DNA of 64,000 bases from Candidatus Thorarchaeota archaeon. Lineage in GTDB: Archaea; Asgardarchaeota; Thorarchaeia; Thorarchaeales; Thorarchaeaceae. Below the pieces are notes generated by a model. That model was not told the DNA's origin, made no database searches, and was given only the letters and a program-made list of their open reading frames with translations. Position numbers and translations under genes: made by a program. Position 1 is the stretch's first letter. The number at the start of each line of letters is the position of its first letter. Of this stretch, positions 1 through 64,000 are shown piece by piece. The stretch is taken from contig JBHLQH010000002.1 of NCBI GenBank assembly GCA_048884965.1, positions 1-64,000 of the forward strand, written 5' to 3'.

Positions 1-122
1 TTATCAACAATAGGACCAGAATTCTCCATCTCAACAGATGCGAGATTTCGATGAGCAGTGCTCGTGAGTGATAGCACTAGTAGACTTGTGAAAAGAATCG
101 TAACTATCCTCCGAAACCACAT
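1..122 (-). CDS. 5' part of a secreted protein running off the window edge (signal peptide; possibly a solute-binding protein)
   Basis: Not in the ORF track. Manual translation from ATG at 122: MWFRRIVTILFTSLLVLSLTSTAHRNLASVEMENSGPIVD..., with a basic n-region and hydrophobic h-region; purine-rich GAGAGG lies upstream. Confidence 0.6.
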   Translation of the reverse strand, partial: MWFRRIVTILFTSLLVLSLTSTAHRNLASVEMENSGPIVD

Positions 123-201
123 TAAAGAAACCTACCTCTCGACTATACCAAGTGTATCAATACATCATATCTCTTGTTGTGTAAGCACAAACATGATTGT
201 T

Positions 202-220
202 ATAGGATATGTTATCCTAT
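202..220 (-). terminator. short hairpin downstream of rnhC
   Basis: ATAGGATA-tgt-TATCCTAT inverted repeat about 20 nt after the stop of 240..1085. Confidence 0.3.
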
Positions 221-239
221 GAACGCGAATCTATTGCTA

Positions 240-1085
240 TTACTTCAGATAGGATATCTTGGCGAATTCTCGTAAATCCTTTCTTTTCCTCGCCTCAGCT
301 ATGCTCATACCTTCAAGCTCTATTCCTAGTCGCAGAGAGGCCTTGTCGATCCATTCTTCCCGGAGGTCTCGAGCCATGATACTAGCAGCTGCTACCGCTG
401 TTACTCTTTCAGCCCTATGCATCTGTTCGAGTGGAATCTTTGATAGGTCGATTTTCTTACCAAGTCGTTCAAGCGTCTTGTTCTTATCAAACTCGTCCAC
501 GACGATTCTTGGCTTTGCCTTTATCTTTCTGATCTTTGAATAGACTGTACTGATAACCTCAGTATGTGCCCATGCAAGGAGATCGTTTAGGTTCTTCCCC
601 TCAGCATGCATCTCTTTCAACCGATCTTCGAAAACCTTTGGAGGAATAAGAAGGGTTTCAATCGCAAGTGAGTTCTCCTCAATCTCATATGCAAGTTCAC
701 CTATTTTTCCAGCGGAGAGTTCCTTGCTGTCCATGACCCCAACGCTTCGAAGGTAGATCTCCTGCTTCTCATTCAATGCAACTGCCGCGACCGTAAGAGG
801 ACCTAGCCACTCTCCCTTCCCCGCCTCATCAGAACCAATTGTAATAACATTCATGGAGTCCTTCGAGAGGCTTTGCACAGCAGTTGTAAGAAGAGAAGCA
901 GTCTCAGGAGAGTTCGCTACTATCTTTCCACTTGTATAGGCAACAATCACGCCTCCAGCGTAGTAGAATCTAAAGGCCTCATATTGATTTGAGGTTGTAC
1001 GTTGATGGGTATTATCGAAATCTAGTAGGAATACTCGAAGCTCATCCAATTGTTCCTCAGGAATTTTGACGACATACGGATCCAA
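240..1085 (-). CDS. rnhC: ribonuclease HIII (type 2 RNase H with N-terminal TBP-like domain)
   Basis: IGSDEAGKG...GP, DSK, VDEF, AE..VAAASIMAR give the DEDE acidic set; N-terminal YEAFRF...IVAYTSGKIV is a TBP-like extension typical of HIII. Confidence 0.85.
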   Translation of the reverse strand: MDPYVVKIPEEQLDELRVFLLDFDNTHQRTTSNQYEAFRFYYAGGVIVAYTSGKIVANSPETASLLTTAVQSLSKDSMNVITIGSDEAGKGEWLGPLTVAAVALNEKQEIYLRSVGVMDSKELSAGKIGELAYEIEENSLAIETLLIPPKVFEDRLKEMHAEGKNLNDLLAWAHTEVISTVYSKIRKIKAKPRIVVDEFDKNKTLERLGKKIDLSKIPLEQMHRAERVTAVAAASIMARDLREEWIDKASLRLGIELEGMSIAEARKRKDLREFAKISYLK

Positions 1086-1088
1086 GTT

Positions 1089-1880
1089 TCACTCACTCCT
1101 TACATAGATGACATCGCCAGCTCTAATGGAATGCACATCTCCAGAATCATCTTCCACAACAAGTAATCCATCGTCCTTAATCTCTTTGGCGACACCTTGA
1201 ACCTGTCTATCACCCATATCAACGATCACTTTTGCACCCAACGTCCCACAGATGTTGTTATACACTTGACTCACCTTTGAAAGAATCGGATCACCTTCTA
1301 ACCACCAATCGATCCTACTCACTATTTCTACTAGCAAATCCTCCAAGGAACTGTCGCATCCGCACTCCATCTTGATCGAGGTGGCAACATCCTGCAAATC
1401 CAGAGGGAATCCTTCAGTCATGTTGTTCACGTTGATACCTATACCAAGAATAACATAGACTTCTTCATCCCATTCTTCCTGCTTGATGATTAGTTCGGAG
1501 AGAATCCCACAGAGCTTCCTCTCATTCACTAGGATGTCATTTGGCCATTTCAGATGAGGTGTCAAACCTGATTCTGTCTTGACTGCTTCATGAACACAAC
1601 AAGCAGCCATCAATGCATAGAGTGCATATGAGCTGACATCCTTGTTCGCCTTAAGAACAATTGAGAAGTAGAGACCGCCTTTTGGAGAATGCCAGGTCCT
1701 TGTCATTCGACCTTTCCCCGAAGTTTGCTCATCTGCAACAACAATAGTACCTTCTGAGTCCGGACTATCTATGAGAAGTTTTGCATAGGTGTTTGTGGAT
1801 CCAATGGCTTCCAGAACTATAATCCTATGTGCAAGGGATCGTAATCGAAATCCCGACTCTATTCTCTCCTTCTCAATCAT
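1089..1880 (-). CDS. birA: biotin--[acetyl-CoA-carboxylase] ligase (no HTH)
   Basis: STN, QTSGKGR, W.SPKGGLYFS, KWPND, KLCGIL, GIGINV motifs. Confidence 0.93.
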   Translation of the reverse strand: MIEKERIESGFRLRSLAHRIIVLEAIGSTNTYAKLLIDSPDSEGTIVVADEQTSGKGRMTRTWHSPKGGLYFSIVLKANKDVSSYALYALMAACCVHEAVKTESGLTPHLKWPNDILVNERKLCGILSELIIKQEEWDEEVYVILGIGINVNNMTEGFPLDLQDVATSIKMECGCDSSLEDLLVEIVSRIDWWLEGDPILSKVSQVYNNICGTLGAKVIVDMGDRQVQGVAKEIKDDGLLVVEDDSGDVHSIRAGDVIYVRSE

Positions 1881-2028
1881 GTATGAACCTCTGAAATAGC
1901 TTGATTTCAGTTGTTCTTATGAATTCTTCAGTGTCAAAACCTTCTACAATCAGCAAAATGCACAATCTAATTCATTCAGAGTTTGTTTATATTGTACGGA
2001 ACTTGCGATATCCTAGCGAGTGGTTCAA

Positions 2029-2853
2029 ATGCCAAGCTTTGCAGGAGCGGTATTACTACCGGATTCAAAGAAGACTCTGCTCTTCAAGAATAGAGATCTC
2101 AAAAGTGCGAATTACAGAGATGAGATATTCTATGATGTCGATTGCTTCGGAGTTCGAGGTATCGATGTTGTAACTGACAAGGTCGCGGGACTCGCTGTTG
2201 GGGTCAATCGCTTTGGTCTTGCTGTTGCAAATACCCATGTCATGCATTCAGATGATCCGTCCTACCATCTTCTCACTGAACAGATCCTGATGTTCGCAAA
2301 GGATGCTGAGGATGGATTGGCACTCGTTGTAGAGCATCTGAAACAAGGGAGGAAATATCAATGGGGAAATGTTGTCTTAGCTGATAGCAATAGTGCACTC
2401 GTAATCGAAATCGCTGGAGCAGAGCACTCGATGGAGTGGTCACAACGGAAGGTCCTACGTACCAGCCATCACATCATGCTCGATACGGAGGATACCATTC
2501 GAGCTCAAATGGGAGAGTCACAGATCTTCGAATCCTCAGTCAAGAGAGTCGAGCGAGGTTATGACCTACTCAGAGAGGTTTCAAGTAAGAACGGCGTTTT
2601 CAATCTCTTGAAGGACCACGGAGATTCACAAGGGCAATCAAGTCTTTGCAGACATGTGGATCCAACTGGTAACTTGGTGACAGCAATGAGCTATGTGATT
2701 GAGATTGACTTTGATCTGGAATCAGGAAAGCCAAAGATTGTCTTCCATGTTGCAAATGGGAATCCTTGTTCAACTGAATACAGAGCGATTCCACTCGTGT
2801 TTCCAGCAGATGAGGAAATCATGAAACGAGCTGCGCAGATGTACTTCCCCTAA
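2029..2853 (+). CDS. Ntn-hydrolase superfamily protein (C45/C69/choloylglycine-hydrolase-like)
   Basis: LFKNRD near the N-terminus, GVNRFGLAVAN, N.VLAD....VIE, LCRH and GNPC patterns. Start moved to ATG 2029. Confidence 0.6.
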   Translation: MPSFAGAVLLPDSKKTLLFKNRDLKSANYRDEIFYDVDCFGVRGIDVVTDKVAGLAVGVNRFGLAVANTHVMHSDDPSYHLLTEQILMFAKDAEDGLALVVEHLKQGRKYQWGNVVLADSNSALVIEIAGAEHSMEWSQRKVLRTSHHIMLDTEDTIRAQMGESQIFESSVKRVERGYDLLREVSSKNGVFNLLKDHGDSQGQSSLCRHVDPTGNLVTAMSYVIEIDFDLESGKPKIVFHVANGNPCSTEYRAIPLVFPADEEIMKRAAQMYFP

Positions 2854-4148
2854 GTCATATCGACATGCTCTTCGTCATCAATGATCTCTATCACTAGCTG
2901 ACCTTCTTGAGCGGCCTTGACAGCTGCGAGTTCTTCCTCTTTTGATTTGAAGAATGAATAGAAGAGGATGACAGCTAAAATATAGAGTCCAGATACTAGG
3001 ATGTAGGGTATTCTATACAAACCAGCAGCAAGTAGCATACCCCCTATGTTGGCTGCGACACCCCTGACGAAGGAATCACCAGTTCGTACAATACCAGTTG
3101 CAGTCGCCCGTTCTTCCTTTGTAAGACATTCCATGAATAGCGCACTAGATACAGGTCCTCCCATGTTCATCAACGCAGTCCTAGCAACATACGCAATCAC
3201 TGCTAGATAGAGAACAGGAGCCCAAGCGATCATCAGGAGAAATGGAACTGATAGTGCTTCTGTGAGAACCACAGTGCGAACCTTTCCGATCCTGTCAGAA
3301 AGAGCTGGGGCCGCGAAATTCCCTACAGCAAGGACTATCGTGTTTATTCCGAAGATGACACCAATCAGGGATGAATCTGCGGCGAATTCTTGTGCGAAAA
3401 AGATATTGAAGAAGAGGACTATCATGCCTGCGCCGAGTCCGACAGTCGTTACAGTCGTAGCATATTGTCCGATGAACTTCCAGTTTCGTACGTTTTGAAG
3501 CCCGAATTTGGATATGGCATTTGTAACGACATCTTGTGACATTGGTAAGACCATAACAGTGCCTAATAGCATGGGAACAAGACTGAACCATAACGTAAGC
3601 CGATAGGGCAGGAAGAAGCTCACTGTGGTGCCCATCGAGGCGCTTAGAAATCCAGGTAAGAAGCCGCCCAGAAGGTTGCCAGCAAGGACTGAGAGCAGCG
3701 AGATTCCACTACTAAAACCAAAGAGATGTGCTCGTTCCTCGTTTGTTGATAGGTCAGTTATGTATGGACCCCATGACACTTGGTTGAATGCACTGGAAAG
3801 ACCCAGAAATATCTGAGAAGCCATGAGTACGCCAGGTTCTAGGGAGGTATATTGGATAAGTATCATGATGAAATTAACAAATAGAGCAATAACCACGATC
3901 TTCTTCCGTGCATGTCGATCGGTGAACATCCCGGCGAGGATTGCGATACCAGCAGTGGCGAACATTGATATCGAAAGGAAGAATCCAAGGAAGTCTTCAG
4001 AGAATCCGGCTTCAACCATATAGAGATTGAAGATGACGTTACTTATACCAAATGCAAAGGAGCTAAATGCGTTGCTCAAGATATAGAGCCTCGCGTCTCG
4101 TTGGAATAGACGCACTCGGTCCATGTAGCTGAGCTTAGCTTGTTGCAT
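2850..4148 (-). CDS. MFS transporter
   Basis: About 12 hydrophobic helices; motif A variants GMFTDRHARK and LSDRIGKVR. Confidence 0.9.
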   Translation of the reverse strand: MQQAKLSYMDRVRLFQRDARLYILSNAFSSFAFGISNVIFNLYMVEAGFSEDFLGFFLSISMFATAGIAILAGMFTDRHARKKIVVIALFVNFIMILIQYTSLEPGVLMASQIFLGLSSAFNQVSWGPYITDLSTNEERAHLFGFSSGISLLSVLAGNLLGGFLPGFLSASMGTTVSFFLPYRLTLWFSLVPMLLGTVMVLPMSQDVVTNAISKFGLQNVRNWKFIGQYATTVTTVGLGAGMIVLFFNIFFAQEFAADSSLIGVIFGINTIVLAVGNFAAPALSDRIGKVRTVVLTEALSVPFLLMIAWAPVLYLAVIAYVARTALMNMGGPVSSALFMECLTKEERATATGIVRTGDSFVRGVAANIGGMLLAAGLYRIPYILVSGLYILAVILFYSFFKSKEEELAAVKAAQEGQLVIEIIDDEEHVDMT

Positions 4149-4268
4149 AGGGTTTCACATCGCGAGAATGAACGGAGCCGTTGGGGATAGGGATGCACCT
4201 ATAACAATTCCGAATTGGACATCGTCAAATGGACAAATCTAAATCGGAGATATGAGCCGAATAGAGGC

Positions 4269-5318
4269 ATGAAGAAAATAGACCTTCGAAGTGACACCTG
4301 CACTTTGCCAACTGACCAGATGATTGAGGCAATTGTACAAGCTCATCAAGATGGAAGGCTTGGTGATGATGGTGTTGGTGAGGATGAGGTGGTAAACGAG
4401 CTACAACATAAAGCAGCAAGGATTCTGGGAAAGGAGAAAGCCTTACTTGTTACTTCAGGCACGCAAGGGAATCTCATCTCAATGTTTTCACAGACCAACA
4501 GAGGTGATGAGGTTGTGATAGAGAAGATGTCCCATACCTACCTGTTTGAGGGAGGTGCAATGGCATCGCTTGGCGGTTTATATCCGAAACCTGTCGAAGG
4601 CATACGTGGATATATACCTCCAGAAACCCTAGAAGCCGCTATCAATCCTGATGACGAGCATTATGCAAAGACATCTCTAGTTATTCTTGAGAATACACAT
4701 AGCTATGCTGGAGGGACCGTGATTACTCCAGAACAAGTCAAATCACTGAGTAAAGTTGCAAGAGATTATGATTTGAAAATTCATGTAGATGGAGCCCGTC
4801 TTTTCAACGCAGCAGTAGCTCTTGATATTCCTGCACGGAATCTTGTCGAGGATGTCGATTCAGTTCAAATCTGCTTGAGCAAAGGTCTCTCAGCACCAGT
4901 TGGTTCAATCATTGCAGGAACTGAGGAATTTATCCATGAGGCACATCGTATGAGAAAGAAGATGGGAGGAGGCATGCGACAGGCAGGAATCATCGCCGCC
5001 CCGGGGATAATAGCAATTGAGAAGATGATTGATCGATTGAAGGATGATCATGCGAATACGAAACTCCTCTACGAGCGACTGTCCCGAATATCTCAGTTAC
5101 ATATAGAAGAACCCGATACGAACATCCTCTTTGTTAACACCGACGACTTAGGTATCGATGCGATGCAGTTCTCAGAAGCATTGGCAAAGAAAGGGATACT
5201 GGTATATGGCGAATACGGTACCCGCACTAGATTTGTGCTGAACCGAATGGTCAGCAGAGAGGACACTCTCGTTGTGGCGGACGCAATTGATGAAATCGTC
5301 CAGAAGCTCAGCGGATAG
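4269..5318 (+). CDS. ltaE: low-specificity L-threonine aldolase (PLP)
   Basis: DLRSDT, SGTQGN, LENTH, HVDGARLFNA, CLSKGLSAPVGS, GGGMRQAG. Start moved to ATG 4269. Confidence 0.92.
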   Translation: MKKIDLRSDTCTLPTDQMIEAIVQAHQDGRLGDDGVGEDEVVNELQHKAARILGKEKALLVTSGTQGNLISMFSQTNRGDEVVIEKMSHTYLFEGGAMASLGGLYPKPVEGIRGYIPPETLEAAINPDDEHYAKTSLVILENTHSYAGGTVITPEQVKSLSKVARDYDLKIHVDGARLFNAAVALDIPARNLVEDVDSVQICLSKGLSAPVGSIIAGTEEFIHEAHRMRKKMGGGMRQAGIIAAPGIIAIEKMIDRLKDDHANTKLLYERLSRISQLHIEEPDTNILFVNTDDLGIDAMQFSEALAKKGILVYGEYGTRTRFVLNRMVSREDTLVVADAIDEIVQKLSG

Positions 5319-5319
5319 A

Positions 5320-5613
5320 TTAGCTGATTACTCTAGATCTAGCGTCAGCCAGCATCCTATTGCAATGATCAGACCAATCTGGTGCAAGTTTCAAAGCATG
5401 CTCCGCACAGTCAATGCATTCTTTATACTGGCCAAGCTGGTAGTGTAGTTTCGCCTTGTAGAACCACGCATGTGCATATTCGTTGTTGATCTGAATTGCC
5501 TTGGAGTAAGCTGACAGCGCCTCATCATATCGTCCATTAGCTTCATGACTCTTCGCCTTACGATAGAAGTCAAAGTGATTGGTTGTCTCCTCAGACACCC
5601 GTGTTACCTCCAA
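5320..5613 (-). CDS. small TPR protein
   Basis: Two TPR units (GRYDEALSAYSKAIQIN..YAHAWFYKA); paralog of 14614..14886. Confidence 0.8.
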   Translation of the reverse strand: MEVTRVSEETTNHFDFYRKAKSHEANGRYDEALSAYSKAIQINNEYAHAWFYKAKLHYQLGQYKECIDCAEHALKLAPDWSDHCNRMLADARSRVIS

Positions 5614-5677
5614 GTGTATGTAATATACAATTAATCAAATAAACTCTTGGAGGTTAGATTTGCTTGGTAATATCACC

Positions 5678-6085
5678 CTATTCTGACTCTTGGCAAAGCT
5701 CAAGAAGAACGCCAGATGTAGATTTGGGATGTATGAAGGCGATTTTCATTTCATGAGCTCCAATGCGAGGCGTTGGGTCAATCAAACGGACCTCGTGTGC
5801 TGAGTGTTTCTCCAGGTCTTCCTCGATTGTGCTGGTTCTAACAGCGATGTGATGGATTCCAGCCCCTCGTTTCTCAAGGAATCCAGCAATAGGACTATCT
5901 GGTGATGTTGGCTCCAAGAGTTCAATACGACTCTCACCGATTTTCAAGAATGCAACCTTTACCTTCTGCTCCTCAACTACCTCACTCCCAGTATATTCGA
6001 GCCCAAGAACATCTCGATAGTATGGGAGTGCCTCATCAATGCTGTTAACAGCAATACCAATATGATCAATCTTCTCGATTCCCAT
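5678..6085 (-). CDS. mce: methylmalonyl-CoA epimerase
   Basis: IDHIGIAV, IELLEP, GIHHIA, AFIHPK...GVLLELCQ; last gene of the mutase operon. Confidence 0.95.
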   Translation of the reverse strand: MGIEKIDHIGIAVNSIDEALPYYRDVLGLEYTGSEVVEEQKVKVAFLKIGESRIELLEPTSPDSPIAGFLEKRGAGIHHIAVRTSTIEEDLEKHSAHEVRLIDPTPRIGAHEMKIAFIHPKSTSGVLLELCQESE

Positions 6086-6097
6086 CTCCTTCTCACC

Positions 6098-7768
6098 TCA
6101 GATAATGTCAGGTGCCTTATACTCTCCGAAGACACTGCGTAGGACATCGCAAATCTCACCGAGAGTTGCGTAAGCTTTTACTGCTGCCAGTATCAATGGC
6201 ATTAAATTCGAAGACCCAACAGCACCTTCTCGTAATGCTTCTAGCGTTGAAGTCACCTTTGCATTGTCACGATGTTGTTTCAATTCATTAAGTCGTTCAA
6301 TCTGTGACACTTCTACAGTTGGATCCACGCGAAGATAATCAAATGTCCGCTCTTCTTCAACAGTGAACTTATTCACACCAACAACGACTCTATCGCCTCT
6401 ATCGACCATCCTCTGAAACTCATAGGCAGCAGCGTGGATCTCCTTCTGAATGTAACCTTCCTCAATAGCTGCAGGAGCTCCACCCATAGAATCTATTCGC
6501 TCGATGTACTCCATCGCCTTCCGTTCAATCTCGTTTGTTAAATGCTCAATGTAGTATGAGCCAGCAAGAGGGTCTACAGTATCTCCCACACCAGACTCGT
6601 AGGCGATTATCTGTTGAGTGCGAAGTGCAATTTGTACTGAATCCTCGGTAGGAAGCGAGAGCGCTTCATCACGTGAGTTCGTGTGTAAGGATTGAGTCCC
6701 TCCCAAAACCGCCTGTAATGCCTGTAGAGTTACCCGTACAATATTGTTATCGGGTTGTTGAGCAGTCAGGGTACACCCAGCAGTCTGAGTATGGAATCTC
6801 ATTAATGCCGACTTGTCATCTTTCGCATGGAAGCGTTCCTTCATTATTCGTGCCCAAAGCCTCCGAGCACACCGGAATTTTGCTATCTCCTCAAGAAAAT
6901 CAGAGTGACTGCCAAAGAAGAATGAAAGACGAGAGGCGAAATCGTCGACATCAAGTCCAGTCTTGATTGCTGCTTCGACATAGGCGATACCATCAGCAAT
7001 TGTGAATGCAACCTCCTGCACTGCTGTCGATCCAGCTTCTCGAAGGTGATATCCACTTATGGAGATAGTATTCCAGAGCGGCATCTTCTCAGAACAGAAT
7101 TGAAAGATGTCTGTTGTTAGCCGCATGGATGGCTTTGGAGGGAAGATGTAGGTGCCACGGGCAGCGTACTCTTTGAGAATATCATTCTGGATAGTGCCTC
7201 GTAGCAGATCCATAGACACACCCTGCCTTTCAGCGACTGCTATATACATTGCAAGAAGTACACTTGAGGGTGCATTAATCGTCATGGAGGTACTGACCTT
7301 GTCAAGAGGAATGGAATCAAATAAGACCTCCATGTCAGCCAATGAATCTATAGCAACACCAACCTTACCGACCTCACCTCTAGATAGAGGATAATCTGAG
7401 TCATAACCTATCTGCGTAGGCAGGTCAAACGCAACCGACAGACCTGTCTGCCCTTGCTCTAGGAGGAACTTGAATCGTTCATTTGTTTCCTTGGCTGTAG
7501 CGAAGCCGCTGTATTGACGCATGGTCCAGAACCGACCCCGATACATTGTCGGCTGAACCCCTCGGGTGTATGGATAGAGACCTGGAAAACCGAGATTATT
7601 GTTGTAATCAAGGTCATCAACATCGAGTGGTGTATAAAGTCGCTTCACAGGAATACCAGAGATAGTCTTGAATTCTTCTTCACGCTCTGGAAAACGTCCT
7701 AGACTCTTCTTAACGACATTCTCGTCCCAGTCCCGAAAGAACTCGGAAATGTCAGTTCCCTTTGTCAT
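6098..7768 (-). CDS. mcmA1: methylmalonyl-CoA mutase, large (substrate-binding) subunit
   Basis: [61 protein letters not shown]; retains the Tyr (RQY) and Arg (ARG) MCM determinants. Confidence 0.93.
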
Positions 7769-7778
7769 GTTAAACCAC

Positions 7779-8753
7779 CTATCCTCTACATTTGACTAAG
7801 AATTCAGTGATGAGCTTTTCAGCGACTGAATAAGGGTCCTCTTTTCGAAGGGCAATCTCACGTATCGCGGCCTCATATTCAGGTCGCCCTCGCAGACTTG
7901 CCAGTAGCTCCCGGGTCAGCTTATACTCCATAAGCTGCTCTAGTTCCTCTCTGCTACGTCGAAGACCACGTGCCTCAAGTTGTCCACTAGATTCGAGGTA
8001 TGAAAAATGTGCATCAATCCTATCAACAAGGTCGGGGATTCCTTCACCAGTCCGCCCATTTGTCAGAATAACAGGAGGGCGCCACTCACCCATCTTCTGA
8101 TCGGTATCAAGCATGGCATTGATTTCTGTCACTTTCTTATCAGCACCAGGCAGGTCTGATTTGTTGACAACGAAGATATCTGCAATCTCCATAATCCCAG
8201 CTTTGATAGCTTGAATGTCATCGCCACTACCGGGAACGTCTGTTACAAGGACCGTATGGGCAATCTCAATGACCTCAACCTCGGATTGCCCAGCTCCGAC
8301 AGTTTCAACAAGAATGATATCCATTCCAAAGGCATCAACAGCTCTAACAGCATCAGAAGTTGCTCTGGCGAGTCCTCCAAGATGACCTCTTGTGCCCATG
8401 CTCCTCACAAATACATCTTTGTCCAAGCTATGCTCTTGCATACGAATACGATCCCCAAGCAATGCACCACCTGAAAATGGGCTGGATGGATCAACGCAAA
8501 TGATCCCAACGGACTTCTCTCGCTTTCTGTACTCTGTTGTGATCCGAGTAACCAAGGTACTTTTTCCGGATCCGGGGGGACCGGTGACACCAATAATCAT
8601 TGCATTACCTGTACTCTTGTACAATCGACCAAGAACCTCAGATGCTATGGGATCTTCGTCTTCGATGAGAGAAATCAACTTAGCTAGGTCTCTTCTTCTC
8701 CCGCTAATGACTCCTTCAACGAGCTTTTCTACAGACACCGCAATACTCCTCAT
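7779..8753 (-). CDS. meaB: methylmalonyl-CoA mutase-associated GTPase MeaB/ArgK
   Basis: [41 protein letters not shown]. Confidence 0.95.
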
Positions 8754-8763
8754 AGACAGCTAG

Positions 8764-9168
8764 CTATTTTATGACGTTGTTGTTGATGTAGTCGATAATT
8801 TCTTGCAAGGGAGTTCCAGGTCCAAAAACCGCAGCAATACCAGCCTCTTTCAACATGGGAACATCATCTTCAGGGATGATGCCTCCAGCAACGACTAGGA
8901 TCTCCTCAGCCCCCTCTTCTCGGAGTAGCTCTGTAATCCGGGGGAATAATGCATTGTGAGCACCACTTAGGATGCTTAGGCCAATTACATCTACTGCTTC
9001 ATCGACTGCAGCACGAACAATCATCTCGGGAGTCTGTCTAAGTCCCGTATAGATTACTTCCATTCCTGCATCTCTTAAAGCACGAGCTACGACCTTAGCC
9101 CCACGATCATGACCATCAAGCCCTGGCTTTGCAACGAGTACGCGAATTTTCTTAGAACTCAAGAGCAC
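8764..9168 (-). CDS. mcmA2: acyl-CoA mutase small (cobalamin-binding) subunit
   Basis: [12 protein letters not shown] (DxHxxG), SILSGAH, GGIIP, FGPGT. Confidence 0.95.
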
Positions 9169-9285
9169 ACCTCAGGTTGTTATCTGGTATCGCGAATCTT
9201 CACGGTCGTGATATAAAGGCTTTCGATTGTTGATAAATACCATCGAATAACATCCACACAGCATTTTGCACATTGAGAAAGGGAA

Positions 9286-9310
9286 GTGATGGCTCCTTGT
9301 GAGCCATCAC
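9286..9310 (-). terminator. stem-loop terminator after the beta-propeller gene
   Basis: Perfect 10-bp inverted repeat GTGATGGCTC-cttgt-GAGCCATCAC just past the stop, followed by a pyrimidine tract on the - strand. Confidence 0.6.
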
Positions 9311-9319
9311 AACATTGTA

Positions 9320-10933
9320 CTACTGACCCATTCGCTTTCGGAGGAACACAACTGAAATCAGAACAATTAGTACTACTCCAACAATAATGACGCCCTCTAT
9401 GACACCAAAGGGTAATCCTGCAGGGGGAACATCAATCATGCCTGCCAGGTTGAGTTTCATGATGAACATATCATTACTTCCACTATGGGTCCCTTGATAG
9501 GCGTCTTCAACAGGAAAATCTGGAGAATCAGTGTAGCCAAAGATGACAATGGTGTCATTTGAATGCCAAGCAACGCCCATTCCAATATCATCACGTGTTC
9601 CTCCAAATAGTGTCGAAAACAAGAGTGAACCATCCTGATTCAACATCACTAGCAATGAATCGTAATATCTTGATTCAGATATGTTCAGAGGGAATGTCGT
9701 TGGAAAATCATTTGAAGAAGTCTGACCTGTGATAAGGATTCGGCCTTGTGAATCTACTTTGATGGCATTACCATAATCCGCAGCAGATCCACCTAGTAGC
9801 GTACTAAATACGAGGTCTTTGCCATTCGGAGTCAATTTGGTGATGAATATCTCAGCGCGGTCAACAGGCTCTGCTTGAATGGCATTTAGGCACGGAAAAT
9901 TATCAGATATTGTATAGCCAGTGACTACTATATTGTCGTTATCATCAATTGCCATGTCATTCGCTGTGTCTAGATCCTCTCCTCCCAAGAATGTAAAGTA
10001 CTCCAAAGTACCATTTGTAGTATATTTTGCCACAAAGGCATCAGATGATCCTCCCCCGTACTCCTCTTGATAAGCTCCATCTGTTGCAAGTAGTCCATTG
10101 GCAATCATTCCAGCTATCACAACATTACCTTCAGAATCAAAACCTATCTGTCTACCATGATCGATTCCTGAAGTGCCTAGATATGTCGAGAAAAGTAATG
10201 ATTGTCCGTCTGCTTCAAAGAATGATATGTAGACATCCAGATTTCCAGCAGGTACGCTCTGTGTGGGATTAAGTAATGGAAAATCGGTGGACGCAGTAGT
10301 ACCGGTTATTGCAATTCTACCACTAGAATCCATACCCATAGCGTATAGATAATCACTACCAGTGCCGCCAAAGACCGTTGAGAACAGAAGTGATTGTCCG
10401 TCTTCAGAGATCTTGGTGATAAACAGATTAAGTCCTGAGCAATTTGATTCATATGGATTCACCAGTGGATAGTCTGTAGAACCAGTTTCTCCTGCCAGAA
10501 TGATATTATCCTCTGAATCAACTGCTATTCCTGAGATAAATTCTAGAGCAGAGCCGCCAAGATACGTTGAGAAGATAAGTGAGCCGTTCGGATGGAATTT
10601 CGCGATAATGCTATCTCTTGCACCATTTAGGTGGCCTTGATAGGCATTCTTTACTGGAAAGTCATCCGAGTAAGAAGTTCCAACGACTATGATATTCCCT
10701 TTCGAATCAACAATAGTATCTCCAAAAGCAAACGATACACCCATGGACTCATCATCAGATCCTCCAAGATAGCTTGAGAACTCGATCAGATCGAGCTGAT
10801 TGTATCCTGTGGAGGCTTCTACCTGTGAGAATCCTCCAATGAGTAGAAGCATCATGACTACAATCATGAATCCTATTCGTTTGTTAATCCCAATCCCAGT
10901 CATTTCTAAATCTACCTTCTCCATTAGATACAC
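9320..10933 (-). CDS. cell-surface SBBP-repeat (beta-propeller) protein with C-terminal TM anchor
   Basis: Signal peptide; repeated FSTYLGGS..D...IAVDS.GNI.V.G.T.S.DFP units; C-terminal hydrophobic helix plus RKR. Confidence 0.85.
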   Translation of the reverse strand: MYLMEKVDLEMTGIGINKRIGFMIVVMMLLLIGGFSQVEASTGYNQLDLIEFSSYLGGSDDESMGVSFAFGDTIVDSKGNIIVVGTSYSDDFPVKNAYQGHLNGARDSIIAKFHPNGSLIFSTYLGGSALEFISGIAVDSEDNIILAGETGSTDYPLVNPYESNCSGLNLFITKISEDGQSLLFSTVFGGTGSDYLYAMGMDSSGRIAITGTTASTDFPLLNPTQSVPAGNLDVYISFFEADGQSLLFSTYLGTSGIDHGRQIGFDSEGNVVIAGMIANGLLATDGAYQEEYGGGSSDAFVAKYTTNGTLEYFTFLGGEDLDTANDMAIDDNDNIVVTGYTISDNFPCLNAIQAEPVDRAEIFITKLTPNGKDLVFSTLLGGSAADYGNAIKVDSQGRILITGQTSSNDFPTTFPLNISESRYYDSLLVMLNQDGSLLFSTLFGGTRDDIGMGVAWHSNDTIVIFGYTDSPDFPVEDAYQGTHSGSNDMFIMKLNLAGMIDVPPAGLPFGVIEGVIIVGVVLIVLISVVFLRKRMGQ

Positions 10934-11025
10934 TTATTTTATATTTTCTAATTTACGAAATTTGAATAAAAGACATTGCTATCAGAGCAATGATTACATA
11001 GAAGATATGCAAGGTTGCAGACAGG

Positions 11026-12105
11026 ATGTTTTCATTAGGAGAGGCAAGACTGCTCAGAGGAAAAGCAAAGAAAATCGAACAGGAGATCGTCAGACTCTAT
11101 AGAACGATTGGAAAGATGGATGGTCTGAACTCAAAGCAAACAGAAGTCTTCGCCCACCTTAAAATCTATGATGAACTAAGTCAAGAGCAATTGAAGCAAC
11201 TAACGGGATTTTCTCTAAGTACTATCTCAGTAATTCTGCAATCATTCTTGCAAATGGATATCATTACTCGTAGGATGATTCCTGGAACTCATAAGAATGT
11301 GTACAAGATGAAGCCAGAACTAGTAAGGATTACTTACAGACCTCCCACTCAAATTATTGAGAAACTCGAGAAGCTAGATTTGCTCCTTATTTCGAAACAA
11401 GAAGAGTTACGAGAATCCGAGGATAAATATCCTATAGCTACGAAATTCCTACATAGACGACTGAATAGTCTTCGAAATTACGTCGAGGCACAACGTAGGT
11501 CCATCTATAGAAAGAAGAGATTCCCGTATTTTGAGGAAAACACATCCGAAATCATCCCTTTGGACGAAGTTGTAGTCTTCCCATTTGAAACAAAGGAACT
11601 GGAAAGTAAAATTGTGGATATTTTGGGATATTACAAAAGTGATCCCATCGGCAATAGAATTCTGAGTTTCTTTATTACTCATAGAAGCTTAGATCAAGAC
11701 ACTTTGGTTGAAAAAACTGGCTTTTCTCGAAGTACTGTTTCGCGGTATCTACGTGAAGCATTGAAAGGAGATTACATCAATGTCATGCCAAGAGAGTATC
11801 GAAAACCGCGGGTCTATTATTTAGAGTCAATGTCAATGAGTATCCTTACAAGGGTACGAACGACTGATGGTTTCGCCTTTTCGCACATCCCAAGATTCCA
11901 GGAGATCCTCTCTATGCTCCAATCTACACAAGAGTCAGGCAATAGTGGAGGAGACACCGCAATACTAATTGCTGTGATCCAGAAAACAATCAAACAGCTT
12001 GAGGAATTCAAGAATGAAACAAGTTTCTTTCGACAAGCATATGGGGAACTTTTAGAATTCTTGGGGAAGACTGTTCATTCAAATAACCAGACACACTATG
12101 AGTAG
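11026..12105 (+). CDS. tandem GbsR/MarR-like winged-helix transcription regulator
   Basis: Two HTH copies: LSQEQLKQLTGFSLSTIS and LDQDTLVEKTGFSRSTVS, each followed by a wing and a coiled helix. Confidence 0.75.
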   Translation: MFSLGEARLLRGKAKKIEQEIVRLYRTIGKMDGLNSKQTEVFAHLKIYDELSQEQLKQLTGFSLSTISVILQSFLQMDIITRRMIPGTHKNVYKMKPELVRITYRPPTQIIEKLEKLDLLLISKQEELRESEDKYPIATKFLHRRLNSLRNYVEAQRRSIYRKKRFPYFEENTSEIIPLDEVVVFPFETKELESKIVDILGYYKSDPIGNRILSFFITHRSLDQDTLVEKTGFSRSTVSRYLREALKGDYINVMPREYRKPRVYYLESMSMSILTRVRTTDGFAFSHIPRFQEILSMLQSTQESGNSGGDTAILIAVIQKTIKQLEEFKNETSFFRQAYGELLEFLGKTVHSNNQTHYE

Positions 12106-12135
12106 AATTGAAGAGTATTGGTGTGCTCAAGCATT

Positions 12136-13167
12136 TTATTGCTCGATGATATGAACGGTATTCTCCCGCCCATCCTTGAATCGTCGAACCAATCCTCTCT
12201 CTTCAAGTGCTGTCAGAAGCAGGCTAACCTTTGACTGTGACATGTTCAGACTGCCATAGAGATCCTTTTGCGAACAAGAGCCACCTTTGTTGCGAATGAC
12301 ATCCAGCACCTCTTCTTCTTCCGAGGTTACTCCGACGAATCTCACACGACCTAGTCGTTGCAGACGTTCCACAATTCTTGGAAACATATAGCCGAGAGCT
12401 AAACCGAGAATTAGGCAACCCGCTCCTACAGCAAGCAGCTGTGCATCTGATATTCCCGTGAAGATTGTCGAGGATACTCGCATCTGGTATCGTACAATGA
12501 AGACCTTTTCCTGCCCCGGTTGGAGCTCTTGAGTGAACCAACTGAAGGCAAGAGATTGGCCGTTCGTAAAATTATAGAGAGCAGTAGGAAAAATTGGAGA
12601 AACGGATTCTTCAGAAAGAGTCGATTGGGAAGGAAGGAATGTTGTAAGGGTAAAGTTCCTGTAGGTTGATAGGGGACGGACATAGAAAATCGAGTCAATA
12701 TATCGAATATCACCAAGAAGGGAAGTTCCCACATCTGACTGAATATCATCAATCTTGACTTTTAGAAAGATATCTGCAGTACCATTCACAGGTAATGATT
12801 CATCAAATTGAACGAGTACCGTAGAGTATCGGTCCAACTTAATGATCTCAGCTTCGGCGGGACCCCCATTTACCACAGCATCCTTTAGGCTGATGTCGGT
12901 ACTCTCAATTCGAAAGGTGACTTCAGTGACCGGTGTTGCACCAATGTTGGTACAGGTCGCGGTAACGGTCAGACCTGCAGTGCCATTCAAATCCAAGTCA
13001 ATCCTGATGTCGATTGGATCTAAAATGATCTCTTGTATTTGTGCTGCGTCAGCAGGCATCGGGACTATCGACAATGGAACAAGGGCGAATATCGCCATAA
13101 GAAGAACAATCTTTCCTGCTTGCTCCAACTTCAACATCACTATCCAATCGCTCCTTTCGTTCCCCAC
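12136..13167 (-). CDS. membrane-anchored regulator: extracellular beta domain, TM helix, cytoplasmic wHTH (COG2512-like)
   Basis: N-terminal signal, beta-rich ectodomain, TM, then EEEVLDVI...GG.CSQKDL...SQSKVS.LL..LEERGLVRR.K.GREN.V. Confidence 0.8.
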   Translation of the reverse strand: MGNERSDWIVMLKLEQAGKIVLLMAIFALVPLSIVPMPADAAQIQEIILDPIDIRIDLDLNGTAGLTVTATCTNIGATPVTEVTFRIESTDISLKDAVVNGGPAEAEIIKLDRYSTVLVQFDESLPVNGTADIFLKVKIDDIQSDVGTSLLGDIRYIDSIFYVRPLSTYRNFTLTTFLPSQSTLSEESVSPIFPTALYNFTNGQSLAFSWFTQELQPGQEKVFIVRYQMRVSSTIFTGISDAQLLAVGAGCLILGLALGYMFPRIVERLQRLGRVRFVGVTSEEEEVLDVIRNKGGSCSQKDLYGSLNMSQSKVSLLLTALEERGLVRRFKDGRENTVHIIEQ

Positions 13168-13204
13168 TTGTTTTTCATAGAATCTTCCATTTAAAAAAGA
13201 GGTT

Positions 13205-13232
13205 GGTAGTGAGCAGCAAAGTACTCACTACC
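13205..13232 (-). terminator. hairpin plus U-tract between 13243..14421 and 12136..13167
   Basis: GGTAGTGAG/CTCACTACC inverted repeat followed on the - strand by CTCTTTTTT. Confidence 0.6.
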
Positions 13233-13242
13233 TTGGGAAGAA

Positions 13243-14421
13243 CTACCTCTTTCGGAGAAATGCAACTCCAATCGCCAGTATAGCTATGATACCAATTCCG
13301 AAGATGAGAATGTAGTCAGGTTCTACCACTCCTGCAGGAGGCGCAGATTCCTCATAAACTCCGATTGATGGATCATGTAAAACTGAGCCACCATCAAAAT
13401 GAGGATAGGATAGGTACACAGATAGACCGGCGCCAGTTACAACGTATGAAGCAGAAACGTCAACTGTTTCAACGATACCACCGGGCCAAGTAATTGTGGC
13501 AACATTGAGCCAGCTGAAGAAGCCTTCAAGTGAGCCAGATTCAGTATTTACAATATCGATTTTCTGGGTACATGTCTGATTCCTCTGCTCAAAACGGGTT
13601 TCATTCCCAGAAGGAGTGCTCCAATTCATATTAGAGTTCGCGGTGGCATTCCTCGTCATTTCTCTCGTCTCGAACATATGTTGATACATATTGCCATCCA
13701 TATTCTCCCTCAAAAGAACCTCCAATGCGACGCTTGCTGTTTCGCTTGAGAATGGGAAGTTACCTATCTCAATATCCATCTTGAGTTCGCTAGAACCTTC
13801 AACAGTGTAAGTAGCGCTAACCCCTGAGCTATTGGAAACACTGCCATCATAATCCTCGAGATATATGTGTGCCCAAATCTGTAGGGTGACATCCTCATAC
13901 TCACTAATTGCACCTTGACCAGGATAGTTATGGGGCATACCCATTCCATCCATCATACCTCCAATGTTCGAACCACCCTTTGTGTACTTCAACCAAATCT
14001 CAGATATGGCTCCTTCTGAATCTGTTTCAGAACCGGTCTGAACACTCCATTCATAGGCAGCAAGAGGGGCGAAATTCAGGATCTCACTTGTCTGGTAGGC
14101 ACCATCATCATTTGCATCTTCAAACTCAATGATAGAAATGTATTGAGCGAGGAATTTGGCATAAGAGCCATTCTCGTCATTCGCAAACCAGAAATGGAAG
14201 GAGGGAAATGAATCACTCGCCATTATTGTTATAATATCAGTGTTAATCCAAATTGACCCTTGCTCATCTCTATTTGGAGGAGTCATATGACCAGACCCTG
14301 GTCCGGGACCCGAGCCCTGTCCCTGTGCGCTCACTCCAATGATGAGTGGTTGGGCAATGAATAAAGATAGAATGAAGCCAAATGTAATCAATTGTGCGTG
14401 CTTCAAAGATTTTTCACCCAC
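13243..14421 (-). CDS. secreted, C-terminally anchored beta-sandwich glycoprotein of unknown function
   Basis: Signal peptide; EF-hand-like D.NDDG; ELKMDIEIGNFPF; HDPSIGV before a TM helix and RKR; several N-x-S/T sequons. Confidence 0.7.
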   Translation of the reverse strand: MGEKSLKHAQLITFGFILSLFIAQPLIIGVSAQGQGSGPGPGSGHMTPPNRDEQGSIWINTDIITIMASDSFPSFHFWFANDENGSYAKFLAQYISIIEFEDANDDGAYQTSEILNFAPLAAYEWSVQTGSETDSEGAISEIWLKYTKGGSNIGGMMDGMGMPHNYPGQGAISEYEDVTLQIWAHIYLEDYDGSVSNSSGVSATYTVEGSSELKMDIEIGNFPFSSETASVALEVLLRENMDGNMYQHMFETREMTRNATANSNMNWSTPSGNETRFEQRNQTCTQKIDIVNTESGSLEGFFSWLNVATITWPGGIVETVDVSASYVVTGAGLSVYLSYPHFDGGSVLHDPSIGVYEESAPPAGVVEPDYILIFGIGIIAILAIGVAFLRKR

Positions 14422-14613
14422 CTTTTCCCTGCTTTTTCCATATATAATGACTCTTTAATAGGAAGTGCCTGACCACTTATCAGCGAAGATATGATGGCTT
14501 TGATGACTGGAAAAGCCTTTATGATTCCTTTAAAATGTCAAATAACTCCATCTCTTAAATTGATTCATTTATTAGCACTCAGGTTAAGCTCCATATGGAG
14601 ATAGGAACACCTC

Positions 14614-14886
14614 ATGTCAGTATCAAAAGAAGACTATACCGAGTATGACTGGTTTGGTGAGGCGCGGGTTCGTGAAACAGCTGGGAATCTAGAAGGAGCA
14701 TTAGAAGCATTCGAGGAATCCCTTAAACTGAACCCGAAATTTGCAAAGGCGTGGTACTATAAAGCAGAATTGCATTACCATATGAAACAGATCAAAGAAG
14801 CTCAAGAATGTGCCAGAAAGGCAATCGAGCTCAAGCCTTCATGGAAGAAGCACTTTGAGAAGAATATGCCCGAGCTCAAGTTTTAG
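14614..14886 (+). CDS. small TPR protein
   Basis: GNLEGALEAFEESLKLNPKFAKAWYYKA; paralog of 5320..5613. Confidence 0.8.
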   Translation: MSVSKEDYTEYDWFGEARVRETAGNLEGALEAFEESLKLNPKFAKAWYYKAELHYHMKQIKEAQECARKAIELKPSWKKHFEKNMPELKF

Positions 14887-14897
14887 AAGAGATGTAA

Positions 14898-15374
14898 TTA
14901 CTTCAGCGCTTCAGATGAATCAGGAAATAGTAGAACATAGACAGCTTGGTTAAGGGTAAGGATTTTCTTCTCTACCCATTCCATCACCATTTCTACATTC
15001 GCCTTAGATGAAATCTGTGTAAGTGCCTCTAGTGCAGATGGCTTGCATTCTTCAATTGTTAGAAGTTCCTCAATTGTACGCACCATGATCATCTGACGTG
15101 CGTCCAGACTCGTTTCTGTTAGCCAATAGAGTATGTTTTCTTTGGCTTCGTCAGACGCCCCACTGTCAGACGCTACTGTATCAAGGGTGCCGGAAATCTT
15201 AGAAACTGCATCACGATCCTGCAGTTCCTTTAGTTCATTCTGAATGAGTGTAACGATAGCAGCTGTATTCTCAGGACAGGACCTCAACATATCTACTAGG
15301 TCAGATCGAGCTTTCATAGGCCCATTGAAACCTTCCTCGCCACCCATGGTCATCTCTCCGTTGATTCTCTTCAA
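14898..15374 (-). CDS. hypothetical alpha-helical protein
   Basis: Uninterrupted 158-aa ORF, same strand as the upstream HAD and CoA-transferase genes; start uncertain (15374, 15353 or 15347). Confidence 0.6.
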   Translation of the reverse strand: MKRINGEMTMGGEEGFNGPMKARSDLVDMLRSCPENTAAIVTLIQNELKELQDRDAVSKISGTLDTVASDSGASDEAKENILYWLTETSLDARQMIMVRTIEELLTIEECKPSALEALTQISSKANVEMVMEWVEKKILTLNQAVYVLLFPDSSEALK

Positions 15375-15432
15375 CCTCCTTTTTATGTAGATGGCTAATA
15401 ATACTTGTTCGCAGGTAGTGAAAAGAACCTCT

Positions 15433-16176
15433 TCATAAATACTCCTTTAGTTCAACAACTGCCCCAATTTCAAGGATAGGACGAGTTACATCCCCATATT
15501 TCTGAATCATCTCATCAAGATTTACTCTTCGGGAGTTGACCCAAACTGCGTCCATCCCCAAAGATGTCGCTCCAACGATATCTGCATAATACTCATCGCC
15601 TATGAAGAGGGTCTGTGCAACGTCGACCTTCAGACAATCGAGCATTCTCAGAAAGGGTTCCTTCATTGGCTTGAATGCTTTGACATCACCACCATCAACA
15701 AAACAAGTGAAGTAGTGAAGTAAGTTTAGTTTTGAAAGAATGAGTTGTAGATGTTTTTCAAAACTATTCGTGATAACACCCAGTTTTAGGTTTAGAGCCT
15801 TCAATTGAATTAGAAATTCTTCGATTCCAGGATACACAGTGGAGGTTTCTACGTGAAGCCATCTGAATAGCTTTGTGCCTTCTTCCAGGGTTTCTGGAGA
15901 CACTTCCAAGCCCACCTCTGATAGACTCTCCATCATCGCTCGTTTAACGACTTCATATGGAGGTCGATATGGTGCACCTTCTACAATCTCACGAATACCA
16001 TTTCGATAGTTATCGATCAGATGGTTCAAGTAGTCCTCAGCTATAGACTCTACATCATCCGTGCACTGCTCCAACAACCACATAGATGCCCTGAGTGGAT
16101 ATCTATGTGTGTTCGTTAGAGTCGAGTCAAGATCAAAGATCACGGCTCGATACTTGCTGAACGTGAACCCGGTCAC
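15433..16176 (-). CDS. HAD-superfamily hydrolase
   Basis: FDLDSTL, GVITN, KP, IGDEYYADIVGA...GM. Confidence 0.9.
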   Translation of the reverse strand: MTGFTFSKYRAVIFDLDSTLTNTHRYPLRASMWLLEQCTDDVESIAEDYLNHLIDNYRNGIREIVEGAPYRPPYEVVKRAMMESLSEVGLEVSPETLEEGTKLFRWLHVETSTVYPGIEEFLIQLKALNLKLGVITNSFEKHLQLILSKLNLLHYFTCFVDGGDVKAFKPMKEPFLRMLDCLKVDVAQTLFIGDEYYADIVGATSLGMDAVWVNSRRVNLDEMIQKYGDVTRPILEIGAVVELKEYL

Positions 16177-16184
16177 GACTGAGG

Positions 16185-16955
16185 TTACCCACCTTTTCCT
16201 AGGTAGATGCCTTTTGGATCGAGTTTGTGCATGATGTCAAGTTGTTCCTGTGTTGGCGCTTCTGTAATTGGAACGCTTTTGGGTACAATCAAATCAAACA
16301 TCACATTCTCAACAACGTCATCGACAGTGTATCCCGGATGTACAGACATCAACCGAATCTTACATGTATCAGGATCGAAGTCGAATTGGCACATATCAGT
16401 GATAACCACTTCAGGACCTCCACCAACCAATGCCCATTTCTCACGAGAGCCAGGGCCCTCAAGATAGCCTGGGCTCGTCATGTAGTCAAGCTTCTTGACG
16501 AACTTTCGTTTATCGTGGGACATCATGATGATCAATCGCTTTGCAGAAGAGGCAATGTCGTTACCTCCACCACTACCGGGTAACTTCACTTTTGGAGTAT
16601 CGTATGGTCCGATGTAGCTCGTGTTGAGATTTCCATATTCATCAATCTGAGCTGCTCCAAGGAACCCAACATCTATCCTTCCGCCTTGAAGTAAGAATCC
16701 TAGGGTCTCTATGAGCCCAATAGCTGCAGAACATCCATAGTAATATCGAGTGTCTGCAACCGAAAGCGGAACCTCACGTGGTTTTGCATCAATAAAGCCA
16801 GCTTCTGAGATCAGGTTCGAGTGAGGTGCATGCGTTTCCTTGGCCATAAGCGCTGCCAGCAGGGGCATCCCAGTGCCACCAAAAACATTCTCGCCGTCCC
16901 TTACATGACGAGATGCGCATGCTATTAGGAATTCAGTCTTTGTATACTCTACCAT
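16185..16955 (-). CDS. gctB: family I CoA-transferase beta subunit (glutaconate CoA-transferase-like)
   Basis: GTGMP, ISEAG (catalytic Glu), GFLGAAQID.YGNLN, LPGSGGGND, SVHPG. Start set at ATG 16955, just after the alpha-subunit stop. Confidence 0.85.
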   Translation of the reverse strand: MVEYTKTEFLIACASRHVRDGENVFGGTGMPLLAALMAKETHAPHSNLISEAGFIDAKPREVPLSVADTRYYYGCSAAIGLIETLGFLLQGGRIDVGFLGAAQIDEYGNLNTSYIGPYDTPKVKLPGSGGGNDIASSAKRLIIMMSHDKRKFVKKLDYMTSPGYLEGPGSREKWALVGGGPEVVITDMCQFDFDPDTCKIRLMSVHPGYTVDDVVENVMFDLIVPKSVPITEAPTQEQLDIMHKLDPKGIYLGKGG

Positions 16956-16957
16956 TA

Positions 16958-17893
16958 TCAATACCCCCATGGTTCCTTTGCTTTAATGGCCTTCAAACGT
17001 TCATCACCTATAAGTTTCAAATACCCTTCATGCGATTCTACGCTTAGGATGAAGTCTTCCATATACTTCTGCCAACCTTCCTCATCCTTGGTTGCATCAT
17101 GAAACATCATTAGATGTTCAAGGTCGTAGTCGTAGTAGTTCTGGCACATCATCGGATGGGCAGCGTACGGAAGTTCAACAATATGATCAACATACATCGC
17201 AGGTATCTTCGTTTGGTCTGGATGAGTCCGAACCTCATTCTCGTCAATGATCTCCTCAGCGAGTACGATGAGCTTCTTGCCACAACGAGACCCCTCGATG
17301 TCCTCACCTACGATTCCGTCAATCTGTGCGTTACCCATCTTATCAACACGTTGAACATGAACGATACTGAAATCAGGTTTCACTGAAGGCACTAAGCAGA
17401 TCTTATCTCCTGTGAAGGGACAATCCATGACCTTTAGCTTGTTGTCAATACCCCGATACCGACTGAGTTTCGCCATGTCGGTTCCCATCATACTCCTCAA
17501 AGGCATGAATGGGACATTCAAGGATCCTCCTAAGAAACGCAATGCCATGGCAAGGTTGGTATAGTCCTCTACCTGAAGCTTGCCTTCGCTAACACGTCGC
17601 CGTATGTTATTCGATAGTCCCAATGCTTCAATGGCGGAAAATGCAATCTCATACCTGGAAGCGACTCCAGCCCCTGCCATTATCTCAAGATCAACTTCAG
17701 AACCGCACGTATAGACCGTAAGGTTCCTCTTTCGTTGTCGAACAAGTTCGTGAGATAGTGCAATTGGGGCTCTCTGATATCCAAAGCCGCCCCAGAAGAG
17801 GCCTGAACCGTCAGGTATCTTCTTCACCGCTTCAGCAAGTGTAATCCGTTTATCCTCTATTTCGGGTTCAACCAAATTGCTCACCCAAGTCAT
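16958..17893 (-). CDS. gctA: family I CoA-transferase alpha subunit (glutaconate CoA-transferase-like)
   Basis: GGFG..RAP, CPFTG, HVQRVD..GNAQI, AEEI, P.AAHP....YYDYD. True start probably ATG 17893; the longer ORF overlaps the upstream gene. Confidence 0.85.
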   Translation of the reverse strand: MTWVSNLVEPEIEDKRITLAEAVKKIPDGSGLFWGGFGYQRAPIALSHELVRQRKRNLTVYTCGSEVDLEIMAGAGVASRYEIAFSAIEALGLSNNIRRRVSEGKLQVEDYTNLAMALRFLGGSLNVPFMPLRSMMGTDMAKLSRYRGIDNKLKVMDCPFTGDKICLVPSVKPDFSIVHVQRVDKMGNAQIDGIVGEDIEGSRCGKKLIVLAEEIIDENEVRTHPDQTKIPAMYVDHIVELPYAAHPMMCQNYYDYDLEHLMMFHDATKDEEGWQKYMEDFILSVESHEGYLKLIGDERLKAIKAKEPWGY

Positions 17894-17955
17894 GTCTAAG
17901 ACAGGGTTTGCAATTCCTATATGCCTTTTATCTTTGCCCTTGTTTAGAAGCCATT

Positions 17956-18357
17956 TTAGGGAAAGATGAAGGGACTGAGTAGAATACCGAACAATGAGAG
18001 ATAGAGTAGAATCATTATGACGAAGAGACCAGCAGTGATTAGACATGCTCGTGCGCACTCACTGACTGGATCAAACGGTTTGCTGGATACTTTCCGAGGA
18101 TGCCAGGGATCAGGTGCTGCTCGACCCTCTGCGAAGATCGGATCCTTGTATGGGCGGGAAGCAGTTTGCGGCCTGTCAGAGTAGATCGCTTGAGTATCAG
18201 ATGGGGGTTTCTTGGTGGTTAGGGTGCCAAATCCAGGCACCAGTTCAAAGGAACGACCACAGTAGGGACAGGGAATAGTTATGGTCTCGTTGTAATTGAA
18301 CCCTCCCTGCCTATAGACCTTAGCTGAACAATAAGGGCATTCGATTAGTTCACTCAT
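17956..18357 (-). CDS. Zn-ribbon protein with C-terminal TM anchor
   Basis: CPYC...CPYC, low-complexity linker, terminal hydrophobic helix; paralog of 21905..22231. Confidence 0.7.
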   Translation of the reverse strand: MSELIECPYCSAKVYRQGGFNYNETITIPCPYCGRSFELVPGFGTLTTKKPPSDTQAIYSDRPQTASRPYKDPIFAEGRAAPDPWHPRKVSSKPFDPVSECARACLITAGLFVIMILLYLSLFGILLSPFIFP

Positions 18358-18472
18358 TGATAATCCCCTTGGCGGTGGGTATTGCACCCTATACTTGGTT
18401 TGAAAGAATATAATCTCTACTACATGTAGGGACTGAACAATTAAAGAGGAGGAATGTTCTAAGGTGAGGATT

Positions 18473-19102
18473 ATGTCCGAGAATCGTAATCAAGATGCAC
18501 TGACAAAAAGTGGTCTTTTGGGTGTATTTGGACCATTCATAGCACTGGTGGGAATCATCATAGCTATTGCTCTATCCCCTTGGTTCACGTGGGATGGGAA
18601 TGCCCTTAGCGACCTAGGAAGATACGCCACCGCGATACCCGCCGCAGTTGTATTCAACACAGGATTGGTAACTACCGGAGTGATCATGCTCTACTTCCTT
18701 TTCTGGTTCATTAGAAGATTCGGGGATAGGATCACAAAGTTTGGAATGATTCCACTCGGGGTAGCATTAGTATTTCTGATTCTCATTGGAATCCTATCAG
18801 AGGACTTCGGATACTCTCATTTTGTGGTATCTGTTGGCTTCTTTGCTTGCTTCCCATTCACAATGTGGGTCGTCGGATTTGGCTTCTTGAGATATTCGAA
18901 TCTTAGATGGTTCTCTTTGGTTTCAATTGTACTACCGTTCTTCTGTCTCTTCATGTGGGTCGGATGGTATGGAGACCTCTTTCCCTTCTGGACAGGTAAT
19001 GCCATACCCGAGATCACAACTGCGCTTTCAGCGATTGGGTGGATGTGGATTATGTGGTTGCTTTACTACTCCAAGAAGCTTGATCATCTTCTGGCAAAGT
19101 AA
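18473..19102 (+). CDS. DUF998-family membrane protein
   Basis: SPWFTWDGNALSDLG, FNTGL, G..SED...H; 6-7 TM helices. Confidence 0.85.
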   Translation: MSENRNQDALTKSGLLGVFGPFIALVGIIIAIALSPWFTWDGNALSDLGRYATAIPAAVVFNTGLVTTGVIMLYFLFWFIRRFGDRITKFGMIPLGVALVFLILIGILSEDFGYSHFVVSVGFFACFPFTMWVVGFGFLRYSNLRWFSLVSIVLPFFCLFMWVGWYGDLFPFWTGNAIPEITTALSAIGWMWIMWLLYYSKKLDHLLAK

Positions 19103-19113
19103 TAGAGGCGAAT

Positions 19114-19743
19114 TTGACATTGATACGCAATTTCCGAAAAGGGACATGGGCAGGGTTCCTAGGTCCCTTGATCGGGCTTTCCTTTGTTCTATTAGCTATT
19201 GTCTTTGCTCCTGATTTCAGCTGGGAGAGTGATGCTCTTAGCCATCTTGGACATTGGTTCAGAACCGATATTGGCCCAAATCCCTTCGTTAGGGCGTTAA
19301 TCTTTAACTCAGGATTGGTAGTTGGAGGGATTCTGATTATCTACTTCACGATAGACCTGATAAGACAGATGAAGGATGTCATCATCAAGCTTGCACTTCT
19401 CTCAATAATCGTAAATGCGCTGTTTCTCGCAGCAGTGGGGGTCTTTTCCGAGAACATATCGGGCGGTCACATAATTGCAGCTCTTGGATTCTTTCTTTCA
19501 ATTCCTGTATCATTGATACTCGTGGGGATTGGATTCCTTCAAAACAGGAATAGCAGAAAGGTTGGAATTGTACTCGTAGGTCTGGGCATTCTCTCGATCA
19601 TCCTATTTAGACCATGGGCATCGATTGCAGTATGGGAGTACTCTATGGCTCTAGTTTCAACGATCGCTGTGGTTTTCATAGATGGGATGGATATCCTTGG
19701 GCACCTCGAGCCAGTAAAGAGGCAGTTTGAGCGTAGTATCTAA
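19114..19743 (+). CDS. DUF998-family membrane protein (tandem paralog)
   Basis: FSWESDALSHLG, FNSGL, VGVFSE...H. Confidence 0.8.
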   Translation: MTLIRNFRKGTWAGFLGPLIGLSFVLLAIVFAPDFSWESDALSHLGHWFRTDIGPNPFVRALIFNSGLVVGGILIIYFTIDLIRQMKDVIIKLALLSIIVNALFLAAVGVFSENISGGHIIAALGFFLSIPVSLILVGIGFLQNRNSRKVGIVLVGLGILSIILFRPWASIAVWEYSMALVSTIAVVFIDGMDILGHLEPVKRQFERSI

Positions 19744-19865
19744 ACCAAGGATATGATAGACTCAAGAGATAGGTATCCTGATTTTCCTATCCTCAGAGAG
19801 TATCTTTAGTGGCAAATATTGCAGAGAACCCTATTAATGCACAGGAAAGCAATGACACGAAAACA

Positions 19866-20846
19866 ATGAGATTCTATAATGATGTTAGTGAAATGATCGG
19901 AAGGACACCACTCGTGAGAATAAATCGGCTGAATCCACATCAGGAGATTCTGCTTTTAGCTAAGATTGAAGGTGTCAATCCGGGTGGTAGTGTAAAAGAC
20001 AGGATTGCCAAGTATATGATTGGAGATGCCATTGAGCGCGGTCTGCTGACAAAGGATGGAATCCTCATAGAAGCGACAAGTGGGAATACAGGAATAGGCT
20101 TGGCAATGATGTGTGCGATAAAGGGGTACAGATGTGAACTTGTTATGCCTGCAAACATGTCACTTGAGCGAAGAAACGTAATGGAAGCCTATGGAGCTAC
20201 AGTAATACTGACGCCATCTGAACTAGGTATGGACGGAGCCCAAGATTATGTGATCAGAAAGCTGGAGGAAGAACCAGAGAAATACTTCTCGCCAAATCAA
20301 TTTGATAATCCTGTCAATTGGAGAGCACACTATGAAACAACAGCGAGAGAGATACTGGAAGACACTGATGGAAGCATTACCCATTTTGTTGCAGGATTAG
20401 GAACATCAGGCACTTTAATGGGTGTGGGAAAAGGTTTGAAAAAGCTGGTCCCAGCTGTTCGTATAGTGTCAGTAGAGCCTGAATCAGGTTCTATTATTCA
20501 GGGGCTGAAGGATTTGAAAACGCAGTATGTCCCAGGAATATTCGATGTAACAGTCCTCGACCAAAGAATGCACATAGACGATTCGTCTGCGAATGATACC
20601 ACTAGGAAACTAGCATTGGAAGAAGGATTGTTTATGGGGCAGAGTTCAGGGGCTGCTATGTGCGGTGCTTTGGAGGTCGTGAAAGATCTCCATCAGCAAA
20701 ACGAAAAGGATGCTGTTGTTGTTGTCCTTCTGGCAGATTCGGGATACAAGTACATTAGCAAATCTACTATTTCAATCAAGGAACAACCTACAGTGCTCTC
20801 AGGTTCTATAAAAGAAGAGAGAGCCACATGTACCCAGACTTCGTGA
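19866..20846 (+). CDS. cysM: PLP-dependent cysteine synthase family protein (CysM/CysK)
   Basis: IGRTPLV, NPGGSVKDR, EATSGNTG, NQFDNP.N, GLGTSGT, SSGA, DSG.KY. Start moved to ATG 19866. Confidence 0.88.
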   Translation: MRFYNDVSEMIGRTPLVRINRLNPHQEILLLAKIEGVNPGGSVKDRIAKYMIGDAIERGLLTKDGILIEATSGNTGIGLAMMCAIKGYRCELVMPANMSLERRNVMEAYGATVILTPSELGMDGAQDYVIRKLEEEPEKYFSPNQFDNPVNWRAHYETTAREILEDTDGSITHFVAGLGTSGTLMGVGKGLKKLVPAVRIVSVEPESGSIIQGLKDLKTQYVPGIFDVTVLDQRMHIDDSSANDTTRKLALEEGLFMGQSSGAAMCGALEVVKDLHQQNEKDAVVVVLLADSGYKYISKSTISIKEQPTVLSGSIKEERATCTQTS

Positions 20847-20860
20847 TGGTGAGAAATTCC

Positions 20861-21778
20861 TCAGAGTTGCTCATGGAAATCTTCAGAGATTGGATGAACT
20901 CTCTTCTTAGCTAGGAATTCCGCATCTACTCTGTGGAACCCCTCCGAGTAAAGATGATCAAGGATTTCCTCGTGCTTGTCCTGTACCCAGAGAACTGCAC
21001 GTCGTGAGGAAACCTCATTCAGTGCGGCATTGACGACATCCTTTCCATACCCATCTCGATAACTGAAAGAGATTACCGTTGAGTCTGAGTAATCATGATC
21101 GAACTCAAACCTGAAGAATCCAACAAGCATATTCGTTTGGCTATCTGCCAATACATAGCAATTGCCGCCCCGAATAGCATACTCTAACGTTCGATGGTCC
21201 CTTTGGTCCCAGTAGTTGTCAGGATTGAGATGCAGTAACATTGGAATGTGTTCCAGGCGTGGAATTTTGACTTCAAGCTGGGAATCAAAGCTTCGATCAG
21301 CCATATCTCCCTCTAGCTTCAAGATGAGTGACTGCACACCATATCCCATTCGTTCAATGAAAGGCAATGCACGAATATTCGATGCCTTGACACCTATTGC
21401 GAAGTGGGTCAGGCTTTGGTTTCTTAGTAGAAGTGCACGTTCTGATTCAGATACTAGCTTCGACCCAATACCTTGACTCCGCCAATTCGGAGCTACTGCT
21501 AGTTCCCAAATGGCCCCCCAGCCAAGACTTCCCAGAATGAGATTTATTGCGACTCCAACAATCTGGTTGTCCACCGTGGCAACTCGCCATAATGAAGGGA
21601 TATCTCCAAGAATCCTACTACGATTCCACCATCGTGAGAACCCGTCAAAGGTTATACCGTCAACAAAAGGAATTCCAGTTTCATATACTTGAAAGAATGA
21701 TCCTCTTTCATCTGTGTGGGGGGGACGGACTATTGCCTCAGTCAAGATATTCACCTCAAATAGGAGTGGGGGATGCAT
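20861..21778 (-). CDS. GNAT-family N-acetyltransferase (tandem fold)
   Basis: LAVAPNWRSQGIGSKL acetyl-CoA motif A; N..A..F.ERMGY. Confidence 0.8.
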   Translation of the reverse strand: MHPPLLFEVNILTEAIVRPPHTDERGSFFQVYETGIPFVDGITFDGFSRWWNRSRILGDIPSLWRVATVDNQIVGVAINLILGSLGWGAIWELAVAPNWRSQGIGSKLVSESERALLLRNQSLTHFAIGVKASNIRALPFIERMGYGVQSLILKLEGDMADRSFDSQLEVKIPRLEHIPMLLHLNPDNYWDQRDHRTLEYAIRGGNCYVLADSQTNMLVGFFRFEFDHDYSDSTVISFSYRDGYGKDVVNAALNEVSSRRAVLWVQDKHEEILDHLYSEGFHRVDAEFLAKKRVHPISEDFHEQL

Positions 21779-21904
21779 TGAATTGCTATTTAGATTTGGA
21801 AAAGAAGCAATTCAAGTCGTAATTGCAAATACATCATACCTAGATAAGGATAGTTCCGTGTTCAAATTCGTCATCTATCAATGACTAGGCTTGAGAATCA
21901 TCTA

Positions 21905-22231
21905 TCAGGGGAAGAAGAGAAATTCGAATCCAGTGAGAAAGAAGGTGAGCAGAATAATTAACACGATGCAACAACCGCCACACCCACTAGAAGATTGTGT
22001 TGTTGATTGATCAATTGATTGAATCTCGCTTGGATACATTCGTGAAACAGATCGAATTTCACGCGAATATTCTGCGCCTCTCTCCGGTAGGGAAAAGGTA
22101 CCAAATCCAGGCAGGAATTCAAAGATACCGCCACAATGACTACATCGCACATACTGCTTTGTTGCATCATCATCGTGTGTGGATATTCCAAATTGCCCGC
22201 TGCAGTAAGGACATTCAATGCTTTCTGACAA
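21905..22231 (-). CDS. Zn-ribbon protein with Cys-rich juxtamembrane segment and C-terminal TM
   Basis: CPYC...CSHC, PGFGT, GCGGCC, then TM; paralog of 17956..18357. Confidence 0.7.
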   Translation of the reverse strand: MSESIECPYCSGQFGISTHDDDATKQYVRCSHCGGIFEFLPGFGTFSLPERGAEYSREIRSVSRMYPSEIQSIDQSTTQSSSGCGGCCIVLIILLTFFLTGFEFLFFP

Positions 22232-22336
22232 TCAACCAAGGACCTCCACAAATCGAAGAAATCGTTATTGTAGACCTGGAATACTGTGATGTTGTTAGCA
22301 GTTATACTTTATCTCCTCTGCACATTAGAGATTCTT

Positions 22337-23089
22337 TCAGGAGGAGCTTGTCTTCCTCCACGCCCGTTCAATCTTCCTTTCTCTATTGAATAGACCCATC
22401 TCCCCAAGTTTGTAGGTTGGTCTATTACTGAGAATCACGATACCTTCAAACATGAGAAGGACAATGAAGGGAATCATTCCAGTAATATCCATTGCAATAA
22501 TCATTCCAATAAGCCAATAGATGAGAGATGTGATCACAGTCCAGATTCCTCCTAGAAAGAAGAACCATTTCCTCTTAGGAGGAGATAATGATAGAAAACT
22601 TACGTAATCTATACGCAATGTAGGTTCACGAAAATCATCCCAACATACACCCATAATTCTGATTCCAAGGATACGTCCTGCTATCAAGCGTCCGAATGGA
22701 TAGAAGAATGCAATACCCATGAAAACAACAATGAACCTCAACACGAACAATATCCAATTCTCGGGGGTCCAGACAAGTATCTGAGTCCAATTGAGAGGTA
22801 ATGACAGGAGATAGACAAACGGAATAACTGAAGTCACTAGTCCAATGAGGAACATAATTCCAAGCGTTGGTTTTAGAGAGTATGTCTTCCCTCTCCTTAT
22901 TTCGAACAATTCATCGCGGATCTCTGCAGCTTTTTCGATTTCCTGAGGGTTAGGATGCGACTCTCTCTTGATTTCGCGTACTAGTCTCCAGAACTCCTTC
23001 TTGGTTTCCGTGGAAACATTCTCTCCATCAGATTTGATATTAGAATGGATTCTTTCTAGATCTTCTATCCTTTGAGACACAAAAGACAC
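22337..23089 (-). CDS. hypothetical membrane protein
   Basis: Charged N-terminal helix bundle followed by about 4 TM segments. Confidence 0.65.
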   Translation of the reverse strand: MSFVSQRIEDLERIHSNIKSDGENVSTETKKEFWRLVREIKRESHPNPQEIEKAAEIRDELFEIRRGKTYSLKPTLGIMFLIGLVTSVIPFVYLLSLPLNWTQILVWTPENWILFVLRFIVVFMGIAFFYPFGRLIAGRILGIRIMGVCWDDFREPTLRIDYVSFLSLSPPKRKWFFFLGGIWTVITSLIYWLIGMIIAMDITGMIPFIVLLMFEGIVILSNRPTYKLGEMGLFNRERKIERAWRKTSSS

Positions 23090-23151
23090 CTAATAGTGGT
23101 CCGCTATTCAAGTCAAAATGCTTTTTGGATGCTTGAACATAAGATGTCAGA

Positions 23152-24060
23152 TTAGGTAGTATGTTCTCTCAGTATCTTTGCAACCTCAGGGCGTCCATAT
23201 TGGATTGCGTAATCAAGAGCAGTCATTCCATCATCATCCTCTGTGCCATCAATTTGAATGGTGATATCAGCACCATTTGCGAGCAAGAACTTGACGACCT
23301 CAATATGCCCATTCCCAGAAGAGAACATCAAAGCAGTACCAGACACAAATGTTCTTGCATTGACCTCTGCCCCTTTCTCTACGAGATACTTCACGATGTC
23401 GAGATGACCTTCCATGCTAGCTTGCATCAATGCAGTCCAGTCAGCATGATTCTTTCCATCTATATCAGCACCATTCTCAACAAGATGCTTCACGATATCG
23501 AAATGGCCTCGTAAAGCAGCCCAGAGAATAGGGAGCATCCCTCTGTCATCGACGGTGTTGGGATCAGCACCTTTGCTCAATGCTTTTACTACTCCCTCAT
23601 AGTCACCACTCTCTGAGGAAAGTAATAGCAACTCATTTGAGTTTCCAGCCTTCTTTGGTGCAGGACGCACAATCCTGAGCCGATAATCATAGACCATCTT
23701 GTATATGATGTCGTTGCTATAAACGGACATTCCTGCAACGGTAAGAACATCGTTGAGGATACGTTCTGTGATTGGGAGATTCATATCACAGATATACTTC
23801 ACAATATCAGTATGACCACTCCGCACTGCCATATGGAGGGGGGTCATGTCAGTCCCATTCATGACTGTGATATCAGAGTCAATGCCCATCAGGAATTCCA
23901 CGATGTCCAAATGACCATTGTCACAGGCAAGGTGTAATGCAGTATTCTTGAAGAATTCATCTCTTGCTTTGATATCCGCTCCACTATCTAGAGCTTTCTT
24001 TACTATCTCAAGATCACCTTCTTCAGCCGCCTTCAGAAGGACTTTGTCAACATCACTCAT
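23152..24060 (-). CDS. ankyrin repeat protein
   Basis: Repeated TALH/TPLH/TALM..A...GH.DIV..L...GAD units (about 7-8) in two blocks. Confidence 0.93.
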   Translation of the reverse strand: MSDVDKVLLKAAEEGDLEIVKKALDSGADIKARDEFFKNTALHLACDNGHLDIVEFLMGIDSDITVMNGTDMTPLHMAVRSGHTDIVKYICDMNLPITERILNDVLTVAGMSVYSNDIIYKMVYDYRLRIVRPAPKKAGNSNELLLLSSESGDYEGVVKALSKGADPNTVDDRGMLPILWAALRGHFDIVKHLVENGADIDGKNHADWTALMQASMEGHLDIVKYLVEKGAEVNARTFVSGTALMFSSGNGHIEVVKFLLANGADITIQIDGTEDDDGMTALDYAIQYGRPEVAKILREHTT

Positions 24061-24214
24061 AGGAGTTCAACCTTCGGTGAAATGAGGAAGAAATGCATAT
24101 GATTGTTGGTTGTATATCGATTTTCTCGAAGACCTTAAGTATCCTCGAGAGAACCTCACTATAGAGATAGGTCAAGATTCGTAAAGGCGAAAAATATACT
24201 AGTATAGGTGGATC

Positions 24215-24997
24215 TTGCGTCAATGGAGAGGAATGTGGGTGAGTTTTGAGAAGTTTGTATCTAGGAATATTGAGATGATGGGATTCGCAGCAGATAGCAT
24301 ACAATTGGTTCTTCTAATAGCAGGTGTTGCTGCATTTATGGCTTTCATTGTGGGATTGGTTTTAGAGTCCCATAATGAATCACAAAAGCCAGGACTTGCT
24401 AGAAGGAAACCATTGCTTGTTCCAAGTGTGGCATTTGTAATCACTGCTCTTCTTGTGATAACGCTATTTCCGATACCTATGGCGCAGTATCATGGATTGA
24501 ATGAGAAACGGCTCTATCTATATCAAGATGAGACCATAACTTTCAGAGTATATGATGGTGAGATATATTCACATGAGATCACAATCTATGCAAGTCATTA
24601 CTTGGATGAGGGCGAAACTCTCCAGATTGACATTGAAGTCTATCTCGATGATGAAATGGAATATAGCAACTCGTTGATACTTATAGGACCTTCTGCTGGA
24701 GGAATGGTATATGGACAGGTCAGCATTGCAGTTAATCCGGATTCTTACAGGATTGATTTGGATCCTGCTGGTTTAGAAACTATATCATGCATAGTTGCAC
24801 AACCGCTTGCTGACGGGATGATGCCTGAAATTCTGGCGTGGGATTCGTACATGTTCTTGATGTTGGTTGGTTCCTTCTTCCTCCTACTTGGGGGAATTTG
24901 TGTTGGGAAAGAAGAAAGAACAAGGATACGAACAGAACCATACGATCAGGAACCGCCTAGACAAGGAGAGGTGTACACTCCCAGATTTAAACCATAG
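24215..24997 (+). CDS. hypothetical membrane protein (2 TM, beta ectodomain, TM)
   Basis: Hydrophobic segments at both termini flank an acidic beta-rich domain; true start probably near 24275. Confidence 0.6.
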   Translation: MRQWRGMWVSFEKFVSRNIEMMGFAADSIQLVLLIAGVAAFMAFIVGLVLESHNESQKPGLARRKPLLVPSVAFVITALLVITLFPIPMAQYHGLNEKRLYLYQDETITFRVYDGEIYSHEITIYASHYLDEGETLQIDIEVYLDDEMEYSNSLILIGPSAGGMVYGQVSIAVNPDSYRIDLDPAGLETISCIVAQPLADGMMPEILAWDSYMFLMLVGSFFLLLGGICVGKEERTRIRTEPYDQEPPRQGEVYTPRFKP

Positions 24998-25068
24998 TTC
25001 TAATTGTGTCGTCTGGACACATTTCGCTTCAAGAAGGTTTTTCTCTTGAAGTGAATTCTAATCAATTC

Positions 25069-25773
25069 ATGCCTCTCTCAGGTATCCGAAAAGCCACACT
25101 ACTGTTAGGAGCTATATTTCTAGGACTGATTGCTGGGTCAACGCTCATGGGAATCCCACCTGTAAATTCTCAACCTAACCTTGGGTTCCCAATACAGGAA
25201 ACCAATCGCATAACAAGAATTACAGCCTTTCATACTCCGGATTGGGGAGAACCAGGAGTATATCACAATGGTATCGACCTTGTTGTTAGTGACAATGTGA
25301 CAATCCTATCTCCAATCAGTGGTACTGTCATTGCTGTAGGTGAACAGGAGAACACCTATGCAGACAATATGCTTTTCGAGGTGTCCATCGCGGTCAATTG
25401 GTTCTGGAGTGTGAAACTCGTACTTGAGCCAGATAGTGCTGCTGATTCAATCAACAATGGTCAAAGAGAGAATATTGTTGTACAGCCCTTTTCCAAAGTG
25501 AGTAAGGGAGAAACTGTAGGGACATTGATTCTTGGAGGTAGCTATACGCACCTCCATTACATGCTGATGTACATGGGATTGGAGGTCAGCGCCTATGATT
25601 ACTCAGATGCTGCCGCTCAATCTATCTTCGAAGAGATTGCTGAAGATAGCAATAGCACGATACAATATGACTACAGTGAACCAATCATATTGACAAGTCC
25701 ACTAGGAATAGCTTTGCTGGCATATGGTAGCATTATGATCGTACTGGTGATTCTTAGCTACAAAAAGAAGTGA
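25069..25773 (+). CDS. M23-family metallopeptidase-like protein, membrane anchored
   Basis: HNGID (HxxxD), SPISGTV, VSKGETVG, HLHY (HxH); N-terminal signal/TM and C-terminal TM plus KKK. Confidence 0.75.
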   Translation: MPLSGIRKATLLLGAIFLGLIAGSTLMGIPPVNSQPNLGFPIQETNRITRITAFHTPDWGEPGVYHNGIDLVVSDNVTILSPISGTVIAVGEQENTYADNMLFEVSIAVNWFWSVKLVLEPDSAADSINNGQRENIVVQPFSKVSKGETVGTLILGGSYTHLHYMLMYMGLEVSAYDYSDAAAQSIFEEIAEDSNSTIQYDYSEPIILTSPLGIALLAYGSIMIVLVILSYKKK

Positions 25774-25794
25774 TTCAGAAGGAGTTGAAAGAAG

Positions 25795-26136
25795 ATGGTA
25801 GGACCATTAGATGAATGGTTTCACGTTACTTATGATGATGAAGCAATATACATTCATGTTCATGCACCAAAGCGAGAAGAAGTAAGGACATCACTCAGGT
25901 GGTCAGAGATCATTCGTATATGTTTCAAAGCAGGAGATTTCTTGGATCCAGATGAGATTTACATATTCGTTAGCTCAAGACCTGAAAGCTACCTTATTCC
26001 TACATGGGCAGATGGAGGATCTAAACTCTGGGAAGAGATAATCGAACGTGGCCTTTTTGATGCCGATCTTGCGATCAGGGCGGCTCTCTCATCTGAAGGC
26101 GCATTATTCTGTTGGCCAGAGATAGAACGGGAATAG
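25795..26136 (+). CDS. hypothetical protein
   Basis: 113-aa ORF with AGGAG upstream; Trp-rich beta/alpha pattern. Confidence 0.65.
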   Translation: MVGPLDEWFHVTYDDEAIYIHVHAPKREEVRTSLRWSEIIRICFKAGDFLDPDEIYIFVSSRPESYLIPTWADGGSKLWEEIIERGLFDADLAIRAALSSEGALFCWPEIERE

Positions 26137-26227
26137 AAATTGCGACAACTATATCCACTGAGCATCAAGATTCGAAACTCGTCAGGAGTGATATTCTTAT
26201 TTTGTTACGCGGTGAGTATATGCAACG

Positions 26228-26920
26228 ATGACCGAGATGTGGCTTATAGAGCAATCTGATAGGACAAGTGGATTCTCCTATGTACTCAATTCTCAAAGCT
26301 TCGATATCTCAGCCTTCTCTATGGACTTAGAGAACATGGGATACAGGTCAGTTGCAACAGTTAGCAACAGCATGTCGCGCTATCTAACGCGGGACGATTG
26401 TGCTATTAGCATGCACCTCTGCGAGTCTGATGAAGAGACCTTCGCGGGAGGAGTAATAACACCTCAATTATCGAAGCGTACGCTCATCGGAAAGGTTGCA
26501 ATAGCAACTTTGCTCATTGGAGTTTCACTAATATTCATGATGTTGGCAGTTGTGTTTATTCTTGTTGGAGGTTCTCTATTGGCCGCTTTGGGATTTCTTG
26601 AACTGGCTCAACTCATTGGAGGTATGTTCTTTCCTGCCTTAAATCTCACAATTATCATCGGAGTGCTCATAACACCATTTGTAGGAGCTATTTTCATAAT
26701 ACCAAATCCAGCAAAGAAGATGTTGGCTCAGTTCAAGAAGGACCTTAAGGAAGTGGTCAGAAATCAGATAGAGTACATTTCGATCCACGAATTCCAAATT
26801 AGACCTGAGCCAAAGGCAGCGAAACTCGATCCAGATATTTTTCGAAAGCTAGAAGTAATTCGTAATCTAGAACCTGCAGACACATACAATCGCATCTTGG
26901 ATTATATCACACAATATTGA
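26228..26920 (+). CDS. hypothetical membrane protein
   Basis: Central long hydrophobic hairpin. Confidence 0.6.
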   Translation: MTEMWLIEQSDRTSGFSYVLNSQSFDISAFSMDLENMGYRSVATVSNSMSRYLTRDDCAISMHLCESDEETFAGGVITPQLSKRTLIGKVAIATLLIGVSLIFMMLAVVFILVGGSLLAALGFLELAQLIGGMFFPALNLTIIIGVLITPFVGAIFIIPNPAKKMLAQFKKDLKEVVRNQIEYISIHEFQIRPEPKAAKLDPDIFRKLEVIRNLEPADTYNRILDYITQY

Positions 26921-26937
26921 ATCAAAAGAAATCAAAG

Positions 26938-26961
26938 GACCCTGCCTAATTCAGCAGGGTC
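26938..26961 (-). terminator. hairpin between convergent genes
   Basis: GACCCTGC/GCAGGGTC inverted repeat followed on the - strand by CTTTGATTTCTTTT. Confidence 0.6.
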
Positions 26962-26970
26962 TCTTAGATA

Positions 26971-28296
26971 CTAATCAAGCATTGAATCTAGCAATTCAAG
27001 TAGTTCAACGACTTCAAGCTTTGAGCCGACTGCGGAGAGGTCCTTACCGGTCTCTTCCTCTTCCTTCTTCAAAGCAGCTACGCCATCCTTGAAGTTCGTG
27101 ACGCAGAAGGGACAGCTTGTCATGATGACCTCAGCACCAGTGGCTGCCGCCTCTTTGAGTCGCTCCTTGGATGCGAAGAGTGCCATATCTGGGAATTGGG
27201 CCTTGACACCACCACCCGCACCACAACAGAAGCTATCACCTCGATTGCGGTACATCTCAACCATCTCAAGTCCAGGAATATTGCTTAGGACAACACGGGG
27301 CATCTCATAGTGCTCCATCTTGGCCTTCTCAGCTGCTCTGCTGTCCAAAAGCCAGTTCTTGGACTCCTTGAGAATCTTCTTCTCGATAGCAAGACCGATG
27401 TGACGGATGCTGTGACAAGGATCGTGCCACGTGACCTTCTTGTCATAGGTGCCTTTGAGAGGTAGCTTGCCTTCTCCAATCAAGTCATAGGCATATTCGA
27501 CAGCATGTCGGACTTTGAAAGGTAGCTCCTTCCCGCTGAACTCGGGATAGTCGTTCCTGAATGTCTTATAACATCCTGCACAACTAAAGAGGACCAAATC
27601 ATAGTCCTTGAACAACTCTAGATTCTTCTCCATCACTGTTTTGAATCCAGCTCGTTGTCCTGTTCGAAGGATAGGAGATCCACAGCAGACCTCTTCACTT
27701 ACGACTGTAAAGTCAACTCCGAGTTTTCTTAGAATGCTCGCGGTGTGGTCCGCAATCTGCTGTTGTCTATATGCTGCAGTGCATCCAATATAGTATGCAA
27801 TACCTGTCTTCGACTTGTCAACTTCAGATGATTCTTCACCCATCCACTTGGTCCGATCCTCTCGGGGTTCACCATATGGATTCCGCATGTTTTCGATAGC
27901 GACACGGTCACCCATTCCCTTGTGCTTGGATAATGGTTCGACTCCGGCCTCGATGATTGCGGCACGAAGTGCCTCTGTCACATGTACAGTGTCGATGTAG
28001 TTCGGACACTGGGTCTCGCACATCGCACAGGTAGTACATGCCTCTGCAACCTCAAGGAGTTCCTTGCTTGCGGGGAGCTCGCCATTTAGGAAAGCTCGTG
28101 CCATCCACTGTTTTCCGCTATTGAAGTAGCCCTCCCATCCGAAATAGAGTCCAGCGGGACAGCCTTGCAACATACCAGTATAGGTCTCATCCTCACCTTC
28201 TCGGTCAGGCTCGCCAGAATAGGCGTACTGGCATGCACGGCAGTGAATACAGCGTGCGTTGATTCTTCGCAGGTCTTCAAGACTTGTCATTGTCAA
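26971..28296 (-). CDS. HdrD/GlpC/GlcF-like Fe-S oxidoreductase (4Fe-4S dicluster plus two CCG domains)
   Basis: CIHCRAC...CP, CTTCAMCETQCP, GC, EVCCG, SCAGC, HDPCH, FCCGAGGG, SCPFC. Confidence 0.9.
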   Translation of the reverse strand: MTMTSLEDLRRINARCIHCRACQYAYSGEPDREGEDETYTGMLQGCPAGLYFGWEGYFNSGKQWMARAFLNGELPASKELLEVAEACTTCAMCETQCPNYIDTVHVTEALRAAIIEAGVEPLSKHKGMGDRVAIENMRNPYGEPREDRTKWMGEESSEVDKSKTGIAYYIGCTAAYRQQQIADHTASILRKLGVDFTVVSEEVCCGSPILRTGQRAGFKTVMEKNLELFKDYDLVLFSCAGCYKTFRNDYPEFSGKELPFKVRHAVEYAYDLIGEGKLPLKGTYDKKVTWHDPCHSIRHIGLAIEKKILKESKNWLLDSRAAEKAKMEHYEMPRVVLSNIPGLEMVEMYRNRGDSFCCGAGGGVKAQFPDMALFASKERLKEAAATGAEVIMTSCPFCVTNFKDGVAALKKEEEETGKDLSAVGSKLEVVELLELLDSMLD

Positions 28297-28361
28297 TCGT
28301 TCCTCCGTGTAATTTTTTTCGTATTTAACATTACGCTTCGTAACTCAAACTCACGCAAAGG

Positions 28362-29882
28362 TTACTCATTGAGTGGGTTCGGAAGGTCCGTGACGCTTTC
28401 CCATGGGATGGCGAGACGACCTGGGTGCAGTATCAGATTGGGGTCGAGAACCTTACGGAACTTGACCAACATTCTGTAGTATTCCTTGGTCTTGCTGAAT
28501 GTCTGAGGAGCATGAACGAATGGGTCTGGTCGATAGTTGATCCAACCCTTCTTCAGGAAGCTCTTGGTAGTTTCAAGGTTGAACTCCCTGATCTTCTCGA
28601 AGATGCCTGGCTCCGTACTGTCAAAGCAAAGGATAGGCATGACGATTGCCTGTCGTGCATGGTCGATGGATGCGACCCACATAGTTGGTGGGAATCCATA
28701 GTTCTCCATAGCAGCGCAGTACTCCTCCATCATTGGAGCAGACTCAAGCCATGGACAGTACCATGTGATGAACAGGAAGCCAGCCTGCCAGAGTGAGTAA
28801 GGAATGGCGATCTTGTTGGGCTTTTTGAGGCGAGATGCCACCTGCTTCGGATGCAATTCCTGCTGAGGTAGTGTCCTCTTCTCTCGTATCTCGTAGTCCT
28901 TGTAGATCGTGTCGATACCTTTGAGGGTCTCATCAAGCTCCTCTTTGGTGTGTGCCCAGCACTCGAAGTTCATCCATTTCTGGTCAACACCGATCTTCTT
29001 GTAGAACTCGTAGTCAACAGGGACATTCTCCTTTGGCCATCGAGTCATGACAAGCTCGTAGTTGCCGCCTTGGACCATGACGGTCCGCTCAGCTATACCC
29101 ATCTCAAGCTTGGAGATCTCCCATGTGGGCCTAACGATGTCATCCCAGGTTTCCCCACCGTATGCGACTACTGTTTTGTAGTGCGGATGAGGCACCATCT
29201 TGATGGCACACTTGGTAATGATACCCATAGAGCCCTGAGAGCCTAGGAATAGACCATCTGGGTTAGGACCGACACCCCATCGATAGAATGGCTTTGCTCC
29301 ATCAAGCGCCCATGAACCTGTACGGAAAATCTCTCCTGTCGGAAGTACAACCTCCAGACCCATAATCATGTCAGCTTGTGGACCGTAAACACCGGTCACC
29401 AGAGAGAAGCCTCTCTCGATAGCATCTCCAAGTACTGTGGCAGCAGGGGGTGCACCATCCGGGATTGGTGGAGCCCACTCGGGGTACTTGGTCTTGAAAA
29501 TTCTCCATGCGTCACCGGACTTGACACCAGGCTCTACAACCATGACACGGTTCTCGGTATCGACGGTCATCTTGTCCATGCGAGTCATGTCCATGTAGAT
29601 ACCACCAGGTTCGATTGCCGGTAGCGCGAAACCTCCACTGAGGCCTCCAGCTGCGGGAGTGACGGGACTGAGGTTCTCGTTCGCCACGATGAGGATCTTA
29701 GAGACCTCCTGCGCGTTCGCAGGCCTCACGATACACTCGGGGAGAACAGCCTCGAGACCCATGATTCCCTTAGCCATATAGCTGTGACGAAGTGGCTCGC
29801 TAGTAGTGACGTATTTCTCACCACAGATAGCTTTGAGCTTAGCGACGACCTCGTCTGTGACTTTGTTATATTGTTGGGTCAC
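28362..29882 (-). CDS. FAD-binding oxidoreductase, VAO/PCMH (GlcD-like) family
   Basis: P..IVRP, DMTRMD, VEPGV, GLEVVLPTGEIFRTG, GLFLGSQGSMGIITK, C-terminal LDPNLILHPGR. Confidence 0.88.
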   Translation of the reverse strand: MTQQYNKVTDEVVAKLKAICGEKYVTTSEPLRHSYMAKGIMGLEAVLPECIVRPANAQEVSKILIVANENLSPVTPAAGGLSGGFALPAIEPGGIYMDMTRMDKMTVDTENRVMVVEPGVKSGDAWRIFKTKYPEWAPPIPDGAPPAATVLGDAIERGFSLVTGVYGPQADMIMGLEVVLPTGEIFRTGSWALDGAKPFYRWGVGPNPDGLFLGSQGSMGIITKCAIKMVPHPHYKTVVAYGGETWDDIVRPTWEISKLEMGIAERTVMVQGGNYELVMTRWPKENVPVDYEFYKKIGVDQKWMNFECWAHTKEELDETLKGIDTIYKDYEIREKRTLPQQELHPKQVASRLKKPNKIAIPYSLWQAGFLFITWYCPWLESAPMMEEYCAAMENYGFPPTMWVASIDHARQAIVMPILCFDSTEPGIFEKIREFNLETTKSFLKKGWINYRPDPFVHAPQTFSKTKEYYRMLVKFRKVLDPNLILHPGRLAIPWESVTDLPNPLNE

Positions 29883-30023
29883 TCGATAATCCTCCGTTTT
29901 CGACCGGGGGGTCGATACGTCTATTGTCGATAGTAAGCTGACTCCTGAAACAACCTCAATAAATAGGCATCGCCTTCAAAGGATGCTATAGTTAAGATGC
30001 TAAAAGAAAAACCAAGAACTCAC

Positions 30024-30039
30024 CAATCTCAAGAGATTG
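30024..30039. promoter_or_regulatory. palindromic candidate operator in divergent intergenic region
   Basis: CAATCTC-aa-GAGATTG perfect dyad. Confidence 0.35.
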
Positions 30040-30112
30040 AGAACTATGTAATAACTCGACACTGACAAATTGTTCAACCTTAAGTGAATTCATGTCAATT
30101 CATACATGAAGT

Positions 30113-30574
30113 GTGTACCAGATGAGAAAAATGACGGCTGCTACCTTCAGTGTGTCATTTCTATGTTTCATGTTCCTACTGGATAGGATGTACATAATCA
30201 ATGGCGATTCAATTATCAAGTATCTCTTCAATTTCCTTGGAAGTCTTCAGTTCTCATTTGGCATCTCTTTTTTCCTTGATCAATCATATGAGGTCGATAG
30301 GAACCTCTTTTCGAGTGTACAAGAAGATTTGCAGATAGATGGAAAACTGAAAATCCGCAAAATGAGCTTGAGGCTTCTAAGTACTATTAAGATAGATGTT
30401 CTCCTTATTGTCTTTGCAATCATAAGTTCCATTCCAGTTCTTGTTGCTGGATATGGAATTCTTGATCCTCTTCAATCACTAACAATCATGTTTGTCCTAC
30501 TGACTATTACATTAACCGTATTCATTGCCACATCAAAGAAAGAAATAGTGAATCCAAATGGAAACAGAAAGTAG
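30113..30574 (+). CDS. hypothetical membrane protein
   Basis: About 4 hydrophobic segments; AT-rich; start uncertain. Confidence 0.45.
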   Translation: MYQMRKMTAATFSVSFLCFMFLLDRMYIINGDSIIKYLFNFLGSLQFSFGISFFLDQSYEVDRNLFSSVQEDLQIDGKLKIRKMSLRLLSTIKIDVLLIVFAIISSIPVLVAGYGILDPLQSLTIMFVLLTITLTVFIATSKKEIVNPNGNRK

Positions 30575-30720
30575 CTGGAAGGACATTGTAGCTGTAACTT
30601 GATCAGCTCAACCGAGATAATACCAATAAATACGCATAGCCTAGTTGCGTCAATGTTGCTGATTTTAGTTCAGTAATGAGTATATTGTCAAACGATTACT
30701 GAATAAAACAGTGGATTCTT

Positions 30721-30740
30721 TTGACAACCAGAGGTGTCAA
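30721..30740. promoter_or_regulatory. palindromic operator upstream of the ArsR-type regulator
   Basis: TTGACA-N8-TGTCAA about 60 nt before ATG 30802. Confidence 0.5.
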
Positions 30741-30801
30741 GAAAATTTGGTCAAAAAGTGATTTTAGCAAATATTCCATAGTAATTACTGGTGATTAGAC
30801 A

Positions 30802-31341
30802 ATGTCACGAGAAATCGAAGCTGCAATATTCGAAGCGCTTGCACATCCAGCAAGACGGGATGTCATTCGGCTTGTCGCATATGGTGAAAATGGAACATCG
30901 TATACTGAGATCCTGACTGAACTTCGCCTCTCAACAGGCAGGTTAAACTACCATCTCAAGCAATTGGATGGTTTTATCGAAAAGGACGAACGTTTACGAT
31001 ATCACTTGACTCCTCTTGGAGAACGCGCAATGGATCTTGTTAATTCTCTTGAAAAGGAAGACCAAAACAAGCTGAAGGAATATGTAAAGACTACAACAAA
31101 GCCATCATTGATGCCAACACTAAAGGCAATCATCATAATTCAGATGGTTGTTGTACTCGCGCCAATTGTTGTTGTAAGCAATCTGCTTTACATCGAGATT
31201 ACAACAGGTGGCTCTGTTGAACAGTTGCTCATACTGACATTTTTCTTAGGAGTTGCCATCGCGTTATTCCTATGGTTGGGCTATGCAATCAAGAATGTAC
31301 CTGGTTTCCTGAAAGTATTGGAGAGAAGAATCTATGACTGA
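30802..31341 (+). CDS. ArsR-family winged-helix regulator with two C-terminal TM helices
   Basis: IFEALAHPARRDVI, SYTEI, STGRLNYHLKQL, Y.LTPLG, followed by two hydrophobic helices. Confidence 0.85.
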   Translation: MSREIEAAIFEALAHPARRDVIRLVAYGENGTSYTEILTELRLSTGRLNYHLKQLDGFIEKDERLRYHLTPLGERAMDLVNSLEKEDQNKLKEYVKTTTKPSLMPTLKAIIIIQMVVVLAPIVVVSNLLYIEITTGGSVEQLLILTFFLGVAIALFLWLGYAIKNVPGFLKVLERRIYD

Positions 31342-32089
31342 ATTGGCGATTGTTGCTGAAGACATCAGTGTGGTATCCAAGGATTCCTCAACCTCTGATA
31401 CTGTAGGTAGATCAAGAAAGAGATACTATGGAATAGCAGTTCTATATCTTCTACTCTTTGGGGTCTTCCTTATTCTCATGAGTGTCGGAGATAATTCTTC
31501 ACTACCCCTAGCATTGCCATTTCTCTTTGTTCTTTTATTCTATGAAGCGAAGAAGGGTGAGAAGCCCTTTGAAGGACTTGGACTCAAGAGGGGCAAAATC
31601 CAGAGAGAGATTGGCATTGGAATTGTCGTAGGACTGGCAATCGCTGTGGTAACTTACTATTCATTGATATGGAGCGTATTGTCCGGTCAGGCTAGTGGGG
31701 ATCCAGGCAGTTCTTTTGTATTCGCGAGTGGATTTCCATTTCCAATCAATCTCATCCTAGAAATTGCGTATATATTCGCGTTCTTGACACCTGCAGAAGA
31801 GATCCTGTTCAGGGGCTTTATCCAAGGTGCTGTAGAGCGACGAACATCACGTGCAATCGCGATATTCGTACAATCAGGAATCTTTGGACTCTTACATGTT
31901 GCGATTATCCTTCCATTCTTACCTTTCCTATTTTGTCTAGCATATGGCTTCTCAGCGGCAATGGCGGCCGTTGTCTTTGGAATAATGTATGCTTGGAGAG
32001 ATGGAAATGTAATTGCATGCTGGACCAGTCACGGAGTAGTGAATTCAGTCGCAGCCGCCATTGTGATTGTATCCCTATACATGTTGTAA
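31334..32089 (+). CDS. CPBP (Abi/CAAX type II) intramembrane glutamic/metalloprotease
   Basis: AEEILFRG, FGLLH and HGVVN motifs; multiple TM helices; overlaps the regulator stop by 8 nt. Confidence 0.88.
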   Translation: MTELAIVAEDISVVSKDSSTSDTVGRSRKRYYGIAVLYLLLFGVFLILMSVGDNSSLPLALPFLFVLLFYEAKKGEKPFEGLGLKRGKIQREIGIGIVVGLAIAVVTYYSLIWSVLSGQASGDPGSSFVFASGFPFPINLILEIAYIFAFLTPAEEILFRGFIQGAVERRTSRAIAIFVQSGIFGLLHVAIILPFLPFLFCLAYGFSAAMAAVVFGIMYAWRDGNVIACWTSHGVVNSVAAAIVIVSLYML

Positions 32090-32111
32090 TGAATGTTGAA
32101 ATCGTAACAAG

Positions 32112-32147
32112 GGATTGAAGAATTGCATGATAGGAATCCTTCAATCC
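32112..32147. terminator. hairpin between convergent CPBP and DUF3160 genes
   Basis: GGATTGAAG...CTTCAATCC inverted repeat followed by a T-rich tract on the + strand. Confidence 0.4.
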
Positions 32148-32270
32148 TAACGTTCTTTTGTTAAGGGAACTAAACCAATCCCAGCATTATTACTTTATAC
32201 CAACAACTGTCAAATCTCTAAAAGACCCTCTGTTCCCACAGAGCGTAGAGGGAAAATGGATATACACCAT

Positions 32271-34583
32271 TCAATCCATGAGGAACTTATGTAGCAGTTG
32301 AACGCTTGCTTGAGAGCACTCTTGCTGCCGGGTCCTTTGAGCTGAATCAGTGAGAGCCGAAATCAACATACTTGATTCAGAGCAAACCACAGTCGTCGCA
32401 ATGTCATTTTCCATGATGAAAGAACTTGTCCATTCTGGCATATCGGGAGCGTCCCCAGAATCCAGAAGCTCCCACCAAGCCTCATCAGTCAGTCTATTCT
32501 CCATAGACCGGGTGAACTCATAGTAAGAATAGATTGCACCCCTTGTAAGATATGGCTCCCCATCAGATGTGGGAACAGCTACATAGATCACCAGTGGATT
32601 CCCGGTCGCTTCCTGCAGGACAGTACTTGAATTTGGATCAGTGTGCACATCGGTCACGAGTGCTGCTTTTCCTCCATCCCCATCAAAGCCTTCGATCCGG
32701 CTTAGTATGCCTCCTATACTCTTCAGAAAGTCGTCATCGGTGGAATTGAATGCGATTCCGGAGAGTTCCTTTATCGAGATAGCCTGAAGAGTCAGGAGGG
32801 TGTCATGAAGATCCTCAAGAGTTGAGAGTAGGTCCTCATTGAGGTCGACCCTACTTTCAAGGCCATCAACCATCATTCTACACAAAGAAGCGAGCCGTGC
32901 ATAAAGATCGGGGAATGGTTCCACATACCCTTTGGGAACAGAGGGCATTCCATAAGTGTAACTGTATGATTGCTTCGCGTATAAGATAGTGTCATGCCGC
33001 AGTTCAGTCCATGTCGCCAGAGCGGTCATCAACTGCTTCTCCGTCCACCCTGTGTCGCGCATGAATGCTGGATATCCTACATCTCGTTCGACAAGCAAGG
33101 GTAGGAACGAGTAGCACCATAGCCAGTAGAGATTCTGTTGCCATGTCGTGTTATCCATCTCAGAGATGCTTTCTCGTAATAGATCCATCTGGCTGATGTA
33201 GTTCTCATATGCTTTCTGATCATCAAGAAGGGTCCACGCCAAGTCGGACCCAAAGGCAGCCATTACATCTAGACCTTTAGGCATGAGCCGTGGATTAAGT
33301 AAAGTGCCAACATTAGAATACACAAGCTGCCCTAGTACATAACTGTCGGGAACGAACCTCTGGCCCATAAAGCGAAAACCCTTCGTATTGATTTCAACGT
33401 GAGCAGTATCAATCAACCATCCAGATAGGATCTTTGGGTCTCGGCATTCTAGCGCAGTAGATATGAATGTGTCAAGTAGGGTCTCATTCGCCAATGAGTC
33501 TGGGTCCGAGCTATTGCCAAATACCTCGTGTATGATGATGTTGTACTCAAAGGGGGAGAGGTCATCGCTCGCACCAACGAAGAAGCTAGTGATATCATAG
33601 ATTGACTTCCAATTGCTCTGGGAAAGTCCAATATCAGGCATAACAGTTGATTCTCGGAATAGAGCCAAAGTCGCCAAAATGGCTTGACGAGTTTCTGCTC
33701 TTCCCAGATCTCGGTTCTGCTCTTGTGTCAGTTCCATCTCGGCGGGTAGAAGACGAAAACCTACTCGACCATACCACACCATCGCTTTGAAGAAGCGCTC
33801 AAGAGATTCCGATTCCGTATAGTGTCCACGGGGGATGTACTGGGAGAAGTCCTCCTTCTGATGCATGAACCAATTATTGCTGAAACCTGCTGCAGAATTG
33901 ATAAGAGTAAGGACTGCTTGTACATCCTCAGCTACAAGCGAGGAAACGTTCCACTGAGGATTGAGGAGTTTTGTCGCTACAGAGAAGAAAGCTATGTTCC
34001 GATATGCAGCTTCTTTGACCGCAGGATCAGATACCTCATCATATAGGCATTGTGAGGCTTCGGCCTGATGCTTTGAGAGAAGTGCAAGCTGATCATTGAG
34101 TGTGTTGTTCTCGATGGTTCGTAAAGCGATGTCATAGAGAGTATGATACGCATGAAGGACAGCGTCTGTCGTCACGAAGGATGGTACTTCATACTCGTGA
34201 TTGATACTGTAGATAGTATGGAATTGGGATACATGAGACCCCGGGACCGCGTAGTACTTTTCTGCGATCTCGGACTCGATCGCGTCACTCCAAGAGCCAT
34301 ATTGCTTTGTGATGAAGTCCTCAAGGTTCAGAACATTCGATAGGTCAGGTTCCAAATAGTACTCAGGCGCATCTGGTGAAAAAGGAAGTTCATAGTCAAC
34401 ATACTCGGCGAATGATGCTGGCACCAAATCAGTACCGAGATCATCAGGATTCGGTAGTCCATCAGGATTTGCGAACAATCCAAAATAGAGTCCAAGCGAA
34501 ATGCCAACAGATCCAGTGATCAGTATTGTGATAATAATAGCTGATTGGACTCTTCTAGATACACCAGTGTTAGTAGTCATCAC
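32271..34583 (-). CDS. DUF3160 domain-containing membrane-anchored protein
   Basis: PSFVTTDAVLH.YH, DFSQYIPRGHYT, F.AMVWYGR, FRFMGQRF.PD, TALATWTELRHDTILYAKQSY, DVHT, SYYEF, RLTDEAW; N-terminal TM. Confidence 0.9.
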   Translation of the reverse strand: MMTTNTGVSRRVQSAIIITILITGSVGISLGLYFGLFANPDGLPNPDDLGTDLVPASFAEYVDYELPFSPDAPEYYLEPDLSNVLNLEDFITKQYGSWSDAIESEIAEKYYAVPGSHVSQFHTIYSINHEYEVPSFVTTDAVLHAYHTLYDIALRTIENNTLNDQLALLSKHQAEASQCLYDEVSDPAVKEAAYRNIAFFSVATKLLNPQWNVSSLVAEDVQAVLTLINSAAGFSNNWFMHQKEDFSQYIPRGHYTESESLERFFKAMVWYGRVGFRLLPAEMELTQEQNRDLGRAETRQAILATLALFRESTVMPDIGLSQSNWKSIYDITSFFVGASDDLSPFEYNIIIHEVFGNSSDPDSLANETLLDTFISTALECRDPKILSGWLIDTAHVEINTKGFRFMGQRFVPDSYVLGQLVYSNVGTLLNPRLMPKGLDVMAAFGSDLAWTLLDDQKAYENYISQMDLLRESISEMDNTTWQQNLYWLWCYSFLPLLVERDVGYPAFMRDTGWTEKQLMTALATWTELRHDTILYAKQSYSYTYGMPSVPKGYVEPFPDLYARLASLCRMMVDGLESRVDLNEDLLSTLEDLHDTLLTLQAISIKELSGIAFNSTDDDFLKSIGGILSRIEGFDGDGGKAALVTDVHTDPNSSTVLQEATGNPLVIYVAVPTSDGEPYLTRGAIYSYYEFTRSMENRLTDEAWWELLDSGDAPDMPEWTSSFIMENDIATTVVCSESSMLISALTDSAQRTRQQECSQASVQLLHKFLMD

Positions 34584-34625
34584 TCACTATCACCAAACCA
34601 CGATGTATGTTGAAACCTCAAAGAT

Positions 34626-34651
34626 TACTTATCCGTAAAGACTGATAAGTA
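34626..34651. promoter_or_regulatory. inverted repeat in the DUF3160/LLM divergent promoter
   Basis: TACTTATC-N10-GATAAGTA. Confidence 0.35.
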
Positions 34652-34783
34652 TAGATTTGTGCGCGAATGAACACATAAAATCAAGCTTTTCGCCTCCTTT
34701 GACCAATCAGAGAATTGCGTTGATGAGCTTTGTTTATTATTATCCAATGTGAATCTCAATGTATTGCCTATTTGGTGAGTGCA

Positions 34784-35767
34784 ATGAGAATTGGCATCTG
34801 CATCGAACTTCATATAGGGTATACCTACGATGATATCGTCACTTTAGCCAAAGCTGCAGAAAAGGCGGGGTTTGACCAATTCGCTGTTTCTGATCATTTC
34901 TTCGGATGGATTGCTGGCACAGAGCTTGAGTGCTATGAGGCATGGACAACTCTAGCTTTATTGACTCCTCAAACCGAGAAGATTCGTCTTGGCACATGGG
35001 TCACTTCGCAATCTTATCGTAATCCAGCTCTTCTTGCGAAGATAGTTGCGAATCTGGACAATGCATCCAATGGAAGAATCGATCTTGGTATTGGTGCAGG
35101 GTGGAAAAAGCCGGAGTACGAGGCATATGGCTATGAGTTTCCTTCTGCAAAGACAAGGATTCTCCAACTCAGAGAAGCATTGCAAATCCTCAATCTCCTT
35201 TGGACAGAGGAACGTCCTAGCTTTGAGGGTGAGTTCTATAGGATCAAGGAAACGATGTTCCTCCCAAAACCCGTTCAAACCCCTCGTGTTCCGATTTGGA
35301 TAGGAACGGAAAATCTCAAGGCACCTATGATGGAAGAAACTGCGGCTAGGTTTGCAGACGGTCTGGACTATATCAAAGGCTCACCAGCAGAATATGTACA
35401 AAAGAAAGAACGCATGAGAGAAATGTGTGAAAAGGTTGGCCGCAACTATGAGGACCTAAGTTGGTCTACAGGACTCATGGTAGCAGTTCTCGGTGAAGAT
35501 GAAGACGATTTTGAAAATAGGAAACGAAACGTGGCGACTCAAGCATGGCCTCATAAGGTATTCACAGATGAACAAAAGGCAAAGATGTTAGATGCTGGCT
35601 GTCAGCAAGATCTCGCGGGACCGCCTGAGAAGGTCATCGAAAGATTACGTCAATACAAGGAACATGTGGACTTTCTTAGCATCGGACTACCTTTCGTTGG
35701 GGATGTTCGAAAGAATGGTCTAGATACCATTCGGATTCTCAAAGATTTCATCATATCAAAGATTTGA
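34784..35767 (+). CDS. LLM-class (luciferase-like) flavin/F420-dependent oxidoreductase
   Basis: AEKAGFD...SDHF, EAWTTL, IRLGT.VT..YRNPALLAK, SNGRI.LGIGAGW...EY.AYG, PKPVQ.P..PIWIG. Start moved to 34784. Confidence 0.9.
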   Translation: MRIGICIELHIGYTYDDIVTLAKAAEKAGFDQFAVSDHFFGWIAGTELECYEAWTTLALLTPQTEKIRLGTWVTSQSYRNPALLAKIVANLDNASNGRIDLGIGAGWKKPEYEAYGYEFPSAKTRILQLREALQILNLLWTEERPSFEGEFYRIKETMFLPKPVQTPRVPIWIGTENLKAPMMEETAARFADGLDYIKGSPAEYVQKKERMREMCEKVGRNYEDLSWSTGLMVAVLGEDEDDFENRKRNVATQAWPHKVFTDEQKAKMLDAGCQQDLAGPPEKVIERLRQYKEHVDFLSIGLPFVGDVRKNGLDTIRILKDFIISKI

Positions 35768-35915
35768 CATAAGAAATCGTGATTTGACCTGAATCTTATC
35801 CACTCATCGCCGATGAAGAAGGGGACAATCACCGAAGTCGTTCAGACAAGGCTATAAGGCGACAAATTGCAGTAGGGGTTTGAAGGCGTAAGCGTCATGA
35901 TGAGGTCTGAGAACA

Positions 35916-37214
35916 TTGCTTTCTCCAACGGAACAAAAACAGTCAGCAGAGGGTATCATAGGCAGAGAGCCCTCCGTTCGACGATCGTTCCTGGGCCTCA
36001 ATAGCATTCTTTGGCGAATCGCAATTATCACTGGAATATCCCAATTCTCGGTCAGCGTCTGGGCATGGGAATTCGCACTCTTTCTTGAGCCAATACTCGA
36101 TCCATTCCGGATAGGTCTAACATTCTCTGCAGGTACATTTGCAGCTCTACTTGGATATCCAATTGCGGGAGCGATATCAGACCTCTTTGGCAGAAAGAAT
36201 ACTTTAATCGCATCATATATTCCGCAATTCATTGGACTCATTATTCTGTTCACGTACCCGATTTGGCCCTTGGTCCCCTTGGCGTATGGTATTCATTCCT
36301 TTGGATGGAGCTTTGTGATTATGATTTCGAGGGCAATGCCTGCGGATGAAATAGTCCAGCTGACAGATCCAAACTCCTCTCGGTTGTTCACTATGGTGTT
36401 GTTGCCCTCATTCCTTATCGATGGGATTAGTCCTATTGCAGCCGTCATGCTTCTGAATCTTGGTTTGACTGTCAACATCCTTCTCTTAGTAGGTGCATTG
36501 ACGACCTTCGCTTCTATGATACTTTCTTTCATCTTTGTCAAGGAAACCTTGAAAGAAAGCATTGAGAATACCAAAAAGGAACCACACATCCCTCTTCGAC
36601 AGCTTGGACAGTCCTTTTGGAAGTTCACTGTAGGAATGATAGGATACACATTAGCTTGGGGCATGACAATTCCGTACTATGGAATCCTCTGTGTGGGTGA
36701 ATGGGGAGTAAGTCTTGAATTCTACGGGCTTACATGGAGCGCATTCTCCCTCGCAACTGTTTTGGTGATGTATTCAGTTAGTGGATTCACAGGGAAGCAT
36801 CTGAAGCGCGTGATGACCTTCGGATTGCTGTCGAATGCATTGATCATGATTTCCTTAGGGGTTGGCACTGGTCCTTGGCTCTTGCTTTTGCTCAATATCA
36901 TATGGGCAGTCCCGATTATCATCTGGATAACTGCAGAGCGGATGCTATCAATCAATGGAGTGCCCAATGAGATGAAAGGGAGAGCTCTTGGGGTCTATCA
37001 ATTAGTGATGTCGATCACTGGTCTCATCGCTGCACCAATAGGAGCTTGGTTGTGGGTGCTCTTTGGGAGCCAACGAGTACTTTGGGTCATTTCTGGAATT
37101 CTAGCGACCGCATTCACATTGGTCGTATGGAAGACTGTGCCAAAAGTGAAGTCAAACCAAAACCTAAAGAAAGATATCACCAAGAAACAATTATCACAAG
37201 CGATTTCTCAGTAG
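35916..37214 (+). CDS. MFS transporter
   Basis: GAISDLFGRK motif A; about 12 TM helices; P.EMKGRA.G. Confidence 0.88.
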   Translation: MLSPTEQKQSAEGIIGREPSVRRSFLGLNSILWRIAIITGISQFSVSVWAWEFALFLEPILDPFRIGLTFSAGTFAALLGYPIAGAISDLFGRKNTLIASYIPQFIGLIILFTYPIWPLVPLAYGIHSFGWSFVIMISRAMPADEIVQLTDPNSSRLFTMVLLPSFLIDGISPIAAVMLLNLGLTVNILLLVGALTTFASMILSFIFVKETLKESIENTKKEPHIPLRQLGQSFWKFTVGMIGYTLAWGMTIPYYGILCVGEWGVSLEFYGLTWSAFSLATVLVMYSVSGFTGKHLKRVMTFGLLSNALIMISLGVGTGPWLLLLLNIIWAVPIIIWITAERMLSINGVPNEMKGRALGVYQLVMSITGLIAAPIGAWLWVLFGSQRVLWVISGILATAFTLVVWKTVPKVKSNQNLKKDITKKQLSQAISQ

Positions 37215-37272
37215 GTGATGCGAGAAAGTCAAGTACCGCTGCTGCAATCATCAGCAACAATGATGAAATGAT

Positions 37273-38250
37273 ATGGGGTGCGAGGAGTCTGCAATGGATA
37301 GGAATGAGAAAATAGCCAGTATCATTTGTTTCATGTGGCTAGTAAATCTCACACTTGGAGTATCTTTCATACCCAACGACCTATTCATCATCATTCTAGC
37401 CCTCACCTCGATACCAATGCCCATCGTATTAGTGGTTCTAGTCCCATTGATGTTTGGAGATACAGATTCTAGCAAGAACATAGAAGGAATTATTGTATCT
37501 GATACTGATCAAACTTCAATATACCTTCGAGAGATAATTGATGATACCAAAACCGAGTACATAGAGATTTGTGACAACAATAGACTCAGTTCGATTGACT
37601 TAGCACCTCTTGAAAACTTGAGCAATCTACTTGTGCTCAATCTCAGTGGTAATGATCTAAATTCAGTCGATCTCTCACCTTTGCGAAATTGTGTGAATTT
37701 GACTGAGCTACTCATCATTGGAAATAACATTAGAGAAGTGAACCTGGCACCTTTGAGCGCATGTGTATCACTGAAGATTTTGAACCTTGCTGGGAATGCA
37801 ATAGATGTACTCGATCTTAGGCCATTATCAACGTGTACGAAACTAGAAGCATTAATTCTAGATGGTAATCAGCTCGCGAATCTGGATCTTAGTCCATTGA
37901 GTGCGTGTCAGAATCTAAGAGTACTTTCACTATCTAATTTGAATCTACAGTCTATCGACTTGAAACCACTAATCGCATGTACGAAATTAGAAGGACTAGT
38001 TCTATCGCAGAATAATCTCTCATCAATTGATCTTTCACCGTTTCTTCAAATAGGAACACTGGAATATCTGGATGTCACAGACAATAGATTGGATAAATTG
38101 GATATTACACATCTCCTGAGATGCCTAAATCTTCAGACTCTAAGGGTTGATGATATTCCACTGATTCAGAGAGTGGAGTGTCTACGGCCCTACTCAAAAG
38201 GTCTTGGCAAACATAAGGGAAAGATTCGACACACATATTTGGAGAAATAA
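37273..38250 (+). CDS. membrane-anchored leucine-rich-repeat protein
   Basis: Two N-terminal TM helices, then about nine 22-aa LxxLxLxxNxLxx(I/L)DLxPLxxC repeats. Confidence 0.88.
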   Translation: MGCEESAMDRNEKIASIICFMWLVNLTLGVSFIPNDLFIIILALTSIPMPIVLVVLVPLMFGDTDSSKNIEGIIVSDTDQTSIYLREIIDDTKTEYIEICDNNRLSSIDLAPLENLSNLLVLNLSGNDLNSVDLSPLRNCVNLTELLIIGNNIREVNLAPLSACVSLKILNLAGNAIDVLDLRPLSTCTKLEALILDGNQLANLDLSPLSACQNLRVLSLSNLNLQSIDLKPLIACTKLEGLVLSQNNLSSIDLSPFLQIGTLEYLDVTDNRLDKLDITHLLRCLNLQTLRVDDIPLIQRVECLRPYSKGLGKHKGKIRHTYLEK

Positions 38251-38284
38251 CCAAAGAAAACTGATTCAACGAGGTGGTTTTCTT

Positions 38285-38872
38285 ATGACGGAGGAGATTA
38301 GACCAGTCAAGCTCACGAAGAGAGATACCTACACTGTCAAGACTCTCTTGAATGACCTGAAGAAACTAAGACTAACTCCTAATTCCCTCTATATTGTCGG
38401 AAACGAAGTCCTTTACTTCGAATGGACCGAAGCTGTCAATAACCTAGGTAGGGAAGACCCGATAGCAGCATACTTACAGGAACTACTTACCTTCATGGAG
38501 AGCGATTATGAAGATCGCCTTGTCGAGGGTGATATCCGAAGAGAGGACGATACCATTGGAGCGACATTCACAAGCTATCTGAAGGATACACCTTCTGAGT
38601 TTCAATCCTACACACTTGAAAGATCGGGTGAGTTCATTCGAGGTGTTCTTATGGCGGCGCAATCGCAGAGTATGAGAGACCTGCATCGATATGCAAAGAT
38701 AGAACAAAGCTTGCGGAAACGTCTAGAGGAAAAACCCAAGGATCCAGATCTCTGGAATGAGATGCGGATTGCATTGTGGATTCAAGGCAAGTATGAAGAA
38801 GCCAGCGAGGCGCACAAGAAGGCAAAGAAGCTTGGTTGGGATAGAAGGAAGTCGAAGACCGTTGGTGTCTGA
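38285..38872 (+). CDS. hypothetical protein with C-terminal TPR
   Basis: PKDPDLWNEMRIALWIQGKYEEASEAHKKAKKL; ATG 38285 preceded by GAGGTG. Confidence 0.65.
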   Translation: MTEEIRPVKLTKRDTYTVKTLLNDLKKLRLTPNSLYIVGNEVLYFEWTEAVNNLGREDPIAAYLQELLTFMESDYEDRLVEGDIRREDDTIGATFTSYLKDTPSEFQSYTLERSGEFIRGVLMAAQSQSMRDLHRYAKIEQSLRKRLEEKPKDPDLWNEMRIALWIQGKYEEASEAHKKAKKLGWDRRKSKTVGV

Positions 38873-39036
38873 TTCTATTTGAAGAATTCAATACAAGAGT
38901 TACAGATTTTAGGCAAAAGCTCAATTATCTATACAGAATCATCCATTTGATTGTACTTGACAGCTAATTTAGTTTCCAAATGTCTTTTATATGAGTCTTT
39001 TTTTTCCTAATTTGTTCGCTTGAAGGAGATCTATGG

Positions 39037-41370
39037 ATGAGGAGCAGCACGAAACAAGTTATCGTGACATTTCTTAGCATTTCACTTCTGATAGTCTTCG
39101 CCTCACAATATGTCATTAGCTACCCCGGACAGACGACTGAATGTGATGCGTGCCACAACACCCAAGGGGTTCTCACCCTGACATCGAATGCAACTGGTAC
39201 GGTTGAAGTAGAGCTTGGTGGGTCGTTTTCCCTTCTTCTGGATTCTACCGGATATACAGGAGGAGATAACAACTACATCATTAGCTTACAGGCGGGATGG
39301 GAAGACAATAACCAATTCACATTCACGCCAACTGAAGTCGAAGATGGAGGGACTGGGGACTTGGATTCCAGTACCAATGAGATTCAAGCACTCTTCCCGT
39401 TCACAGCGAATAATGCTGGTTCCTTCACCATCCGCTTTTGGGTAGCTGCGGCTGGAGACCTGGCAACCAGCCTAGATGTATCTGTATCGGTCCTAGTACC
39501 TGCAGGAAGTCCTCCAGTCATTGATAGTCCAGCAGATATCGAGTACGACCTTGGCGACACAGGAAATTCAATCGTGTGGACACCCTCCGACGATAATCCA
39601 AGTTCATACGAGATATTTCTAGATAGCATCTCTGTTCGAACAGGAGCGTGGAACACCAGCGGAGAAACCATCTCAATAGTTGTGGATGGACACACTCTTG
39701 GGACGTATAATTACACATTACAAGTAATTGATGGAGATACCCTTTCTGCTAGTGATACTGTATTTGTCACAGTAAACGATCCAATCCCCATCGTAAGTTC
39801 GCCCAGCGATATCACCTACATGGAAGGTGGCACAGGCTACTCAAGGACATGGACAGCTACAGACAATAATCCCAGCTCCTATACGCTCTGGCTCGATGGT
39901 GCGATTCTAAAGACTGGACCATGGAATAGTAGCGGGGAAAGCCTGGTTGTGAATGTGGATGGATTATCTGTAGAGGTTCATAACTACACAGTAGTGTTCA
40001 CAGATTTGAATGATGGAAATGGCACTGATACAGTGCTCGTTCGAGTGAATAGCTATACTCTGCCCACAACTAATCATCCTCCTGATATCATTCAAGCCGA
40101 AGGCGGATCCGTGTATCTGTCGTGGGATGCACATGATCTGAATCCAGATGCCTATATCATATATCTGAATGACAGTAGTGAGAAATCTGGCCAATGGAAT
40201 TCAGCATCTCAAGCGCTCTTCATAAACAAGGGCGGTCTTGGTCTGGGGACTTTCAACTTCACGATTTGGGTAATCGATGATGACCTTAACACAGCCACTG
40301 ATACGGTATGGGTAACTATCTATGATGGGACAGCCCCAGTTCCGGGTTCGCCTTTAGACATCGAATATGATGAGGGTGATTTGGGTACCTATACTGTGTC
40401 TTGGACGCCTTACGACAAGTATCCTGACACCTATGAGGTTCTGAAGGATGGAGTTACAATCAAGTCAGGAGATTGGAACACAAGTTCGGATGTGATCTCT
40501 GTTGATGCTAGCGGGTTATCAGGAGGTGTCTATAATTACACACTAATTGTGACTGATGTAGGCTTGAACATTGGTATCGATACAGTATTGGTCACAGTGA
40601 ACGATATCACCCCACCCACAGTAGATGATGTCGAAGATTTTGCCTATGTTGAAGGTACGACAGGGCATTCGATAGTCTGGTCACCCTACGACCAGAATCC
40701 TACATCATATGAGGTATACCTAGAAACATCACTCTACAAGGAGGGGCTCTGGAACTCGAGCTCGGAAACTATCATCGTGGGAATCGATGGGCTACAGGAG
40801 GGTATCCATAATTTTACGATATATGTCTTCGATGTCAGTGATAATAATGCTAGTGACTATGTCCTCGTTAGTGTAAATGATGAGACTGTTCCACTCATCG
40901 ACAACCCAGCAGATATCGAGTTCAGCTCTGGGGAAACTGGAAATATAATCACATGGACTGCTACTGACTTGCACTTAGAGTCATATACAATCTATCTGAA
41001 TGGTACTGAGGATGATACATATACACTTGGCTCCTCGCCTGCTACTATTCAGTATGATGTGGATGATTTGAGTGAGGGGGTCCATAATGTGACAGTCCTA
41101 GTACAAGATGAGTCAGGCAATTCAGCTTCAGATGAGGTCATCGTAATAGTCATGCCAGCAACATCATCAACAACGACCACGACAACTACGACAGAAACAT
41201 CGACCACCACAACAGATTCCACAACGGGTTCCACAGATACCACAGATGGTCCTGAACCAGTCAATCCGACCCTACAGAACTATATCAACACAGTCTATAT
41301 CACATGGATTGCTTCAATCATTGCAATCATTGTTGGCTCAGAGGTATATAGACGGAAGTATGGTGATTAG
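39037..41370 (+). CDS. cell-surface protein: N-terminal CxxCH domain, six Ig-like repeats, Thr-rich linker, TM anchor
   Basis: Signal peptide; CDACH; six ~92-aa repeats P...P.DI.Y..G.TG..I.W...D..P..Y....G.WN...DGL..G..N(Y/F/V)T...D......D.V.V.V; poly-Thr; TM plus RRK. Confidence 0.85.
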   Translation: MRSSTKQVIVTFLSISLLIVFASQYVISYPGQTTECDACHNTQGVLTLTSNATGTVEVELGGSFSLLLDSTGYTGGDNNYIISLQAGWEDNNQFTFTPTEVEDGGTGDLDSSTNEIQALFPFTANNAGSFTIRFWVAAAGDLATSLDVSVSVLVPAGSPPVIDSPADIEYDLGDTGNSIVWTPSDDNPSSYEIFLDSISVRTGAWNTSGETISIVVDGHTLGTYNYTLQVIDGDTLSASDTVFVTVNDPIPIVSSPSDITYMEGGTGYSRTWTATDNNPSSYTLWLDGAILKTGPWNSSGESLVVNVDGLSVEVHNYTVVFTDLNDGNGTDTVLVRVNSYTLPTTNHPPDIIQAEGGSVYLSWDAHDLNPDAYIIYLNDSSEKSGQWNSASQALFINKGGLGLGTFNFTIWVIDDDLNTATDTVWVTIYDGTAPVPGSPLDIEYDEGDLGTYTVSWTPYDKYPDTYEVLKDGVTIKSGDWNTSSDVISVDASGLSGGVYNYTLIVTDVGLNIGIDTVLVTVNDITPPTVDDVEDFAYVEGTTGHSIVWSPYDQNPTSYEVYLETSLYKEGLWNSSSETIIVGIDGLQEGIHNFTIYVFDVSDNNASDYVLVSVNDETVPLIDNPADIEFSSGETGNIITWTATDLHLESYTIYLNGTEDDTYTLGSSPATIQYDVDDLSEGVHNVTVLVQDESGNSASDEVIVIVMPATSSTTTTTTTTETSTTTTDSTTGSTDTTDGPEPVNPTLQNYINTVYITWIASIIAIIVGSEVYRRKYGD

Positions 41371-41479
41371 TCTCACCTTCTCGGTTGCCATTGAATGAAA
41401 GAATCAGGAAAATTGCGTCGAACACTAGTGATTTTCAATTATCCTTCTGGTTTTTCCCTAGGAAAGAATCAGATTGGCG

Positions 41480-42532
41480 ATGGAAGAAATGAGAAAACTA
41501 CCAACTACATTCAAGGTTATTATTGGTATCGCGTTGCTTGTGAATTTGGCGTCATTTCCAGTTACTACTGTATCAAGTAATTCAACACCATATCCAATGG
41601 CAGCATACGAGATAGCTCAGACAACAGATCTCTCAGGAGTGACAGTCGGTCTCTACGAGAGCTATCATTCATCAACTGATAATAGGATTGAGCTAAGTCG
41701 CACAGCGTTATACAACATGTTCCGCTGGATGAATGCTACCGTGCATATCTTGAACAGGACAGATATTCTCAATGGAGCTCTCTGGACATGTGAGATTCTC
41801 TGTATTCCAGAGGGACTCGGACCCTATATCCAATCGAACTTGGGATATGATGCGATGGACATGATCAAGGAATGGATTTCCTTAGGAGGTTCGTACATGG
41901 GCGTTCGGGGAGCGTCGACAATAGCATTCAGTGACGGATATTTCGAAGGAAATGCTGAAACCTTCTATATGGACCTCATCAATGGAACCTCTATCGGAAT
42001 GTCCAGCTATGGATATATCGTGATGTCTGAATTAGAATTGAACAAGGACATTACGAGCGGACCGGATTTCTCATCATTCCCAAATACCATGAACGTGTTC
42101 TGGCGGACTGGCAGATATTTCGAAGCCAATGAGGGGCAGGAGATGATAACCCTTGCTAGTTATACTTACAACGACCAGCCAGCGATTGTTGCCGCAAAAT
42201 ATGGTGAAGGAAATGTCCTGGCATCAAGCCCACAATTCGAGTTTGAAGAGGATGATGATAGGGATGGGGTCGATTACTATGATGAATCCTATGATGACCC
42301 GGATTCCGAATGGCCATTGGTACTGGAAATCTGTAAGTGGATGATAGAGGACTCTCCTACTGTCGCAAACACCACTACATGGGCGTACCCAGAAACATCT
42401 GATACTGCATCATCTACTACGGATGATACTAATCAACCTTTGATCATTCCAATGGAAACCATAATGCTAACCATTGGAATTGTAGCAGTAGTCGCAATCG
42501 TTGCCACGGTAGTTCTCATGAAGAAGCGATAG
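41480..42532 (+). CDS. secreted/anchored BPL-N (class I glutamine-amidotransferase-like) domain protein
   Basis: LCIPEG, IKEWISLGGSYMG, LASY...PAIVAAKYGEG.V..SSPQFE; signal peptide and C-terminal TM plus KKR. Confidence 0.7.
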   Translation: MEEMRKLPTTFKVIIGIALLVNLASFPVTTVSSNSTPYPMAAYEIAQTTDLSGVTVGLYESYHSSTDNRIELSRTALYNMFRWMNATVHILNRTDILNGALWTCEILCIPEGLGPYIQSNLGYDAMDMIKEWISLGGSYMGVRGASTIAFSDGYFEGNAETFYMDLINGTSIGMSSYGYIVMSELELNKDITSGPDFSSFPNTMNVFWRTGRYFEANEGQEMITLASYTYNDQPAIVAAKYGEGNVLASSPQFEFEEDDDRDGVDYYDESYDDPDSEWPLVLEICKWMIEDSPTVANTTTWAYPETSDTASSTTDDTNQPLIIPMETIMLTIGIVAVVAIVATVVLMKKR

Positions 42533-42544
42533 ACCTACAGTAGT

Positions 42545-42567
42545 GAGGGTTGGCTAGTTCAACCCTC
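42545..42567 (+). terminator. hairpin terminator after the BPL-N gene
   Basis: GAGGGTTG/CAACCCTC inverted repeat 12 nt after the stop, with TTTT shortly after. Confidence 0.5.
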
Positions 42568-42599
42568 GGAGCTGGTTTTCAGTATCTACCAAATCATTC

Positions 42600-42761
42600 A
42601 TGAGCAGAAATGCGGAGCTAATTCCTAGTATGTCATGCGAAACATGTGGTACTGTTCTCAAGTATGGTAAGCGAATTCCTAGTGGAAAGAAACTCTGCAT
42701 TGATTGTTGGAAATCGGAGAAGAAATCAGAGGATAAGAAGGGGAACGACGACCCCAAGTAG
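42600..42761 (+). CDS. unannotated 53-aa zinc-finger microprotein
   Basis: Manual translation MSRNAELIPSMSCETCGTVLKYGKRIPSGKKLCIDCWKSEKKSEDKKGNDDPK; CxxC-x16-CxxC; same strand as its neighbours. Confidence 0.65.
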   Translation: MSRNAELIPSMSCETCGTVLKYGKRIPSGKKLCIDCWKSEKKSEDKKGNDDPK

Positions 42762-42771
42762 TCTAAAATAG

Positions 42772-43806
42772 TTGTTTCGTAATTCGATGATATCGCGCTA
42801 TCAAAGGAGAGTTGTCAATGTGATTCGAAAAATCCTCAGATTTATTCCACCATTACTGGTTGCAGGTGGAGCGTTATTTGCTGCAATGTGGTTCATTAAC
42901 CAAATTACTGAAGGCCTAATAGCTAGATTCCCAGGCGCGGACACCTACGATTTGATACCATTGCTTCCGATTGGATCGGTAGGGTATATGGAGCAGGATA
43001 TCAGTTGGCTATTGACTTGGATTGCACCAATTATGGTGGTCGAATACTTTATCCTTGGTATCCCGATCTCTGCACTAATGCTTGTAATTTCAAAATATAT
43101 CAAAGGTACTTCACATAATATTGACATAATTCAAACAGGGAACAAATTCGGAGCTCGGAGAATGATACAAAGAAGTGTTATTCCTGCACTCCTCGCTCTT
43201 GCTCTGGGTAGTGTTATACAGTCATATCTCGCAAATTCTCTGATAAACGTACCACAACAGTTGATTGAAGATTTTCCAGATCAAATACTTCCATTTTGGA
43301 ATCCCTTATTTTCCATTGTGGTTGGTTTGATTGCAGTACCTATTGTTATGATAATATACATCCCTACTTGGATTCTCAATGATGCAGGAATCACATTCCA
43401 CCTCAAGGAAAATCAACTCGATGTCCGGAGATGCCCTGAATCTATTGGAGTAGGACGTTGGTGGAGCAATCTCTTAGGAGGTTTCACGATTCTTGTAGTA
43501 CCAGTATACTCATTCGTGCAATATTTCGTAGTTCCCTTTGTTGTCTCAGGAAACATTGTGCTTGAGAGCATTCTAAGAGGGTTTTTCCTTACATTTGCCG
43601 TGCCTATGCTTGGAATAGCGTTTATGCTACCAATCGTCATCTTCAATGAGATGGCTCTTGGCTTGAGCAGAAGATGGATACGGCGTGTTGCTAGAGCTCT
43701 TGGTGCACGAGAGATGAAGCTTCAAACAATCCTCACCGAAACAGAGATCATCGACAAAGAAACAGAATTTGGATGGGGATATTCGACAACAAAGAAGGCA
43801 AAGTGA
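42772..43806 (+). CDS. hypothetical polytopic membrane protein
   Basis: About 6 TM helices; PTWILNDAGI motif; true start probably GTG near 42820. Confidence 0.7.
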   Translation: MFRNSMISRYQRRVVNVIRKILRFIPPLLVAGGALFAAMWFINQITEGLIARFPGADTYDLIPLLPIGSVGYMEQDISWLLTWIAPIMVVEYFILGIPISALMLVISKYIKGTSHNIDIIQTGNKFGARRMIQRSVIPALLALALGSVIQSYLANSLINVPQQLIEDFPDQILPFWNPLFSIVVGLIAVPIVMIIYIPTWILNDAGITFHLKENQLDVRRCPESIGVGRWWSNLLGGFTILVVPVYSFVQYFVVPFVVSGNIVLESILRGFFLTFAVPMLGIAFMLPIVIFNEMALGLSRRWIRRVARALGAREMKLQTILTETEIIDKETEFGWGYSTTKKAK

Positions 43807-43813
43807 GTTCAGT

Positions 43814-43832
43814 GAAGCCTCTCTGAGGCTTC
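43814..43832. terminator. hairpin between convergent genes
   Basis: GAAGCCTC/GAGGCTTC inverted repeat followed by TTCTTTTT on the + strand. Confidence 0.5.
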
Positions 43833-43854
43833 TCCTCACCATTCTTTTTAGCTA

Positions 43855-45537
43855 TTAGAATATCTTTGGCTCATCCCATTCTCCAAAGACATCACGCCAG
43901 ACATCGCAAATCTCGCCAATAGTGGCATATGCCTTGACGGCCTCCACGACATGCGGCATGATATTATCGGTGCCTTCAGATGCTTTTCTGAGCCCATTGA
44001 GAGCTTCCTGCACCTTTGTGTTATCGCGGTCTCTTCGGAGCTTCTGAGTTCGCTCAGCTTGCTTCCGCTCGATTTCAGGGTCAATCTTGAGAACGGGAAT
44101 AGTAATCTGCTCACCTTCGAGGACAAAGTCGTTCACTCCAACGATGGTTCGCTTCTTTGTCTCAATCTCTCGTTGATAACGATAAGATGCTTCCGCTATC
44201 TCGCGTTGGGGATAGCCCTTCTCAATAGCAGGGATGACACCACCCATGCTCTCGAACCTGTCAAAGTACTTGTAGGCTTCTTCCTCAAGCTCATTTGTCA
44301 ACGCTTCGACATAGTACGAACCTGCCAATGGATCAATGGTGTTTGGAACTCCGCTCTCATAGGCAAGAATCTGTTGGGTACGCAATGCTACGCGGACAGC
44401 TTCCTCTGTTGGAAGACACAATGCTTCATCCATTGAGTTCGTGTGCAATGATTGAGTTCCGCCAAGAACTGCAGCAAGGGCTTGATACGCAGTCCTGACT
44501 ACATTCACCATGGGCTGCTGTGCAGTCAATGAACAACCCGCGGTCTGGGTGTGGAATCGCATCCAGAGAGATCTGTCCTTCTTGGCACCGAAGGTCTCTT
44601 TCATCTCACGAGCCCATATCCTTCGAGCCGCCCTATACTTGGCAACTTCCTCGAAGATGTCATTGTGTGCATTAAAGAAGAATGAAAGGCGTGGAGCAAA
44701 ATCATCGACATCCTGACCAACAGCGATGCCAGCTCGAACATATTCCATTCCGTTTGCAAGCGTGAATGCCAGTTCTTGAGCAGCTGTGGAACCAGCCTCT
44801 CTGATGTGGTATCCGCTGATAGAGATAGTGTTCCATCGCGGGATATGCTTAGTCGCATACTCCATGATGTCAGTGATAATTCGCATTGAAGGTGCGGGGG
44901 GATATATCCAGCTCTTCTGCGCCATGTACTCCTTCAAGATATCATTTTGAATGGTACCTCCGATCTTGTCAGAGGATACACCCTGCTTCTGTGCTGCGAC
45001 CATATACATCGCAAGGAGTACACTTGCGGGAGCATTGATTGTCATTGATGTGGTGACCTGTTCCAATGGAATGCCATCGAAGAGGATCTCCATGTCCTTT
45101 AGGGTGTCAATAGCAACTCCAAGCTTGCCAACCTCACCAAGGGAATAAGGATGATCAGAGTCCCTTCCAAAGATCGTTGGCAGGTGAAAGGCAACGCTCA
45201 GGCCGGTCTGACCATTCGCAAGGAGAAACTTGTAACGCTTGTTTGATTCCTCAGCATTCCCCATTCCAGCGAATTGTCGCATGGTCCAAAGCCTACCACG
45301 ATACATGGTTGGCTGAACGCCACGTGTGAATGGATATTCGCTGGGGAACCCAAGGTCCTTGTGATAGTCAAAGTCAGGGATGTCAAGAGGAGTGTAGATC
45401 CGTGCGATAGGTTTACTAGAAACAGTGATGAATTCATCTTGCCGTTCAGGATTCCCCCTCTCATGTTCAGCAAAAGTTGTTTCTTCCCATTTCTTCTTTG
45501 CATTTGCCAGCTTCTTGAGTTCGTCGTTTGACATCAC
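43855..45537 (-). CDS. second acyl-CoA mutase large subunit, isobutyryl-CoA-mutase (IcmA)-type residues
   Basis: Full MCM-family motif set, but WTMRQFAG (Phe for Tyr) and KEYMAQK (Gln for Arg). Confidence 0.88.
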
Positions 45538-45627
45538 ACGTATCTCCTGTAGCAGGACTGACTATCACGCCTAAATGACCTAATATTAACTGTTCGATTT
45601 CTACCCTTATGCAATTTGAGATGTCGG

Positions 45628-46191
45628 TTAGAACTCGAACCCTTTCCTTGCAGGGAGTTTCTGCTCTCCATAATAGTGTTTGATCTCACGCATCTCTGTC
45701 ACCAGATCAGCGACTTGAATGACCTCATCTCGAGCATACCTTCCAGTCATGATAAGTTCGACGTCGGAAGGTTTGAGAGAAATGAGAGCCAATTGCTGAT
45801 CAAGCGAGATGAGGTTCCATTCAACTGCTACATTGATCTCATCAAGTATGAGCACATCGCATTTGTGATCTCGCAAAGCATCCTGTGCAAGCTTGAGCGC
45901 ATCCTGGGCCATTTGGATATCGATTGGATCGGGGTTCTCCTTATCTACCCATGATTCTCGGCCCATAGGAATGATGGAGAAATTCGGGATAGCCTCGATG
46001 GTTCTAAACTCCCCATAATTCACACCCTCACCGTCACCACGCCACGCAAGCTTGGCTTTCATGAAGGAGATAACAAGGACCTCAAACCCATGTCCGGCAG
46101 CGCGGAGCCCTGCTCCAAGCGCACAGGTCGTCTTCCCTTTCCCATTCCCCGTGTAGACTTGAATCCTCCCAGCAGTGTCGGGCTTCTTCAT
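45628..46191 (-). CDS. cobO: cob(I)yrinic acid a,c-diamide adenosyltransferase (CobA/CobO/BtuR)
   Basis: YTGNGKGKTT.A.G, ILDEI, ELIMTGR, ADLVTEM..IKH, ARKG.EF. Confidence 0.93.
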   Translation of the reverse strand: MKKPDTAGRIQVYTGNGKGKTTCALGAGLRAAGHGFEVLVISFMKAKLAWRGDGEGVNYGEFRTIEAIPNFSIIPMGRESWVDKENPDPIDIQMAQDALKLAQDALRDHKCDVLILDEINVAVEWNLISLDQQLALISLKPSDVELIMTGRYARDEVIQVADLVTEMREIKHYYGEQKLPARKGFEF

Positions 46192-46205
46192 GGGTCGATC
46201 ACCAT

Positions 46206-46835
46206 CTATTTCATCTTCAGTAGGAGTTCTGCTATACGAGTGCCGAGCTTCTCGCTACCTCGAATTGCTAATGCATCATCCTTTGCAGATCGCCAATTAC
46301 CTTCATCAGTCTGAAGTGCTCCAGAGCCAAACGTACCATCCTTCACGGGACTTCCAGAAGCTCCAACAACGATCATACCTTGTGCAATTGCGTATCTGTT
46401 CAAGAAATCGATTACGTGTTCTTGTCCTCCGTAGCGTAATCCTGCATAGGTGATTGAGCCAAAGAGCTTGTCCCTGAGCTGGTGATCCTGCATCTTCATG
46501 TAACGAGAGCGATCAATGAAATCCTTGAGTACTCCAGGAACAGATGTGAAATATGACGGTGCAGCAATGATGATTGCATCTGCTTGTAGTAGTTTCTCCT
46601 CAATCTTAGACATCTCATCATGTTCACTCTCAGGACACGGTTTCTTGCGAACACATGAATCGCATCCTGTGCAGTGGCGAATCTCAAAATCGCTAATGTC
46701 AAGCAATAGTGTGGTGGCTTGCTTGGTATCTCCATCTGATAGGACGCCCGAAGCAGCCTCTAGTGCTTTCTGAAGCAGGAATCGTGTATTAGAGTTCGCT
46801 TTCTTGGGGGATCCGCAAATTCCGACTATAAGCAT
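46206..46835 (-). CDS. iron-sulfur flavoprotein (flavodoxin-like, Isf family)
   Basis: GSPKK..NT, CTGCDSC....C, ADAIIIAAPSY, LKDFIDR, GGQE. Confidence 0.88.
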   Translation of the reverse strand: MLIVGICGSPKKANSNTRFLLQKALEAASGVLSDGDTKQATTLLLDISDFEIRHCTGCDSCVRKKPCPESEHDEMSKIEEKLLQADAIIIAAPSYFTSVPGVLKDFIDRSRYMKMQDHQLRDKLFGSITYAGLRYGGQEHVIDFLNRYAIAQGMIVVGASGSPVKDGTFGSGALQTDEGNWRSAKDDALAIRGSEKLGTRIAELLLKMK

Positions 46836-46899
46836 CTGAAAACCCTCGTGTAATCAGGAGTTGGGGGCTCGGTCTTGTACTTTTGTCTTTCGTACGAAC

Positions 46900-47568
46900 C
46901 TACTTGTGAAGCTCCTTCCCTTTGACCCCGAACGCTTTGCTCATCTTGTTCATCTCATCTGCCTTGTCAGGGTTACCAAGATCTACGTACAATTTTGACA
47001 TGAGAGAGTAGACCTGCTCGAGACCTCGATAGTTCTCCACCCTGGAAAGGATACCTGCTGCATCCTCGGCGACATAGACCGCTTGCTCATACAGACTCTT
47101 CCCCTTGAGGATGTTCGCTCTGACAAGCAAAGTCCACCCTACTACCTGTTGCATCTCAGAATCATCACTATCGATACCTCCTGTAATGATATCAGCGAAG
47201 TGCATCTCTGCGTTCCTGAGATCTCCTTCGTTCAAAAGTCGAATGCCAACGGCCAGTCGAGAACGAGCGATCTGGACCAAGTCACCGGATTCAATCGCGA
47301 GCTGAAGATAGCGTTCAGCTCGGTTCAAGGAACCCTCTGTTTCACCCAAGTTGCTAAGAGCCTCGTCCATGCGCATCAGGCAATAGGACAAAACACGCTT
47401 CTGTTCTAGATCTTCATCAGGTGAGAGATCAGTTAGAGAGAGAAGGAGCGATTCAGCTTTCTTATACCTCTCAAGCTCTCTCTTGCTATCTTCATCAGCG
47501 ATAGCATCCCACATTGCAGATTCAATCATCTCCTCCGCGGATTTGATGACTTCTTTCGGAGTAGCCAT
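46900..47568 (-). CDS. TPR-like helical repeat protein
   Basis: Amphipathic helix pairs (A...L..G..L...G....A..H; M..LY.DLG..DKA). Confidence 0.6.
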   Translation of the reverse strand: MATPKEVIKSAEEMIESAMWDAIADEDSKRELERYKKAESLLLSLTDLSPDEDLEQKRVLSYCLMRMDEALSNLGETEGSLNRAERYLQLAIESGDLVQIARSRLAVGIRLLNEGDLRNAEMHFADIITGGIDSDDSEMQQVVGWTLLVRANILKGKSLYEQAVYVAEDAAGILSRVENYRGLEQVYSLMSKLYVDLGNPDKADEMNKMSKAFGVKGKELHK

Positions 47569-47614
47569 TTGAGTTCAACAAGTCATACACAGAGAGTCTT
47601 AAAGACTTTGCAAG

Positions 47615-48352
47615 CTAGTTCAAGACCTCACTCAATGACTGAGCAATCTCACTTACTGCAGTGGTTGCGCCAATCTTACTGCCATCCTTATGAGGAGCAC
47701 CTATGACAGTAAGGGATTGAACTCGAAGAACTTGGACGGAATATCCGAGGACATCGTAAGTAGTCGGAACGATATCTGTGGAGGGAGCTACAGATTCATG
47801 GATGAGCTCGTCCCAGATATTTGCAAGATGGTTCTTTGGGATGTTGCCAGCAAGCATTCTTCCACTAGCATCAATAATCCCTGCATAGGCCAATCCAGAA
47901 TTCTCTAATGCTCGATCAAGCATAATCTCAATAGTGGGCACGAGCTCGGCATCTGAAGGTAGAAGATCGGAGTTGATGTAATTACCAACCAATGCATCCA
48001 TGCCTTCAATTGGACTCATACTTCCATGCCAGATTGTGATAATCTTGCCATAGTTCTGTGCTATGTGTCTGCCCAAGGCAACCATCTTTCTTGATAGCGC
48101 AGTCACATCTTCATCGTTCGATACCAACACAAGAATAGTGAAAGACTCGAAGAAAACATACACCCATTGATTATCATTCTGTTCTAAGATATATGGTTGA
48201 CCAGTTGCTGTGCTCTCTCGGGAAGTAAACAGTGTCACGCAAGCTCGCACATGAGATGGAAGGGGTGCATCATATACGTGACCGTTATCATTGTATAGAA
48301 CGCCATACAGCATCTCACCATTGCTTTTGATGACAAATGCACCTTCGATCAA
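47615..48352 (-). CDS. longin-like plus roadblock/LC7-like two-domain protein
   Basis: N-domain (I..AFVI..NG..LY...W.G) has a longin pattern; C-domain (L....G...AGIIDASG..LAGN...I...L) has a roadblock pattern. Probable TTG start at 48352 after a purine-rich SD. Confidence 0.6.
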   Translation of the reverse strand: MIEGAFVIKSNGEMLYGVLYNDNGHVYDAPLPSHVRACVTLFTSRESTATGQPYILEQNDNQWVYVFFESFTILVLVSNDEDVTALSRKMVALGRHIAQNYGKIITIWHGSMSPIEGMDALVGNYINSDLLPSDAELVPTIEIMLDRALENSGLAYAGIIDASGRMLAGNIPKNHLANIWDELIHESVAPSTDIVPTTYDVLGYSVQVLRVQSLTVIGAPHKDGSKIGATTAVSEIAQSLSEVLN

Positions 48353-48493
48353 GTCGGTCCCCTTCCTTGGCACAACAATCAAACCAGTCATAAGACTTCT
48401 GTGTGCGTATTCGATAGAATGTTTGGAGCGGAAGGAAGGCCACAGTCCATGAGTTTTTATGTTCGTAAGGAGCATTGAAGCGGGGTTGCTCTC

Positions 48494-48805
48494 ATGTCGA
48501 AGAAGAAGAAAATGGCAGAGCGTATCAAACGCACACGATACGATATCTTTGCAGAGCTGATTCGTGTCATCATGGTCTATGGCTACTGCCCACTAACAAG
48601 AGCTGCGCGATCTACCAATATGCCCGTGGATAGAGCAAAAGAGAGCATCCTAGAGCTAGTCGATAGAGGACTGCTACAATCCGATGATGATGAGGGTGGT
48701 ATCGTATACAGCGTTACTGTACGTGGTCACCAGTACCTTGAGATATATAAGCGACTGGCAGGACTTGTAGGCATCCCGATTCCAGAGCCCATCATCGGGA
48801 TGTAG
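48494..48805 (+). CDS. archaeal winged-helix regulator (HTH_45/COG3432-like)
   Basis: KRTRYDIFAELI...TRAARSTNM...LVDRGLL...YSVTVRG..YL. Confidence 0.85.
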   Translation: MSKKKKMAERIKRTRYDIFAELIRVIMVYGYCPLTRAARSTNMPVDRAKESILELVDRGLLQSDDDEGGIVYSVTVRGHQYLEIYKRLAGLVGIPIPEPIIGM

Positions 48806-48812
48806 TGATGTA

Positions 48813-48938
48813 TCATCCATGACACTGGAAGCAGTTGAGTGGGATGATACCATTTGTAAGGAAATGCATAGCGAACAAGAGACCATATCCAACCACGATG
48901 ATGGCCAACACAATAATCAGAATCTTCTTGATACTCAT
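48813..48938 (-). CDS. unannotated 41-aa single-TM microprotein with C-terminal CxxCH (candidate minimal c-type cytochrome)
   Basis: Manual translation MSIKKILIIVLAIIVVGYGLLFAMHFLTNGIIPLNCFQCHG*; ATG preceded by GGTG; fills the gap exactly, ending 7 nt from the convergent gene's stop. Confidence 0.7.
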   Translation of the reverse strand: MSIKKILIIVLAIIVVGYGLLFAMHFLTNGIIPLNCFQCHG

Positions 48939-49124
48939 TGTATTAGCACCGTATTTCTGCAACCATGAACCTTTAGTAGCTCTTATCTTTTACACCAAAC
49001 TCCGAAAAGAAGTCGGAAGGGTAGAAACATGATAGTAACAATATGTGACCCTAAAATGTGCTTTCGCTTTATATACCCAGAAAATCCTATTTTACTCAGT
49101 AGATAATTACAGGTGATAATTCAA

Positions 49125-50387
49125 ATGGCTGAAGATAATGAACAAAGAAGCTCTGGAAGCATGAAATACGAGAACCAGAGTGAGGTAGTCCTATCTCGGG
49201 TCGATGGTGACCTAGAAATTAGGAATTGCACTACTCTGGAGCCAGCTGAAGGCAATGAAATCATTGTCACTGGCGAAGTGAAAATCATGGGCGAGCTTGA
49301 GATTTTGGGATCGCTAAAAGCGGGTTCATTGTATGCGAGAACTAGAGAAACAATCCTCGTTGAAGGTGACCTCATCGTTGAAAGAAGTGCTCGGGTGGAA
49401 AAGGGAGCGCTTGAAGTGAGAGGGTCTGCAACTGGTCGTGATTTCAGAGCTGATTCCAGTCTTAGCATTGGAAAGAACCTAGACTGCACATCAGCCTCAG
49501 GTGGCGGATCGGTAAAAGTCGAAGGAAATGCAAAAGCTGAACGCATCAATGGAGGTGGCTCTGTCAAGATAGGTGGTGATGCAGAAGTATCTGAGATACG
49601 AGCAGGTGGATCAGCAAAGGTAGTTGGAACAGTACTAGCAGATGAGATCAAAGTTGGCGGTAGCGTCAAAGTCAACAAAGGAAAGATCGGTGTTGTTAAT
49701 GTTGGTGGGTCCTTCAAGGCTGAAGGAGCAGTCGAAGTTGATGAAATCGATGTCGGTGGCTCAGCAGTCGTAGGTCCAGGCTCGATCGTCCATTCAGTTG
49801 ATGTAGGCGGCAGCTTCAAGTCTACAGGCGAAGTTCAATTCGATAAGATTGATGTCGGAGGAGCTGTCAAACTTGGTGGTTCATCATCAGGAAAGATAAT
49901 TGACGTCGGCGGCTCTGTGCTAGTAGAAGGGGATCTTGAAATGGAAGATGATCTTGATGTTGGCGGAAAGGTCACAGTTGAGGGTAATCTGAAGTGTCTG
50001 AAGAAGATCAAGGTTGGCGGTACGCTCATCGTTGAGGGGCGAATTGATACCTATCGAGTAATTGTAGGTGGACGTGTTGAAGCGAAATATGTCAAGGCGG
50101 ATGGCTTCAGACTTGGTGGTCGCGGTGAAGTAACTGGACCCGTTGAGTCAAGGGAGATTCTTGTGAGAGAGCGAGCTCGAACTGAATCACTCTACGGTGA
50201 AGAGATCCGAATCGAAGAGAGATCAAGAGTAAAAGATGTATATGGTAAGGACATCTATATTGAACGTGGATCTATTGTAGAAGGTAATGTTGTATACACC
50301 GACACTCTAGAGTTGGAAGAGCGTGTAGAAGTGCGCGGCGAAACAAAGAAGGTAGATGAACTACCTCCTGCTGAAGATGTTCTGTAG
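49125..50387 (+). CDS. beta-helix repeat protein, bactofilin/polymer-forming-cytoskeletal-like
   Basis: About 20 units of ~16-17 aa, (I/V)xVGGS(V/F)xxxG; acidic; no signal peptide. Confidence 0.7.
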   Translation: MAEDNEQRSSGSMKYENQSEVVLSRVDGDLEIRNCTTLEPAEGNEIIVTGEVKIMGELEILGSLKAGSLYARTRETILVEGDLIVERSARVEKGALEVRGSATGRDFRADSSLSIGKNLDCTSASGGGSVKVEGNAKAERINGGGSVKIGGDAEVSEIRAGGSAKVVGTVLADEIKVGGSVKVNKGKIGVVNVGGSFKAEGAVEVDEIDVGGSAVVGPGSIVHSVDVGGSFKSTGEVQFDKIDVGGAVKLGGSSSGKIIDVGGSVLVEGDLEMEDDLDVGGKVTVEGNLKCLKKIKVGGTLIVEGRIDTYRVIVGGRVEAKYVKADGFRLGGRGEVTGPVESREILVRERARTESLYGEEIRIEERSRVKDVYGKDIYIERGSIVEGNVVYTDTLELEERVEVRGETKKVDELPPAEDVL

Positions 50388-50421
50388 ATGAAGGAAAGTG
50401 CAGTAGCCATGATATTTCTCG

Positions 50422-51216
50422 CTACTGCACATCTTCAGCCTCATTTTTCGAAAGGATAAGTATCCTGCGACCTGAATGCTTCGAATACGGCTTCTTGGTA
50501 AAATCTCCATATTCCGATATAATTCTCATTCCCGATGCACGAACCAGCAATTCAGCTTCTCTGGTGTACACGAGTGCGACACCAGATTTTTGGTATATCT
50601 GTTCCACTATGTCGCCAGATTTCTTGTTCCGGACAGTGAAAGTCAAATCAAGTGACATAATCTGACGAAGGGGATCTGTAGAAATAACACCTGAACGAGT
50701 TACTGTCAGGCCATCTTCTATGTCCACAGGATTCTCCTCAAAAGAAGCATTTCGAGGTTGGACTCCACCGGGAAATAAATCAACGATAAAGAGTCCATCC
50801 TCAGTGAGATGTTCACGCACACAGGAGAGGAGGGAAAGTTGCTCATCAGTCGTCAAGGCGTGTCCAAAGGACGTTGGAACAATAATCAGAGGAAAGCGTT
50901 GGGAAATCTCAAAGTCGGTCATGTTCCCCTCGATGATTGTGATTCTTTCTGCGACTTCCGGTGGATTGCTTGCTACTTGCACCTTGAACTCATTTACCAT
51001 GTGCTTCGAAGACTCAAGTGCTGTTACTTCAAATCCAGCAATCGCAAGCGCGATGGAAACTCGTCCAGTTCCTGCAGCCAAATCTAAGATAGGAGACCCC
51101 ATCTTCTGAGCATAGTCGATGTAGAACGGAATGTCGTTGTTCTGAGCAAATAGATTATAGAATCGTGCTGCTTTCTCGTATCCATGTCTATACTCGTCTA
51201 GGGGCTCATCCTCCAT
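50422..51216 (-). CDS. class I SAM-dependent methyltransferase
   Basis: DIPFY, ILDLAAGTGR, GNMTDF, F.LII.P..F, HL..DG.F..D; ATG overlaps the fwdA stop. Confidence 0.9.
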   Translation of the reverse strand: MEDEPLDEYRHGYEKAARFYNLFAQNNDIPFYIDYAQKMGSPILDLAAGTGRVSIALAIAGFEVTALESSKHMVNEFKVQVASNPPEVAERITIIEGNMTDFEISQRFPLIIVPTSFGHALTTDEQLSLLSCVREHLTEDGLFIVDLFPGGVQPRNASFEENPVDIEDGLTVTRSGVISTDPLRQIMSLDLTFTVRNKKSGDIVEQIYQKSGVALVYTREAELLVRASGMRIISEYGDFTKKPYSKHSGRRILILSKNEAEDVQ

Positions 51217-52961
51217 TAAGCAGAAACACTCCTCGAGTCCAGAGGAATTTGATCTTCAAGAGGTTGACGATATCTCTGATGAGCAGGGTAGTTCCTGAAG
51301 GAATGAGTATACCACCGAGTGATCATGTCCTCGACCTCTAACTCGACTCGCTTCTGTAGGTCATCACTCAGCATAGGAGCAATCGTCAATACCTTTCCAT
51401 GGGTCGATTCCTGTACCTTGCCCTTTTTAGCAACTACCTCTCCACCCAAGATGGTATAAGCAGATTCTGAGAATCCTCGTACTATCTCCTCAGGGCTCTT
51501 GGTCAAATCGGTCTTCAATGCGTCAAAATCATATACAGATACATCGGCGTCAGCTCCAATACCAAGCTGGCCCTTTCGTGCTTGAATGCCAAGAATCTTT
51601 GCCGGTGCCGCTCGCGTACTGATAGTTGCCTCATACATGCTCCACTCTCTCTCAATGCCTTCCAATGTGGATCTCTCACGAGCGAACTTGTGCACTTTGT
51701 CCAACCAGATCTCCCGCTGCTTCTGGCTCATTAGCCAAGACAGGACGAGGGGATACTTAGTGAAGGGACCAGCGTTGGGATGGTCAGTCGTAAGTACAAC
51801 ACGCCAAACATCATCAACACTCAAGGCGAACTCCAATGGTATTGTCCATTGTACCGAGTTGGCTGGGGACTTCATCTCAAAGTTGTAAGGAACGATACCA
51901 GCTCCTCCAGGAAGCTCGACATCAACAGGGATATTCCCCCATTTTGTTTGGGTCATCTGATGAAGTGTGAACTGAAATGGTCCGTCACCAGTCATAGTCA
52001 TTGCGGGACCAAAAGTAATCTGTCCCAAGTCCGCGGTGAAATGCTTGTTACTATTCATATACTTTGCAAAGGCGAGACCTCCAGAGCTAACATCTTTCCA
52101 TTCTGGTTTCCCTTCCTCTACCATGTCCAAGGTTTCGAAGGACATATGAGTCAGATGAACAACTTGCTTTCTACCCTTGTGCCCTTTGATATCCTTGACC
52201 GCATCAAGCTCCTGAATCGTTGTGTGAATATTACCAACGCGACCCAGATTATTTGGGTGGAGATGAACCACATGAGGTAGGCCAAGAGATTCCGTAGCTT
52301 GCACCAATGAACGGATGACTTGTCTGGGTGTAATTCCCCACTGAGGTATCTCAGTATCTGGTTCTCGAACGTTCTTTCCGTATGCCCAAGCATAGGTCCC
52401 ACCAGGATTTACTACCTTGACACCCCAGCCACCAGTGCTTTTCAGCATCCAAGATATGAAGCCAGCGAGTCCTGATAGATCCCCTTCCTTCACGTAATTG
52501 TAGGTAACCATGTTATTGCCAAACATTGGCAGCAATGCAGTATTGAGGTTAGGGATATCCTCTAGCTCCTCCCAGGTACCTAATGCTTTCATGGGTGGCA
52601 ATGCTGGCTCTACAACGGTGGTATAACCCATTTGGGAATAACGATATCCAAGTGTGTAGGAAGAGAACATTATCCCTGCTACACCAGAGCGGGTCTTGCT
52701 TGTTCTACAGACGGGAGGTTCGATACGATGAGCTTCTGGACACATAGCTCTTCCAAAGTTTAGCTTTGAGCCAACAATGTGAGAGTGCATGTCTACCCCG
52801 CCAGGCAGGACTGTCTTGCCCTTGACATCGATCGTCTTTGCCTTTTCACCAACTTTCTCTACAATCTTGCCATCAGAGATACAGATGTCCTTGACCTCGC
52901 CATCAATGCCATTTAGGGGATCATAGACGATACCGTTTGTGATGATAATATCCTTGCTCAT
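51216..52961 (-). CDS. fwdA: formylmethanofuran dehydrogenase subunit A
   Basis: NG.VYDPLNGIDGE, GGVDMHSH, GYRYSQMGYTT, GVKVVNPGG, HLHPNNLG, HLTH, TTDHPNAGPF. Confidence 0.95.
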   Translation of the reverse strand: MSKDIIITNGIVYDPLNGIDGEVKDICISDGKIVEKVGEKAKTIDVKGKTVLPGGVDMHSHIVGSKLNFGRAMCPEAHRIEPPVCRTSKTRSGVAGIMFSSYTLGYRYSQMGYTTVVEPALPPMKALGTWEELEDIPNLNTALLPMFGNNMVTYNYVKEGDLSGLAGFISWMLKSTGGWGVKVVNPGGTYAWAYGKNVREPDTEIPQWGITPRQVIRSLVQATESLGLPHVVHLHPNNLGRVGNIHTTIQELDAVKDIKGHKGRKQVVHLTHMSFETLDMVEEGKPEWKDVSSGGLAFAKYMNSNKHFTADLGQITFGPAMTMTGDGPFQFTLHQMTQTKWGNIPVDVELPGGAGIVPYNFEMKSPANSVQWTIPLEFALSVDDVWRVVLTTDHPNAGPFTKYPLVLSWLMSQKQREIWLDKVHKFARERSTLEGIEREWSMYEATISTRAAPAKILGIQARKGQLGIGADADVSVYDFDALKTDLTKSPEEIVRGFSESAYTILGGEVVAKKGKVQESTHGKVLTIAPMLSDDLQKRVELEVEDMITRWYTHSFRNYPAHQRYRQPLEDQIPLDSRSVSA

Positions 52962-54268
52962 TTCTTTACCTCCTTCTCTAGTCCTGTGTAAATCATCCGA
53001 AGAACATCCCGATCAGGTAGGATTCCTTCAGGGGGATCAATGATCTTCTGAAGATACAATGGCAATCCATCCATTCTAACTGCAGCACCATCACACTCGA
53101 TCCCTGCTACTGCAGTGGGGATATTCACAGTTGCCATCTCAGAGGTCATATTCTTCTTGGGATCGAGATTGATGATAGGGATATTCGCCATTGTCTTAAG
53201 GCATTCTTTCGGGAAATGGGCTGCAGGATCAGCAGCTATGTTGAGTAATGCATCGACCTCACCTCTTGCGAGAAGATCGACTGCAGTGTATTCTCCAGGT
53301 TGATATCTTGGATATCCTCGAGCGAAATCAACAGCATAGGGATATCCTGTTTGCCAAGTGCAAGTCTTGTTCGCACCACTGACGTTGTAGTGTCCTCGCA
53401 TTGGCATCATATTCCACTTGGTGTATGAGTTCAGGTCCTGTATAAGACGCACCGCGGCGTCTATGTTTCGAAAACGACCTCTTGATTGTGTCAGACCCAG
53501 ACCAAAGAAGAGAATTCCATAGATTGCACTCTTCATCTTCTCAGCCATCTCTTTTAGGGCATCTATCGGAACTCCGCCAACCTCAGTTACATTGAGACGA
53601 TGCCCTCGAACTAGGGCATGTAATGATGACAAGACCTCAAGGTCTGTTCCAGGTTTGATCTGAACGAACTTGTCTACCGTTCGAGAGGTTTCCGATTCAC
53701 GAATATCCACGAGCCAAATCTTACGGTCCTTCTTCGGATCATCCACATAGGCACCGGGGACACGGATATATCGACTGATGTGCCGAGGATGAGCTGCGAG
53801 AGGATTTGATCCCCAATAGATGACAAGATCTGCTCGATTGCGTACTTCAGCAAGAGCCCCTGCGGCTTCCCCAGACTCCTGAACTCCCAGTATCGTCGGA
53901 CCGTGACAGACCGATGAAGTGTTATCGACAACACCTCCTGTAATCTCAGCAATCTTGTATGCCTCACGGTGAGCATCATTCTCTGTGGAGCTCAGTCCAT
54001 ACACAAGAAGACGCCGTGCAGATGCGATGATCTCCACTGCTCGTGAAATGGCTTCATCCATGGTCGCCTCAGATTTCGAGCCGTTCACTTTTATCGTAGG
54101 GGTTTCTGCTCTATTCAGATGGTGGTTTAGAAAACGGCTCTTGCTAATCGCGCAACCATTCTTCATCCCAGATATCTCACCGTTATTCAATTCGATCTCT
54201 ATATCGTCACACAAGCAACCACAGAATGTGCATGGGATATCCTTGAGTATCTTCGTGCTTTCGGTCAA
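52958..54268 (-). CDS. fwdB: formylmethanofuran dehydrogenase subunit B (Mo/W)
   Basis: CTFCGCLCDD, SVCHGP (Cys ligand), NRADLVIYWG.NP..AHPRH, PMRGHYNV.G, TGYPYAVDF.RG.P. Confidence 0.95.
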   Translation of the reverse strand: MTESTKILKDIPCTFCGCLCDDIEIELNNGEISGMKNGCAISKSRFLNHHLNRAETPTIKVNGSKSEATMDEAISRAVEIIASARRLLVYGLSSTENDAHREAYKIAEITGGVVDNTSSVCHGPTILGVQESGEAAGALAEVRNRADLVIYWGSNPLAAHPRHISRYIRVPGAYVDDPKKDRKIWLVDIRESETSRTVDKFVQIKPGTDLEVLSSLHALVRGHRLNVTEVGGVPIDALKEMAEKMKSAIYGILFFGLGLTQSRGRFRNIDAAVRLIQDLNSYTKWNMMPMRGHYNVSGANKTCTWQTGYPYAVDFARGYPRYQPGEYTAVDLLARGEVDALLNIAADPAAHFPKECLKTMANIPIINLDPKKNMTSEMATVNIPTAVAGIECDGAAVRMDGLPLYLQKIIDPPEGILPDRDVLRMIYTGLEKEVKK

Positions 54269-54670
54269 TCAATCAACTCCTCCCGCGACACCCATGATAT
54301 CATATATCCCAAGAATAGATGAGGCCTTCGACTTGAATACCTGTGCATCAACACTCTTGTATGATGGCATTCCGCTTTGCTGAGTGTCATCACCGATGAT
54401 TGCATTAGCATATGGTCCGCAGGGAATGAAAGCGATATCGGGATCCTTCCCTCGGCTCTTCTTCGTGCTAACTACTACAGTTCCAAAGATAGTTTCTACC
54501 TCTACGAGATCGCCAGGTTGAATTCCGAGTGCTTCGAATACAGTTGCATCAATCTCAACATATGACACTGCATCCCGATAGGCATCCGTTAATTTTCCTT
54601 CCTCAAGGGTTCGTCCTTGTAAAAGTGTTCTCCCTGAAATTAAAGTGACTTTAGCCCCTACACGGCTCAT
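54269..54670 (-). CDS. fwdD: formylmethanofuran dehydrogenase subunit D
   Basis: LISGRT..QG...E.GK, V.V.T.FG.VV, FIPCGPYAN, GMPSYK. Confidence 0.92.
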   Translation of the reverse strand: MSRVGAKVTLISGRTLLQGRTLEEGKLTDAYRDAVSYVEIDATVFEALGIQPGDLVEVETIFGTVVVSTKKSRGKDPDIAFIPCGPYANAIIGDDTQQSGMPSYKSVDAQVFKSKASSILGIYDIMGVAGGVD

Positions 54671-54848
54671 GATTTTGCACCGACAACGGTTGGTTTTCGT
54701 ACAAGAATAAGCTTACGGTTAATGGAAGTGGAAGAATCGCGGAACAGAAAAGTCCGTTCTCCAACATGGTACTACTTCGAAGACTTTATCAGAAGGCGAT
54801 TTTGGTTCCGCTCAGAATGCCCCTTTTTCAGATAGGTGGGATAAGACA

Positions 54849-55823
54849 ATGACAGTCGATAAGAAGATACTGATTGACTTGTATACACGGACACTAAAAG
54901 TACGACTCTTTGAAGAGAAGGTCTGGGAGCTCTTTGGTGAGAACATCGTCCCAGGAACACTGCATCTATACCTTGGCCAGGAAGCCATCTCAGCAGGAGT
55001 CACAGTCGCATTGAAGGACTCAGACTGGATTCAAAGCACTCACCGAGGACATGGTCATGTTGTCGCAAAAGGCGCAGATCAGAAGAAAGCTCTTGCAGAG
55101 CTATTGGGCAAGGCTACTGGATCATGTAAGGGAAAGGGAGGTTCAATGCATATCACCGAGTTTGACAAGGGTGTCCTCGGAGCGACAGGTGTCGTTGCAT
55201 CTGGTTTGCCGATTGCAGTTGGAGCAGGTCTCTCATGCAAGATGAGAAGGACAAAAGATGTCGTCGCTTGCTTCTTTGGTGATGGTGCTTCAAACAATGG
55301 CACATTTGGTGAATCCCTGAACATGTCGGCAATCTGGCAACTTCCAGTAATCTGGATTGTGGAGAACAATCTCTATGCGATGGGTACGCCAATCAAACTG
55401 ACTTGCGCATCGTCAACCATTGCAGAGCGAGCAAATGGCTATTGTATCCCAAACAAGGTCGTCGATGGGAACAACGCACTTGAGGTATATGAAGCAAGTG
55501 TCGAGGCAGTCCAACGTGCTCGTGATGGTGGAGGACCAACGCTTATCGAATGTCAGACATACCGTCAAAAAGGGCATTCTAGATTTGACCCCGCCAAGTA
55601 TCGCCCAGAGGATGAAGCTAAGAAATGGTTGAGTGAGGAGCGGGATGCAGTTAACGTCATTCGGAAAATAGCGATAGAGCAAGGGGCACTCACTGAGAAG
55701 GAAGCTGACAAAATCCGTGAAAAGCTTCAGAAGGAAATTGACAAGGCGGCCGACTTCGCGAGGAACTCCGAATATCCGAAACCGGAAGAGACTCTAGATG
55801 ATGTCTATGCGGAGGCGATCTAA
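54849..55823 (+). CDS. pdhA: TPP-dependent 2-oxoacid/acetoin dehydrogenase E1 alpha subunit
   Basis: HLYLGQEA, STHRGHGH, GKGGSMH, GDGASN....E..N, TYR..GHS; substrate (pyruvate, acetoin or branched-chain) not determinable. Confidence 0.9.
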   Translation: MTVDKKILIDLYTRTLKVRLFEEKVWELFGENIVPGTLHLYLGQEAISAGVTVALKDSDWIQSTHRGHGHVVAKGADQKKALAELLGKATGSCKGKGGSMHITEFDKGVLGATGVVASGLPIAVGAGLSCKMRRTKDVVACFFGDGASNNGTFGESLNMSAIWQLPVIWIVENNLYAMGTPIKLTCASSTIAERANGYCIPNKVVDGNNALEVYEASVEAVQRARDGGGPTLIECQTYRQKGHSRFDPAKYRPEDEAKKWLSEERDAVNVIRKIAIEQGALTEKEADKIREKLQKEIDKAADFARNSEYPKPEETLDDVYAEAI

Positions 55824-56798
55824 ATGGCTGAGATAACATACAGAGATGCATTGAACGCAGGCCTTCGTGAGGAGATGGAACGTGACGAATCGGTCTTTCT
55901 TCTAGGGGAGGACATCGGTATCAATTGGGGTGGCGCATTCAAAGTAACAAAGGGTCTTGCTGAGCAATTTGGGGTTGAAAGGGTCTTGGACACACCTATC
56001 TCTGAGAACTCCATCGTTGGTGCAGCAGTCGGCGCGGCTATCACAGGCATGCGGCCAGTTGCAGAGATCATGTTCGGAGACCTCATCGCACTTGCCATGG
56101 ATCAGGCATGCAATCAAGCAGCCAAGATGCGTTACATGTTCGGTGGACAAACATCAGTTCCTCTAGTTATTCGGACAGTATTTGGAGGAGGAAAGAACAT
56201 AGCATCACACCACTCTCAGAGTCTAGAGTCATGGTTCATGCATACGCCAGGACTCAAGATCGCAGTTCCAGCTTTCGCTTCAGATGTTAAGGGTCTGATA
56301 AAGACAGCAATTAGAGACCCTGATCCAGTCCTATTCGCAGAACACAAATTGGTATACGACAAGAAAGAAGAAGTTCCTGATGATGAATATCTCATCCCAT
56401 TCGGTCATGCGAAGATTCGAAGAGAGGGTGCGGATGTTACACTCTGGGGTACGTTCTTCATGCTCCATAAGGCATTGGAGGTCGCAGAAGAGCTGGCAAA
56501 GGAAGGAATCAGCGTAGAAGTGATCGATCCCCGAACACTCGTACCCTTGGATAAGAAGACACTGATTGAATCCGTGAAGAAGACTGGCAGGTTAGTTTTG
56601 GTGACTGAGGAAACAAGAACTCTTGCCACGACAGCTGAAATCGCTGCTATTGTCCAAGAAGAAGCATTCGATTGGCTGGATGCACCCATCAAGCGTGTCA
56701 ATGCGCCAGATACGCCAGTACCCTTCGCTCCAACATTAGAGGATTACTTCATACCAGACCATAAGAGAATAGCCCAGGCGATTCGAGATATCGTATAG
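55824..56798 (+). CDS. pdhB: 2-oxoacid/acetoin dehydrogenase E1 beta subunit
   Basis: GEDIG, DTPISE, GMRPVAEIMF, HHSQS, EHK, EVIDPRTL.PLD, LDAPIKRV. Confidence 0.92.
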   Translation: MAEITYRDALNAGLREEMERDESVFLLGEDIGINWGGAFKVTKGLAEQFGVERVLDTPISENSIVGAAVGAAITGMRPVAEIMFGDLIALAMDQACNQAAKMRYMFGGQTSVPLVIRTVFGGGKNIASHHSQSLESWFMHTPGLKIAVPAFASDVKGLIKTAIRDPDPVLFAEHKLVYDKKEEVPDDEYLIPFGHAKIRREGADVTLWGTFFMLHKALEVAEELAKEGISVEVIDPRTLVPLDKKTLIESVKKTGRLVLVTEETRTLATTAEIAAIVQEEAFDWLDAPIKRVNAPDTPVPFAPTLEDYFIPDHKRIAQAIRDIV

Positions 56799-56813
56799 GA
56801 GTGTGTCAAATAG

Positions 56814-58055
56814 ATGGTTACAACCATGATCATGCAACGGATGAGTGTTGCAATGGAGTATGGTGTCATCCTCAAATGGCTCAAGAAAGAGGGGGATGAG
56901 ATCAAGAAAGGAGATGCTGTCGTAGAGATCTTCGGAGAGAAAAACGAATTCGAACTGGAAGCTCCAGCTGATGGTATTCTCCTCAAAATCCTCTGCGATG
57001 AGAATGACGAGATTCCTATTAGTGAGCCAATCGCCTTCATCGGTGAGAAAGATGAGAAGATACCTGATGTAAGGCCAAAGAAGATGACACAAGCGGCTGG
57101 TTCTGCTCCGCCAACTATCGTACAGTCAGCTGCTCCTATTGTTGAGTCAAAGACATCCACCCCAGTATATCCTGCAAAGAAAGCAGTGGTATTAGAAGGT
57201 GGACGCATAAAGGCATCACCTCGTGCGAAGAGAATAGCTAAGGAACTTGGTGTTGACCTAGCCTTTGTGAGTGGCACAGGGCCCGAGGGACGAATCGTCG
57301 AACGCGATGTGATGACAGCACAAGGTGCCGCTGTTGCTCCAGCCGCCATCGATCTTGGAGACCGCAAGGTAATGCGCGTTGAAACGCTGACTCCTCTACG
57401 AAGAACAATTGCACGAAGGATGACGCAAAGTGCTCAAAATCCGCATATCACTATGATCACGGAGATCGATATGACTGAAGCTGTAGCACTCAGAAATGAG
57501 CTGAACAAGACAGTAGAGAAGACACATGGGATTCGGATATCATTCAATGATATTATCCTGAAAGCTGTTGCAGATGTCCTCGAACGATTTCCTAAATTCA
57601 ACGCCATGCTGACAGGTAATGACCTACACATGTTCGAAGAGGTTCATCTTGGAGTTGCCATGGCAACAAGCGATGGATTGATTGTGCCCATTGTAAGAAG
57701 TGCCAATACAAAGTCAATCACTGAAATCGCTCAGGAAACCAAGGCACTAGGCAAGAAAGCACAGGAGAACAAGTTGACTCCAGAGGAACTTAGTGGAAGT
57801 ACATTCACGGTGTCTAATTTGGGCCCATTCAAGGTAGACTTGTTCATTCCAGTCATCAATCCGCCTGAAACTGCTATTCTAGCTCTCGGTCAAATCAAGA
57901 AGAAACCAGTCGTAATTGATGACATGATTGCAATTAGACATATGATGATGGCTAGTTGCGCCGTTGATCATAGAGTATTGGATGGAGCGCCAGCGGGAGA
58001 ATTTCTACAGGCATTAAAGGAAACCCTTGAGAATCCATTCATGATGAAATATTAG
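56814..58055 (+). CDS. pdhC: dihydrolipoamide acyltransferase E2
   Basis: Lipoyl domain (KWLKKEGD), E3-binding ASPRAKRIA..GTGPEGRI, catalytic DHRVLDG. Confidence 0.92.
   Translation: MVTTMIMQRMSVAMEYGVILKWLKKEGDEIKKGDAVVEIFGEKNEFELEAPADGILLKILCDENDEIPISEPIAFIGEKDEKIPDVRPKKMTQAAGSAPPTIVQSAAPIVESKTSTPVYPAKKAVVLEGGRIKASPRAKRIAKELGVDLAFVSGTGPEGRIVERDVMTAQGAAVAPAAIDLGDRKVMRVETLTPLRRTIARRMTQSAQNPHITMITEIDMTEAVALRNELNKTVEKTHGIRISFNDIILKAVADVLERFPKFNAMLTGNDLHMFEEVHLGVAMATSDGLIVPIVRSANTKSITEIAQETKALGKKAQENKLTPEELSGSTFTVSNLGPFKVDLFIPVINPPETAILALGQIKKKPVVIDDMIAIRHMMMASCAVDHRVLDGAPAGEFLQALKETLENPFMMKY

Positions 58056-64000: not shown

What the first reader, a model, noticed from the sequence alone, without database searches (positions are those of the whole stretch)
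48813..48938. Hidden 41-aa membrane microprotein ending in a heme-binding CxxCH motif
Seen: an ORF below the track's length cut-off, MSIKK-[hydrophobic helix]-AMHFLTNGIIPLN-CFQCH-G-stop, with an SD-like GGTG upstream and no overlap with neighbours. The N-terminal KK predicts N-in/C-out topology, placing CxxCH outside where c-type heme is attached (established). Inference: a minimal membrane-tethered monoheme c cytochrome, with the nearby Met/His (AMH) or a partner subunit as distal ligand, perhaps oligomerising or acting as a small subunit of a redox complex. Proteins this small are routinely missed by annotation.
Basis: partly seen in the sequence, partly recalled or inferred. Interest (0 to 1): 0.78.

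Follow-up and report, generated by a model that had tools for sequence, protein, structure and literature searches.

The report
Tiny membrane protein with heme motif
A real, conserved 41-residue membrane protein of an Asgard (Thorarchaeota) archaeon carries a heme-attachment motif at its outward-facing tail and belongs to an undescribed family found almost only in relatives that can make c-type cytochromes, so it may be the smallest natural cytochrome c, though heme binding is still untested.

Summary
The ORF exists as described, on the minus strand (48813-48938), and it is a real gene. Two congeneric genomes hold syntenic copies in which synonymous sites are saturated but the protein is kept. 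A profile built from relatives finds about 30 copies in 26 of 86 genomes of one Thorarchaeota family, plus 19 unnamed clusters in public data, and at most one weak, stop-interrupted match in the other 314 Asgard genomes searched.

All intact members are 38-50 aa (one two-helix form is 78). They share a Lys/Arg-rich N-terminus, one TM helix and an acidic tail. Six residues are invariant: His25, Gly30, Pro33, Cys36, Cys39, His40. The CxxCH lies 0-7 residues from the C-terminus.

The genome encodes an archaeal-type CcmABCEF system beside a 7-CxxCH cytochrome. 23 of 26 carrier genomes have Ccm genes, against 22 of 60 non-carriers. Two of the three exceptions carry broken copies. The phylogeny-corrected test is underpowered (p about 0.13).

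Best reading (about 0.5): a Ccm-matured, membrane-tethered monoheme c microprotein with His25 as distal ligand. The main rival is a metal- or thiol-binding microprotein without heme.

No partner is known for the window's copy. A sister subfamily is translationally coupled to a Ccm-linked, Thorarchaeota-only membrane protein. No core tetrapyrrole synthesis genes were detected, so heme would have to be scavenged.

The parts
48813..48938 (-). Coding sequence of the 41-aa microprotein (subfamily 1), stop codon included
   Evidence: ORF listing and sequence. Syntenic homologues in G003 and G006 at about 50% identity. pN well below saturated pS. Family profile hits in 26 of 86 family genomes.
48947..48950 (-). 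SD-like GGTG, 8 nt upstream of the ATG
   Evidence: Read from the sequence. The two congeneric homologues have a full GGAGG 6-7 nt upstream of their starts. Function is inferred.
48983..48992 (-). A/T-rich TATA-like stretch 45-54 nt upstream of the ATG (candidate archaeal promoter)
   Evidence: Read from the sequence. A/T-rich blocks sit at a similar distance in the G003 and G006 upstream regions in alignment A2. Inference only, not tested.
48867..48923 (-). Transmembrane helix (residues 6-24), preceded by the Lys-Lys N-terminus
   Evidence: Kyte-Doolittle 18-residue maximum 3.03. The AlphaFold2 model on the 20-sequence alignment gives helix 3-29 with pLDDT above 90. Positive-inside statistics over 34 members.
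48864..48866 (-). Codon of invariant His25 at the outer end of the helix: candidate distal (sixth) heme ligand or metal ligand
   Evidence: Invariant in 20 intact members and in the 14 further database members examined. It lies 10-12 residues before the first Cys. The ligand role is inferred.
48840..48851 (-). Invariant Gly30 ... Pro33 helix break or turn
   Evidence: Invariant columns in alignment A5. The AF2 helix ends at residue 29.
48819..48833 (-). C-F-Q-C-H: the CxxCH heme c attachment motif (Cys36, Cys39, His40), one residue from the C-terminus
   Evidence: Read from the sequence. Invariant in intact family members. It is 0-7 residues from the C-terminus across the family.

Best explanation
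The gene encodes a single-span membrane microprotein. Its N-terminus is in the cytoplasm, and its 17-residue tail lies on the outer face of the cytoplasmic membrane.

The organism's archaeal-type cytochrome c maturation system (CcmABC-E-F, System I*) most likely attaches one heme covalently to Cys36 and Cys39. His40 would be the proximal ligand. The invariant Gly30/Pro33 turn would fold the tail back so that invariant His25, at the helix end, can serve as distal ligand. The result would be a low-potential, largely exposed bis-His heme c held at the membrane surface, in effect a natural membrane-tethered 'microperoxidase-like' cytochrome.

Its likely job is to act as a small redox-active relay or subunit between membrane proteins and the cell's extracytoplasmic c-type cytochromes.

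What is shown: the gene is real and under purifying selection, the predicted topology holds, six residues are invariant, Ccm is present, and the family co-distributes with Ccm. What is inferred: heme attachment, bis-His ligation, and the electron-relay role.
For: (1) Real gene. There are syntenic homologues in G003 and G006. Synonymous sites are saturated (pS 0.6-0.87) while pN is 0.19-0.34, and 0.08-0.22 in the C-terminal half. Homologues occur in unrelated genomic contexts in genera g3, g6 and g15.

(2) Invariant H25, G30, P33, C36, C39 and H40 in 20 intact members. The same pattern appears in 14 further database clusters.

(3) Topology. K/R against D/E is 69:10 in the N-segments and 1:20 in the tails. 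The AF2 helix spans residues 3-29.

(4) Maturation machinery in the same genome. CcmA, B, C, E and F lie at C6:108-113.6 kb, next to a 463-aa protein with 7 CxxCH motifs and a C-terminal anchor. CcmE has the archaeal C-x-x-x-Y motif (System I* as described in PMC3601427).

(5) System I recognises little more than CXXCH and matures 12-residue peptides (PMC3601427). C-terminal heme tags work in E. coli (PMC6962350).

(6) Distribution. The family is found only in genera g1, g3, g6 and g15. All of these belong to the five Ccm-bearing genera out of 16. 23 of 26 carrier genomes have Ccm genes against 22 of 60 non-carriers, and 17 of 18 genomes with an intact motif have them. Two of the three Ccm-less carriers have a broken copy, one His-to-Pro and one in-frame stop. 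On an RpoA1 tree the Ccm+/microprotein+ genera fall in three clades, each with sister genera lacking both.

(7) A sister subfamily abuts or overlaps the 3' end of a membrane-protein gene (P0005) that is itself found almost only in Ccm-bearing genomes, 26 of 27.
Against: No experiment shows heme, and no database family or solved structure matches.

The phylogenetically independent-pairs test of co-distribution with Ccm points the right way but is not significant (4.4 pairs same way, 0.4 opposite, median p 0.125).

Within Ccm-bearing genera many Ccm+ genomes lack the gene. About a third of copies are degenerate, with Cys-to-Gly/Ser/Arg changes, His-to-Pro, or stops, so the gene is dispensable.

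One intact copy sits in a genome with no Ccm gene found (G375, 85% complete).

His-x10-12-Cys-x2-Cys-His could equally make a tetrahedral metal site.

Sixteen extramembrane residues cannot shield a heme on their own.

No HemB, HemC or AhbA/B was found in this genome, so heme would have to be scavenged. The same caveat applies to the clearly maintained Ccm system and multiheme cytochrome.

The window's copy has no conserved neighbour that would point to a redox partner.
Confidence: 0.5

Rival explanations
1. It is a membrane-tethered metal-binding or thiol-redox microprotein without heme. In this reading His25, Cys36, Cys39 and His40 form a Zn, Cu, Fe or Ni site, or the CxxC pair cycles between dithiol and disulfide. 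The protein would act as a small regulatory or assembly subunit of a membrane protein. The resemblance to a heme c motif would be coincidental.
For: Four invariant ligand-type residues in an H-x10-12-C-x2-C-H arrangement. Many small single-span proteins are accessory subunits (general knowledge). Subfamily 2 is translationally coupled to a polytopic membrane protein that has no Cys and no invariant His across distant relatives. The gene is absent from many Ccm+ genomes.
Against: The ligand set lies on the extracytoplasmic side in an organism with an active-looking System I*. That system is reported to need little more than CXXCH, so heme attachment is the default expectation. The family is confined to Ccm-bearing genera, and broken copies occur where Ccm is missing. 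A metal site does not predict either pattern. The His directly following the second Cys is invariant, as in heme c sites.
Confidence: 0.25
2. The hydrophobic segment is a cleaved signal peptide. The product would be a secreted peptide of about 17 residues that starts at or near His25, either carrying heme c (a free natural microperoxidase) or closed by a disulfide (a signalling or RiPP-like peptide).
For: The N-terminus has the n-region plus h-region look of a signal peptide, and a small residue (Ala or Gly) is conserved two positions before His25.
Against: The hydrophobic run is 19-20 residues and is modelled as one long helix running through His25 to residue 29, which is typical of an anchor. 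The position three residues before the candidate cut is mostly Phe or Leu, which is unfavourable for type I signal peptidase (established specificity, from my own knowledge). No modifying enzyme or exporter is a conserved neighbour. No signal-peptide predictor was available, so this is not excluded.
Confidence: 0.08
3. It is a non-functional or decaying ORF. It could be a remnant of the TM-plus-first-heme module of a NapC/NirT/NrfH-type cytochrome, or a chance ORF kept open by neighbouring constraints.
For: TM helix, then 10-12 residues, then CxxCH is also the layout of the N-terminus of NapC/NrfH/CymA proteins (from my own knowledge). About a third of family copies are degenerate. A single TM-plus-terminal-CxxCH ORF per genome is not far from chance expectation.
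Against: Length, frame and six residues are kept across genera with saturated synonymous sites. Copies sit in at least four unrelated contexts, so no neighbouring constraint can explain the conservation. There is no match to the NapC/NirT profile for the microproteins or anywhere in the genome. No downstream remnants of further heme motifs are present, because the convergent gene starts 7 nt away.
Confidence: 0.04

Closest known systems
Membrane-anchored monoheme cytochromes c (e.g. cytochrome c_y of Rhodobacter, CccA/CccB of Bacillus); from my own knowledge
   Same: An N-terminal single-span anchor with one CxxCH on the outer face of the cytoplasmic membrane. These proteins are matured by a cytochrome c biogenesis system and act as membrane-attached electron carriers.
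   Different: They carry a complete class I cytochrome c domain of about 80-100 residues that encloses the heme and supplies a Met ligand. The microprotein has only 16-17 extramembrane residues. It matches no cytochrome c Pfam family, and its candidate sixth ligand is a His at the helix end.
NapC/NirT/NrfH/CymA family (Pfam PF03264), N-terminal module
   Same: A TM helix followed after roughly 10-18 residues by the first CxxCH. The local sequence style is similar, with an aromatic or small residue before Cys and Ser/Thr inside the motif.
   Different: Those proteins continue with three more heme motifs and a quinol site. This one stops 0-7 residues after the first motif. No profile similarity is detectable, and there is no PF03264 member in the genome.
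Microperoxidases and engineered C-terminal heme tags (Braun and Thony-Meyer, cited in PMC3601427 and PMC6962350)
   Same: Short peptides of 8-12 residues around CxxCH carry covalently bound, solvent-exposed heme c. E. coli System I matures them, including at a protein's C-terminus. Exposed bis-imidazole heme c has Em near -200 mV.
   Different: They are proteolytic or man-made products. This would be a natural, genome-encoded, membrane-tethered version with a conserved built-in second His.
Cytochrome b559 beta subunit PsbF, and other heme- or complex-associated single-span microproteins (CydX, CcoQ, PetG/L/M/N); from my own knowledge
   Same: Single-span proteins of about 40 residues. PsbF uses one His near the helix end to ligate a heme. 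The others are small accessory subunits of respiratory or photosynthetic complexes.
   Different: The heme of b559 is non-covalent and is shared between two subunits, with no CxxCH. There is no sequence relationship, and no complex partner is known for the window's copy.

Membership tests
c-type cytochromes (covalent heme c proteins matured by System I) | CxxCH (or a close variant) heme attachment motif | tested here: met
   C36-F-Q-C39-H40 in the window. Invariant in 20 intact members and in further database members. One lineage has Cx4CH.
c-type cytochromes (covalent heme c proteins matured by System I) | Motif located on the extracytoplasmic side of the membrane | tested here: met
   Prediction only. 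The positive-inside rule gives 69 K/R against 10 D/E in the N-segments and 1 against 20 in the tails over 34 members, with a single helix at residues 3-29. No experimental topology is available.
c-type cytochromes (covalent heme c proteins matured by System I) | A cytochrome c maturation system in the same genome | tested here: met
   CcmA, B, C, E and F are clustered on contig C6. CcmE has the archaeal Cys-type motif. ResB was not found.
c-type cytochromes (covalent heme c proteins matured by System I) | Covalently bound heme with c-type spectrum | not testable with these tools
   Needs expression followed by heme staining, pyridine hemochrome or mass spectrometry.
c-type cytochromes (covalent heme c proteins matured by System I) | A supply of heme in the cell | tested here: inconclusive
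   HemB (PF00490), HemC (PF01379) and AhbA/B (PF17805) were not found in the 95.7%-complete genome. The genome nevertheless keeps Ccm and a 7-CxxCH cytochrome, which implies uptake or undetected genes.
Class I cytochrome c fold (Pfam cytochrome c families) | Match to a cytochrome c domain profile, with a heme-enclosing fold of about 80 aa | tested here: not met
   No Pfam or NCBIfam hit even at E up to 10. No PDB sequence relative. Only 16-17 residues lie outside the membrane.
NapC/NirT/NrfH family (PF03264) | Profile match and four heme motifs after the N-terminal anchor | tested here: not met
   One motif only. No PF03264 hit for any of three members at E up to 10, and none in the genome.
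Zinc-ribbon or zinc-knuckle type metal sites | Four Cys/His ligands binding Zn, usually cytoplasmic | not testable with these tools
   H25, C36, C39 and H40 could form such a site, but they are predicted to be extracytoplasmic. Metal analysis is needed.

The most novel reading that the evidence does not exclude
The family may be a natural 'micro-cytochrome c': a peptide of about 40 residues whose entire extramembrane part is one heme c binding loop (His-x10-12-CxxCH). That would make it the smallest c-type cytochrome known.

In this reading it works at the cell surface of Thorarchaeota that appear unable to synthesise tetrapyrroles. It would act either as a minimal electron relay or as a heme capture and hand-off element. 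It would do so together with the Ccm system and, in the sister subfamily, with a Ccm-linked membrane protein of unknown fold (P0005).
Probability: 0.25. Interest if true: 0.85.

Novelty: new variant of a known kind. Interest (0 to 1): 0.62.

Why it matters
If the peptide is hemylated, it would set a new lower size limit for natural c-type cytochromes. It would show that evolution, not only protein engineers, uses the 'CxxCH is enough' rule of System I.

It would also add an unrecognised redox component to the poorly understood extracytoplasmic electron-transfer equipment of Asgard archaea, the closest prokaryotic relatives of eukaryotes.

The family, its Ccm-linked 9-10-helix partner protein and the apparent lack of tetrapyrrole synthesis together raise a testable question: how do these archaea obtain and deploy heme?

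More generally, the case shows that sub-50-aa genes with cofactor motifs can be validated from comparative genomics alone.

Tried and rejected
- Pfam, NCBIfam and PDB-sequence searches with the microprotein or its profile gave nothing.
- The exhaustive HMMER search of 1.84 billion representatives with the three-sequence genus profile found only its own cluster. The word-index search with that profile found only the three congeners. The wider family came out only through genome searches and a rebuilt profile.
- I looked for the ORF next to the wHTH gene in 30 related loci. It is present only in three genomes of the genus. Elsewhere the wHTH gene is followed directly by the bactofilin-like gene.
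- Function by neighbourhood failed for subfamily 1, which has no conserved partner across genera. In genus g6 it lies upstream of a 312-aa gene with no Pfam match, but the G000 orthologue of that gene has no micro-ORF beside it.
- The 9-10-helix protein P0005 gave a confident AF2 model (pLDDT 87) but no meaningful PDB fold match (best TM about 0.48, generic helical bundles). It has no Pfam or NCBIfam match.
- Complex prediction for P0005 + heme + the subfamily-2 microprotein returned 'no answer', which is neither support nor evidence against.
- ResB/System II was not found. NapC/NirT was not found.
- Phylogenetically independent-pairs tests of co-distribution are underpowered. A post-hoc combined trait (microprotein or P0005) against CcmE reached p about 0.03, but I defined it after seeing the data.
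- Earlier scan notes hold nothing similar, by sequence or by words.
- Literature searches found no description of such a protein.
- I considered a type I toxin-like hydrophobic peptide and a leader peptide. The six invariant ligand or turn residues argue against the first. The convergent arrangement in the window argues against the second.

Full report
**Observation.** The ORF is real and sits on the minus strand of the window (ATG 48938-48936, TGA 48815-48813).
- It encodes 41 residues: a Lys-Lys N-terminus, a hydrophobic segment of about 19 residues, then His25, a short tail and C-F-Q-C-H-G-stop.
- GGTG lies 8 nt upstream of the start.
- The gene is convergent with a highly conserved winged-helix gene (48494-48805, Pfam HTH_45). 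Only 7 nt separate the two stops.
- On the other side it is divergent from a bactofilin-domain gene (49113-50387).
- Pfam finds nothing in the ORF.
- In the whole 4.09-Mb genome it is the only one of 32,717 small ORFs that combines a TM-like segment with a terminal CxxCH. From the same counts, roughly 0.3 such ORFs would be expected by chance, so the single sequence proves little.

**It is a gene.**
- A search of 40 related genomes found full-length matches in two genomes of the same genus (E 1e-11 and 1e-10). Both lie convergent with the same winged-helix gene.
- The three proteins are about 50% identical, and 15 columns are invariant.
- Synonymous sites between these genomes are saturated, both in this ORF (pS 0.6-0.87) and in the neighbouring gene (pS 0.76-0.95). 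Non-synonymous divergence in the ORF is only 0.19-0.34, and 0.08-0.22 in its C-terminal half. Unconstrained DNA at this divergence would have kept neither frame, length nor motif.
- The two relatives also have a full GGAGG 6-7 nt before their start codons.
- A name attached to one homologue identifies the organisms as Candidatus Thorarchaeota.

**It belongs to a wider, undescribed family.**
- The three-sequence profile searched over 400 Asgard genomes picked up weaker hits in other genera of the same family. These turned out to be ORFs of 39-46 aa with the same architecture.
- A rebuilt profile found copies in 26 of 86 genomes of that family, in genera g1, g3, g6 and g15 only.
- A 20-sequence profile found one weak match interrupted by a stop codon, and nothing else, in the other 314 Asgard genomes.
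- In the 5.8-billion-protein collection the family has 19 clusters of 38-78 aa. All are unnamed or 'hypothetical protein', with no Pfam domain.
- Across 20 intact members the invariant residues are His25, Gly30, Pro33, Cys36, Cys39 and His40.
- The His-to-Cys spacing is 10-12 residues, and the motif ends 0-7 residues from the C-terminus. One lineage has Cx4CH and an extra N-terminal helix.
- There are two subfamilies. Subfamily 1 is the window's type. Subfamily 2 has the tail A-W-H...S-G-T-x-P-F-G-L-C-S-E-C-H.
- About a third of the copies found in genomes are degenerate: second Cys to Gly or Ser, first Cys to Arg, His to Pro, or in-frame stops. The gene is therefore dispensable in many lineages.

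**Topology and shape.**
- Over 34 members the segment before the helix holds 69 Lys/Arg and 10 Asp/Glu. The tail from His25 onward holds 1 Lys/Arg and 20 Asp/Glu. That is a clear positive-inside signature for N-in/C-out.
- AlphaFold2 on the family alignment gives one confident helix (residues 3-29, pLDDT above 90), a break at Gly30, and a less ordered tail.
- The hydrophobic run is long for a cleaved signal peptide, and the position three residues before a hypothetical cut is mostly Phe or Leu. I therefore favour an uncleaved anchor, but could not run a signal-peptide predictor.

**Can the organism make heme c proteins?** Yes, as far as genes show.
- Contig C6 carries CcmA, CcmB, CcmC, CcmE and CcmF.
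- CcmE has the Cys-x-x-x-Tyr motif of the archaeal variant, System I* (the variant is described in PMC3601427).
- Directly beside the cluster is a 463-aa protein with seven CxxCH motifs, a Thr-rich linker and a C-terminal membrane anchor.
- System II (ResB) and NapC/NirT-type cytochromes were not found.
[quoted passage not shown] C-terminal heme tags are matured in E. coli, and such exposed bis-imidazole hemes titrate near -200 mV (PMC6962350).
- An extracytoplasmic CxxCH in a Ccm-containing cell is therefore expected to be hemylated by default.

**Distribution.**
- CcmE occurs in 38 of the 86 family genomes and CcmC/F in 45, in genera g1, g3, g6, g11 and g15 only.
- The microprotein family occurs only in four of these five genera.
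- 23 of 26 carrier genomes have a Ccm gene, against 22 of 60 non-carriers (naive Fisher p 1e-5). 17 of 18 genomes with an intact motif have one.
- Of the three carriers with no Ccm gene, two have broken copies (G381 His to Pro, G042 in-frame stop). The third is 85% complete.
- An RpoA1 tree of 70 genomes shows that the Ccm-bearing, microprotein-bearing genera are not one clade. The groupings are g1 with g2 and g8, g3 with g4 and g11, and g6 and g15 with g9. In each group the sister genera g2, g8, g4 and g9 lack both features.
- The formal independent-pairs test points the right way (4.4 same, 0.4 opposite) but has too few pairs to be significant (median p 0.125).
- I count this as supportive, not decisive.

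**Context.** Subfamily 1 has no conserved partner.
- In the window's genus it lies tail-to-tail with the winged-helix gene.
- In genus g6 it lies about 60 nt upstream of a 312-aa gene with no Pfam match, in ten genomes. The G000 orthologue of that gene has no micro-ORF beside it.
- In g3 the neighbours differ again.

Subfamily 2 is different. In five genomes of three genera, plus two degenerate cases, its start overlaps or abuts the stop of a Thorarchaeota-only membrane protein of about 315 aa (P0005).
- P0005 has no Pfam or NCBIfam match.
- It gives a confident 9-10-helix model but has no PDB fold relative.
- It is found in 27 of 86 genomes, 26 of which have Ccm genes.
- Most P0005 loci lack the micro-ORF, and the window's genome lacks P0005 altogether.
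- The coupling suggests that at least subfamily 2 works as a small subunit of a Ccm-linked membrane protein. This cannot be carried over to the window's copy with confidence.
- A complex prediction returned no answer and is not counted either way.

**A caveat and a curiosity.** The genome (95.7% complete) gave no hit for porphobilinogen synthase, porphobilinogen deaminase or siroheme decarboxylase. Heme for the Ccm system, the multiheme cytochrome and this peptide would have to be scavenged, or made by undetected genes. This does not single out the microprotein. It does leave room for a role in heme handling rather than electron transfer.

**Verdict.**
The topology, the motif, the maturation system and the phyletic pattern all fit a membrane-tethered monoheme c microprotein. 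The conserved sixth-ligand candidate is His25 rather than the neighbouring Met.
- I put heme c at about 0.5, a heme-free metal or thiol site at about 0.25, a cleaved secreted peptide at about 0.08, and a non-functional remnant at about 0.04.
- The family is not a member of any described cytochrome family. It works most like a natural, anchored version of microperoxidases or heme tags, and it resembles the first module of NrfH/NapC proteins in layout only.
- Expression with a Ccm system, followed by heme staining and mass spectrometry, would decide the matter.

Noticed in passing
L071:537-1490 (+) and homologues (alignments A4, A6); absent from the window's genome: A Thorarchaeota-only membrane protein of about 315 aa with 9-10 helices (P0005). 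It has no Pfam or NCBIfam match and no PDB fold match. It is found in 27 of 86 family genomes, 26 of which carry Ccm genes. In 5-7 genomes a CxxCH micro-ORF of subfamily 2 overlaps or abuts its 3' end, and a TrmB-type regulator gene is divergent upstream.
   Followed up: partly
whole genome G000 (contig C6:104-114 kb = L042 for the Ccm cluster): The genome keeps CcmABCEF and a 7-CxxCH, C-terminally anchored cytochrome (L042:4276-5667). It gave no hit for HemB, HemC or AhbA/B, so it looks like a tetrapyrrole auxotroph that still makes c-type cytochromes.
   Followed up: partly
window about 49040-49085 (+): A DNA block upstream of the bactofilin-like gene (GTGACCC-TAAAATGTG-C-TTTCGC-TTTATATA) recurs downstream of the winged-helix gene in several other genera. 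In one search it shows up as the same spurious translation. It is probably a conserved promoter or operator of the bactofilin-like gene.
   Followed up: no
window 48806-48812: The stops of the micro-ORF and of the convergent winged-helix gene are only 7 nt apart, and no T-run follows. The two transcripts probably overlap antisense at their 3' ends.
   Followed up: no
window 39037-41370 (+): A 777-aa surface-type protein with PKD/Ig-like repeats and a single CxxCH.
   Followed up: partly
L076:1501-1644 (-) and protein P0138: A variant of the family with a Cx4CH motif (C-S/A-G-S-G-C-H). In the 78-aa form it has a second N-terminal TM helix.
   Followed up: no
L052:1087-1380 (-) and L079:1054-1353 (-): A 98-99-aa membrane protein with a C-terminal CxxC...CxxC zinc-ribbon-like tail. 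It is conserved next to a GDPD gene and to the 312-aa gene with no Pfam match. In genus g6 the micro-ORF sits in the divergent gap between them.
   Followed up: no
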